The notes: a model not told the origin generated them from the letters alone. DNA of 64,000 nucleotides from Okamejei kenojei (GCA_035221665.1 CM069142.1:37200001-37264000), one strand, 5' to 3'; shown: positions 1 to 64,000, counted from the stretch's first letter. Program-made: numbers and translations.

Positions 1-141
1 AACACTGTGCACCATTGTGCTGAACAGCTAGGGGTTAGGAACATGATGTTGATCCTTGCCCGCGCCTTGGCTCCCCCAGTTATGAATCGCCCCCAGGCTC
101 GGGGTGGGGTGGCTACCTGTGGGGGTCTGGTGTCAGGTACT

Positions 142-286
142 CCTCCTTCTTCTTCTTGCGTATGGCGTGCGCAGCCTAAGGTTGTAGGACAACTTATTCT
201 ATTTGACCTTATTTGATTGTGCACGCCAGGTTGACTGCATTCGTCGAAACAGGGCGGACCACGTGAAGGTTGCAATCTCCCGCCCC
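142..286 (-). mobile_element. ~140-bp short retroposon with 5' HDV-like ribozyme fold and (AAG)n tail, copy 1
   Basis: Near-identical to 9436-9576. Flanks gtgtcaggtact (130-141) and gtgtcaggggct (287-298) look like an imperfect TSD. Confidence 0.8.
233..286 (-). ncRNA. Putative HDV-like self-cleaving ribozyme
   Basis: Minus strand reads GGGGCGG ga GAUUGCA ACC UUCACGU GGU CCGCCCU g uuucga CGAA UGCAGUC. This gives P1 (with G-U at +1), P2, P3/L3, a minimal P4 and J4/2 CGAA. Confidence 0.72.
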
Positions 287-775
287 GTGTCAGGGGCTGA
301 GGGCACCGTTGCTGAGGAGCGGGGCCTGCCGCCATGGCGTGTGCAGTTGACAGACCTGCTCCGCGTGTTCATGGCGTGTGAACCAGGAATAAAGCGTATG
401 TTTGGAGGGTTTCCACAGAATGCTGTCCCGTTGCTCTGGGGGTGAGCTGTCACCTGCCATGTCTCCAAGTATGTGTCATGCGACTGCAAAGTGCCGGTAG
501 TCTCATCCAATTCCATTGTTCCCCTTTCTTAAATCTCTACTCCAGTTGTACATCTGTCAGAGTTTCCAGTAATACTATCAATTATCTCCACAACCCTGGA
601 AAGGTATATTCTGTACTCTGGTATCGTTCTCTTTGCGCTACCTGTCGTACTTCTGTAGAGCTTGATTGTACTCAAGGATGGTATGATCTGATTTAATTGG
701 ATAACACGCAAACAAAAAGTATTGCACTGCAACTCGGTGCACATGACAACAATAAACCAATGCCAATGCCAAGCT

Positions 776-1618
776 GGACACAAAAAGCTGCAGTAACTCA
801 GCGGGACAGGCAGCATCATTGGAGAGAAGGAATGGGTGACGTTTCGGGTCGAGACCCTTCTTCAGACTGATTAGGGATAAGGGAAACGAGAGATATAGAC
901 GGTGATGTGGAGAGATGAAGAATATCTGTTTGTACGGTGAAAATGATTAGCTAGTGCGACTTGGGTGGGGGAGGGATGGACACCTTCGCTCAGCTCGCGT
1001 GAACCAACCTGATATCCCGGTTGCCGGACACTTTAATTCTCCTTCCCATTCCTACAAAGACCTTTCTGTTCTCGGTCTCCTCCGTTGTCAGAGTGAGGCT
1101 CAACACAAATTGGAGGAACAGCATCTTATATGTTGCTTGGGCAGCTTACAGCCCAGTGGTATGAATATTGATTTCTCTCACTTCAGGTAACCCCGGTATT
1201 CCCCCTCTCTCTATCCCTCCCCCACCCAAGTCGCACTAGCTTCTCATTTTCACGCTACAAACAGCTTACAATGTCCCGTTTCCTTTATCATTGTTACATT
1301 TTTGCATATCTCTCATTCATTGTTCTTTATCTCTCCACATCACCATCTATATCTGGTGAAGAAGGGTCTCGACCCGAAACGTCGCCTATCTCCTTCGCTC
1401 CTTAGATGCTGCTGCACCCGCTGAGTTTCTCCAGCTTTTTGTGTACTCACCATCTATATCTCTTGTTTCCCTTATCCCTAACCAGTCTGAAGAAGGGTCT
1501 CGATCCGAAACGTCACCAATTCCTTCTCTCCAGAGATGCTGCCTGTCCCGCTGAGTTACTCCAGCTTTTTGCGTCTACCTTCGGTTTAAACCAGCTTCTG
1601 CAGCTCCTTCTTACACAT
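776..1618 (+). mobile_element. Penelope-like element remnant with inverted pseudo-LTRs and GIY-YIG C-terminal fragment
   Basis: ORF 954..1190 (PVAGHFNSPSHS..KLEEQHLI..LGSLQPSGMNIDF). Terminal repeats are inverted and carry the CTGAAGA..GAAAC motif. TSD caatgccaagct (764-775) / caataccaagct (1619-1630). Confidence 0.85.
1355..1446 (+). mobile_element. 92-bp solo pLTR/hammerhead module nested in a Penelope element
   Basis: Perfect 15-bp TSD tcaccatctatatct at 1340-1354 and 1447-1461. Confidence 0.85.
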
Positions 1619-1944
1619 CAATACCAAGCTCGTGGTTAGTGGGCCAGCGCTTGCTTCTCTCCTCACTTTCAAGAGAAAGCAGAACTCTATTCAATTCAGC
1701 GATGTCACACTTTGCATATTGGTGACTAGTAGTTGAAACTGGAATCTGCTTCCTTTCTCATTGTTTTCAAGTTCCTCTCTGAAATTCCCCGTATAATTAC
1801 AGCAGCTTCACCACTTGACCGTCATGCTTTTTGATTCCTTTACTCGAAACCTGTCCTTCCACGTTGCAGGCACATATTGCAACAGCTCTGATCTTCTGAA
1901 TTTATCATAATTTTCTCTAACCTCACATTCAATTCCACAAGGAC

Positions 1945-2375
1945 ATAAGTTACCCCTAATATGTAGGGAGTGGATGTAATAGTGGGATAACATTGAACTA
2001 GTGTGAACGGGTGATCGATGGTCGGCCGGTTGGGTGGTTGGAGGAGGAATTTGTCTGACCATGGTAATAGGCTGTAACCATGGGGTGGCACAGAGGTGCT
2101 AGAGCTGCTACCTCACAGCGCCAGAGACCCAGATTCAATCCTGATCTCTGTGTGGAGTTTGCATGTTCTCCCTGTGACTGCATGGTTTTCTCTGGGTGCT
2201 CCGGTTTCCTCCCACATTCCAAAGACAAGTGGGTTTGCACATTAATTGGCCGCTTTAAACAGCCCTTAATGTGCAGCGAGTGGCTGCAAAAGTGGGCTAG
2301 CCTAGAACTAATGTGATGGTCTGCATGTACTTGGTGGGCCGTGGGGTCTGTTTCAATGTTGTATCTTGCAAATCA
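1945..2375 (+). mobile_element. tRNA-derived SINE (HE1/V-SINE-like), a partial 3' piece followed by a fuller copy
   Basis: tRNA-like head (ggtggcacag..gattcaatcc) and V-SINE core gtgtggagtttgcatgttctccc..ggtttcctcccacattccaaagac. Confidence 0.8.
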
Positions 2376-2399
2376 ATTCGATAAAGTAAACCTTGGGGA

Positions 2400-4090
2400 T
2401 ATGAGAGACTGCAGATGCAGGAATATTGAGCAAAACCCAAAGTGCTGAAGGAACTCAGCAGGTCAGGCAGTATCTGTGGAAAGGATGGACAGGTAACGTT
2501 TCAGGTCAGGACCCTTCTGATTATAGTAGGGGGAGGAGAGCTAGAAAAGAGAGGTGGCGATGGGACAAAGCCTGGCAATTGATAGGTAGGTAAGGATTGG
2601 GGGCATTTAATTGGCAGATGGGAAATGACAGAGCTGAAATGGAAACTGACGATGTGAAAATAAGGCGTGAAATGAAAAGGGGATTTCCCCAGAAAAATGG
2701 GGAATTCAGAGATGGAGATGAGTATAGGAAGGAGGGGAAAGGAGCAGGTTGACTGGTGAGGGTGCCGGTCTTTTGGTTTGTTACGTTGAACATGCCTTGT
2801 TCCAAACATACCCCAGCACCATCCCCCTACCGTTTTCTCTGTTACATTGACAAATATATCGGGACCACCTCCTGCACCCAGTTAGAAAGCGCGGATTTCA
2901 TTATATTTACCCTTCTACCCTGCCCTTAAATTCACTTGAACTCCCTTTTCTCCCCTTTGAGGACACTTTTCTTCCCTTTCTTGACCCCTTTGTGACACTT
3001 TTCTCCCCTTTCTTGATTTCCCTGTCTCCATCACAGGGCTCAGATTTCTACGATCGAACCCACTGGGACACACAGCCACCATGACTCCACCTCCGCCAAA
3101 CATGCCTCTTGCATGGATTATTCTCAATTTCTGCGTCTCTGCCCCATCTGCTCCCAAGAAGAGGCTTTCCACTCTAAGAGCTCCAAGATGCCCACTGTCT
3201 TCAGTAAGCGTGGTTTGAATGGACCCTCACCCATGTCGCCTCTGTGACCAGCAGTTCTGCTCTCATGACTCTCCATCCAGACAGAGTTTCCCTGGTCCTT
3301 ACCTTTCACATCACAAGTCTCCGCATCCAACATGTCTTTCACAGACATTTTCACTGCTTCTATGGTGAAACCACCACAGGTCAGCATCTTCCCATCCCCA
3401 CTGTTTCCGCTTTCTACAGAGACCATCCCCTCCTCAATGTTTGGTTTGAATATCCCTTTCCACCTAATCCGTCCCCTCCCGAGGTACTTTCCCCCGCAAC
3501 TCCAGGGGACACCACCCCTCTCACTTCCATCCGAGGACCGCAGCAGCCCTTCCAGGTGAGACAGGGGATCTTAGGCACGTTTTTCAATCTTGTCTCTTGC
3601 ATCGGCGATGTGGCCTCCTTTACATCGGGGAGACCAAGCCGAAACTAGGTGACCGTTTTCTCAACACTTGCATTGTGTCTGCCAAGGCATGCGGGATCTC
3701 GCTGTTGTTAACCATTTTAACCCCCGTTTCTATTCCTATCCTGACCTTTCTGTTCTTGGTCTCCTTCATTGTCAGAGCGAGGCCACACACCCATTTTCCT
3801 TCCCCCTTTCTGACACCCTTCTGTCTCCTTTTCACCTCTAATCTTTGTCACATTTACCCAACCCATCCACCAGATGATGCTTGCTGTCCCGCTGAGTTAC
3901 TCCAGCTTTTTTGTGTCCATCTTCCATCTATTACTTTCCGGGCTTTCATCCAACCCCCTCTCTCTTTCCTCCAACCTCCCGCCGCGAAACGTCGCCTGTC
4001 CGTTCCCTGCCGAGACACTGCCGGGCCCGTGGAGTCGCTCCAGCAACCTCGCGTTTTGCGCAAGATCCCAGCATCTGCAAGTCCGCGCGT
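2400..4090 (+). mobile_element. Degenerate Penelope-like element
   Basis: Fragments IRGPQQPFQVRQ and RCGLLYIGETKPKLGDRF (GIY-YIG), with degenerate inverted pLTRs at both ends. Confidence 0.75.
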
Positions 4091-4329
4091 CTCCGGGCCG
4101 TGTCTCCCTCAGCAGGAAATCACCGAATGGAGATTGACAATGAGCGAGCTCATCATCAGGAGGGGAAGTTTTATTTTTCATGGGCGACGGGTCCAGTGGT
4201 CCACTTACACTGGTGGTGCAACACACACCTCTCACGCGTTAAATGCAAAGATACAGCGAAAGAACAGTCACACATTCCTAAGTAAACAATGTTACAATTA
4301 GAATAATTCCTAAAACATTCATTTTTAAG

Positions 4330-4700
4330 TTACTCAAGGAAATTGGGACGCCAGCCCCGCTGAAGGTTTACCTGAAAGGAAAGCGTGCGCTTTTGCTCTG
4401 CAGGACCTGTGCAATACTGTAGCGATGTTTGCCGTCCACCACCTGGTGGTGGATCACAGCTCCTCCCTTAGGGCACTGGGACATCTTTGTGCAGCGACGG
4501 CCTCTGTTCAACCGCACCCGGTGAAGGATCAACCTTGGCTGCGGCAGCGACTCGCTGCTGCCCGTGGTACTTGGCCACTGCCGCGTCCCTTGTTATATCA
4601 TCAACCAAGGGAAGATTTCACTCCAAACTCTTCCCCTTTAGGAATCGCGCACGGCATTGCATGTGACCGGCCGGGAAGTCATGGGGTTTCACTTCTGCTT
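4330..4700. promoter_or_regulatory. CpG-rich unique segment, possible promoter/5' UTR
   Basis: CpG density is visibly higher than in flanking intronic DNA and surrounds the candidate exon. ETS-like GGAAGT at ~4674. Confidence 0.4.
4372..4484 (-). CDS. Candidate first coding exon of an unidentified gene (MSQCPKGGAVIHHQVVDGKHRYSIAQVLQSKSARFPF.., phase 2)
   Basis: Non-repetitive, CpG-rich context. Start context acaaagATGt, with an open frame to a good donor CAG|GTAAAC at 4372/4371. Protein not recognised. Confidence 0.5.
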
Positions 4701-4830
4701 TTAATAAAACCCCATTTGCTTGACAGGTTCTTCATTTTTTTGAGCTCGGGCCTAAGGATTAAAGGCCAAGTTCTTGACCTCTAAATACACGTCAGCATAA
4801 TCTCCCTGTAAACGAGGAATGGTGTTCCCT

Positions 4831-6228
4831 CGGCTACACAAAAGGCTGGAGAAACTCAGCGGGTGCAGCAGCATCTAAGGAGCGAAGGAGATAGGCGACG
4901 TTTCGGGTCGAGACCCTTCTTCTGACTGGTCAGGGATCAGGGAGATATAGACGGTGATGTGGAGAGATAAAGAACAATGAATGAAAGATATGCAAAAAAG
5001 TATCGATGATAAAGGGAACAAGCCATTGTAAGCTGTTTGTAGTGTGAAAATGAGAAGCTGGTGCGACTAGGGTGGGGGAGAGAGAGAGAGAGAGGGAATG
5101 CCAGGGCCCGAGGGCTGAGGGAGAGGTGGGAAGGGGAGGAGATAACAAGGGTTAACAGAATTGAGAAAATTCAAAGTTCAAGCCCAAAGGATGCAGACTC
5201 CCCAAGCGGAATATGAGGTGCTGTTCCTCCAACTTGAGGTGTTGCTCACTCTGGCCGTGGAGGAGGCCCAGGACCAAGAGGTCGGATACGGAATGGGAGG
5301 GGGATTTGAAGTGCTGAGTGACCGGGTTGGTTTTTGCGGACCGAGCGGAGGTGTTCGGCGAAACGATTGCCAAGCCTCCGCCTGGTCTCACCGATATAGA
5401 TCATCTGGTATCTGGAGCAGCGGATGCAGTAGATGAGGTTGGAGGAGGTGCAGGTGAACCTCTGTCGGACCTGGAAGGACTGCTTGGGTCCCTGAAAGGA
5501 GTGGAGGGGGGAGGTGAAGGGACAAGTGTAGCATTTCTTGCGGTTGCAAGGGAAAGTGCCCGGGGAAGGGGTGGAGCGGGAGGGAAGGGAAGAATTGACA
5601 AGGGAGTTGCGGAGGGAGCGGTCTTTGCGGAAGGCAGGCGGGGGGAGATGGGAAGATGTGGCGAGTGGAGGGGTCACGTTGGAGGTGGTGAAACTGGCGG
5701 AGGACTATGTGTAGTATTTGCCGGCTGGTGGGGTGAAAGATGAGGACCAGGGGGACTCTGCCCTTGTTGCGAGTGGGGGAATGGGGAGAGAGGGCAGTGT
5801 TGCGGGGTATGGAGGAGACCCTGGTGCGAGCCTCATCTATAGTAGGGGAGGGGAATCCCCGTTCTCTGAAGAATGAGGCCATTTGTGATGCCCTGGTGTG
5901 GAACACCTCATCCTGGGAGCAGATGCGGTAGATGGAGGAATTTGGGAATAGGGGATGGAAGTCCTTACAGGAAGCAGGGTGGGAGGAAGAGTAGTCCAGG
6001 TAGCTGTGGGAGTCAGTTGGTTTGTCGTGGATGTCGGTCAGGAGTGTATCACCTGCACATCACCGTCTATATCTCTTGTTTCCCTGATCCCTGACCAGTC
6101 TGAAGAAGGGTCTCGACCCGAAACGTCGCCTATCTCCTTCGCTCCTTAGATTCTGCTGCACCCGCTGAATTTCTCCAGCTTTTTGTGTACCCTCGATTCT
6201 CCAGCATCTGCAGTTCCTTCTTTAACAC
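4831..6228 (-). mobile_element. Penelope-like element (RT C-terminus + GIY-YIG endonuclease, frameshifted) with inverted pLTRs
   Basis: ORFs 5152-5906 include NLIYCIRCSRYQMIYIGETRRRLGNRFAEH. Perfect 13-bp TSD aatggtgttccct at 4818-4830 and 6229-6241. Confidence 0.92.
6100..6127 (+). ncRNA. Minimal hammerhead ribozyme core in a Penelope pLTR (representative; also 838-865 -, 1487-1514 +, 25723-25750 -, 25764-25791 +, 42988-43015 +, 56635-56662 +)
   Basis: CUGAAGA + helix II GGGUC/GACCC + GAAA + palindromic ACGU + GUC site. Helix I is weak in this copy. Confidence 0.65.
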
Positions 6229-6344
6229 AATGGTGTTCCCTATCTGTGGGGTGGAGTCTCCCGCCCGGGGCTTTTTGAGTAATGATGAAGGAAACCAGAA
6301 TTCGTCATTCTGCGGTGAAACTCCTGGTCCACGTCTTCTGCCCT

Positions 6345-7915
6345 TTCTTTGTTGCACCTGATCATTAAGGCTGAGCAGGTGAGGAAAGTGGTGAGCAGAC
6401 TCTGCCCAGGAAAAGCCACTGGTCCCGATGATGCCCGTCAGTTGTGGGGAGTACTCCAGCATATGTTCAACAGGAGCCTGAGCATGGAGAGGGTTTCCTG
6501 TGATGTGGAAGACATCCTGCCTGGTTCCTGTAACAGAGATGACACGCCCCATCTCCCCCAATGACTATAGACCGGTGGTGCTGACTCCACACATCATGAA
6601 GTCCCTGGAGAGGCTGGTGCTCGCTCACCTGCGACCCCTGGCTAAACCCTATCAGGATCCCCTGCAGTTCGCTTACCAAACAAAGATGGGGGTTGAGGAC
6701 ACCATCATCCACCTGCTCCATCGTTCCTATGCTTATTTGGATAAGCCAGGAAGCACTGTGAGGGTCATGTTTTTTTACTTCTCCAGTGCTTTTAACGCCA
6801 TCCGGCCTGCACTGCTAGGGAGCAAACTGACGAAGAAGCAGGTGGATGCTCCATTGGTGTCCTGGATCACCAACTACCTGGCTGGACAACCACAATATGT
6901 CAGGCTACAGAACTGTGTATCGGACATGGGAGTGAGCAACACGGGCACCACAGGGGACGATCCTCTCTCCCTTCCTGCTCACCATGTACACCTCGGGCTT
7001 CAGATATAACTCTGACTCCTGCCGCCTGCACAAGTTTTTGGATGACTCTGCCATTGTGGGCTACATCAGTGAGGGCGAGGTGGGAGCTGAAGCTGAATAT
7101 AAAGGTGTAGTCAATGGCTTTGTTGAATGGTGTGGGCTGAATCACCTGCAGCTCAACACCGACAAGACTAAGGAGTTAGTGGTGGACTTTAGGAGGAGAG
7201 GAACACCCCTGTGCCCTGTCTCCATCAATGGTGGGGATGTGCAGTTTACCAGGGAGTACAAATACCTTGGAGTGTACGTGGACAGTGAACTGGACTGGTC
7301 CAGGAACGCTGAGGCCCTGTACAAGAAGGGACAGAGCCGGCTGTAGTTTTTGAGAAGGCTCTGCTCCTTCAACGTCTGCAGTAAGATGTTGCAGATGTTC
7401 TGCCAATCGGTGGTAGCCAGTGCCATCTTCTTCGCTGCCGTGTGCTGGGGCAGCAGGGCAAAGGCCGCGGACGCCAACAGGATTAACAAACTCATCAGGA
7501 AGGCTGGCTCTGTCCTGGGGGCGGAGTTGGATTTTTGGGAGGTGGTCCTGGAGGGGGGGATGCTCCTCAAACTGCAGAACATCCTGGACAATACAGCTCA
7601 CCCCCTCCATGACATACTAGTTAACCTGAGGAGTACCTTCAGCAACAGACTGATTCCACCAAGATGCAGTCCAGAACACCACAAGAGATCCTTCTTCCCT
7701 GTGACTATCGAACTGTACAACTCCTCCCCCTTCTATCGAGGGTAGACTGACTCCTCTCCACCCCAACCCCCCCCCTCCCAATCTTTGCTCATACCCAAGC
7801 CTTTCCACTCATCTCTTTAATTTCATGTTTCATGCATCTTGTGTATTTATGACTGTTGGCAGATCAGTTTCCCTCCTAGGATAAATAAAGTTCCACTGTA
7901 TTGTATCGTATCGTG
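6345..7915 (+). mobile_element. Rex1/Babar LINE, 5'-truncated, RT with frameshifts
   Basis: [46 protein letters not shown]; (GTATC)-like tail near 7900. Confidence 0.9.
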
Positions 7916-9435
7916 ATTACAGTAATTCTAATAAGGTTTCTCCCGCTTCTCGAGCCAAACCCTACATTAGCCCAGGGCCAACCCACTAAAGCATGACTTC
8001 TGCCGACGATCCAGTCACGCAATCATGCATGCAGCTGAGAGTTATTACTGTCCAGATAAAATCGCTCTGCCCTAAAATATTTCTGCTTCCCTGTTGGTCC
8101 GTGACCGTTCCATTCTTCCCCCCCACGCTGAGCAGCACAAAATGCTTAGCTATACTTCCCCCCCCGAATGGTATCCGTGTTAGTTATTAATGGTACTACA
8201 ATATTTTTTGAAATACATTCCTGGTGGTCAAACACATCTTCCGTAATTACTACAATAAAGTTTCAAGAGGAAATATAGTTTCAACGATGTCATGTTCACA
8301 ATGTGGTTAGTTGCACCAGTTCTCCCTTCACACACAGTTCAATGTGGCTGCCCTTTGCATTAAAAATAAATTGCTCTTTCTGAACACTTTTTTTCCAACG
8401 ACTGTTTTTGATCGATTGCACCTGCTTTCCCCATAACATTATGGATGCCACAGCTTGACTCTTAACAGGAAGGTCAGAACTTGAGTACCTCTCCTTCACA
8501 GACAGTCCGTTCAGAACTCTGCTTCTCTCAGGTATATCGCACACTTTGCTTCTGGAACTGTGCAACACATTGTGTGACTGTCTCCAGTCTGACCATCCAG
8601 CCCTGTCAATGTCCTACTCACCCACCTGGCCATACCCACCCACCTGCTGGTACTCTGTGTGGCCATACTTATGCAGGATGGGTAACATCAACAGGATGGG
8701 ACCTGGACTGGAGGACAAGTTGTAGCGAGAGATTGGATAGGCTGGGTTTGCCTTCCCTGCTGAAGGAGGCTGAAGGCTAACGATAGATGATTATATAATT
8801 AGGAGGGGCAGATAGTGAGAATCTTTTCCCATGGTAAGGTATCAAAAACAAGAAAGCATAGGTTTAGAGTGAGCCGAAGGAGTTTTAAAGGGTGTCTATG
8901 GGTTTTTGTTTTAACAGACGATAGGCGATATCTGGGAGCCAACCAGAAGAGGTGGTGGAATCCGATACAATTATTATGGTTAAGAGACATTTGGACAGGC
9001 GCTTAAATAGGCAATGATATAGTCCCAATGCGGGTAAATAGGACACATGTAGATGGACAGAGATCGACAGGATAGCTGTGGGTCAAAGGGTATGTTTCTG
9101 TGCTACATAACTCTATGGCTCAGAGTAATGCTCAAGTACCTTGCCAGTTCCAAAGACTCATCATGGATTTTAAATATCCACCGTGTTTCAAGTAATACTT
9201 TCCTTTGCATAATACACACTTTTATTTGTCTGGAATTGTTAAATTGTATTATTTTACAAATCGCTTCAGTTTTCCCTCTTTCATGTCTCCCAAAATTGTA
9301 TTTAATCACTTGTCTGTTCATGTCAAATATACAAATATTTGGCACAGATTTAATTCTCTTTCCAGAAGGTGTCTGTCTTCTTTATATTTATTTCCAATTA
9401 TTTGTGAGAACAAATTGATACTGTAGAGACCCAGT

Positions 9436-9576
9436 CTTCTTCTTCTTGCGTATGGCGTGCACAGCCTAAAGTTGTAGGACAACTTGTTCTATTTGATCTT
9501 ATTTGGTTGTGCATGCCGGGTTGATTGCATTCGTTGAAACAGGGCGGACCACGTGAAGGTTGCAATTTTCCACCCC
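9436..9576 (-). mobile_element. Same short retroposon, copy 2
   Basis: TSD tagagacccagt (9424-9435) / tagagaccctgt (9577-9588); (AAG)n tail. Confidence 0.82.
9523..9576 (-). ncRNA. Putative HDV-like ribozyme, second copy
   Basis: Same fold: P1 GGGGUGG/CCGCCCU, P2 AUUGCA/UGCAAU, L3 UUCACGU, CGAA. Confidence 0.68.
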
Positions 9577-9794
9577 TAGAGACCCTGTGAAATGATGAAA
9601 CTTACAGTAAAAACTTTTACTCTTAAAATCTCTTCCTGCTAGAATTTATCAATAGTAATACATCACGTATGCGTTTTCAATGGCGATCTCCAGGATTTTT
9701 CCAAAACGAAGATTTCTGAATAACCTTTTAACATTGAAGATGAACGTGGTTCGTAATGAAGGAAAGAGTACTTTTAACCTTAACCTCCTTTCCT

Positions 9795-11720
9795 GGGCTT
9801 GAATGCCATCACTTCCTACAAGGCGAAATCAGGAGGCAGCTCAAATGTCGGCAAAACATCACTCCCTGACGAGCTCAATGTGTTTTACGCATGCTTTGAT
9901 AGGGAGAACACTGATGTGCCTTCCTGAGCCCCCATTCACCATGATGGTATTTTGTCACAGTCACAGAGGCCAACATCAGAAAATCCTTCATTGGGGTGAA
10001 CCCTCGGAAAGCGTCTGGACCTGATGGTATACCTGGTCGTGTTCTGAAAACCTGTGCGGACCAATTGGCTGGAATTTTTACAGACATTTTTAACCTCTCA
10101 CTTCTGAAGTTCCCATCTGCTTTAAAGGGCATCAATAATACTGGTGCCCAAGAAGAGCAAGGTGACGTACCTCAATGACTATTGACCTGTGGCACTAACG
10201 CCTGCGGTGATTAAGTACTTTGAGAGGCTGATCATGGCACAAATCAACTCCTACCTCGACAAAAACCTGGACCCACTGCAGTTCGCTTACCACAACAGAT
10301 CAACGGTGGATGCAATCTCGCTGGCTCTCCACTCCGCTCTGGACCACTTGGACAATAAAAACTCATATGTCAGGCTGTTATTCATTGACTACAGCTCGGC
10401 ATTTAATACAATCATCCCCTCCAAGCTGGTTACCAAGCTCTCAGATCTGGGTCTCTGCACATCCCTCTATAATTGGATCCTCGACTTCCTCGTTCACAGA
10501 CCACAGACTGTCCGAATTGGTGGAAATGTGTCAGCCTCAATAACAATCAGCACGGAAGCACCTCAAGACTGTGTGTTCTGCCCCCTGCTGTACTCACTCT
10601 ATACTCATGACTGCATAGCCGGTCATAGCGCGAACTCCATCATCAAGTTCGCCGACAACACCACTGTTGTGGGACGTATCACTGATGGAGTGGAGTCAGA
10701 GTATAGAAGTGAGATCAAGTGACTGACCAAATGGTGCCAGCACAAAACCTGGCTCTCAACACCAGCAAAACCAAGGAGCTGATTGTGGACTTTGGAAAGG
10801 TAGGATGGGAATCCACAGACCCGTTTATATCAACGGGTCGATGGTTGAAAGAGTCAAGAGCTTCAAATTCCTGGGAGTGCATATTTCCGAAGATATCTCC
10901 TGGTCCCAGAACACTGATGCAATCATAAAGAAAGCACACCAGCGCCTCTACTTCCTAAGAAGATTACGGAGAGTCGGTATGTCGAGGATAACTCTCTTGA
11001 ACTTCTACAGGTGCACAGTAGAGAGCATGCTGACCGGTTGCATCGTGGCTTGGTTCGACAAATTGCACTTCAATTTAAATTGTTAAATATAAATTTAAAC
11101 AACCATCAATGAATGTTCATATATAATTTTATGTTTCTTCATAGTCTGCATAGCCACTTGCATAGGTTCTCCCCAGATTTAGACCAGCAAATGTATCCTT
11201 AAACGCTTTACTATCATCATCTTTTTCTGTTTTCTCATCCTCGTCATCCTCATCTTCATCATATTCCTCATCATCGTCACCATATTCTTCATCTTCATAA
11301 ACTGTTTCTGGAGTGGAAAAGACTGCAAAAAGTTGTAACCACTGCCCAGTCCATCATCGGCTCTGACCTCCCTACCATTGAGGAGATCTACCACAGTCGC
11401 TGCCTCAAAAAGGCTGGCAGCATCATCAAGGACCCACACACTCATCTCTCCGCTGCCTTCAGGTAGAAGGTACAGGAGCCTGAAATCTGCAACATCCAGG
11501 TTCAGGAACAGCCTCTTCCTTTCTGCCATCAGACTATTAAACTCAACTCAAACACAAATCTGAACTTTAAAAGCCTGTTGCACTTTATATGCTTATTTAT
11601 GTGTGTATATATATATATTCAATGGTATATGGATACACTGATCTGTTCTGTATTTATTTATGCCTACAATGTTCTGTTGTGCTGAAGCAAAGCAAGAATT
11701 TCATTGTCTTGAACGAACTC
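9795..11720 (+). mobile_element. Rex/Babar-type LINE, 5'-truncated, interrupted by a host-gene fragment
   Basis: [37 protein letters not shown]; paralogous to 43700-45410. Confidence 0.9.
11062..11308 (-). pseudogene. ZNF330: ZNF330/NOA36 C-terminal fragment plus 3' UTR-like sequence inserted in a LINE
   Basis: 11308-11129 translates [59 protein letters not shown]. This matches the recalled ZNF330 terminus (acidic tract, then [17 protein letters not shown]). Confidence 0.85.
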
Positions 11721-12359
11721 TTGATGACATAAATTTTTGCATTTCTTTCAGGGAAGTTGATTGCCTGATCACACCGGTCCTATCATCTTTGTGATTCCGA
11801 ATGGATCCTGTTTGCCTGGTTTGCAGCATATATGATTGCCCGAGAAGGCAAGTTTACACAAGATACTGCAGATGTTGGAAATCTGAAATAAATCCTGGAA
11901 AAGCTGGAAGTACTCTTCAAGCTAGGGGAGTGAAACAAATGTTTAGAATATTATGGGATATTTTTCCATTGAAATCATCAGGGTTTCTCATTCACTCACT
12001 CAGCAAGTAAACACAACAGGAATAGACAGTACCTGACACTTATCTATCTGCACTTACTTTATAGCTGTAACACTACAATCTGCAGTGTATCCTTTCTCTT
12101 TTTGCACTACCTGTCATTACTCATGTATGGTGTGATTTCTGTGGAAGGCATGTAAAACTAAGTGTTTCACGGTAGCTTAGTACTCGTAATGATAATAAAC
12201 CAAACCACCACATACAGTTCATCCTGAAGCAAGTATTTCCCGAACAATTAGCAGACATAGACCATACTCCTTATCCCTTTGAATAGAAAATAGTGGTCAA
12301 CATTATTAACAGGTGAACATATTTACACTCAGTCACATCTTTCCTGAAATGTTCTGACT

Positions 12360-13570
12360 AGTTCAAGTTCAAAATTATTTGTCACATGCACCAATGAAGG
12401 TACAGTGAAATTGAGTTACCATGCAGCCATACAATTAAAAAGAACACAGTTGTATAGGGCTCTGGTGAGACCACATCTGGAGTATTGTGTCCAGTTTTGG
12501 TCTCCTAATTTGAGGAAGGACATCCTTGTGATTGAGGCAGTGCAGCATAGGTTCACGAGATTGATCCCTGGGATGGCGGGACTGTCATATGAGGAAAGAT
12601 TGAAAAGACTAGGCTTGTATTCACTGGAGTTTAGAAGGATCAGGGGGGATCTTATAGAAACATATAAAATTATAAAATGACTGGACAAGCTAGATGCAGG
12701 AAAAATGTTCCCAATGTTGGGCGAGTCCAGAACCAGGGGCCAGTCTTAGAATAAAGGGGAAGCCATTTAAGACTGAGGTGTGAAAAAACCTTTTCACCCA
12801 GAGAGTTGTGAATTTATGGAATTACCTGCCACAGAGGGCAGTGGAGGCCAAGTCACTGGATGGATTTAAGAGAAAGTTAGACAGAGCTCTAGGGGCTAGT
12901 GGAATCAAGGGATATGGGGAGAAGGCAGGCACGGGTTATTGATTGCGACGATCAGCCATGATCACAATGAATGGCGGTGCTGGGTCAAAGGGCTGAATGG
13001 CCTCCACCTGCACCTATTTTTTCAATATTTCTATAATACACAATAGAATTTAACATAAACATCCAACACAGTGGAATCAACATTCTTCACTGTGATGGAA
13101 GGCAATAACGTTCAGTCAATCCTCCTCCTTTGTTCACCCGTGGTCGGGGCCATGAACCATCCGTAGTCGTCGCTACGGACGGCCCGATGTACAAGCCCTC
13201 TTGTCGGGATGATCGAAACTCCGACATTGAGGCGGATCGCAGCACTCCGCTTGGAGTTCCCGAATCGGCCACTTCCTTACCGGAGGCCGCGGCTTCATGA
13301 TGTTGTAGGCCGGCGGTCGGAGCACTTCTTCTGGCGGTCCCCGGCAAGGGATCGCCCTGCTCAGCAATGGTAAGTGTGCCGTGCCTGTCACTGAAGCTCT
13401 GGGCCCGGTCTCCGAGAAACGGCGCATCAAACCAGTTGTTAGGGAGGCGAAGATGCGACAAAGAGAAAAGTCGCATCTCCATCGTGGTAAGTGACTGAAA
13501 AACAGTTTCCCCCTATTCCCCCCACACTAAAACATACATCTAGACATACTAAACAGTACTAAACAGTATC
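12360..13570 (-). mobile_element. GC-rich non-autonomous retroposon, split by the CR1 at 12447-13035 and related to 46735-47551
   Basis: Shares motifs gttcacccgtggtcggggcc and gcccgatgtacaagccctct with 46945-47015. LINE-like 3' end at 12360-12445. Confidence 0.6.
12447..13035 (+). mobile_element. CR1 LINE 3' fragment nested in a GC-rich repeat
   Basis: [30 protein letters not shown] followed by a CR1 3' UTR. Confidence 0.92.
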
Positions 13571-16500
13571 TAAAGCTGTGCTCTGATGAGTTATACACAG
13601 TACATCTTTCCCACTCATCTAGTCCAAGACTCAGCCTTAATAAAGGAAAACATCCAAAATGCATTTTTGGCTCATTAGCTTATTCTGCTGGTTTTTCCAT
13701 AGCACTCAATATTTATCCATCGGTTCCAGCCCTACTGGTCTTTGACTTTCTCCAATGGAATTCTCAGCTTTGGTTCTTGTTTACCCACAGTACAAACAGC
13801 TTTTACTGACACTTTCTCTCTGTTCATAGGCGCATTGCTTTATCAGGCCACTCCACAGCAGTATAACTGCAGCGGTCCATCTTAGGGCTGAGACACAAGA
13901 CTGAACTTCATCAGCCTCTTTAAGTAGTCTCCTGCACCCACTGTTTACTTGCAATGGGACTTGTCCACTCTTGACAGAGTGGAGTTGTGCAGTCATAGAG
14001 CATAGGCAGTGGAGGCTGAAAACCTAGAATTCATGCCTAAGCTCATCACGACTTTTCAGAGGAGCAACGTCTACACATGCTGTGTCACTAAGCCTGCCGC
14101 ACTGACATCTACTACTTCCTGCTACCTGAAATACATCGCTGGATAATTTTACCTGGGGAGGCCAAGAACACAGTCACTCTCAGTTACCTAGCCTCAGGAT
14201 CATTCCAGCTTGTTGCTGCTTATCTCTGACAAAGGTCACATTCAGTAAGCTGGAAAGTGTACAGAGACTATTTACTACGATGTTGGCAAGATTCGAGGGC
14301 TTGAGCTGTAGGGAAAGATTGGGAAAGCTATGACTTTATTTGGTGGTAAGCAGGAGGCTATGGGTATATCTTATGGAGGTGTTTAATATTATGAGTGGAA
14401 TTGATAGGGCAAATGCACAGAATATGTTACCACAGTGGGGGGGATTGACAACCAGAGATCAGTTTTAATGTGAGAGGGTAAAGTCTTAATAGAAACCTGA
14501 AGGGCAACATTTTCACTCAGACGGTATTGGGTGTAAGGAATGAGCTACTAGAGGAGGTAGTTGGCAGGTAAAATAACATTTAAAAGATATTTGGACAGGC
14601 ACATGGATAGCAAAGGATTAGAGGGATATGGACCAGATGCAGGCAAATGGGACTGGTTTAGATGGGGCAACTTGGTCAGTATGCTTGAGGTGGATCAAAG
14701 AGCCTGTTTCTGTGCTGTATGACTTTAATAGGGAGGTCACCCAAACTCCTTACTCAAAAGGAGACACAATAGACGACACATTATTCGTGATTCCAACATG
14801 TGCAAAGTGCTGTAGGATCTTGGTCAGTCAGGCAGCAACTGTAGAGGAAAACAGAGTTTCAGGCTAGGATACTTGAGCCTGAAGGATCCCACACAAAACA
14901 TTGTCTTTCCATTTCTCTCCACCTATGCTGCCTGACGTTCCTCCAGCACTTTGCTTTTTGCTCCATACTCAAGGGCTTATTTTTCAGAGTAGGCAGGCTG
15001 CAGTGGTAACATTGTAGGTATTCACAGAATCTTCTGCTAGGAGCATCTGGCTGTAGCTCTGGAAGATCTCTGCGACCCTCTTTTGCACTGAACACGTTAA
15101 TGGACCTGTGTATCCTTATGCAAAAATAACTGGTATAGCAAGGAAAATATTATATTGTCCTTTTTGTAAGAGGACGAGTACAAAGGTTGCCTAGCTGCAA
15201 TTACGTTGGACTTCGCCGAGTCCCCACAGCTATGTTGTACATCACAATTGTCTGTTTACCCAGGAAAGATAAAACCACAATAATTAATTATCTGACTTCT
15301 GGAAAATCCTGACGGTTTAGCACTTGGCTCACCAGGTACCAATTTCCCCCCATCCCTGCACTCACCAGGGTCCACGGCTCCTGGTCTCCTTTTGTATTCA
15401 CATGGTTTTGATTTCCATGCTTCATGAAAATGACGAGGTTCATGAGAAAATGTATTGTTCTGCGGTGTATTAACATAGAAGTGAATTAAGTGTATTGGAG
15501 TGTTAATCGTCTGGAAAACATACATGTCTGGCACCAACAAAGCCCTGAGCATGCAGGATTAACGGAATTTGACTGTGCTTTCAAAGGAGGAAGTGCAAGG
15601 ATTCAGCAGACTGATTCCTGGGTGGAAGGAATGATCGTTAAGGGGATATTAAGCAGGCTAGATCTGCATTCCAGCTTAGAGGAATGAGATGATCTTGTTG
15701 AAACATACAAAATTCTTACATGGCTTGACAGGGTAATTGCTGGGATAATGTTTTCCCCAGATATAATGACTAGAGGCAAGGCTCAGTCTCCAACTAGAGC
15801 GTCAATCATTCAGGACGCGGAAAGCTTTCATCATAAGATGGGTATTGAAACTTTGGACTTCTCTACCCAAGAGGGATGCGAAGGTTCAGTTGCAAATTAT
15901 ATTCAAGTCAGAGTTGTGGAAACAGGCCAGTCCACCTACGGCATCCAAACCCACCAGTGGGCATTCACGAATGTTAGTCCCATATTCCAGTATTTGATCC
16001 ATAGTATTATATGCCTGTCTGATTCAAATGCTCATTGGGACATTACTTTAAAGCTGTCAGCGACTCAGTTTCCACCATTCCGGCCGGCAGCATATATTAG
16101 GTACTCACCACTCTGGGTGAAAAAGGTTCTCCTCAGATCACCTTTAAATGTCTAACTTCTAGCCTAAATCTGCCTCTGTTACAGGGAATAGTCTGTTGCA
16201 GTCTATACCCCTCATAATTTTATACAAATAAATTAAGTTGCCTCTTAATTTCTCCACTCCAGATACTAACATATCACCGAGATAGTGACACACCACCTGA
16301 GCAACATTCCAGGATTCCTCCTCAGCACTATCAGATCATTCCTATTGTTTGGTGACTAGAACTGCAGACATCTCTGCTCATGTCCAATGCTTTGATGATT
16401 GATAGCCAGTATCTCATGTCCCTTCTTGGTCACATTATCTACCAGCACTGTCACCTCCAAGGATCTTGTCCAAGAGGTTAATATCTAACAATCTATCAAA

Positions 16501-17024
16501 ATAATCAAGGAAAATGTGGCTCACACAAAAAATTGATGCCGAGGCCAAAGATTAGTCATTAATTTAGTGCATGTTGGAGCTGGTGCCAGGGATTCAATTA
16601 ATTGCTATTAAGCATCACAAAATCTGAACAATTTTATTTTACCCTCAACTTTTTTTTATTTTAGTTACAGTGGAAATGTACTGTTCTCCAAAAATCAGAG
16701 GGATTGTGATGGCTAACTGTGGAGGAAATTTTACATTTGAGGCATTAGGTAACCAGATATGGATACAAGTTGGTGTGAACAAGGGATGAGGAAGCAGGAC
16801 TTCAAAACAGTAGGTAATAATTGTAGATAAATTACAATATGGACAATGGAGAATATTGAACATTTCTGTGGTGTACAAACCATTATAATTCGGACACATT
16901 TCCTCTTTGTTGTACTTTATAAATCTTATGCAGAAGAAAATGTGGTTATGTGGCAATCAGACTGACCACAGAACCATTGAATGTCAACTACAATTTGCAC
17001 AGAAAAGCCCTGGTTATCAAGCAA

Positions 17025-17804
17025 GTCTTTGCAGAACTGATTCACTTTATTGAATGCAATAACTGGTTTTGATAATGCATATTTATAATAAATACTCCAA
17101 CTCTGGCCTATGAGGCTTAATCATCATATTGCAGAAATACTTTACAGTGTATATTTCAAGCAATTTTTCCCAAATATCTGTAACTTTGTTTTGAGTCTAA
17201 AAATACAGCAACAACATATTTGAATACAACTTATTTTGCATTAAGGTCTATTTTTCCTTTCTCATTATTGAGATTAATGAATTAATTCATTAATTGCTTT
17301 TGAAAGGTTGTCCAGGAGTTAGGAAAGTTAGTTAATAATTCGGATGCTATGCAGAGGAACAATTATGTAAAGACTGAAGGTTTGACCATTCAATGGCTTC
17401 ATAAAATGCATCCAAACAATAACTGTCATTCAATCGTGCATATGTACTCATTAATTGGAGATGTTTCAAATAGTAAGTACAAGCACTGCGTTAGAAGGAA
17501 GGTTATGGAAGCCACAGGTCAATTCAGACTTGTTTGTGCAGTTGTGCTTCAGGATCAACCAGCTGGACACACATCAGAGCTGAAATTTGGAACTGTGAAA
17601 CGCAATTTCTAAATAAGTAATAATTTAAAAAACTACCACTGCCTGCACAGCAACACCAAACAAAAAAATCCAATGAACACCAGTACACAAATCAACATTA
17701 CATGTGCACAGTATTAATACTTGGCTAAGATAGTCCCATTACGAAGACTCAAGGGGTTTAAACACAATTAGTGAACAGCACAGGAATTTTATTTAATAAA
17801 CATG
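17025..17804 (-). promoter_or_regulatory. Putative SUCLA2 3' UTR with candidate AATAAA polyadenylation signals
   Basis: AT-rich, repeat-free sequence after the stop. Minus-strand AATAAA at 17793-17788 and 17051-17046, with others near 16630-16660. The true end is unknown. Confidence 0.55.
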
Positions 17805-17879
17805 TCAAACGGGCAGCTGGAACTGGACGTCCACTTGTGCCTCCTTTGCCAGTGACATAATTTCTGAAAGCTTTACAAC
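17805..17879 (-). CDS. SUCLA2: SUCLA2 last coding exon 11 (VVKLSEIMSLAKEAQVDVQFQLPV*)
   Basis: Acceptor ttctcttgcag|GTT; TGA at 17807-17805. Matches the SUCLA2 C-terminus, which distinguishes it from SUCLG2. Confidence 0.95.
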   Translation of the reverse strand, partial: VVKLSEIMSLAKEAQVDVQFQLPV

Positions 17880-18782
17880 CTGCAAGAGAAATATGTGCAA
17901 GAGTTTACCTTGTAAACAATTTTAGGCCAATCAAACCGCCAAAGAAAATATGATCACATAAATTTAAAACATAAAAATTAAATATCAGTGCTCAACAATG
18001 ACCCTACGATGTGTCACAAGTTGGTTCATTCAATTTAGAAAGCTTCTTTTTGCTTTCCTGTATTTACTTACAATGTAGAACATCATTCAGCCCATCCAGT
18101 CTATTCTGCCTCTCAAAGCAGCACCTCAATTCATCTCCGCATTTCCCTGTAACCTATTCTCTCTCAAGACCGTAAGTAATCAATTCACCTGCTAACCAGC
18201 ACATCTCCAGCATGTGGGAAGACATTGGCGTACCAGCGAAGCTAGAGAGCATAGATTTAAGCTGGGATGGACAAAGTTTAGAGGAGACATGTGGGGCAAC
18301 TCTTTTTACACAGAGGGCAGGTGGGTGCCTGGAATGTGCTGTCAGAGGTGATGGTGGAGGCAGATACGACAGTGACATTTAAGAGACTTTTAGATAGGCA
18401 CATGAATATGCAGGAAATGGAGGGATATGGATCATGTGCAGGCAAATGAGTTTGGGTTACCTTGCTTGGCCTTGTGCCCAAGGTAACCAGTCCCCATGCT
18501 ATACCGCTCTGACCGTATGCAGCACAATATGGTTTACTGAAAGTGTTCTTGGTGTTTCATTATAACTGATATTACAGTAATAACTGTTCCTAAACAATGA
18601 ATATCCAGAATATATTAGTAGAAGAATGTACAAACTAGAAAAACTACAGAATAAGTCAACAATGGAACACAGGTTAGGCTGATCCCAAGTCAGTGAAAAT
18701 AATTGTTTATAGAACACATTCAATCCACTAATTGCTGAGATACTAGGAACGATTTATTACCCCATGGAAATTTCTTACTTAC

Positions 18783-18871
18783 CATTTTAGCAGCTTCATC
18801 CAAGTCATCGCAACCTAGGATTTTGAGACTACTGGCAGCAAGCAGTGCTTTGGCATCATCTACTTGCGTGC
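18783..18871 (-). CDS. SUCLA2: SUCLA2 exon 10 ([30 protein letters not shown])
   Basis: Lies inside ORF 18720..18908. Sites accacag|GC and ATG|gtaagt; 89 nt. Confidence 0.96.
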
Positions 18872-20016
18872 CTGTGGTGGAAGATAATGAATACTGAGCA
18901 TTGACCATAAACTCTCTCCCAAAAATAATGATTTACATTAATGTAGAGCTTTAACAATTCCAGGAGGCCCCAAAGTAGTTTTTAGTCAGCTAAGTATATC
19001 ACTGGTGGACAAGATTAAGGTAAATCCAAAGGAGTTCCAAACTACGTTAAGGACAAAAGGATTAGCAGGGAAAAAGCAGAGACCATGAAAGATAACAGAG
19101 GCAACCTACACATGGAACCAAAAGTTATAGATGAGATCCTAAATGATTGCTTTTTATTGGTATTGGGAAAAGACCACTGCAAGCCTAACATTACTATAGA
19201 GAAATTATTGAAAGATAGGATTTATGGTTGCATAGAAAGGCAAGAACTGATCAGAGATAGTCAGCATGGCTTTACCAATGGCAGATTTTCCCTAACCAAT
19301 CCAAATGAATTTTTAGAGGAGGTAAGTGTATTCTTGAGGACAGGGTACATGTTGTTTATGTGGACTTCAGTAAGGCCTGTAACAATGATTCACTTAGGAG
19401 GCTGGTCCAAAAGGTGAGAGCCCAGAAGACAATGGCATATAGGTCAAAATAGACTTGGCAATAAGAAACAAATGTGATGGTACAGGAAAATAAAATAGAG
19501 CTGGGGAGGAAGTCAGTGGGACAGGCAGCATCTGTGGAGGGAAATGAACAGCTGACATTTCAGGTCGAGACCCTTCATCTTAAAATACAGAGGGAAAGTA
19601 GCACAGTCAAAATATGTGGTGGGAAGAATGGTAAGGGGCAGAGACAGGAAGGGTGGGTTAAATTCCTATTTGGAGGTGAGGGGTGTTGAGACAGATGTTA
19701 CACATCCTATTTTTGAAGGGTAAAGTACTTGGGCAGGAGGGGTAAATGGGTGTGGAAGAATGAGCGACTGGGGAAATCATTGAGCAATCTGTATAGAAAG
19801 CTGAAAGGGGTGAGAGGAAGAGGCGACTGGCGGTGGGAACCCGATGGCAGAGGTTTTATTTAGAGATTAGATATCCGTGACTAGTGATGTTCCACAGTGA
19901 TTGGTGTAGGGCATTTGTAATATATGTGAATGATGTGGATGTAGGCAACAAGATCAGCAAATTTGCAAATGACATCAAGATCAGCAGAGCAGTTGACAGT
20001 GTGGAATGCAGTTTTA

Positions 20017-20244
20017 AGGGCCTGTCCCACTTTCACGACCTAATTCACGACCTCTGCCGAGTTTGCCCATGACTCATACTCGGGGCTTGGTCGTCACGAG
20101 GCCGTAGGAGGTCGTACGTAGGTCATGATGCTAGTTGTAGGTACTCATGGCATCAAGTAGGTCGGGGCGTTTTTCTAGCCTGATGAAAAATGTCCATGAG
20201 TAAAAAAAGGTTGCGAATTAGGTCGTGAAAGTGGAACAGGCCCT
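20017..20244. mobile_element. PIF/Harbinger-type MITE (228 bp)
   Basis: ~30-bp TIR agggcctgtcccactttcacgacctaattc / gaattaggtcgtgaaagtggaacaggccct, with TTA on both sides. Inserted in a CR1 remnant. Confidence 0.85.
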
Positions 20245-20389
20245 TTAGTCTGCAAGGGGATATTGACTTAGAAATGGGAGAATTTAAATCTGAATAAATG
20301 TGAGGTAATGCATTTTGGGAGTACTAATAAAGTCATAGTACATACACTGTTAACAGTGAGGTCTTAGAAACAGTGAGAACTTAGAAATT

Positions 20390-21200
20390 GTGTTATTGGT
20401 ATTGGTTTATTATCATTGTCACGTATACAATTACAATAAAATATCTTTAGTCTCGGAGGAAGTAGAGGCGTGCTATTTTGGCTGTAGATTCAACGTGCTT
20501 GGTGCAAGACAGATTGTTGGTAATATGTATGCCTTGGAATTTGAAGCTTTCAACCACTTCTGCATCATTGTGGCATGTACTTCACCACGTTTTCTGGTCA
20601 ATAACAAACTCCGTAGTCTTGCTGACATTGAGGGAGAGGTTGTCACCTTGGCACTCTGTTACTTAGCTCGCTTTTTCCTTACTGTACTCAATTTTGTCAT
20701 TGTTTGAGATCTGGCCCACTGGTGGTATCACCTGCAAACGTGCAGATTGAGTTAGAGCAGAATTTGGCCGCACAGTCATGAGCATATAGCGAGTACAGTA
20801 AGGGGTGAGAACTCATCCCCAAGATGAATGGTGTCAAAAATTATTATAGAGGATGTATAATCGTCTTTCTTCACTGATTGTGATCTATAGGTCAGAAAGT
20901 CGAGGATCCTGTGACCCAGTGAGGTGCTGAGTCCTAAATCCAGGAGTTTGCAGATTAATTTGGATGGGATTATGGTGTTGAGGACAGCTATAGTCAATAA
21001 ATAGGAATTTGACATAGTTGTCCTTGTTATCTACATGTTCCTGAGATGAGTGAAGAGTCAGGAAGATGGCCCTGCACTCTTTCATCCATGCAAAACGTAT
21101 TTCTGAACAGAGCAGACAGCATCTGTTGTGCATCTGTTGCAAAGCTGCAGTGGTTCAAGGCTGTCTGGATTTAACGTGTGCCGTCACCAGTCTCTCAAAG
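20390..21200 (-). mobile_element. Old Rex/Babar-type LINE fragment
   Basis: DNKDNYVKFLFIDYS and [18 protein letters not shown] remnants. Confidence 0.75.
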
Positions 21201-22405
21201 CACTTCATGAAGGACCTCTAAATCAAAGGTGTAGCCATGGGCACTCGCATGGGACCCAGCTATGCCTGCCTCTTTGTAGGGTACGTCAAACTATCCCTGA
21301 TCCAGGCATACATTGGCCCTATCCCTGAACTCAATCTCCCCTAAAATCTCCTCATGAAAGAACTTGGTGTGCAAGTCCAAGATTCTTGAAGATGACAACA
21401 CAGATAAATAACGTGGTTAAGACTGCCCTTGAGTATTGCTTTCCATTAATTGGAACACTGAATACAAGAGTAGGGAGGTTATGCTCCAAATTTATAAAAC
21501 CTGGTCAAACCTTAGTTGGAATACTGTATGCAGATCTAATCACCATTCTATAGGAAAGATGCAATAACACTGGAGAGTGTGCAGAAGCGATTCACCAGTA
21601 TATTTGCTTAGGATGGAACATTTCGCAAGACTTAAAAAATGTAGTTATGAAGAAAGATCGGAAAGGCTGCATTAGTTTTCCTCAGAACAGATGTTGAGGG
21701 AAGACGTAGCTGAAGTGTACAAAATTATAAGGGACCTATTATGAGCAAACGGAAAAGTCCAATCTCCTCCAGTTGAAGTATTTAAAAAATCTGGGGCACA
21801 GATTAAAGTATTAGAATGAATAGAGGGGAAAGAATGAAAATTGTTTCCACCAAGGGTGGTAAGGATCTGGAACACGCCTCGCGAAAGGCTGGGGAAGCAG
21901 AATTCCTCATCACATTTGAGTAGCACTTGGATGTGTGGCTGAAGATCAGTGGGGCGACACCACTGAAAGATGGGATTACGCTTGGTAGCTCTTCTTTGAT
22001 CAGACTCAGGGTCTGAAGAAGGGTCCTGACCCTAGAAGTCACTTATCTATGTTCTCCAAAGAAGCTATCCAACCAGCAAGTTACCCAGCACTGCGTCTTT
22101 TTTTCTTTGTTCTTTATGCTTTTCTTCAATGGAGTTCCATTAGGAACTTTAAAATCCATCTGAAAGAGCAAACTAGATCTCCATCTAATATCACAGCTAC
22201 TTAAAGCATGCAACATTTCCTCAGAAAGGTTATGGAACAGTACAGCACAGGAACAGGTTCTTCATCCCATGATATCTATGCTATCTGGCTAAGCCCATAT
22301 TTTGTAGGTCACAACTTTCTAACTCCTAAAGGAAAATATATAAAAATGCAGCAAAAGGGAACCCCCTGATTGTTACTCTGTTGATCCCCTCTTGTTTGTC
22401 ACATA

Positions 22406-24041
22406 CACTGCCCTCCATAATGTTTGGAACAAAGACCCATCATTTATTTATTTGCCTTTGTACTCCACAATTTGAGATGTGTAATAGAAAAAAAAAATCA
22501 CATGTGGTTAAAGTGCACATTGTCAGATTTTACTAAAGGCCATTTTTACACATTTTGGTTTCACCATGTAGAAATTACAACAGTATTTATACATAGTCCT
22601 CCGATTTCAGGGCACCGTAATGTTTGGGATAAAGCAATGTCATGTAAATGAAAGCAGTCATGTTTAGTATTTTGTTGCATGCAATGACTGCTTGAAGTCT
22701 GCGATTCATTTACATCATCAGTTGCTGGGTGTCTTCTCTGGTGATGCTCTGCCAGGCCTGTATTGCAGCCATATTTAGCTTATGCCTGTTTTGGGGGCTA
22801 GTCCCCTTTAGTTTTCCCTTTAGCTTACAAAAGGCATGCTCAATTGGGTTCAGATAGGGTGACTGACTTGGCCACTCAATAATTGACCAATTTTTAGCTT
22901 TGAAAAACTCCTTTGTTGCTTTAGCAGTATGTTTGGGATCATTGTCTTGCTGTCGAATGAACCTCCGGCCAATGAGTTTTGAGACATTTGTTTGAACTTG
23001 AGCAGATAGGATGTGTCTACACACTTCAGAATTCATTATGCCACTACCATCAGCAGTTGTATCATCAATGAAGATAAGTGAGCCAGTACCTTCAGCAGCC
23101 ATACATGCCCAGGCCATAACACCCCCACCACCGTGTTTCACACATGAGGTGGTATGCTTAGGATCTTGGGCAGTTCCTTCTCTCCTCCATACTTTGCTCT
23201 TGCCATCACTCTGATATGTTAATCTTCATCTCATCTGTCCACAAGACATTTTTCCAGAACTGTGGTTGCTCTTTTAAGTACTTATTGGCAAACTGTAACC
23301 TGGCCATCCTATTTTTGCAGCTAACCAGTGGTTTGCATCTTGCAGTGTAGCCTCTGTATTTCTGTTTATGAAGTCTTCTGTGGACAGTGGTCATTGACAA
23401 ATAGACACCTGACTCCTGAAGCGTGTTTCTGATCTGTCGGACAGGTGTTTGGGGATTTTTCTTTATTATTGGGAGAATTTTTGTCATCAGCTGTAGAGGT
23501 CTTCTTTGGCCTGTCAGTACTTTGCGATTAGTAAGCTCACCAGTACTCTCTTTCTTCTTAATGATGTTCCAAACAGTTGATTTTGGTAAGCCTAAGTTTT
23601 GGCTGATGTTTCCAACAGTTTTATTCTTGTTTCTCAGTCTCATAATGGTTTATTTGACATTAATTGGCACAACTTTGGTCCTCATGTTGATAAACAGCAT
23701 AAAAGTTTCCAAAGGTGATGGAAAGACTGGAGGAAAGAATAGGTGCTGAGAGCTCTCTTATACCTGCATTAAGAAGACAATTAAAACACCTGAGCAATTA
23801 CAAACATGTGAAGCCATGTGTCCCAAACATTATGGTGTCCTGAAATGGGAGGATTATGTATAAACACTGCTGTAATTTCTACATGGTGCAACCAAAATGT
23901 ATAAAAATACACTTTAATAAAATCTGACAATATGCACTTTAACCACATGTGATTTTTTTCTATTACAAATCTCAAATTGTGGAGGACAGAGGCAAATAAA
24001 TAAATGATGGGTCTTTGTCCCAAACATTATGGAGGGCACTG
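22406..24041 (-). mobile_element. Tc1/mariner transposon, IR-DR type, full length with frameshifted transposase
   Basis: ~225-bp TIRs with internal direct repeats (ccataatgtttgg), TA on both sides. ORFs 23206-23643 and 22710-23141 carry an HTH and WTDE / QQDNDPKH / SPYLNPIE. Confidence 0.96.
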
Positions 24042-25655
24042 TACATTAATGGTTTGGATCAGAATGCAGCTAACACCAAAGTTGCAGATGACACCAAAGC
24101 TGGTGGTGTGATGGACAATGAAGGAAGCTACAAGAAGACCAAGATCATCTGGAAATGCGAGGCAAGGTGGATGTTGATGGAGTTTTGCTCAAGTGTGAAG
24201 TGATGCATTTTGGGAAGTTAAACCAGGCCAGGACATAGTGAATAGCAGAGGCTTGGGGCATGTTGCTGAACAGACATATTTAAGAGTATAAGTACATAGT
24301 TCCTATAATGTGGCAACACAAGTATACACAAATGAGGTGGTGAGAGCAGCACTTAGCACGCTTGCCCTTATCAGTCGTAGCATTGGGTACAAGAGCTGGG
24401 ATGTCATGTAATCATGTTACTGTTGTGCAAAACCTGTGTTAAGCCACCAAATTGTCTGCAGTATTGTCTGCAGTTCTGGTTGCCCAGCTATAGGAAGGAT
24501 GTAATTAGGCAAGAGAAGGTGCAAAAAAGATTAACAAGGATGTTACCAGTACTGGAGGGCTCGAGTTATGAGACTGGAAAGGGTAAGACTGTTTACCCTG
24601 AAACAAAGGAGGTTTGATGGGTGAGGATAGACCTTTAGAAAATCATGAGGAGCATAGATGGATAATTCTTTTCCCGACAGTAGGGGAGCCTAAAACTAGA
24701 GGACATAGGTTTAAGGTGAGAGAGGAGAGATTTAAAACTAAATACTTTCACTCATAGGGGGTGGGTATATGGATAAAGCCGCCTGAGAAAATGGTGGAGA
24801 CAGATACAATTACAACATTGAAAATACATTTGGAGAATACATCGATAGAGGCTTGGAGGAATGTGCCAAATGCAATCAAATGGGTCCAGCTTAGATAGGC
24901 GTCTTGATTGGCAGGAATTAATTGGGCTGAAGTTTCCTGTTGAATAACTATGACTCAAATTGAGATTTTTTCATGAGATACTGACAGTAGAAACCATACA
25001 ATTGTCAGCCGTGGGAATAAGTTCTCCATACCAATCTTAAGCACCTGTGCAAGGTCAGTGAGAAGCCATCAGTCAATGTGTACACCAACATTCAACTGAC
25101 CAGGTCAGCACATGAAAAATACATGATCACTTGAACAAAGGGAGGCTGGGGACCAGGAATTCAAATTAACTCAGTCAGTTTTAGAACATTTACTGAAGCT
25201 CGTTACTAAAGCCCATTAGGAAGTGAACTAACAATCTCTAGCACTATTGATTGTTTTGGAGGAAGTGCGGATGGAGGGAGTAGAATGAGGGATAAAAGAG
25301 AGAATTCATTCATATAGGAAACATTTAAGATTATATAGAAACAATGGAGTTAATGTGGGAAGTGGAGAGGGAAAAATGTTACAGTATTTTAAAATTGCTC
25401 TGATAAATGAAGGGATTAATAAATTTAGAGGAAATTTTAAATAAGCAACTCAAGTTCTACATTGTTGCTCAAGTAAAATCTAGATTGTTAATTGTCTTAC
25501 AGCTTTTCAAAAGAAAATTGCCAGAAAAGTTATCACAGAATAAGTTTCCAGCAGAACATTAACTTTTTTGCAAGATTCATATTAAACAAATGCACACCAA
25601 CAGACAGCTGCAACAGTCCAGATTTGGCCCTGAATCATGCCATGCTTTATAAATA

Positions 25656-25888
25656 GGGGGTACACAAAAGGCTGGAGAAACTCAGCGGGTGCAGCAGCAT
25701 CTAAGGAGCGAAGGAGATAGGCGACGTTTCGGGTCGAGATCCTTCTTCAGACTGAAGAAGGGTCTGAAGAAGGGTCTCGACCCGAAACGTCGCCTATCTC
25801 CTTCGCTCCTTAGATGCTGCTGCACCCGCTGAGTTTCTCCAGCCTTTTGTGTACCCTCGATTCTCCAGCATCTGCAGTTCCTTCTTTA
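25656..25888. mobile_element. Palindromic Penelope-pLTR-derived mini-element with two opposed hammerhead cores
   Basis: ~95-bp near-perfect inverted arms; perfect 14-bp TSD atgctttataaata at 25642-25655 and 25889-25902. Confidence 0.9.
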
Positions 25889-27670
25889 ATGCTTTATAAA
25901 TATTTGGGCCAACCTCATTGTGATCACAAAGGTTTGTTAATGGGATGGATTCAGTTTAGAAATTACATTTTGAACATTCTAAGGAACAGTGGGAATACAA
26001 ATTATAACTTCCAATTCTTGTTAAATTTTATATTTAGAATTTCAACAGGAAGGCAATGATTTCAAATGAGATATCGCCCTGACACCAGCAATATCAAAGG
26101 TTAAATCATAAAGGAAAGGGGTTAAAGTAAGAGATACTATATTATCATTACATTTAATTTTAATATACTGCAGTATAGCTAATGTTCATTATTTAAGATG
26201 AGCAGCAAGGATAAGGCAGCAAACTACAAGCCAGTGAGCTTTAATCAGTGGTAGGAAAATTATTGGAGAAAATCCAAAGGGATAATAATATTTGGAAAAT
26301 TAAAGACTGAGCAGTGGTAGTGTGCATGGTTTTGTGCAAGAAAATCCTGTCTCACTAATTTGATTGATTTTTTTGAAGGAGTTAAAAGATTGACTAAAAG
26401 ATTAAACGGATTGATAAAGGTAGGGCAGTAGATGCAATCTATATGGACTTTAGGAAGGCATTTAACAAGGTCTCAGATGATAGGCTTGTCCAGAAAGTTA
26501 AGGCATAGGAAATCCAAGGGGAGTTATCTAATTGAACTCAATGTAGGTTTGATGACAGGAAGTGGAGGGTTGTGGTGGACAGGTGTAGGTTTGGTGACAG
26601 GAGGTAGATGGTTGTGGTGGGCAGGTGCTTCTCATTGGAAGTCTCTAACCTGTGATGAATCAGTGTAGGGACCCTTGTTTTCGTGATATCTATTAATGAC
26701 TAGGATATAGGAGGTATGATTAGTACGTTTGTGGCTGACATGAAGCCGCATGTGTGCACATGGCAAGGAAGGTTGTCTAAGGCTACAGTGGGATAAAGAT
26801 CAGTTGGAATGTGCGGAAAAACGATGGCAGGTGAAATTTAATCCTGACAGATATGAGATAATGCATTTGGGAAATCAATAGAGGTAGGACACATTTGATT
26901 GTATGTACAACAAATGTTGATGAGCAGAGAAACCTTGGGGTTCAAGTCCATAGTTCGCTAAAAGTGTTATTCTCTAAAAACACTTGTTAGATTGCACTTG
27001 GGTGTATTTTTCGCAGTTCTGGTCACCACTATAGGACGGATGTGATTGCACTGGAGAGAGCACAGAGGAAATTCACCAGGATGTTGCTGGACTGGAAGAC
27101 TAGTTATGGCTTATTTTCCTTTGAGTGAAGGAGGCCGAGGGGTGATTCAATAGAAATATATAAAAATAAAGACACATAGATAGGGTGGATGGTCAGAATC
27201 ATTTCCCCTGTGGATGGTCAGAATCATTTTCCCCTGTCAAAAACATAAAGGCAGATGTTCAAAGTGATAGGAAGGAGTTTTAAAGAGGATTTGAGGGAAA
27301 AGTTTTTGTTTCATAGTGAGCTGTTGATATCTGTTGATATCTGAAACTCGGTGACAGGGGAGATCCTAGAGTCAGATTCAATCACTATGTTCATGAGAAA
27401 TACGTATGGGTACTGAAATATGCATGACATGGAAGGAAATAGAACTAATGCCACCTAATGGGATTAGTGCAGATGGGCAAGGCCAGCATGGATGTGGTGG
27501 TCTGAAGGGCTAGTTCCTGCAGAATAACACTTGTGGCTCTGGATCTAATCGCTGATTTATTTGATTAAATATTTAATCTTTGTAGTAATGTTTTTGAGAA
27601 TAATTAAAGTGGGAAGCAGCTATCCTTAAGTTAAGTGCCTCTCTCAGCTAGTGGAAACTATCAAGCTCAC

Positions 27671-27791
27671 CTTGTAATCTCACAACTATAGGGATCTTCA
27701 AATCCAAGTCTTCCACAGCTAGAATAATACCTTTAGCAATTATATCACATCGCATGATGCCACCAAATATGTTTACCAGAATAGCGACTAC
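27671..27791 (-). CDS. SUCLA2: SUCLA2 exon 9 ([40 protein letters not shown])
   Basis: [10 protein letters not shown] motif. Sites tttctctag|GTA and G|gtgagc; 121 nt. Confidence 0.97.
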
Positions 27792-28139
27792 CTAGAGAAA
27801 GAAGGGACCTTTTTAAGTAAAAATTGTCCGAGTAAAGTTATATCAAAAGTACTTCCTTGTTCATTGATATGATCCTTTTAAAACACCATATTTCAGTACA
27901 TACAGAAGATTTATTTCTAATTAGCATCCAGGCATTATGTTTAACGGAATAATGTAACTGGGCTTGCTGTGCAAGACAGCTATAAATGTAACATGAATAT
28001 AGTACAAAATCATAGCAATAAAATCGCATGAAAGATGTTATTATGTGATTAGCCTCCTCCAATTTACTGAATTGCAACTATTATTCACTACATTCAGTAT
28101 CCACTTTAATGCGGTAAACCAATATTGTATGATGATGTA

Positions 28140-28945
28140 GTAAAAGCAAGGAACTGATTGTAGACTTTGGAAAAGGACAAGGATCCACAAACCTATCTTT
28201 ATCGACAGAACGGCGGTGGAGAGAGTCAAATACTTCAAATTCCTGGGTATGCATATCTCTGAAGATCTGTTCTAGACCCAGCACATTCATGCAATCATAA
28301 ATAAAGCCCACCAATGCCTCAACTTCCTTAGATTAAGGAGACTGGATATGTCAACTCTCTTCAATTTGTACATGTGTACATATTGACTGGTTACATCATT
28401 GTCTGGTTTGACAATTCAAATCCTAGGAACAAAGAAGATTGGACACTGCCCAATCCATCACAGGTTAATTGACCTCCCCACCATCGAAGAGGATCTACAA
28501 GAGTCGCTGCCTCAAAAAGGCAGCCAGCATCGTCAGGGACCCACACCACCTGGCCACTCTCATCATCAGGGACCCACACCACCCTGGCCTGAAAACTAAC
28601 ATTCAGGTTCAGCTTCTTCCCTACAATCATCAGGCTTTTAATCACTACAACCGTGTCCAAATAAACGCCAACTACATAAACTTGGCGGCATTGTTTTTGT
28701 CTTACAGAGCTTGGCGGCATAGTTTTTCCCCACAGCCATCAGGCTATTAAACCTGGCTCGGACAAAACTCTGAACATTAATACCCCTCCATCTGTTATTT
28801 GCACTTTATCAATTTATTCAGTTATGTGTGTATTTACGTATATAATTGTAGTCAATGCCTACTATGTTCTGTTGTGCTATGCAAAGAAAGAATTTCATTG
28901 TCCTGTCAGGGACACATGACAATAAACTCTTTTGACTTTTGGTAC
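28140..28945 (+). mobile_element. Rex/Babar LINE 3' fragment
   Basis: KSKELIVDF and SRCLKKAASIVRDPHH remnants; 3' UTR like 45130-45400. Confidence 0.8.
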
Positions 28946-30079
28946 GGTTTACATAACTGTTGTTCTGCTGCATTGTTCATTTTGAAACATATGACAATAA
29001 CACACTTGACTTTACTAGTTTTATTCACCGATATTCCGAATAAGAACTTTGAATTAACTTTTCAAATAGGTTGCAGCTGATAGGAGGAACTTGGAAATTG
29101 ATTTATTAATCCATACCCCACAAGAGGAGCTATTGTGAATCTATGAACTGTTACCAATATAAAATGTGTATCACAGAAACAATCCTTCTACCCACTCACT
29201 TCTGCAGGTCTTTATAGTTCCCACAAACATTTGCCCATCCTACCTCATTTAATCCGATCAGCACATTCTCTGTTCCTTTTTTCTTTATACATTTATTTAG
29301 CTTCCCCTTCCTATATACAAATACAACACATATCCTTCACATACAGTATGATACATCTACCATTTGAATGGCTTCTCTTTGTATTAGTTACTTCCGCATC
29401 CTAACTACTTCCTAGGTAGTAAGTTTCAGCCAAATTCTTTTTGCCTTATTGGTGAATATTAATGTCTATTAGGGTCCCAGATTTTGGCTCCACGTGGAAC
29501 CAACTTCTCTATAATCGCTCTAAAATCCTTCATAAACTTAACAAGACTTAATGTTTACAACATTAATGCTTCCTACTAGAAAAAAGTCTCATCAAGGAGT
29601 CAATGACCAGAAATGTCCTTAAAGCAGTTCACTGCCCACCACCTGAACTCAAAGCTGAACATAAAGGGATCACAGGAGAGGCCCTGATTAGTGCCTGACA
29701 TCCCAATCATAAATCCCACGGAAATGTTTTGACACTTGTAGGTTAAACTAATAGTCGAAGCTGCCAAATTGCTCAAATGTTTATCAATGCCTGATGGTTT
29801 AAAAACTGTTAAAAATTAAATGTTAAAATACAAAACAATGAAATTATTTAATCAACAAACAAATTGTACTTCATGTGAAACATGGGTCCTTCTCCTTCAT
29901 TCATCTTCACTGGAATGAATGGAGTTAACGAACCGGGTTCAGTGAGGATTTGTTTGCCTGGGTGCTGAGAAGAAGGACAGGCTCCATTGCTAGTTGGTTC
30001 AAGGAATCAGTCCAGTGCTGTTATATATGTGGCAGTTTGGGCTAGTGCATATTTGTGTGAATTAAGAACTGGTTTATTT

Positions 30080-30490
30080 ATCAGGTCAGGTCGGGGGGAG
30101 ATCCCCCCCGCCACTGGTAACATGTAATCGCGTGCTACCTGCTCCATGGTCGGATAGTCGGCGACTAAACCGTCTCCCCCACCTGGTTTGCCAGGTGAGG
30201 AGGGGGCTGTGGACCCCCAGTAGGACCAAAAACAAGACCTGTCAGAGGGCAGATGAGCTTCTAGCGAGCCAATGGCCATTCACACTTCAGTAGATGTTGC
30301 GATCACTGTCGTACATAACATTGTATGGAATGATGATAAAGCACACAGACCAAAATCCTATACTTCTAGCGACGGAAGTCCACAGGAATTGGAGGACAGA
30401 GATGTGTGGTGTGTCCATCACCATTCCCATCAGAAATCAGCGCCACTGCATCGCTCAGTGTTTTCAACGATGATGATGATAATGATGATT
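30080..30490 (+). mobile_element. SINE-like element with structured GC-rich 5' part and (GAT)n tail
   Basis: Hairpins gggggagatccccccc and acctgg-tttg-ccaggt; ends gatgatgatgataatgatgat. Confidence 0.55.
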
Positions 30491-32314
30491 ATTTATATAA
30501 AACAGAATGTTGTAGTGGAAGGTAGATATTCAAACTCGAGGTGTGAGTTCCACGGGGATCTGAGCTGGGCCCTCTGCTTTTTGTTATATCTATAAATGGC
30601 CTAGACGTAAATGTAGATGGGTTGGCGAGTCAATATTCTGATGACACCAAAATTGGAGCAGTTGCAGACAGAGGAATTTCGTCAGTACAGCATGATATAA
30701 ATCAACAGCAAAAATGGGTGGAAAAAATGGCAAATGGAGTTTAACTCGAGCAAATGTGAAGTGTTGCACTTTGGAAGGTTGGATGTAAGGAGAGAATATA
30801 CAGTTAATTGCAGGACCCTTAACAGTATTGACATGCAGAGGGATCTTGGAGTCCAAATTCATAGCTTACTAAAGGTATGCTGGGGGGCATTCAATATAAG
30901 AGCCAGGAAGTCATGATGCAACTTATAGGACTTTGATTAGGCCGCATTTGAACTACTGCGTGCAGTTCTGGTTGTCCCCTTATGGGAAAGATGCGGAAGC
31001 TTTGGAGAGGGTGCAGAGGAGGTTTTCCCGAATGTTGCCTGGATTACAGGGTTTCTGTTACAGGGAGAGGTTGGATAGACAGGCAGAATCTTTTTCCGCA
31101 GTGTGGAAATGTCCAACACTAGAGGGCATAGCTATAAGATGAGAGGGGGAAAGTTCAATGGAGATAAGCACAGCATGTTTTTTTTAAAAACACAGATAGT
31201 GGTGGGGGCCTGGAATGCTTTGCTAATGGTGGAGGCAGATACAATATGGCATTTAGGAGGCTTTTAGATAGGCACCTGGGAATGCAGAAAATAGAGGGAT
31301 ATGGATCATGTGCAGGCAGATGAGATCAGTTTAGCTAGGCATTATGTTTGGAAGAAATATTGCCGGCTGAAGGGCCTGTTCCTGTGCTGTACTGTTCCAT
31401 ATACACTTGAATGACTCAATATTGCATTATCGATCTGACTGATTACAAATATTACAGAAATCACTTGAAATGAATACTCAGGGAATTAAAAATGACCAAA
31501 TTAACATTGTCAAGAGATTCATACAGTTTCAGAAAAATAGAACAAATGGTAGAGGTAGAAACCCATGAAAAAAATGGCATAATCAGCCCACGATTCAATT
31601 AATTTGCGCAATACCATAAGACATAGGAATAGAATTTGCCCATAGGCCCATCATGTCTGCTCTGCCATTCGATTACGGTTGATCTATTTTTCCCTGTCAA
31701 CTCACTATCCTGCCTTCTCCCCATAATCTTTGATACCTTTACTAATCAATCACCATTTAAAAAATACCCAATGACGTCCTCTACAGCCGTCTGTGACAAT
31801 GAATTCCGCAGATTTACCACCATCTGGTTAAAGAAATTCTCTTCATCTCCATTCTAAAGGCACTTTTATTCTATGGCTCTGCCCTCTGGTCCTAGACTGT
31901 CCTACTACTGGAAACATCTTCTCCACATCCACTCTACATAGGTCTTTCATAATTCGGTGGGTTTCAATAAGCGAGTTTGGTATTCCGACTGCACATGGCC
32001 AGGTCATAGGTCACTAGCTATGAACAGTCTCGGCAACGGTGGTGCTGCATTGTGTGCAGGCTTGCATTTCATCCGTGGTCGGGGTCGGGCCGGCTCTCCG
32101 TCGCTGCAGGTGCTGTTGAGTTGCTGATGGGCCGTCCCCGTCCCCTCCCCAGTGTCCCGTCCTTGTCTGGAGGTGTCTGGGGTGGCCCTGGGCTGGCGGG
32201 GCGGCCTTGGACTTACAGCCGGCGCTGCAGCCCGCTGGCTCCAGCTTGGTTCTGCAGCTGCTGGCTCCAGCTCGGCTCTGCCTGTCCTGCCGGGTTGGCC
32301 ATCAGCCCCTCCCC

Positions 32315-32773
32315 TCAGTCCGACACAGAGATCCTACTGAAGATGGGCAGCTGCCAGCCCTGTTCGAAGACCAGCGACTCGGAGCCGCTGCTGCTGGAGT
32401 CGTACTGGTCAGAGACAGAGTCTGCAGACAGGCTCCTGTTGGCCATGGGCAGGCCGGGGTACCCGCTGGAGCTGCTGGAGCGGTTGGTGGTGCTGGCAGC
32501 AGAAGCAACCTCCTCCCCCTCCCTTGCCCAGCCCCAAGCCCAGAGTCCAGGCCAACTCTAACTCCAGGTCGGGGTTGAAGGCAACAAAAAATTACAGTTT
32601 TTGTTCAGATCGATTGAATGGCGCAGGCGAGGCCGGGCCCCTCGCTCCTCCTTAGGGTTGTGGATGAAGTGGCAGCGGGTTCACTCCAGCTCCAGAGGAA
32701 CCCGCTCCCCAATGCCCAACCCGGCGACAAGTGCCAGCTACGTTCCCACAGCCGCCACCCCAAGTACAAGACG
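32315..32773. pseudogene. Scrambled fragments of a ZFP36/tristetraprolin-family gene
   Basis: Minus 32500-32315: ..SLSADSVSDQYDSSSSGSESLVFEQGWQLPIFSRISVSD*. Minus 32680-32612: TRCHFIHNPKEERGARPRLRHSI. Plus 32723-32773: GDKCQLRSHSRHPKYKT. Confidence 0.85.
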
Positions 32774-32825
32774 TACTTTCCACATCACCGGCCTCAAATG
32801 TGAACCAAAGCGCTGAATTCGAGAG

Positions 32826-33360
32826 GCAAGGTGAGAATGAACACCCTCAACTGATGTCCTTTGGCAGCTCGTTCCATATACCCACCACCCTTTGTGTGAA
32901 ACAAATGCCCCTCAGGTTCCTATTAAATCTTTCCCCTCTTACCTTAAGTCTCTGTGCACTGGTTCTTGATTCCCCTACTCTGGGTGAAAAGCTCTGTGCA
33001 TTTTCCCCATCTATTCCTCTTGCGATCTTATACATCTCTATCGAACACGCCACATCCTCCTGAACTCCAAGCAATAAAGTCTTAGCTTCCTCAATCTCTC
33101 CCTTCTGCTCAGGCCCTTGAGTCCATGGCAACATTGTAAATCTTCTCTGCACCCTTTCCAGCTTAACAATATCTTTCCTATAACAGGGTAACCAACACTG
33201 AACACAATGCTCCAAGTGCGGCCTCACCAATGTCTCTACAACACAACATTCCAACATCTATACTCTGTACTCTGACTGATGAAGGCCAATGTGCCGAAAG
33301 CCTTCTTGACCACCATATCTACCTATGACGCAAATTTCAAGGAACTATACACCTATCCAT
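32826..33360 (-). mobile_element. CR1 fragment nested in the TIR element
   Basis: ORF 32847..33257 LVRPHLEHCVQCWLP..FTQRVVGIWNELP. Confidence 0.88.
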
Positions 33361-33595
33361 TTACAGTAAACCCTCGGAGGGAGCGGTTTCCGTTCTTACC
33401 GATGACAGTTAATAGACTAAAGGACACAAAGAGCTGGAGTAATTCAGTGGCTGCGGATTTCTAGAGAACATTGATAGATGACATCGGGACCCTTCCACAG
33501 ACAATTCAGTCGGCTGACCTGCTCCAGCACTTTGGGTTGTTTCACTTTAAAACCAGGCATGGTTACCGTGGGGTTCCCATGTCGGCGATTATGGT

Positions 33596-33620
33596 GGGGG
33601 GGGGGGGGGGGGGGGGGGGG
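33596..33620 (+). repeat. G25 homopolymer
   Basis: Directly visible in the sequence. Confidence 0.9.
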
Positions 33621-34066
33621 AAGGAGGTGGCTGCGACGACAGGGGGAGGATGTGGAGAAGGCTGGAAATAAAGGCCTATTGGACAGAGTGACGTGAAAAG
33701 CAGGCAGCTTTTTTAGAATTTATACAGTTTATACAGTCAGCACTTTTTGGTGAATGACCTTTGACAAATCCCATGATTCCTTGCGTTTTTTGGAATACCA
33801 AACTCGCTTATTTCAACTGGGCTCGTAATTTTGTCCGGATTTTTTTTGGGGGGCAGAATGGGTGGACCATCTGTTGCTGAAAAATTGGTGTTCAGCCTGT
33901 ATACCAAAAACAATATGTGATATCCATTTGCGAACTATATTAAAAAAACTTATACCTTATAATGCTCCCAAGTATTTTGGAAGTCTCTGAATGACGGTGA
34001 AATACCTGAAAGGTTATGATTACTAAAATTATTTCACTCTCATTGGTGTGCATGAGGAGCACCTTT

Positions 34067-35777
34067 TTTTTTTAACTCAACATTTATTGACATAACAAAA
34101 TACACATGCAGACAAAACAAAGAAACACACAAAAGACAATCGCAAAATGACAAAATACAAATCACCTAACCTCTATTAGCATCGCATCAGATACTCTTAA
34201 CATTCTATCATAGAAGCATCTTATTCACAGGCACCAGAGCAAGCTCATCCATTCATATCCTTAATCAATCTTGGCATTTGTAATAGTACCGGTTTCCATA
34301 TAATATTAAAGGCATCAGTCCTCAACTGGAGTTTAGCAGTTATACCTTCCATCAAGTATACATCTTTCAATCTTTCCCTCCACTGTTGAACATTTGGTGG
34401 CATTTCCTTTCTCCATAGCACTGTTATCATCTTTTTAGCAAACAACAGCATCACCCTAAGCAAATATATCTGATTTTGAATATCTGCCGCTGCTGGAGTA
34501 CCTCCTAATATGAAACATGCCGGTTCCAAAGGTAGATCCACTCCCAGAATTAATTTAATCTCTACCTGGATGTCTCTCCAGTATTGATATAATTTGGGAC
34601 AATCCCCAAAAATATGTGTGTGATCACCGATCTTCCCACATTATCTCCAGCATAAATTTGAGGTGTTACTGTATATTGCCAGCACTAGAGGGGTCCTAAA
34701 TACTCTCATTTTAATTTTCCAATTGAACTCCCTCCAAGAGAGGCTGCTTGTCAGCTTATGGCCCAAGAGACATGTCCTTTCCCATATTTCATCTGTAATA
34801 ATAATGTTCATTTCCAATTCCCATTTCTGTTTTGTTTCTATAGTATTTCCTTTTGTATAGTCTTGAATTCCTTGATATAAATGGGATATCAAATTATTTT
34901 GTAACACTCTCTCTATGGTCATCAATAAAGTATTTTCCAAATTTGAAGGTAGTCTACATATCTGCTCCCAATCTACACGTGTCTGTAAGTAGTGCCGTAT
35001 TTGGAGGAATCTAAAGAAATCCGACCCTGACAGTCCAAATTCATTCTGCAAGTGCTCATAAGATTTCAAGACTCCCCCACAAAAAAAACTGGTCCACAGT
35101 AATGAGCCCTTTATCTGCCCAGTTTCTAAATCCCTTATCAATTTTGCTGTGTATAAAATTGGGACTAGCAGCTATCTTCATTGCTCTAGATATCGAATTA
35201 AAAAGATTTAATTGCTTTCTGATAGCTATCCACGTTTTCATCGTGAATTTAATCCAATCATTATCAACTTTTAATTTCTTCCAATTTACTTGAGTTAGAA
35301 ATGGGAGCCCAGCCAGGGCAATACTAGGACATGCATTTTGTTCTATTTTCACCCATCCCGTTTCCTCGTCATTCGTTAACCATGCTATCAAGGTTCTCAG
35401 CTGCGCTGCCCAATAATAATATTTAAAGTTGGGCATATTTAGGCCCCCTTTTTGTTTTGATAACAACAGTGTCTTAAGTCTGACTCTGGGTCTCTTATTT
35501 TGCCACACAAATCTTGTTAACTCTTTGTCTAATGCCTTAAATGCCGCGTCAGGGACCCCTACTGGTAAAGATTGAAATTAGAAAAGCAGTCGGGGCAAAA
35601 TGTTCATTCGAACAACTTCCACTCTACCAATTAGAAATAAAGGGAGAATATCCCATCTGTGCATGTCTGCCTTAATCTTCTTGAGTAATTTACCATAGTT
35701 AGCTTCATACAATGCGGTGATAGAGTAAGTGATGACAATACCTAGATATCTAAAACCCTCCCGAGACTAATGGAACC
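34067..35777 (-). mobile_element. L1-clade LINE, 5'-truncated ORF2 C-terminus with poly(A)
   Basis: GGLNMPNFKYYYWAAQLR and a Cys-rich C-terminal remnant. AATAAA and poly(A) at ~34063-34088. 14-bp TSD tgaggagcaccttt at 34053-34066 and 35778-35791. Confidence 0.9.
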
Positions 35778-36087
35778 TGAGGAGCACCTTTGAGACCATA
35801 TCAGGGAATTATAACTAACTCCATCATTCCTGAGCTTCAGAAGCACAACCAACCTTTCAAGAAACAGGTAAGTTGTCCATGATAACATGCATACCATCTG
35901 ACTGGCGTTAAACCCAGTTGCACCAAGTACAGTTTGTACACATTGAACAAATAATCTCAAACATTATTAAGCTATCTCTATTTAACAGAAAAGCAAATAA
36001 CATTCTATTACCTGTCAACCAACAAATGTTTTCACTGCAGGAAAACATTTTGTCCGTAGACAGGACTAACCAAATTGAGTCATACAG

Positions 36088-36200
36088 ACTGTTTAAGAAG
36101 GAACTGCAGGTGCTGGAAAATCAAAGATACACAAAAATGCTGGAGAAACTCAGCGGGTGCAGCAGCATCTATGAAACAAAGGAAATAGGCAAAGTTTCCT
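36088..36200 (-). mobile_element. Solo Penelope pLTR fragment
   Basis: Homologous to the pLTRs; 10-bp TSD agtcatacag at 36078-36087 and 36201-36210. Confidence 0.8.
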
Positions 36201-36937
36201 AGTCATACAGTCAGTTATTCAGCAAGGGAAAAGGACACAAACACCCATTTCATTTGCCCATCATACCCACACCCCAACAGTCTATCTTATCCATATAACC
36301 GTCCAAATGTCTTCTAAATATTGTAACTGTACCTGTCACCACCACCTCTTCTGGCAACTTATTGAATATATCCATCACCCTCTGTGAAAAAGCTTGCCCC
36401 TTTAGATCATCTAAAACCTATGCTCGGTAGTTGTAGATCTCGCTTAGTAATGAAAAACACTGTGAACACTCTCCTTATCTACGCACCTCATGATTATATC
36501 TCGATAAGGTCATCCCTCAGCCTCCTTCACTAGAGGTAAAACCGGCCTGATCTATCCAGTCTCTCTTATAACTCAAGCCATCCAGTCCCAGCAACATCCT
36601 TGCAAATCTTTTCTCCTCTCTCTTACTTAATCACATCCTTCCAAAAGTATGAAAACATGAACTGCAAATGTAGTCATAGGCATCTTGTACATCTGCAGCT
36701 CAATGCCCTGACTGATGAAGACAAGTGCATTATAAACTTATTTTTTTAAAACAATCATCAGCTACCAATCTTACCATTTTCCAGGTAATATTCACTTGTA
36801 CCTTCTGCGTATGTATCACAAAACTTAACGGGGCAAAAGGACGCCACTGCAAAATTTATGCTTTTGGTGTAAAATGATTATTAAACATCGGGTTAGCTAC
36901 ATTCAATCCTCCAAAGTTACATATGTGATTAAGCTTG

Positions 36938-38725
36938 ATATGCTCATCGTAGGCCCCCTTCGGTGATGACAGACCATGGGTGATGCATCCTAGTTGTTGG
37001 CTGCTTGCTCCAAACCTCGGCTGGAGCAGCGTCGCTTGTGGCTGAAGAGACCGATGCGGGAGTGACAGTCTCTTTGGCAAAGGTCACATTTGTGAGTGGT
37101 CTCTGGTTTGTTGAAGTTGCTGTGCCCCTTTCTGCGTCCCTGCGTGTCTGCCACTGAGTTCAACATTTTCTCTTCCCCTGTTTTGAGATGTTGGTTCAGG
37201 GTACCTCTCCACCTCGTGCGGTCAGCTGCAAGGCTCTCCCAGGACTCCACATCAATGTCGAGCGCATTCATATCTTTGCAGACATCCTTGTAACATAGCT
37301 GGGGGCGGCCGGTGGTTCTTCTCCCAGATGTCAGCACTCCATAGAGGATGTCCTTTGGAATACGGCCATCATCCATGCAGTGGACAAGGCCCAGCCGCCG
37401 CAGTCTGCACTGCCCGAGTAGAGTTTACATACTGGGAAGGCAGGATCTCGGCGTTAGACACTCTGTTTTGCCAGGATATGCCCAGGATACAGCGGATGCT
37501 TCTCAGGTGGAAGGTGTTGAGTCTTCTCTCCTGCCTGGCATTTATAATCCATGTCTCACTGCCGTACAGCAGCATGCTGTTGACACAGGCGTTGTAGACT
37601 GCTATCTTTGTCTTCATTGTCAGCTTTGGGTTGGTCCACACTCGCGTTGTGAGGCGAGCGAGAGTTGTAGCTGCCTTCCCGACCGTCTTATCAATCTCTG
37701 TGTCCTAGGAGAGGTTGTAGGTGATGGTGGAGCCGAGGTACGTGAATGATGGACGGCATCAAGTTCGTAGTCGTCGATGGAGATGACAGGCGGTGCCTCT
37801 GTATCCGGCCCCAGGAATTTCGTCGTCTTCAGGCTGATGGTCAGCCCGAAGTCCTTGCATGCCCGATAGAAGCGGTCCATCAGTGACTGCAGTTCCGGCT
37901 GGGTGTCGGACACAACTGTGGCGTCGACGGCAAACAACTTGTCTCCGACGAGAGCTTCACGTACTTTTGTCTTTGCTCTGAGGCGGGTGAGGTTGAAGAG
38001 CCTGCCATCTGATCTAGTACGCAGGTAGATCCCCTCTGTTGCAGTGCCAAAGGCATGTTTCAGGAGCAGAGCGAAGAAAATCCCAAAGAGTGTGGGAGCA
38101 AGGACGCAGCCTTGTTTGACGCCACTGTGGATGTCGAGGGCTCCAAGAAGCTGCCATTGAACTGCACTGTCCCCTTCGTGTTGATGTGGAAGGATTCTAA
38201 CATGCTCTGCAGTTTTGGTGGGCAGCTGATCTTTGGCAGATTCTTAAATAGGCCATCTCTGCTGACAAGGTCGAACGCCTTGGTGAGGTCAATGAAAGCA
38301 ACATACAGGGGCATCCGCTGTTCTCTGCACTTCTCCTGGAGCTGGCGAAGGGAGACCATGTCTACTGTTGGCCTTCCAGCTCGGAAACCGCACTGTGACT
38401 CTGGGTAGACACGTTCTGCCAGCTTCTGCAGGCGGATCAAGATGACCCGAGCAAAGACCTTGCCGACGATGTTGAGGAGGGAGATGCCTCTGTAGTTGTT
38501 GCAGTCCTTTCTCCCGCCCTTGTTCTTTAGAGGGTAATGATCGTGGCATTACTCATGTCCTGCGGTACAGCTCCTTCTTGTCAGCACTGGCAGAGGACAT
38601 CATACAAAGGAAGCTGTAAGGTAGTCTTCCAATGCTTGATCAGGTCAGGGGGAATCCTGGTGCAGACTGGAGCCTTGCCTGAGGCCAGGCTGTCAATGGC
38701 CTTGCTGAGCTCTTCTACCGTCGGC
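36938..38725 (-). mobile_element. RTE-BovB-clade LINE, 5'-truncated
   Basis: PESQCGFRAGR, AFIDLTKAFDLV, LLYGSETW, DGRIPKDILYG and C-terminal C2H2 HKCDLCQRDCHSRIGLFSHKRRC. Perfect 20-bp TSD tacatatgtgattaagcttg at 36918-36937 and 38726-38745. Confidence 0.93.
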
Positions 38726-39592
38726 TACATATGTGATTAAGCTTGGGATGCTAGTCTAATATTAAGTGAAATGTATAATCTATCCCACATGGTTCTGACA
38801 AAACTGGAACACTGAAGTGCTAAAGGTGACAACCCCCTCTTTTCCACTGTAGCAAACAACAAGTCATGGGCATTAGGAAGAAATTTGCAGGAATATCATC
38901 TTCATTCTTATGAACTATTAGTGAACATGCACAATTTTCCAATCTAAAGAAAGTTATCAAACTGTTTGTGCATATCAGAAATCTATAATTACCGTACATC
39001 TTCAATCATTTTGTGTAAAAAAAATGGAGCAAAATACTTTGAACAATAAAATACAAGATTTCCATTAAGCGCCATTTAATTGTAGCTGGTTTTACAGCTC
39101 ATCCATTACCTTTCAATTAATTATTTCAAAGCCTGGCAAATATTTTAAGTAAATTTATAACATACAGCAGTAAACCAATAAAATTATAACAGCTTGCCAT
39201 TTGCCGCAAGACATTAAAAGAATTCCACAGGATGAACCATTCTTGCAAGCTACCCAAAAATTGGTTAAGAAATAAGACAACGCAGCAGCCAAGTTTAGAA
39301 GTGGAAGTGCAGAGAGGAGCACAAGTTAAATATTACAAATAGGTTTCACAATCCAACATCATTTTTGGGAGCACTTGCAGCCTGGATACTTTCCCTCGTT
39401 CTGAGACCTGCACATCGGAAATAATTATGACACAAAGTGCTGGAGTACCTCAGCAGGACAGGCAGCTTCTCTGGAGAACATGGATAGGTGATGTTTCAGG
39501 TTGGGTCTATTCTTCAGACTGAAATAAATGCTTGGTTCCCCGTGGAACAGGAAAGTATTAAAAACAATGAAGATCCTGACTAAATTCAATCA

Positions 39593-39904
<312 letters not shown>

Positions 39905-39906
39905 TT

Positions 39907-40322
39907 AATGGACTACTCGCTGGAATTTAGAAGATTGAGGGGTGATCTCATAGAGACTTACAAAATTCTTAAGGGGTTGGACAGGCTAGATGCAGGAAGA
40001 TTGTTCCCGATGTTGGGGAAGTCCAGGACAAGGGGTCACAGTTTAAGGATAAGGGGGAAGTCTTTTAGGACCGAGATGAGAAAATCGTTTTTCACACAGA
40101 GAGTGGTGAATCTGTGGAATTCTCTGCCACAGAAGGTAGTTGAGGCCAGTTTGTTGGCCATATTTAAGAGGGAGTTGGATGTGGTCCTTGTGGCTGAAGG
40201 GATCGGGGGTATGGAGAGAAGGCAGGTACAGGATATTGAGTTGGATGATCAGCCATGATCGTATTGAATGGCGGTACAGGCTCGAAGGGCCGAGTGGCCT
40301 GCTCCTGCACCCAATTTCTAAT
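39907..40322 (+). mobile_element. CR1 LINE 3' end
   Basis: [21 protein letters not shown]; near-identical to 42200-42610. Confidence 0.92.
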
Positions 40323-40424
40323 GCCAACATACTCACCCACCTGATTGTTCTTTCTTAAAATCAAGGTATTCTCTTCTTCCCCATGTTTCAATTTTACTTC
40401 AGACTTTTCCAATTTTCAAAATCA

Positions 40425-42625
40425 TATTGGCCAAGATTGGCCAAAATTGGCCAAGATTGACTGGCAATTAATTCTAAAAGGGTTGACGGTGGATATACAA
40501 TGGAAGACATTTAAAGACTGCATGGATGAACTACAAAAATTGTTCATCCCAGTTTGGCAAAAGAATAAATCGGGGAAGGTAGTGCATCCGTGGATAACAA
40601 GGGAAATCAGGGATAGTATCAAAGCAAAGGATGATGCGTACAAAGTAGCCAGAAAAAGCAGCATACCAGAGGACTGGGAGAAATTCAGAGACCAGCAGAG
40701 GAGGACAAAGGGCTTAATTAGGAAAGGAAAAATAGATTATGAAAGAAAACTGGCAGGGAACATAAAAACTGACTGCAAAAGTTTTTATAGATATGTGAAG
40801 AGAAAGAGGTTAGTTAAAACAAATGTAGGTCCCTTGCAGTCAGAAACAGGTGAGTTGATCATGGGGAACAAGGATATGGCGGACCAATTGAATAACTACT
40901 TTGGTTCCGTCTTCACTAAGGAAGACATAAATAATCTGCCTGAAATAGCAGGGGACTGTGGGTCAAAGGAGGAATTGAGTGAAATCCAGGTCAGTCGGGA
41001 AGTGGTGTTGGGTAAATTGAATAGATTAAAGGCCGATAAATCTCCAGGGCCAGATAGGCTGCATCCCAGAGTACTTAAGGAAGTAGCTCAGGAAATAGTG
41101 GATGCATTAGTGATAATCTTTCAAAACTCTTTAGATTCTGGAGTAGTTCCTGAGGATTGGCGGGTAGCAAATGTAACCCCTCTTTTTAAGAAGGGAGGGA
41201 GAGAGAAAACGGGGAATTACAGACCAGTTAGTCTAACATCGGTAGTGGGGAAACTGCTAGAGTCAGTTATTAAAGATGGGATAGCAGCACATTTGGAAAG
41301 TGGTGAAATCATTGGACAAAGTCAGCATGGATTTACAAAAGGTAAATCATGTCTGACGAATCTTGTGGAATTTTTCGAGGATGTAACTAGTAGCGTGGAT
41401 AAGGGAGAACCAGTGGATGTGGTATATCTGGACTTCCAGAAGGCTTTCGACAAGGTCCCACATAAGAGATTAGTATACAAACTTAAAGCATACGGTATTA
41501 GGGGTTCAGTATTGATGTGGATAGAGAACTGGCTGGCAAACAGGAAGCAAAGAGTAGGAGTAAACGGGTCCTTTTCACAATGGCAGGCAGTAACTAGTGG
41601 GGTACCGCAGGGCTCAGTGCTGGGACCCCAGCTATTTACATATATATTAATGATCTGGATGAGGGAATTGAAGGCAATATCTCCAAGTTTGCGGATGACA
41701 CTAAGCTGGGGGGCAGTGTTCGCTGTGAGGAGGATGCTAGGAGACTGCAAGGTGACTTGGATAGGCTGGGTGAGTGGGCAAATGTTTGGCAGATGCAGTA
41801 TAATGTGGATAAATGTGAGGTTATCCACTTTGGTGGCAAAAACAGGAAAGCAGACTATTATTTAAATGGTGGCCGATTAGGAAAAGGGGAGATGCAGCGA
41901 GACCTGGGTGTCATGGTACACCAGTCATTGAAAGTAGGCATGCAGGTGCAGCAGGCAGTGAAAAAAGCGAATGGTATGTTAGCTTCATAGCAAAAGGATT
42001 TGAGTACAGGAGCAGGGAGGTTCTACTTCAGTTGTACAGGGTCTTGGTGAGACCACACCTGGAGTATTGCGTGCAGTTTTGGTCTCCAAATCTGAGGAAG
42101 GACATTATTGCCATAGAGGGAGTGCAGAGAAGGTTCACCAGACTGATTCCTGGGATGTCAGGACTGTCTTATGAAGAAAGACTGGATAGACTCGGTTTAT
42201 ACTCTCTGGAATTTAGGAGATTAAGAGGGGATCTTATAGAAACTTACAAAATTCTTAAGGGGTTGGACAGGCTAGATGCAGGAAGATTGTTCCCGATGTT
42301 GGGGAAGTCCAGGACAAGGGGTCACAGCTTAAGGATAAGGGGGAAATCCTTTAAGACCGAGATGAGAAATACTTTCTTCACACAGAGAGTGGTGAGTCTC
42401 TGGAACTCTCTGCCACAGAGGGTAGTTGAGGCCAGTTCATTGGCTATATTTAAGAGTGAGTTGGATGTGGCCCTTGTGGCTAAGGGGATCAGAGGGTATG
42501 GAGAGAAGGCAGGTACGGGATACTGAGTTGGATGATCAGCCATGATCATATTGAATGGCGGTGCAGGCTCGAAGGGCTGAATGGCCTACTCCTGCACCTA
42601 ATTTCTATGTTTCTATGTTTCTATA
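40425..42625 (+). mobile_element. Young CR1 LINE, 5'-truncated ORF2 (RT), few disruptions
   Basis: 506-aa ORF with [18 protein letters not shown] and [10 protein letters not shown]; tail (tttctatg)n. Confidence 0.96.
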
Positions 42626-42960
42626 GTTCAAATTTTAAACAAGGATTCCACTACCAATTATGCTTCATAAATCCAGTATAATTTAGTGTGACATACAATT
42701 GCTAAATTCATAGAATGCAAAATTCACAGGACGAGAACATTCAATCCAGCTAATCCATAATACAGTCGATGCAAAGTACTGTTCTAATTAATCCAGTAAT
42801 ACTTACACTGTACAAATCGCGCACTTTAAGGAACCAAAATCGTTTCACAGAACATTAGCTATTATCACACTCAATCTGGATAACTGCTGAACATTTAGTT
42901 GTTTAACTATTTGTCCCTTAAGATATTTGCAGTAGGGATTCCAGAGAATCATTAGAACAG

Positions 42961-43078
42961 TGTTTAAGAAGGAACTGCAGATTCAGTCTGAAGAAAGGTC
43001 TCGACCCGAAACGTTGCTATTTCCTTCGCTCCATAGATGCTGTCTCACCCGCTGAGTTTTTCCAGCATTTTTGTCTAC
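42961..43078 (+). mobile_element. Penelope pLTR/hammerhead mini-element with short inversion
   Basis: TSD aatcattagaacag (42947-42960) / aatcgttagaacag (43079-43092). Confidence 0.8.
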
Positions 43079-43529
43079 AATCGTTAGAACAGGTTGCACA
43101 AACTCACTTCAGTACAGGAAAGAAAGTGAAGATAATCAGATCAAACAGTTTAAAGGTTGAAATAATTCAATGATAGGTTCAAGATATTTTTTTTCAGTAA
43201 GGGGAAATCTTAATCAAGGAAAAATATTTGGATGAAGATTGATCCAAATTAATACAAAGCAGAGGACTCCAGAGTTTCTCCATGATCCATGCAGAATTAG
43301 TGCATCTCACCCAGGTCAGGAAGATACAATGCACAGATTTAAATCAACAAATTAATCTGCCACTCAGCGGTTCCAAACTAAATACATACATGGATACTTC
43401 CGAGTATTTTATTGTGTAGATTTGAAGGAGTACCGAACCACAATTACAATCTGTGGAAGTGAACCCGAGAGGAAGCTATTGCAAAAGGCGAGGTAGAATA
43501 TTGGCGGAAGGTCAGTAAGGTTCCGAATT

Positions 43530-45415
43530 ATGGATAATGATAAGTCAGAGTATGAGGGCAAACAATCATCTGATTGAATGGTGCCTGAATAACAACCTTG
43601 CTCTCAACGCCAGTCAAACCAAAGAACTCATTGTTCCACAAAGCTGTCTTCATCAATGAGTCAGTAGTGGAGAGAGTCAACAACTTCAACTTCCTCGGTG
43701 TGCTGCATCCATGTCTGATGATACAGTGGGCTACAAGAAGTCCAGATACGTCCTTGGTAAGGCCATCAAAAAGGCCAAAAGGGACTTCTGCTCCAAGCTG
43801 GAGGATGACAGATGCTCGGCAGCTGTGGCGGGGCCTGAATGCAATCACCTCCTACAAGGCAAAATCAGAAGGCAGCTCGAATGTCGGCGAAACAACACTC
43901 CCTGATGAGCTCAATGCGTTTTACGCACGTTTTGATAGGGAGAACACCGATGTGCCTTCCCGAGCCCCCATTCACTGTGATGGTATTTCAGTCTCAGTCA
44001 CAGAGGCCGACGTCAGGAAATCCTTCAGAGGGGTGAACCCTCGAAAAGCGCCTGGACCTGATGGTATACCTGGTCGTGTTCTAAAAACCTGTGCGGACCA
44101 ACTGGCTGGAGTTTTCACGGACATTTTCAACCTCTCACTTCTGAGGTCTGAGGTTCCCACCTGCTTCAAAAGGGCATCAATTATACCAGTGCCCAAGAAG
44201 AGCAAGGTGACGTGCCTCAATGACTATTGACCTGTGGCACTAACGCCTGTGGTGATGAAGTGCTTCGAGAGGTTGATCATGGCGCAAATCAATTCCTACC
44301 TCGACAAAAACCTGGACCCACTGCAGTTCGCTTACTGCCACAACAGATCAACGGTAGATGCGATTTCGCTGGCTCTCCACTCTGCTCTGGACCACTTGGA
44401 CAACAAAAACTCATATGTCAGGCTGTTATTCATCGATTACAGCTCGGCATTTAATACCCCCCCCCCCCCCCCAAGCTGGGTACCAAACTCGCAGAACTGG
44501 GTCCCTGCGCATCCCTCTGCAATTGGATCCTCGACTTCCTCATTCACAGACCACAGTCTGCTCGTATTGGTGGAAATGTGTCAGACTTGATAACAATCAG
44601 CACCGGAGCACCTCAAGGCTGCGTGCTCAGCCCCCTGCTGTACTCACTCTATACTCATGACTGCGTAGCCGGTCATAGTGCGAACTCCATCATCAAGTTC
44701 GCTGACGACACCAATGTTGTGGGATGTATCACTGACGGGGATGAGTCGGAGTACAGAAGAGAGATCGAGCAACTGTCCATATGGTGCCAGCACAATAACC
44801 TGGTCCTCAACACCAGCAAAACCAAGGAACTGATTGTGGACTTTGGAAAGAGTAGGATGGGGACCCACATTCCCGTTTATATCAACGGGTCGATGGTTGA
44901 AAGGGTCAAGAGCTTCAAATTCCTGGCCGTGCACATCAACTTGAGCGCCCTAGAGAGGAAAAGACTACAAAAAGTAGTAAACACTGTCCAGTCCATCATC
45001 GGCTCTGACCTTCCTTCCATCGAGGAGATTTATCGTAGTCGCTGCCTCAAAAAGGCTGGCAGCATCATCAAGGACCCACACCATCCTGGCCACACACTCA
45101 ACTCCCTGCTGCAGGAAGGTACAGGAGCCTGAAGTCTGCAACGACCAGGTTCAGGAATAGCTACTTCCCCACAGCCATCAGGTTAATAAACCTGGCTCAG
45201 ACAAAACTCTGAACATTAATAATCCATTGTCTGTTATTTGCACTTGATCAGTTTATTTATTCATGTGTGTATATATTTATATAATGGTATATGGACACAC
45301 AGATCTTTTTTGTAGTCAATGCCTACTATGTTCTGTTGTGCTGAAACAAAGCAAGAATGTCATTGTCCTATCAGGGACACATGACAATAAACTCTTAGAA
45401 CTAGATCTAGAATCT
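43530..45415 (+). mobile_element. Rex/Babar-type LINE (plus a short older fragment at the 5' side)
   Basis: ORFs 43598-45132: [38 protein letters not shown]. Confidence 0.92.
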
Positions 45416-45971
45416 CTGAACATCTGTCCAGGACGCAGGCCAGTTGATGAATGTTCTGAACCCCATGTTCCAGTAAGGGGGGGGGGGGGTAAAGGATGGA
45501 AAAAGTAAGGGGACCTTTGAGGGTCAAAGAGGCCGTCAAAAGGAAAAAGGAACCACATGCATGGTTTAAGAGGTTGGAATCAGACAGGGCAATTGAGGAA
45601 TATAAAAAAGGTGGAAAGAAGTCACGCAGGCGAATAGGACAAAAAGGAGCCACAAAATGGATTTGGCTAGTCAAATTAAAGAAAACGCCAAAGCTTTTTA
45701 TACCAAATGAAAAACAGGAGGATAACCAGGGAGATGGTAGAAGGATAAAGGAGGGAATTTGTGCTTGTAGTCTGGGAATATACGCAATATACCACAGTTG
45801 GAAAAGTGGCAAACCAACACTAAATCAACATAAGCCATGAAAAAATAACTGCACACTTCCATACAAACAGTTTGGAATTGGTTCACATTTAAAGTTGAAT
45901 GTGAAGCATGCTACGTGACTGTGAATGGATACAGGCAATTTTCATTCCAATCATTTGCATGAAAAATGCTA

Positions 45972-48900
45972 ATTTTACTTCGGAGTCACGTGAGTGACTA
46001 CGTGAAGAAGCCCCGCCAGGCGCATGCGCGTCATTACATCCGACGCATGGCGCACCGACGGGCGCAGCTCCATCAGTGGTAAGTAATAAACTGGCAGGTA
46101 AGTGATTTTAACAACTTTCTGCGGGTATTTAAACTCTGTCAGACTGGTTCAGGAGCCAGCGGGAGTACGCTCAAAATGGAGAGTTGTAAAAAAGAGTGCT
46201 GCCGTTCGTAGTAAGAGCCTTACTCGCGGGACCGCGGTTAGTGCACGTAGGTTGGGTAGGGAAATACCGGCTGCGGTAACGCCGATTCCGACGCCGACTG
46301 CAGAACCGCCGGCAGCTCAACTGCCTCCATTAACTCCGGTGCCTCAGGGCGCTCTGGCCACTCCAGTAGGGAGAAAGGCTAAACGGAAGTCAGTCAGCCC
46401 TGTTTATTCTGACGAGTCTGACCAAGATGACTCCCCTCCTTCCAATAAGAAGGTCCGGGGACGTCTCGATAAAATGGAGCAGATGATTCAAACAATGATG
46501 AACCATGAAGTGTTCCAATCGGGGTCACATACCTCCAGGATTCCCCAACAACTTCCTGGTACAGCCTCAGTCAGAGGCCCGTATGGCGAGGAGGACTTCC
46601 AGCACGCCTATGAGTTCCAATGAGAATCACCCTCACCAGCACCTTGTTTAGGGCCTGTCGAGACCTCCCTAGAGCAAGACTCGAGAGAGCCAGGGCAGGA
46701 GGATTCTGACCCTGTAGTTGGTGTCACTGCTTTTTGTATTCAATTTTATTGTCATTATCTCATTTTAGAGACAACAAAATGGATTTTCCTTACAGTCAAG
46801 TAACATAAAATTAAATAATAAATAAATAAACATATTTAAAAAAAGCACAAACACAGAAGCCCACACACAACATAACCCCACAGCGGCACCAGAGTTAAGG
46901 AAGGTACCATAGTCCAGCCAGCCACACCGCTGATCTTCCCAGATGTTCATCCGTGGTTGGGGCCTCCCGAGCACCCGCAGTTGCCGCCATGGGCAGCCCG
47001 ATGCTCAGGCCCTCTCGCCGGGAACGATGGAACCCTGACAGAGAACATCCTCAGCGGCCCAGACCTCCTGATCAGCCACCTCCCACCGGTGTCCGCGGCT
47101 CCCAAAGTCCACAGGCCGAGCGGGGCGGAGTCGCAGGACTCCGCGATGTTGATCAGCGCCGCCCGCATTGGGAGCTCCGCGAACCACAGCTCCACGATGT
47201 CGGTGCAGCAGGCCCAGCACTCCGGAGCTGCAATGGCGATCCCCGATAAGGCATCGCCCGCCCCGCGATGTTTTCAACGTTGCGCTGCCGCTGCTGGAGC
47301 TCTGATTGGTCCCGGCAGGAAAGGCCGCGCCAATCCAGTTGGTAGGCCGCGGGGGAGTGGGGGCGAGGACACAACTCGAATAATAGTCGCATCCTCTCGA
47401 GGAGTCGACTGAAGGACGGTATCCCCCTTACCGTACCCTCTTCCCCTCACATAAAGACATTAAAAAAAACACAGAAAACACTCTTCAACATAACAAAAAA
47501 TAACAAAAAGATACCGGACTGAAGGCGGAGGCAGCTAGCAACAGCGCCACCGGATGTTCCAGCATACACCAAGGCACATGAGCCATGCTCCAGGTGTCCC
47601 AGATGTGGCTAGACATTTTGCCATTCCGGAGGGGACTGGTGAAGCCATGGAGGAACATCTAGCTTGTAATATAAACTATATGGCCTCTCACCAGCTCCAG
47701 GACTTTATCATGGAACAGACAACAACTCATTACCAGACACCTGTTAACTGTGCATCGCTCAAGGTGCCCACCGTGAACTCGGTTATCTGGGCACAAATGA
47801 GCGCACTAATGAGGGAGCAGGAGCTCCGTTTCCAGAGAGTCCTGAAATTGGTGGGGGCGGGGATTACAGCATTTGGGCAAATGGTCCAAGGAGCGCCATT
47901 GTCGGGAACACAGCAGGATATGTTGGCCCTGCTGTGCAATGCTCATTTCGAGATAAATTGTATCCGGAAGATCGCCATCAAACCGACATTAAATCCATGC
48001 TTCGCAGCTCTCTGTAAGTCCTCCAACATCCAGGCGCCAAATTTCTTATTCGGCGAAGATCTGATGAAACAGGTTAAAGACCTAGAGGAAGAGGCCAAAA
48101 CCATTGGCCTCATGAAGACACCCTCTGCCAGGATACCACCTCGCAGGTCTTTTCCAATCAGACGGGCTTCAGATGCTGGAGCAGGCCCAAGTAGAGGGTT
48201 GCCAGTTGTACGCCGTCCATATGCACCTGCGTACCCCAACTACAACCCCAACATGGCCAGACGATTGAGAAATTCGAGGTCGGCTATGGAGGTACGGGTA
48301 ACTGATTCAGTCCAGGGTAAATCTTCTGGGGAACAACCTCCGGTTGGGGGTAGGTTGCAATTGTTTTATGATGAATGGTGCTGCATAACATCTGATCTGC
48401 TTATACTGGACAGTGTCTCGGGGTCTTGAATTGAGTTTATGTCAGGAATACATCGACCAGCACAAAATATGCCGAGTCGCGTATTGGTTTTTTCAGGATC
48501 AGAATCTCTACAGGTGAATGATGAAATTGAGGTTTTATTCCAAAACAGGGTAATTGAAAAGACAGTATATCATCCTCAACAATTTGTATCCAATATATTC
48601 CCCAGGCAGAAAAAAGATGGTGGGTGTCGAGTCATTCTGGACCTAATCCAGTTAAATTCCTGTGTCCAGTATAGGCATTTTAAAATGGATACTTTCAGTA
48701 CTGCTAAGCAGTTGTTTTCTAAAGGTTGTTATATGGCAACCATAGATCTGAAAGATGCATATTATTCAGTACAAATTCATCATCAGTACCGTAGATACTT
48801 GAACTTTAGTTTGATGGGACAGCTGTGGCAATTTAAAGCGTTGCCCAATGGGTTAACCTCAGCTCCTAGGTTGTTTACAAAATTGTTGAAACCAGTTCTG

Positions 48901-50786
48901 GCGCTACTTTGTGCCCAGAATCACATTGTGATGGCTTATTTAGATGACATTTTAATTGTAAGCAACACTCAGGAAGCTGCTGAGGAGTCGGTTTCAGCAA
49001 CCAAACACCTATTTCAGAGGTTAGGTTCCTCATCCATCCAACAAAATCCAAGCTAATAATTAACTATTTGGGATTTGTCATTGATTCAGTTGATATGTCA
49101 GTGACTTTGCCTACGGCCAAGGCTGTTGAAATCATGGAGGTCTGTAGCAGTCTCGTAGAGGAGCAACAACCCTCCATTCGTCAAGTAGCTAGTGTTATTG
49201 GTAAATTAGTGGTGGTTTTCCCTGAAGTGCAGTTTGGACCTCTGCACTACCAAAGTTTGCAACGAGCTAGAGAACAAGCACTTAAAGAACATGCAGGTAA
49301 TTTCGACAGACCAATGCAGTTGTTAGCCAAAGCCATCGCCGAATTGCAATGGTGGATAATCAATATCGCACGAAGCACCAAAAACATTTTGACTCAACAA
49401 CCTTCAGTGATTTTACAAACAGATGACAGTGCTTTGGGATGGGGAGCCACGGATAGCGAGTCTAGCTGTGGTGGTAGATGGAGTGTGCAAGAGGAATTAA
49501 TCCTGCAGAGGCATGGTATAAATTACTTAGAATTGCTGGGTGCATTCTATGGGTTAAAAGCATATTGTTCAGCAATGAATGATTTCAGCTCCAGATTGAC
49601 AATACCACGGCTGTTGCTTATATCAATCACACGGGAGGAATTGTCAGTATCGTGATAATCTGGCTAACCTCATTTGGGACTGGTGCATTTCCAGAAATAT
49701 CTGGGTCTCAGCTATCTACCTACCAGGTAGAGATAATGTGGTGGCGGACACCAGGTCACGGATGTTTAATGACAACATAGAGTGGATGCTAAATCCTAAT
49801 GTTTTTAAAATGATTGTCAGCTGGTATGGTTTGCTTGCAGTCAGATATATCTTATAATGCAAGCATACCGGATGTATTGGAGTTCCTTCCTACATTGCAT
49901 TTTGATGAACAGTTGAGCTATAGTGCCATTAATAGTGCTCGGAGTGCTTTGTCCTCCTATTTAGGGCAATTTTCAGAACAACAATCTATCGGGTCTCATT
50001 CGCTAGTGTCCCGATTTATGAGAGATATATTTAACAAAAACAACAATGCTCATCAGCCACAAAAAACCTCATAAAAAGGTGTCAGCACAAATTATTTCTA
50101 GATGGTTGAAACAGGTTTTGGATTGTGCTGGAGTAGACATTAAAGTGTTTAAATCTCACTCCACCAGGGTGGCATCAACATCCGCAGCGAAGGCACAGGA
50201 CATGCCTCTAGATCAAATCCTCGGGGCCGCAGGATGGTCTAGGGGGGCGACCTTCTCCAGGTTTTATGACAAACCTGTCCTGGCAGTGCAAGGTTTTGGG
50301 CATGCTGTTTTGGTTTCCGTTTGATTTCTTTTGTAAATTTCATTTTAAATTTCCCCCTGGGATAGAGGGGTTATTACTGTTTTGTTTATTATTTTAAAAA
50401 TGTTTATTGAATAATTTGAGCAATGTTCAATACATTATTTATTCACTCCTGTGTCAACTGAAGCAGTGTGTCGTATGGAATGGATCTACGGCAAGAACTC
50501 ACAGAGCTTTGAAATCTTCACGTAGTCACTCATGTGACTCCGACGTAAAATAGTAAGATTAAACGAGAACTTACCAGTTTGAAGTTTGATCTTTATTTTA
50601 TGAGGAGTTACGATGAGGGATTACGTGCCCTCCGCTCCCGACCCTCATAATCGCAAAGATCATCTGGTAGTTCTAGTCTTTTGAGTCTTACTATATCACT
50701 TTGACTATAGTTACTGTGTTTTCACGCCGCTGCTTTGAAGTATGACGCGCATGCGCCTGGCGGGGCTTCTTCACGTAATCCCTCAT
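45972..50786 (+). mobile_element. DIRS1-type tyrosine-recombinase retrotransposon (gag, RT, RNase H, partial YR), internally deleted
   Basis: RT DLKDAYYS/LPNGL/YLDD (48439-49056), RNase H (49068-49655) and YR HSTR..AAGWS..TFSRFY (50046-50324). 36-bp ITR at 45999-46034 / 50742-50777. ICR halves at 50516-50551 and 50613-50627 are complementary to the two ends. Confidence 0.95.
46735..47551 (-). mobile_element. GC-rich non-autonomous retroposon nested in DIRS gag
   Basis: Interrupts the gag ORF; LINE-like 3' end at ~46740-46800; similar to 13040-13570. Boundaries approximate. Confidence 0.65.
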
Positions 50787-50806
50787 TTGAACACATCACA
50801 ACTTAC

Positions 50807-50968
50807 CCAAACAACCAATATTTCCATCCAATCCAATGTAATTAAGATCTGCTGTGGCTGCTTGCTTGTCCTGTACATCTTCTTGACTCCAGTCCCTCTG
50901 GGCAAAAATATCCTTCTGCCGGAAGGCAGCATTAGAATCAAAGCTGATTTTTGCATCAATGCACATTA
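50807..50968 (-). CDS. SUCLA2: SUCLA2 exon 7 ([54 protein letters not shown])
   Basis: Lies inside ORF 50796..50978 with DAKxxFD and [11 protein letters not shown] motifs. Sites cttctag|TA and G|gtaagt; 162 nt, phase 1/1. Confidence 0.97.
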
Positions 50969-51254
50969 CTAGAAGCAAAAAGTGGCAATGGTTAAAACTA
51001 CTTCACCAACACAATGGCTAAACAAACATTAAATTATTAAAAATTGGCTGTATTGCATAAATATCAAACAGTAAACTACAGCCAATTAGGCTAGGCCAAC
51101 TGAACAAAAAAGGGCTGGTGATGCTAACAACTTTACTCTTTAAGCAACACTTTAAATAAACAGTTTTGTGCTGTGCGTGCTTGTGGCTATTAACACATTT
51201 ACGAAGTTTCAAGAGTCCACTGCTAAATTTTCCAGATATCATTTGAAAAACACA

Positions 51255-52222
51255 TTAGAATTTAGATGGACAAGGGCTGATTAGGGAGTCAGCATGGTTT
51301 TGATCGTGGGAGGTCCCGTCTCATAAATCTGATTGAGTTTTTTGAAGACATGACGAAAAAGGTCGATGAGGGCAGAGCTGTCGATGTATATATGGACTTC
51401 AGCAAAGCATTCAACATGGTTCCGCATGGTTGGCTGCTCTGGAAGGTTAGATCGCATGGGATCCAAGGAGAGATAGATCAATGATAGAATATAATCTTCA
51501 TGGAAGGAAGCAGAGGGTGAGTATAGTATAGACGTTTGGAGGTCATGTTGCAGTTGTACTCGACGTTGGTGAGGCCGCATTTAGAGTATTATGTTCAGTT
51601 CAGGGCATCATGCTTTAGGAAAGATGTTGTCAAGCTGGAAAGGGTACATGGAAGGTTTACGAGGGTGTTGCCAGGATTATAGAGTTTGAGTATTGGGAGA
51701 GGTTTAGTAGGCTGGAACTATTCCTTGATGCAGAGGAGGATGAGTGGTGGTCTTATAGAGGTGTATAAAATCATGAGAGGAATAGATCTGAGACACATAG
51801 GTGAATCAATGGCCAGAGGACATAGGCTTAAGGAGAAAGGGAAATTATTTAGTAGGAATTTGAGGGGGTAACTTTTTCACACAAAGGTTGATCGGTGTTT
51901 AGAAGAATGAGGGGGGATCTTATAGAAACATATAAAATTATAAAAGGACTGAACAAGGTAGATGCAGGAAAAATGTTCCCAATGTTGGGCGAGTCCAGAA
52001 CCAGGGGCCAAAGTCTTAGAATAAAGGGGAGGTCATTTAAGACTGCGGTGAGAAAAAACCTTTTCACCCAGAGAGTTGTGAACTTATGGAATTCCCTGCC
52101 ACAGTGGAGGCCAAGTTACTGGATGGATTTAAGAGAGAGTTGGATAGAGCTCTAGGGGCTAGTGGAGTCAAGGGATATGTGGAGAAGGCAGGCACGGGTT
52201 ATTGATAGGGGACAATCAGCCA
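51255..52222 (+). mobile_element. Two abutting CR1 fragments
   Basis: RT remnants and a 3' end ([27 protein letters not shown]). Confidence 0.85.
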
Positions 52223-52224
52223 TA

Positions 52225-55213
52225 AGGAGTGACCTGTATAAAAAGGACGGGTTGCACTTGAACCCGAAGGGGACCAGTATCCTGGTGGGAAAATCTGCAA
52301 AGGCTACTGGGGAGACTTTAAACTAGAACGGTTGGGGGGGAGGGACTCAAATAGAGAAAGCTAGTAGACAGTGTCTGAAGCAGGAGGCAAAGAAGCACTC
52401 AGACCCAACATGTAGGGGGGAAAGAAGAAACAAATAATAAACAGAGAATAAGAGGTGGCGGGTTTCTTAAATGTGTGAGCAGAGAGAAAGAGGGGATAAA
52501 ATGAGGGTAGAAGCAATTGATAGCAAGGTGAAAAGTAAAAGAGCAGGCAGACAAATCCAGGACAAAAATCAAAAAGGTCCACCTTTCAACATAATTGTAT
52601 AAAGAGTAAGAGGGTTGTAAAAACAAGCCTGAAGGCTTTGTGTCTCAATGCGAGGAGCTTTCTTAATAAGGTGAGTGAGTTGAAAGTGCAGATAGCTATT
52701 AATGACTATGATATAGTTGGGATCACGGAGACATGGCTCCAGGGTGACCAAGGCTGGGAGCTGAACATCTAGGGATATTCAATATTCAGGAGGGATAGAC
52801 AGAAAGGTAAAGGAGGTGGGGTAGCGTTGCTGGTTAGAGAGGAGATTAACGCAATAGAAAGGAAGGATATTAGCTTGGAGGATGTGGAATCAATATGGGT
52901 AGAGCTGCGAAACTCTAAGGGGCAGAAAACGCTAGTGGGAGTTGTGTACAGGCCACCTAACAGTAGTAGTGGAGTTGGGGATGGCATCAAACAGCAAATT
53001 AGAAATGCGTGCAACAAAGGTAAAACAGTTATAATGGGTGACTTCAATCTACATATAGATTGGGTGAACCAAATTGGCAGGGGTGCTGAGGAAGAGGATT
53101 TCTTGGAATGTATGCGGGATAGTTTTCTAAACCAACATGTAGAAGAACCAACGAGAGAGCAGGCTATTCTAGACTGGGTATTGAGTAATGAGTAAGGGTT
53201 AGTTAGCAGTCTTGTTGTGCTTGGCCCCTTGGGCAAGAGTGACCATAATATGATTGAGTTCTTCATTAGGATGGAGAGTGACATAATTAATTCAGAAACA
53301 AGGTTTCTGAACTTAAAGAAAGGTAACTTTGAAGGTATGAGCCACTTAAAGAAAGGTAACTTTGAAGGTGAATTGGCCAAGATAGACTGGCAATTGATTC
53401 TTAAAGGGTTGACAGTGGATGCGCAATGGAAGGCATTTAAAGACCTCATGGATGAACTACAACAATTGTTCATCCCAGTTTGGCAAAAGAATAAATCAGG
53501 GAAGGTAGTGCATCCGTGGATAAAAAGGGGAATCAGGAATAGTATCAAAACAAAAGATGAAGCATACAAATTAGCCAGAAAAAGCAACCTACCAGAGGAC
53601 TGGGAGAAATTCAGAGTCCAGCAGAGGAGGACAAAGGGATTAATTAGGAAAGGGAAAATAGATTATGAAAGAAAACTGGCAGGGAACATAAAAACTGACT
53701 GCAAACGTTTTTATAGATGTGTGCAGAGAAAAAGATTAGTTAAAACAAATGTAGGTCCCTTGCAGTTAGAAACAGGTGAATTGATCATGGGGAACAAGGA
53801 CATGGCAGACCAATTGAATAACTTCTTTGGTTCTGTCTTCACTAAGGAAGACATAAATAATCTGCTGGAAATAGCAGGGGACCGGGGGTCAGATAAGATG
53901 GAGGAACTGAGTGAAATCCAGGTTAGCCGGGAAGTGGTGTTGGGTAAATTGAATGGATTAAAGACTGATAAATCCCCAGGGCCAGATAGGCTGCATCCCA
54001 GAGTACTCAAGGAAGTAGCCACAGAAATAGTGGATGCATTAGTGATAATTTTTCAAAACTCTTTAGATTCTGGAGTAGTTCCTGAGGATTGGAGGGTAGC
54101 TACTGTAACCCCACTTTTAAAAAAAGGAGGCAGAGAGAAAACGGGGAATAACAGACCAGTTAGTCTAACATCGGTAGTGGGGAAACTGCTAGAGTCAGTT
54201 ATTAAAGATGGGATAGCAGCACATTTGGAAAGTGGTGAAATCATTGGACAAAGTCAGCATGGATTTACGAAAGGTAAATCATGTCTGACGAATCTTATAG
54301 AATTTTTCGAGGATGTAACTAGTAGAGTGGATAAGGGAGATCCAGTGGATGTGTTATATCTGGACTTTCAGAAGGCTTTTGACAAGGTCCCACATAAGAG
54401 ATTAGTATACAAACTTAAAGCACACGGTATTGGGGGTTCAGTATTGATGTGGACAGAGAACTGGCTGGCAGACAGGAAGCAAAGGGTAGGAGTAAATGGG
54501 TCCTTTTCAGAATGGCAGGCAGTGACTAGTGGGGTACCGCAGGGCTCAGTGCTGGGACCCCAGCTATTTACAATATATATTAATGATTTAGACGAGGGAA
54601 TTGAATGCAACATCTCCAAGTTTGCGGATGACACAAAGCTGGGGGCAGTGTTAGGTGTGAGGAGGATGCTAGGAGGCTGCAAGGTGCCTTGGATAGGCTG
54701 GGTGAGTGGGCAAATGCATGGCAGATGCAGAATAATGTGGATAAATGTGAGGTTATCCACTTTGGTGGCAAAAACAGGAGGGAAGATTATTATCTGAATG
54801 GTGGCCGATTAGGAAAAGGGGAGATGCAACGAGACCTGGGTGTCATAGTACACCAGTCATTGAAAGTAGCCATGCAGGTGCAGCAGGCAGAGAAGAAAGC
54901 GAATGGTATGTTAGCATTCATAGCAAAAGGATTTGAGTATAGGAGCAGGGAGATCTACTGCAGTTGTACAGGGTTTTAGTGAGACCACACCTGGAGTATT
55001 GTGTACAGTTTTGGTCTCCAAATCTGAGGCAAAACATTCTTGCCATAGAGGGGGTACAGAGAAGGTTCACCAGACTGATTCCTGGGATGTCAGGACTTTC
55101 ATATGAGGAAAGACTGGATAGACTCGGCTTGTACTCGCTAGAATTTAGAAGATTGAGGGGGGATCTTATAGAAACTTACAAAATTCTTAAGGGGTTGGAC
55201 AGGCTAGATGCAG
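52225..55213 (+). mobile_element. CR1 LINE with ORF1 esterase tail, AP endonuclease and RT; both ends truncated
   Basis: DGLHLNPKG (ORF1 SGNH end), VGVVYRPP/IMGDFN/SDHN (APE) and a 526-aa RT ORF. Closely similar to 40425-42625. Confidence 0.95.
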
Positions 55214-56062
55214 CAGCAAAAGGAAGACTACACCTTGCTGATTTGGGAAAGTAAGAACAATCAGCATGATCTTTGTGGATAAAAGGCAATTGATTGTGCC
55301 ATCGATCACTTGTCCGCAGCAGTGGATAATGAGAATAAAAAGCAGGCAGTATAAACATACTATAATCAGTGGCAGATGAGTTGCAGTAATAGTTATCAAT
55401 CTAGTCAGTCAATGCAAATACATTCGGCCCAGACTGACCATCTGAGGAATCTTTATGCATAGCAACTATAATAAGGATTTCAAACTGCAATAGTTTAAAT
55501 GTTTTGAAAATGTGTTATATATTTAATATCATATATATATTGATAACATTTGTATTATGTGTAACATATATTCTGTATCAAGTTATTTGGTGAAGCGACT
55601 CTAACCATCTGGCTTTTTGTAAATTATAGGCAGACTTCAAGAGATAGAAGACATCTATCTTGCACAAATTCAAGCTAATGCCAAATGTACATTTTTGTCC
55701 ATCAGTTTCAGATGCTGATTGTTCACAGCTACTGTTTAATGAGTAACTGCATTCTTAATGCAGATTGCAGTTAATGATGTTTAGAAAATCATATGTCAAT
55801 TCTTCCCAAGATCCAGAATTGCCGAGAAATGTGCCAATTTGCTGTTTTGAAAATCAAGGCCAGAAAATCATGGCATAAATCATTTCAACTTGGCATATCC
55901 CACAACTTTTACAAACATTATCATTTTTTCCTCCTAAAAAGACCAATACCATATTTTAAATCTTTAAATCAATGATGCTAAAATGTAAGCACTTCGTGGC
56001 ATCAACCTAATGGCAAACATTATTAAGCAAAATTAAAATAGAAGGGGTTCAGTGTACATTAC

Positions 56063-56201
56063 CAATTCCAGAGGCATCCTCCACCATAGGATTTATCTCT
56101 AACATACTGGCATCATATTTAACAAACACATTGTATAATTTGATCATGTTCTCTGCTGCATCTTCTACGACATTAGGTGGAAAACCCATTTTCTTTGCAA
56201 G
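56063..56201 (-). CDS. SUCLA2: SUCLA2 exon 6 ([46 protein letters not shown])
   Basis: Lies inside ORF 56049..56285 and carries the EINP motif. Sites tttccag|CTT and G|gtaatg; 139 nt. Confidence 0.96.
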
Positions 56202-59175
56202 CTGGAAAGATAACATTTTAAATAGAGAATTTGGTACTAAAATTGTAACATCTTTTTCAGCAATATCAACCACAAGGTGGAGCATTCCCCAGAGACCTCA
56301 GCCTACTTCTCATCTAGGTTTTTAAATATTTCATTTTCATATATAGTTGGAAATTATTCAGAAAGATTAAATATCAGATTAGCTTAGAAAAATGTCAACA
56401 GTAGAGAATATTAATATGAAAATCTAAGTAACCCAGAGGAAATGTAATTACTTAGTGAGAGAGAGGAAACCACAGCATTATTCAATTTGCGATGTTGCTT
56501 ATGGATCTTCTTGACAGATAGACAGGTGAAGACCCCCAAACATATCCAGTGTTTCAGTGTCTTTTCTACACAATTCTCTCAAACATACATGGTCCAAGAC
56601 AGCAGACCATTTGTGCAGTTGCTTGACCTCAAGTCTGAAGAAGGGTCTCGACCCGAAACGTTGCCTATTTCCTTCACTCCATAGATGCTGCCTCACCCGC
56701 TGAGTTTCTCCAGCATTTTTGGCTACCTTCAATATATCCAAAGCTTGCTTCAGCAAAGCTTAAAAGTGACAAAATCGAGTCTGATGCTGGGATCTGCATG
56801 CAGGCAACAGCCCTTTAAAATATACCTGCTACTGAAACCCTCGCTCAAGCACATCCCAACACACAGACTCTGAAGCACTCCTCTCCAATCTAACATCTGA
56901 CTGGCAGCTCATTACATATACCAATATCCTGTGTGTGAAAAACATGCCCTTCAGGACCCTTTTAAATCTTTCCTCTCTCACCTTAAACTTATGCCCAACC
57001 TTTGGAAACATACTAAACATCCACCTTATCATAACCCTCATGATTTTATACATCTCAACCTCCTTCAGTTCTCAGCCTCCTTTGCTCCAGGAAAATAGGC
57101 CCAGCCTATCCAGTTTCTACTTATAATTCAAGCCATCCAATCCAAGCAACTTCCTTGTGAATCTTTTCTGCACTCTTTCCTGCTTAAGCACATCCTTCCT
57201 ATAGCTAGACGACCAGAACTAATTTTAAAAGAGCTTAATTGGCTCTAAAGCATCGCTGATCATTGATAAGAACAATGATACGATAAGAATAATTACAGAA
57301 GTGGAGAGAGGACACTAGTTCAGCCATTGCGAGGAAGAAAAAATGTATGTTGATTTTTTTAATATATTATGGGAGTTGCATCATATGTACGTGTATCCAT
57401 AAAGAATTCCAGAGCAGCCCGTAGCAATTGGAAACGTAACTAAGCTGAATCTTACGAACTAAAATGTTCCATGGTTGCCTCATTTTAATTGCATATTCAA
57501 TAGAGTCCGTTTGGGGGCTCAGGATAAAAGGAAAAAAATGTCAATTCAAGTCAGATGTAGGGATAGTCTTTGATTGAATAATGTTAGATTCCCACTGACA
57601 GCTCTGCAGAAACAAAGTGGTCTACATCTACATGCAGGAACTACTGAACAACATTAGTCATGGGCTGATCATTGCCAAGTAACATTCACGTCATAGGAGT
57701 GTCTGCAATGATCATTTCCAAAAAGAGCTAGTGTCACAACCTACCACTGATATTCATTCTGAGTCATGCAGCATGGAAACAGGCTCTTTGGACCATCTTG
57801 CCCATGCTGATCAAGATGCCCCCATCTACACTAGTCCCATCTGCCTGTGTTTTGCCCATATCCCTTTAAACCTTTCCTATCCAGGTATCTGTACAAATAT
57901 CTTTTAGTTGTTGTCATAGTACCTTCCTCAACCACCACCTCTGACAACTCCTTCCATATATAACTACCACCCTCTGTATGAAAAAACATGCACCTCAGGT
58001 TCTTATTAAATCTTTCCCTTCTCACCTTAAACTTGCGAGCATTTTTGGGGTCATATCTGAGGAAGAATGTGCCGACGTTGGAGAGGGTCGGAGGAAGTTT
58101 ACGAAAATGACCCCAGGAATGATTAGGTTAACATACAATGAGCGTTTTGAGGCACCGGGCCTGTACTCGCTGGAATTCACAAGGATGAGGGATTACCAAA
58201 TAATAAAAGGCCTGGATAGAGTGAATGTAGAGAGGATGTTTCCACCTGCGGGAGACTCTAGGACAGGAGGCCATAGCCTCAGAATAAAAGGACATACCTT
58301 TAGAAAGGAGGTGGTGAATCTGTGGAATTCATTGCCACAGACGGCTGTGGAGCCAAGTTATTGGGTATTTTTAAGGCACAGATTGACAGACTTTTGATTA
58401 GTAAGGGTGTGAGAGGTTATGAGGAGAAGGCAGATGGATTTAGTTGGGAGGAAAACATAGATCAGCCATGATTTAATGACAGGATTAGTTAATGGGCTGA
58501 ATGGCCTAATTCTGCTCCTATAACTTATGTCCTTAGGTTCTAGAGTCCCCTAAACTGGATAAAAGACTGTGGATTCACCCTATCTATTCCCCCTCATGAT
58601 CTTATACACCCCTATACCCCTCAGCTCCTTGGACCATCCTGCCCATGCTGATCAATGTGGGGGGGGGGGGGGGGAGTATCAATCATTTTTTGGCAAAATA
58701 GGCATTGCTAGCAAGACCATGAATATGGGTTTTGTTCAATGGCAGGATTTCCACGTGTCAAAGGATATAAGAAATGAGCCCTTCTACAAGCAGAACCCCA
58801 TATGTTTGCTTTTTAAACCAACATTGCTTGATCATATATCAATGTCTTAAATGTTTCTGTAGAAGGGTCCCAACCCAAAACATCTCCTGTCCATTTACCT
58901 CCATAGATGCTCCATAGTTCCTCTAGCAGTTTGTTACTCAAGATTCCAGCACCTCCAGTTTCTATTTTACACTTGTGATTGGGATTTGAGGATTAAAAGG
59001 TGAAAGGTAAAAGTTTCCATCAATCTCACTGAAAATAATTTAGGACTGTAATTTTTTTAATACGTATGTATCTGCTAGAATAGGGTTCCCAGTATATGAA
59101 ATACAATACAGTTATTAGTTCAAAACACCACCTTAATTCCATTTAGTTTTCATTGTTGGAATTTCCGTGATTTAC

Positions 59176-59304
59176 CTTGACAGCTTTTTCTTTCTTGGCC
59201 CCTTCAATTATATCAATAGGCTCTTTCACAATTGCTTCAGGGTTTTCAGCTGCAACATCTTCTATGTTAACTCCGCCCTGAGAACTGCCTATAAATACTG
59301 GCCC
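59176..59304 (-). CDS. SUCLA2: Succinate-CoA ligase ADP-forming beta subunit, exon 5 ([43 protein letters not shown])
   Basis: Manual translation matches vertebrate SUCLA2. Acceptor ctctttag|GGG and donor AAG|gtaaat; 129 nt, phase 0/0. Confidence 0.95.
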
Positions 59305-59662
59305 CTAAAGAGAGAAATATTATTGGTAGAAATCTCCTTCTCATTTCTAGTTAGATATAATTATCACACACAAAGGTCACTGTGGAAGTCCATAGAATTA
59401 TTTGGACTATGAACTGAGCATAACCAAGAACATCTTGCTGAACTTCACTAACGATCTGGCATTTCTCAATCAGAATTAGCAGCAGTGACTATTTCACTTA
59501 TTCAGTCTGCCTTGTTACTTTGCCTTCAAAATTTGCTATAGATACAATGGCATTGTGGTCAAGTTCAAATCCCACCTTTTATATTTTGCTGGGGAAATAA
59601 ATAGTAGAATTAGCAGCTAGAGTGAGTAACAGGGACAATATCATCCCAAATGGCTTGACAAA

Positions 59663-60605
59663 TAACCATATAACCATATAACAATTACAGCACGGAAACA
59701 GGCCCTCTCGGCCCTTCCAGTCCGTGCCGACCATTTGTTTTCCCCTAGTCCCATCTACCTGCACTCAGACCATACCCCTCCATTCCCTTCACGTCCATAT
59801 ACCTATCCACTTTACTCTTAAATGTTAAAATCGATCCTGCCTCCACCACTTCTGCTGGAAGCTGATTCCACACAGCCACCACCCTCTGAGTAAAGAAGTT
59901 CCCCCTCACGTTACCCCGAAACCTCTGTCCCTTAATTCTCATGTCATGCCCTCTTGTTTGAATCTTCCCTACCCTCAATGGGAAAAACGTATCCACGTCA
60001 ACTCTGTCTATCCCTTTCATCATTTTAAAGACCTCAATCAAGTCCCCCCTTAACCCTCTGCGCTCCAAAGAATAAAGACCTAACTTGTTCAACCTTTCTC
60101 TGTAACATAGTTGCTGGAACCCTGGCAACATTCTAGTAAATCTCCTCTGTACTCTCTCTATTTTGTTGACATCCTTCCTATAACTAGGCGACCAAAATTG
60201 TACACCATACTCCAGAATTGGTCTTACCAATGCCTTGTACAATTTTAACATTACTTCCCTACTCCTATATTCAATGCTCTGATTTATAAAGGCCAGCACA
60301 CCAAAGGCTTTCTTTACCACCCTATCTACATGCGATTCCACCTTCAGGGAACTATGCACAGTTATTCCTAGATCCCTCTGTTCCACAGCATTCCTCAATT
60401 CCCTACCATTTACCATGTACGTCCTATTTTGATTTGTCCTGCCAAGATGTAGCACTTCACACTTATCAGCATTAAACTCCATCTGCCATCTTTCAGCCCA
60501 CTTTTCCAAATGGCCCAAATCTCTCTGTAGATTTTGAAAAATCTACTTCATTATCCACAACACCACCTATCTTAGTATCATCTGCATACTTACTTATCCA
60601 ATTTT
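59663..60605 (-). mobile_element. CR1 LINE 3' portion, intact 257-aa frame
   Basis: WQMEFNADKC..LVRPILEYGVQFW; (taaccata)n tail on the plus strand. Confidence 0.93.
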
Positions 60606-63600
60606 TTTAAAGAGGGGGAACTTCTTTTCTCAAATGTCCTTTGGGAAATTAAATCTGCCTTTCCTTCCTACATATGATAGACCAACAATGTGGTCAACTC
60701 TTAATTTACCTCCAAATAGGCCAAGCAAGCTATTCAAGTCAAGGGCAATTAGGGATGGGCATTAAATCCTGAAAAAAAAATTTTTTTAAGGCAATACCAG
60801 CAAATTTATTCCCAAGTCTAATAAAACGCAAAACATTGGAATACTCAGCATGTCGGGCAGCATTTGTGGAAAAATAGTTCATATTTCAGATATGTACATT
60901 ACCAACCTAAGTAATTTCCCCTCTGTGCAGATGCTGCCAGATCTGCTGTGATTGATTTCCAACCTTTTGTCCTTCAATTCAGAAGTCCAGCTTCAGCAAT
61001 ATTTTATTTCTGGATTATTCCATCCCTACTTGCCCCAACATAGTGGGTTTGCCAGATCAACTGCATTCCACAAGTGCGTTACATGTAGGAACTTGACACA
61101 ACCAGACTGATTTAATAGGTCACTTGCCAGCAAAGTTGAGTGTGAACCATGTTGCTATCCGGGAAAAAGCACAAAGATAATACTAATTCTCTGCCTCAGA
61201 GGGCGGTGGAGGCAGGTTAACTGGATGCTTTCATAAGAGAGCGAGATAGTGCTCTTAAAAATAGCGGAGTCAGGGGATATGGGGAGAAGGCAGGAACGGG
61301 GTACTGATGATCAGCCATGATTACATGGAATGGCGGTGCTGGCTCGAAGGGCCGAATGGCCTACTGCACCTATTGTCTTTTAATTAACTATCCTTCCTCA
61401 AAGAAACTTGTGAAAACATTTGATTTTTAACCTCAATTGTACAACTTCATTGTTACTTTTGCAGGTACCCGCTTTTTACTTCCAGATTCAAAACACTCAA
61501 ACTGTAATGAGGGCGGGGTGGTTGAAGTCACATCCTCTGGAATAATAGTCCAGTCACATAACCACCTCACTCTAAAATAATTTGGTTACATCAAAGATGA
61601 CGCAAATAATTTATATATCTAGAAACAGCTCTACAAGTACATTTCAATTGTTTACAGCATTAATAGTTGTGCGAGTTGCTAGAATGAACTTCATAACAGT
61701 AAAGCTCTGCTCAGAGGAGCTTCTGATGGTACATGCACACAAATCTGGAATTAGAGGCTAGAAAGCAGCTAATAGAGCAGGTATATAATATAAACTTACA
61801 GTATCAACCATATTATACATTAAACATGGCAACAATTCATCCTCCAGCACAAAATTTACTGACAGAAGAGCAGATTAATGGCATTCACTGCTTATTCACT
61901 TCCAAACTACAGACATTTCAGGAGTGGTAGATGCATCATGTAAGAAGTGCTGCCCAAATTGTGCTAATCTGACATTAGCTTCACAAAAATGGCATCAACT
62001 ATTTGGCTTATTATTGTAATGGCATTGCAAAGTTGTCATATTTACATGATAGAGACAAACAAAACCAGTTGTCATTTCAAACAAAGAGAGAGTTGCTGGA
62101 AAAACTCAGCAGGTCAGGCAGCATCTGTGGAGGGAAATGGACAGTCAACATTTTGGGTTGATTCCCTTCATTTGACTAAAAAAAGTAGAGGGGAAGCTTA
62201 TGTCTAGATGCAGGGTCTTGAGCCAAAATGTCTTCTCCCAATTTGACTTGGGAGAGAAACTCTTATGATTGTAAATACCTGCTTGCCTGGTGTTTCCAGA
62301 TGGTAAAGTTTTTTTTGTTGGTTGTGTGCGAGTGAAAGTGCCTTGGTAATTTGCATGTTGCATCTGTTAGGATGGTACACACTGCAGTCACTTTATGTTA
62401 GTGACGGAGTGTGTGAATGACAGCGGCAGGAAGTCTGAATGAGAGTCATTACAACTGAAGTCTGAATGAGAGTCCTGACCTGAAACATCACCTGTCCATT
62501 TCCCTCCACAGATGCAGCACATCCTCTGAGTTACACCAGGACTAACCTTGACTTCAAAACTGGGAAATTAGGAGACGGCGTACCAGTTTTCATTGGTGTG
62601 CCAGTGTTGGCGAGAGTTAGCAGTTTCACATTATTGAGCATTAACATCTTGGAAACCTGCCCAGATATGGATATGGATCCAGCATATTGATGCAATAAAA
62701 AAGGTGTGCAAGCACCTCAACTTTCTTAGAAGTCTAAGGTTCGGCATGTCTAGAAATTAGTCTACATAATTAGCCTTCTAAAGTAGGTCATAAGGAAACA
62801 GTGAAAAATGCACCCCCAATAACTACTTTAACCCCCTTCACATAGACCTTTCAGTCCTGAGCCTCCTCCAGTGCCAGGAGGACCAGCAGCTCATATTCCA
62901 CTTGAGTAGCTTAAAACCAACAGGATGAGCATTGAATATTGACGCAAAAAGCTAGAGTAGCTCAGGAGGCAGCGTCTCTGGAGAGAAGGAATGGGTGACG
63001 TTTCGGGTTACCCAACCCTCTTTCACCTTTTTCCCTCCCTCTTGGTTCTCTCCTTTTCTATACTTATTTGACACCTTTTTGTCTCCTTTTTATCATCAGA
63101 TTCTGTTGCTTATTCTATCCATCTGCCAATCGATCCCCACTCACCTGTATTCACCTATCACTTTCCAGGCTCTGTCACACCCCCATCTCTTTTCCAGCTT
63201 TCCCCTTTCTACAATCAGTTGGAAGAAGGGTTCTGACCTGAAGAGTTGCTTCTTCATTCTCTCCAAAGTGGTTGTGTGTCCCACAGAGTTACTCCAGCAC
63301 TTATTGTTTTGCTCAATGGTTTACAGCCAGGAAATCAAACACAGCGAGTCTATCAAAGGTCAAGCAATAGCAGGTTTTCTTTAGGAAGAGAAAGCAGCAG
63401 CACTGGAACATGAGGTATTTCATATTAAACCCACATCAGCAGCCAGAAAAGGTTTCAGATCTATCACAGGCAGACAATATAAATAAATGCCAAAGTCTTC
63501 AAGCAGGGTAACTCAAAATGAATTATGATTTCTTTGCTACCTCCTGACATATTCCGTCATTGTTAATGGCAGGAGGAAGAATCGGTAATTGTCGACTATG

Positions 63601-64000
63601 TAAAATTTATCTCATTATTTACTTCGACACAGGAGACAGCTGCTCAGTCCATCAGGTCCATGCTGGCATCACTAAAGCAAATCCATCAGTCCTGTTCCTT
63701 TACAACTTTTTTGTTCCCAAGTTCACCCTTTGATTCTTTTGTCCCTTATCTGCACACAGGGGTAACTTACATTAGCCTGTATGCCTTTGAGATATGGGAG
63801 GAAATTGAAACAGATTACACTGGAGGTCAAGATCGAACCACGGACCCTGGAGCTGTGTGGCAGAGATTAGTTTAACTTTACATCTGTTCTGGAACTGACA
63901 TTGTCTGCTGTAGTACATTCTATGTAGAATCAGATTTTAACAGAAGATGAAATGCTCGGACAAAAAACTCCAGTTTGACAACTATAACAATCTAATGCAA

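Follow-up and report, generated by a model that had tools for sequence, protein, structure and literature searches.

The stretch of DNA analysed here, called the window below, comprises 64,000 nucleotides of one strand of the skate Okamejei kenojei (GCA_035221665.1 CM069142.1:37200001-37264000). SUCLA2 lies on the minus strand of this window, and between two of its exons (39780-39638 and 27791-27671) inspection of the sequence found a 1.85-kb segment bounded by a perfect 21-bp inverted repeat (31966-31986 and 33792-33812). The first-pass annotation had described this repeat, the absence of a transposase and the position within a SUCLA2 intron; the repeat and the flanking exons are as described, and no transposase frame was found inside the copy. 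We take the host intron to be SUCLA2 intron 8, by human exon numbering. The 18-bp core of the repeat occurs at only two places within the window at up to three mismatches (chance 0.06). Since the outer 3 bp of the 21-bp repeat are target site (A plus the duplicated AT), the element proper spans 31969-33809. The features of the locus are as follows.

39638-39780, minus: SUCLA2 exon upstream of the host intron (best PDB match mitochondrial ADP-forming succinate-CoA ligase beta subunit, E 3e-23)
33810-33811: right AT copy of the putative target-site duplication
33792-33809, minus: right terminal inverted repeat
33755-33791, plus: right subterminal region, common to the transposase-coding family (22-mer with 1,551 matches at up to one mismatch, control 0)
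33375-33620: dispersed short repeat (about 33375-33578) and G run (33593-33620), unrelated filler
32845-33354, minus: LINE-like reverse-transcriptase-gene fragment, broken by stops, in place of the right arm of the family (high-copy repeat; translated motifs)
32684-32795, plus: inverted piece, with about 35 bp of right arm, the end of finger 1, the linker and the start of finger 2
32583-32618: AT-rich hairpin-like stretch; this copy has it where about 60 bp of cargo would stand
32303-32680, minus: captured ZFP36 piece in its original orientation, frameshifted, with the end of finger 2, a low-complexity region, the NOT1-binding tail, the stop and a 3'UTR stub
31987-32302, plus: left subterminal region plus left arm (GC-rich) of the non-autonomous family; its first ~70 bp are also present in the transposase-coding family
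31969-31986, plus: left terminal inverted repeat (357 exact matches genome-wide, control 0)
31967-31968: left AT copy of the putative 2-bp duplication of the A|AT|T target (from base counts over 45 element ends and from empty sites of five other copies, none at the window locus)
27671-27791, minus: SUCLA2 exon downstream of the host intron (motif and splice sites)

The window copy

Three ZFP36 signatures had been reported in the segment, and each was found at its place and on its strand. The NOT1-binding tail (32350-32318, minus) ends LPIFSRISVSD*, with the stop at 32317-32315; the end of finger 2 reads TRCHFIHNPKEER on the minus strand from 32680; and a finger 1/linker signature, GDKCQ-LRSHSRHPKYKT, lies on the plus strand. 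The last piece had been placed at 32723-32773; it is present there and is in fact longer (32684-32795), with two internal deletions of 21 and 11 nt. The left subterminal region or arm contains AGGTCATAGGTCA at 32001-32013. The minus-strand cargo agrees with the donor gene described below at 321 of 374 aligned bases, and the inverted piece at 67 of 74. No finger is intact in this copy, and finger 2 is split by the inversion.

The copy was compared with a family consensus of 1,426 bp, which was built from 19 full-length copies. Consensus positions 1-728 are followed at 84% identity, with the AT-rich replacement at 32583-32618 and frameshifts; 741-885 are inverted; and 886-1368, about 480 bp of right arm, are replaced by about 960 bp of other repeats (32796-33754). 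These include the LINE-like fragment at 32845-33354, which from its translated motifs is presumably CR1-like. The last 58 bp are again 97% identical to the consensus. A 421-bp query from the filler returned 44 matches, and the window alone spans the whole query. The piece that is inverted here is collinear in sibling copies, that is, in the opposite orientation. Among 121 cargo-hit loci, a number that includes native genes and duplicates, both orientations of cargo were seen at six loci at four distinct places, with all breakpoints different. Since the arrangement of inversion and filler is not repeated in siblings, the scramble is private damage of the window copy, and its scrambled look is likely later damage rather than family design. 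The first-pass annotation had read the scrambling as a trait of the family; that part of the claim is not supported, because the consensus is collinear and in frame and this inversion was seen in the window copy only.

The left flank of the copy is a repeat without continuation on the right side, so the insertion site may be rearranged. One could go further and regard the two ends as neighbouring insertions joined by a deletion, the 1.85-kb unit never having been one element, and the loss of the right arm, the unrelated repeats in its place, the interrupted flanking repeat and the frequency of family ends (at least 1,551) would all suit such an origin. The ends are, however, correctly oriented with AT on both sides, nested inserts are present in other copies of the family too, and with 1,551-5,000 elements in 2.76 Gb two of them within 2 kb would be unlikely without local hopping. 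We therefore judge this origin improbable; the conclusions on the family would stand in either case. We treat the segment as a single damaged element.

If the SUCLA2 pre-mRNA includes the copy, most of the cargo would be transcribed in sense and about 75 nt in antisense. The sense and antisense pieces come from separate parts of ZFP36 (consensus 1-728 and 741-885, respectively), and since they do not overlap they cannot pair with each other. Four sequencing runs of one study, whose type was guessed and which may be DNA, contained family ends and pieces of cargo, with no record across the window locus.

A multicopy family and its donor gene

The first-pass annotation had proposed a Pack-type mobile family with terminal inverted repeats (TIRs) and host ZFP36 sequence aboard, and genome-wide searches bear this out. 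The 18-bp end is not unique: it has 357 exact matches in the 2.76-Gb genome, and a 22-bp right-end motif has 1,551 at up to one mismatch, the controls giving 0 in both cases. Two independent cargo motifs gave 292 and 288 matches at up to two mismatches (controls 0); native genes account for at most three of the 292. Element arms adjoined the cargo in 30/30 and 30/30 sampled loci, taken as the first exact matches of either motif, so other TIR copies carry the cargo as well; the two samples overlap in part and were all picked by cargo motif. By strict flags, both termini lay within 1.5 kb in 12/30 sampled loci and one or the other in most. The tail motif was present in 16/30 finger-picked loci and the finger motif in 22/30 tail-picked loci, and from this cross-capture the cargo-bearing copies number roughly 400-540. 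The right-end motif occurred in 19/60 sampled loci, from which the whole family may roughly number near 5,000. Among 45 elements with both ends, 33 carried cargo and 12 did not, in a sample enriched for cargo. Native ZFP36-family loci (seven to eleven) were removed before copies were counted, and the copy sets also leave out near-identical duplicates and any locus whose aligned cargo is shorter than 200-250 bases; about 85 of the ~400-500 copies were examined. The same chimeric structure is found at many distant loci with different flanks. A ZFP36 3'-half piece is carried by one ISL2EU-type family at several hundred places in the genome.

The donor was located by alignment. Consensus 316-853 aligns significantly to a single place, C41:8504932-8505531; of the 538 aligned bases 11 are mismatched, and there are four gaps, one in the UTR (5 nt) and three within low-complexity repeats of the coding part (6, 24 and 27 nt). 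The consensus cargo is one collinear in-frame piece with half of finger 1, finger 2, the NOT1-binding tail and a 3'UTR stub; it begins in the middle of finger 1, and two intact tandem CCCH fingers are absent. As the captured piece comes from a single open donor exon, of which it is the 3' half, the view that the element carries a gene holds for the origin of the sequence and not for its extent. The other two ZFP36 paralogues (on C8 and C9) match the consensus over 153 bp only, at 88%, which rules out ZFP36L1/L2 as donors. The donor itself has two CCCH fingers and lies ~80 kb from MED29, and a search for the Tis11B_N domain in it gave no match; from these three features it is likely the tristetraprolin (ZFP36) orthologue. 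In naming it by synteny we assumed the ZFP36-MED29 linkage of human. The best named homologues of the cargo are batoid (skate, ray) ZFP36-like proteins. Because the three coding gaps of the consensus are also present in the protein of Rhinoraja longicauda, the repeat expansions of the donor postdate the capture, and the consensus keeps an older state of skate ZFP36 without them. The GC-rich arms were not derived from the 9.5-kb donor region or from the two paralogue regions.

Ends, target site and a transposase-coding partner

Base counts at 45 end pairs gave WAT at the left end and ATW at the right. Five copies (L030, L032, L042, L126 and L165) had inserted into other repeats, and their empty paralogous sites read either AATT or TATT; a TA-type (Tc1/mariner) target is ruled out by these sites. 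Judged from the sequence, the target would be A|AT|T with a 2-bp AT duplication; an element with one extra base on either side, inserted at AA|TT without duplication, would look identical. An A|AT|T target that yields an AT duplication is described as the signature of ISL2EU (PMC4482050, PMC4122938). The family ends begin AAGCG; ISL2EU TIRs usually begin GG, a feature described as typical and not defining (PMC4482050).

An ISL2EU-type partner had also been predicted, and a family with similar ends was found. Five of 27 HTH_Tnp_4 loci have the ends of the skate family, and one of them (L109, C5:104125887-104128319) is bounded by both, at 74% identity over 76 bp and 77% over 73 bp. The L109 family was scored at no fewer than 40 places, one member having an open 542-aa frame with THAP, HTH_Tnp_4 and DDE_Tnp_4 (PF05485, PF13613 and PF13359, all over cut-off). 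A partner copy on C1 contains, in order, the left end, the transposase, a YqaJ frame on the opposite strand (PF09588) and the right end; one on C16 has a decayed YqaJ homologue, and shorter L109-type copies have none. The Pack copies resemble the partner at the ends only, while some cargo-less siblings retain a longer stretch of its left end. Partner copies differ from their majority by 3.8-8.1% and the Pack cargo by 5.1% (non-CpG), a similar decay that is consistent with one period of activity. By its AT target and by the THAP/HTH/DDE domains and YqaJ ORF of the partner, the vehicle appears to be ISL2EU-type, and the THAP-HTH-DDE and YqaJ family is its likely mobiliser. Outside the TIR, identity between the Pack ends and those of the partner is no more than 74-77%, so a closer partner may have moved the Pack family.

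Capture and fate of the cargo

The finger-side end of the cargo falls at the identical base in 53/85 distinct copies, and 4/85 copies have ~165 bp of extra 3'UTR, which is joined to sequence also present in cargo-less siblings. The common end and the long-UTR form together point to a single capture event, in which at least 765 bp came to stand in place of some 250 bp of sibling interior. The captured sequence contains no poly(A) and none of the AU-rich pentamers that lie 704-774 nt past the stop in the donor. A possible 4-bp microhomology was seen at the finger-side junction in one of three cargo-less siblings.

Similar sequence could also have entered the family as a LINE-made retrocopy, a 5'-inverted processed pseudogene, inserted into an existing element that then multiplied. 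In the window copy the inverted piece has a LINE-like fragment next to it, and the cargo lies inside one exon, so that a loss of introns would leave no trace and an RNA template keeps a small probability. Yet the capture stops 25 or ~190 nt past the stop without poly(A), while the AATAAA of the donor lies 857 nt downstream; inversion and LINE are missing from the consensus and the siblings; and the cargo replaces, and does not interrupt, sibling sequence. A retrocopy is for these reasons very hard to credit.

Selection on the captured frame was estimated over 63 copies. With base-specific rates dN/dS was 0.94 (z -0.95; N/S = 872/385), and 1.11 without shared sites; the control frames gave 0.86-1.10, and the value was 1.04 for the 23 copies that came from searches by DNA or by ends. 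A raw dN/dS of 0.81 reflects a bias of the substitution spectrum, becoming 0.94 once corrected. Eleven copies picked by Pfam search gave 0.72 (z -2.2), or 1.06 without shared sites; the low value is due to ascertainment, that is, to how these copies were picked. Gap runs were frameshifting in 188 cases and in-frame in 97 (counts that include alignment noise), and 30 stop gains were counted. Non-CpG divergence was 5.1% in the cargo and 4.9% and 5.5% in the ends, and CpG sites diverged by 18%. The cargo copies decay neutrally, and their reading frame is without purifying selection.

This bears on whether the cargo is or was functional, the founders having made a 172-aa one-finger ZFP36 with a NOT1-binding tail, as a CCR4-NOT decoy, or an antisense or small RNA having tuned host ZFP36 or element silencing. 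The consensus frame is open over 172 codons from an arm-derived ATG to the stop, finger 2 and tail are in one frame in five distinct copies of 85 (two of these with the arm ATG), and, relative to the partner's transposase, the cargo lies in antisense orientation. The tail is a known NOT1-binding motif (PMC12350847). Two RefSeq gene models of Leucoraja erinacea, XP_055493223.1 and XP_055505784.1 ("ZFP36-like/ZFP36L3-like"), translate arm and cargo of the element and so are copies of it; when the portion of the Leucoraja model encoded by the arm was searched, the model itself was the only match among 3,701 candidates. Against a function, dN/dS is neutral and the cargo DNA is no better conserved than the ends. 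The ATG lies in the arm where siblings read CGT/CAT, and may be a product of CpG decay; GC-rich open frames are frequent in the consensus, whichever of the three frames is read, and a recent capture at 98% identity would be in frame without selection. The XP models are predictions, both frameshifted or truncated relative to ZFP36. We consider a functional cargo very unlikely.

We conclude that the window element is, with high probability, one damaged non-autonomous ISL2EU-type copy carrying the 3' half of ZFP36, which likely arose from a single capture via repair template switching and whose cargo is likely a functionless passenger. There are GC-rich elements that have the ends and arms of the family but no cargo. 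During gap repair or fork restart, one such element would have lost ~250 bp from its interior and taken up ZFP36 genomic DNA, at least 765 bp, in their place. A minority form with ~165 bp more 3'UTR and a majority form without it are both present, and the long form would have come first, with the majority form then arising from it by a deletion. The THAP-HTH-DDE/YqaJ family may then have supplied transposase in trans for moves to AATT-type sites, and the copies decayed without selection on the reading frame. After insertion into the SUCLA2 intron, the window copy probably underwent its private inversion and deletions, and its right arm was replaced by other repeats.

Relation to known systems and significance

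Capture of genes by TIR elements had been called best documented in plants; animal cases are documented too, a survey of 100 animal genomes reporting 370 Pack-TIRs, of which four were multicopy (1.4%), with one example of three copies of a 5'UTR piece (PMC8277862). Its elements are mostly hAT and TcMariner with some PIF-Harbinger, and the elephant shark had 0 (PMC8277862). Transcription or chimeric transcripts are known for a share of Pack-TIRs, though membership of the class does not depend on them. Keyword searches for "ISL2EU", "ZFP36" and "skate" in the text and 12 supplements of this survey gave no mention (PMC8277862). Like the multicopy animal Pack-TIRs described there, the skate family has host DNA between TIRs, an identifiable parent, no transposase of its own, spread to other chromosomes, GC-rich cargo and a possible short junction microhomology; unlike those surveyed, it has several hundred copies, coding cargo and an ISL2EU vehicle (PMC8277862). 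It shares with ISL2EU of the PHIS DNA transposons the A|AT|T target and a partner with THAP, HTH, DDE and YqaJ (PMC4482050, PMC4122938), but differs in ends that start AA rather than the usual GG (PMC4482050), in being non-autonomous and in having host coding DNA aboard.

Two other systems offer parallels. The histone H3 gene captured by hAT elements in Pseudocercospora fijiensis is likewise a conserved host gene in hundreds of dead copies with the original intact; that case concerns a fungus, a hAT element and inactivation by RIP, whereas the skate family concerns a vertebrate, half a gene and neutral plus CpG decay (PMC6710886). Bat Helitrons are also vertebrate DNA elements that multiplied host fragments to hundreds or thousands, but they are rolling-circle elements without TIRs or TSDs and carry mostly 5' gene parts and promoters, unlike the skate family (PMC4224331). 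No published account of the skate ZFP36 family, or of ISL2EU capture of host coding DNA in hundreds of copies, was found among the papers listed by searches of the openly accessible literature; a repeat-library entry for the family may exist. Since Pack-TIRs are already known in animals, what appears to be new here is a high-copy ISL2EU-type family carrying half of tristetraprolin.

The finding has a practical side, as the "ZFP36-like/ZFP36L3-like" RefSeq gene models in Leucoraja erinacea are transposon copies and therefore a trap for annotation. Models of capture become testable in a family that keeps cargo-less siblings, a long-UTR form, a short major form and a two-ORF partner. There is a slim chance that several hundred partly intronic ZFP36 3'-half copies form a regulatory reservoir in skates, through antisense or small RNA against ZFP36 or through one-finger NOT1-binding decoys; if so, AU-rich mRNA decay would have been reshaped in these animals. 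Hitch-hiking of gene fragments on a cut-and-paste element, at the scale of plants, reaches a jawed vertebrate, roughly a hundredfold over the three-copy vertebrate example (PMC8277862).

An open transposase frame and other YqaJ-bearing loci

Among the copies of the partner family, the transposase-coding elements that likely mobilise the Pack family, one holds an uninterrupted THAP-HTH-DDE frame of 542 codons (L088:619-2244, at about 3024426-3026051 of contig C16 in the searched genome, G000). This copy was 5.2% diverged, similar to its broken siblings, its YqaJ frame contained a stop and its left end held a nested cargo-less element. Its dN/dS was 0.67, inside the sibling range of 0.51-1.78. 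Domestication is a possible explanation of the open frame, as is survivor bias, the copy having been picked as the top Pfam match.

A second ISL2EU-like family, unrelated to the partner, was also found in G000 (loci L095, L091 and L097); its transposase showed about 35% identity to that of the partner, and YqaJ frames adjoined the three loci (YqaJ matches L211, L214 and L206). Five further YqaJ-domain matches (L201-L203, L207 and L213) were clustered at G000:C14:39.77-39.86 Mb with long open frames of 205-370 aa, and no family ends were found nearby. This cluster may represent a domesticated YqaJ gene duplicated in tandem.

Cargo-less siblings and ZFP36-like protein records

The siblings that have the Pack-family ends and arms and lack the ZFP36 piece (L001, L004, L009, L012, L016, L019, L020, L027, L030, L084, L085 and L165) were modular mosaics built of GC-rich blocks, some of them inverted, and some siblings included a short host-repeat piece. 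The blocks could be other captured DNA. Five right-end motifs in the same orientation, spaced about 3.2 kb apart at G000:C1:89913521-89925625, are a tandem array with a family end inside.

Two RefSeq models of Leucoraja erinacea, named 'ZFP36-like' and 'ZFP36L3-like' (XP_055493223.1, P0016; XP_055505784.1, P0024), were translated element copies, arms included. In a 92-aa Logan protein (P0026), finger 1 and a portion of finger 2 from a batoid-type ZFP36 run straight into the C-terminal tail. Since this protein includes finger 1, it was ruled out as element cargo; a collapsed assembly or an isoform with a deletion may account for it.

Subterminal motifs

Two related motifs, conserved throughout the family, were located inside the ends of the element in the window:

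32001-32013, left end, subterminal motif AGGTCATAGGTCA
33755-33767, right end, subterminal motif TGACCTTTGACAA

Both are likely transposase-binding sites. We take AGGTCATAGGTCA to be a perfect nuclear-receptor DR1-type motif, and the family-wide subterminal motifs possibly amount to thousands of DR1-like sites dispersed in the genome.
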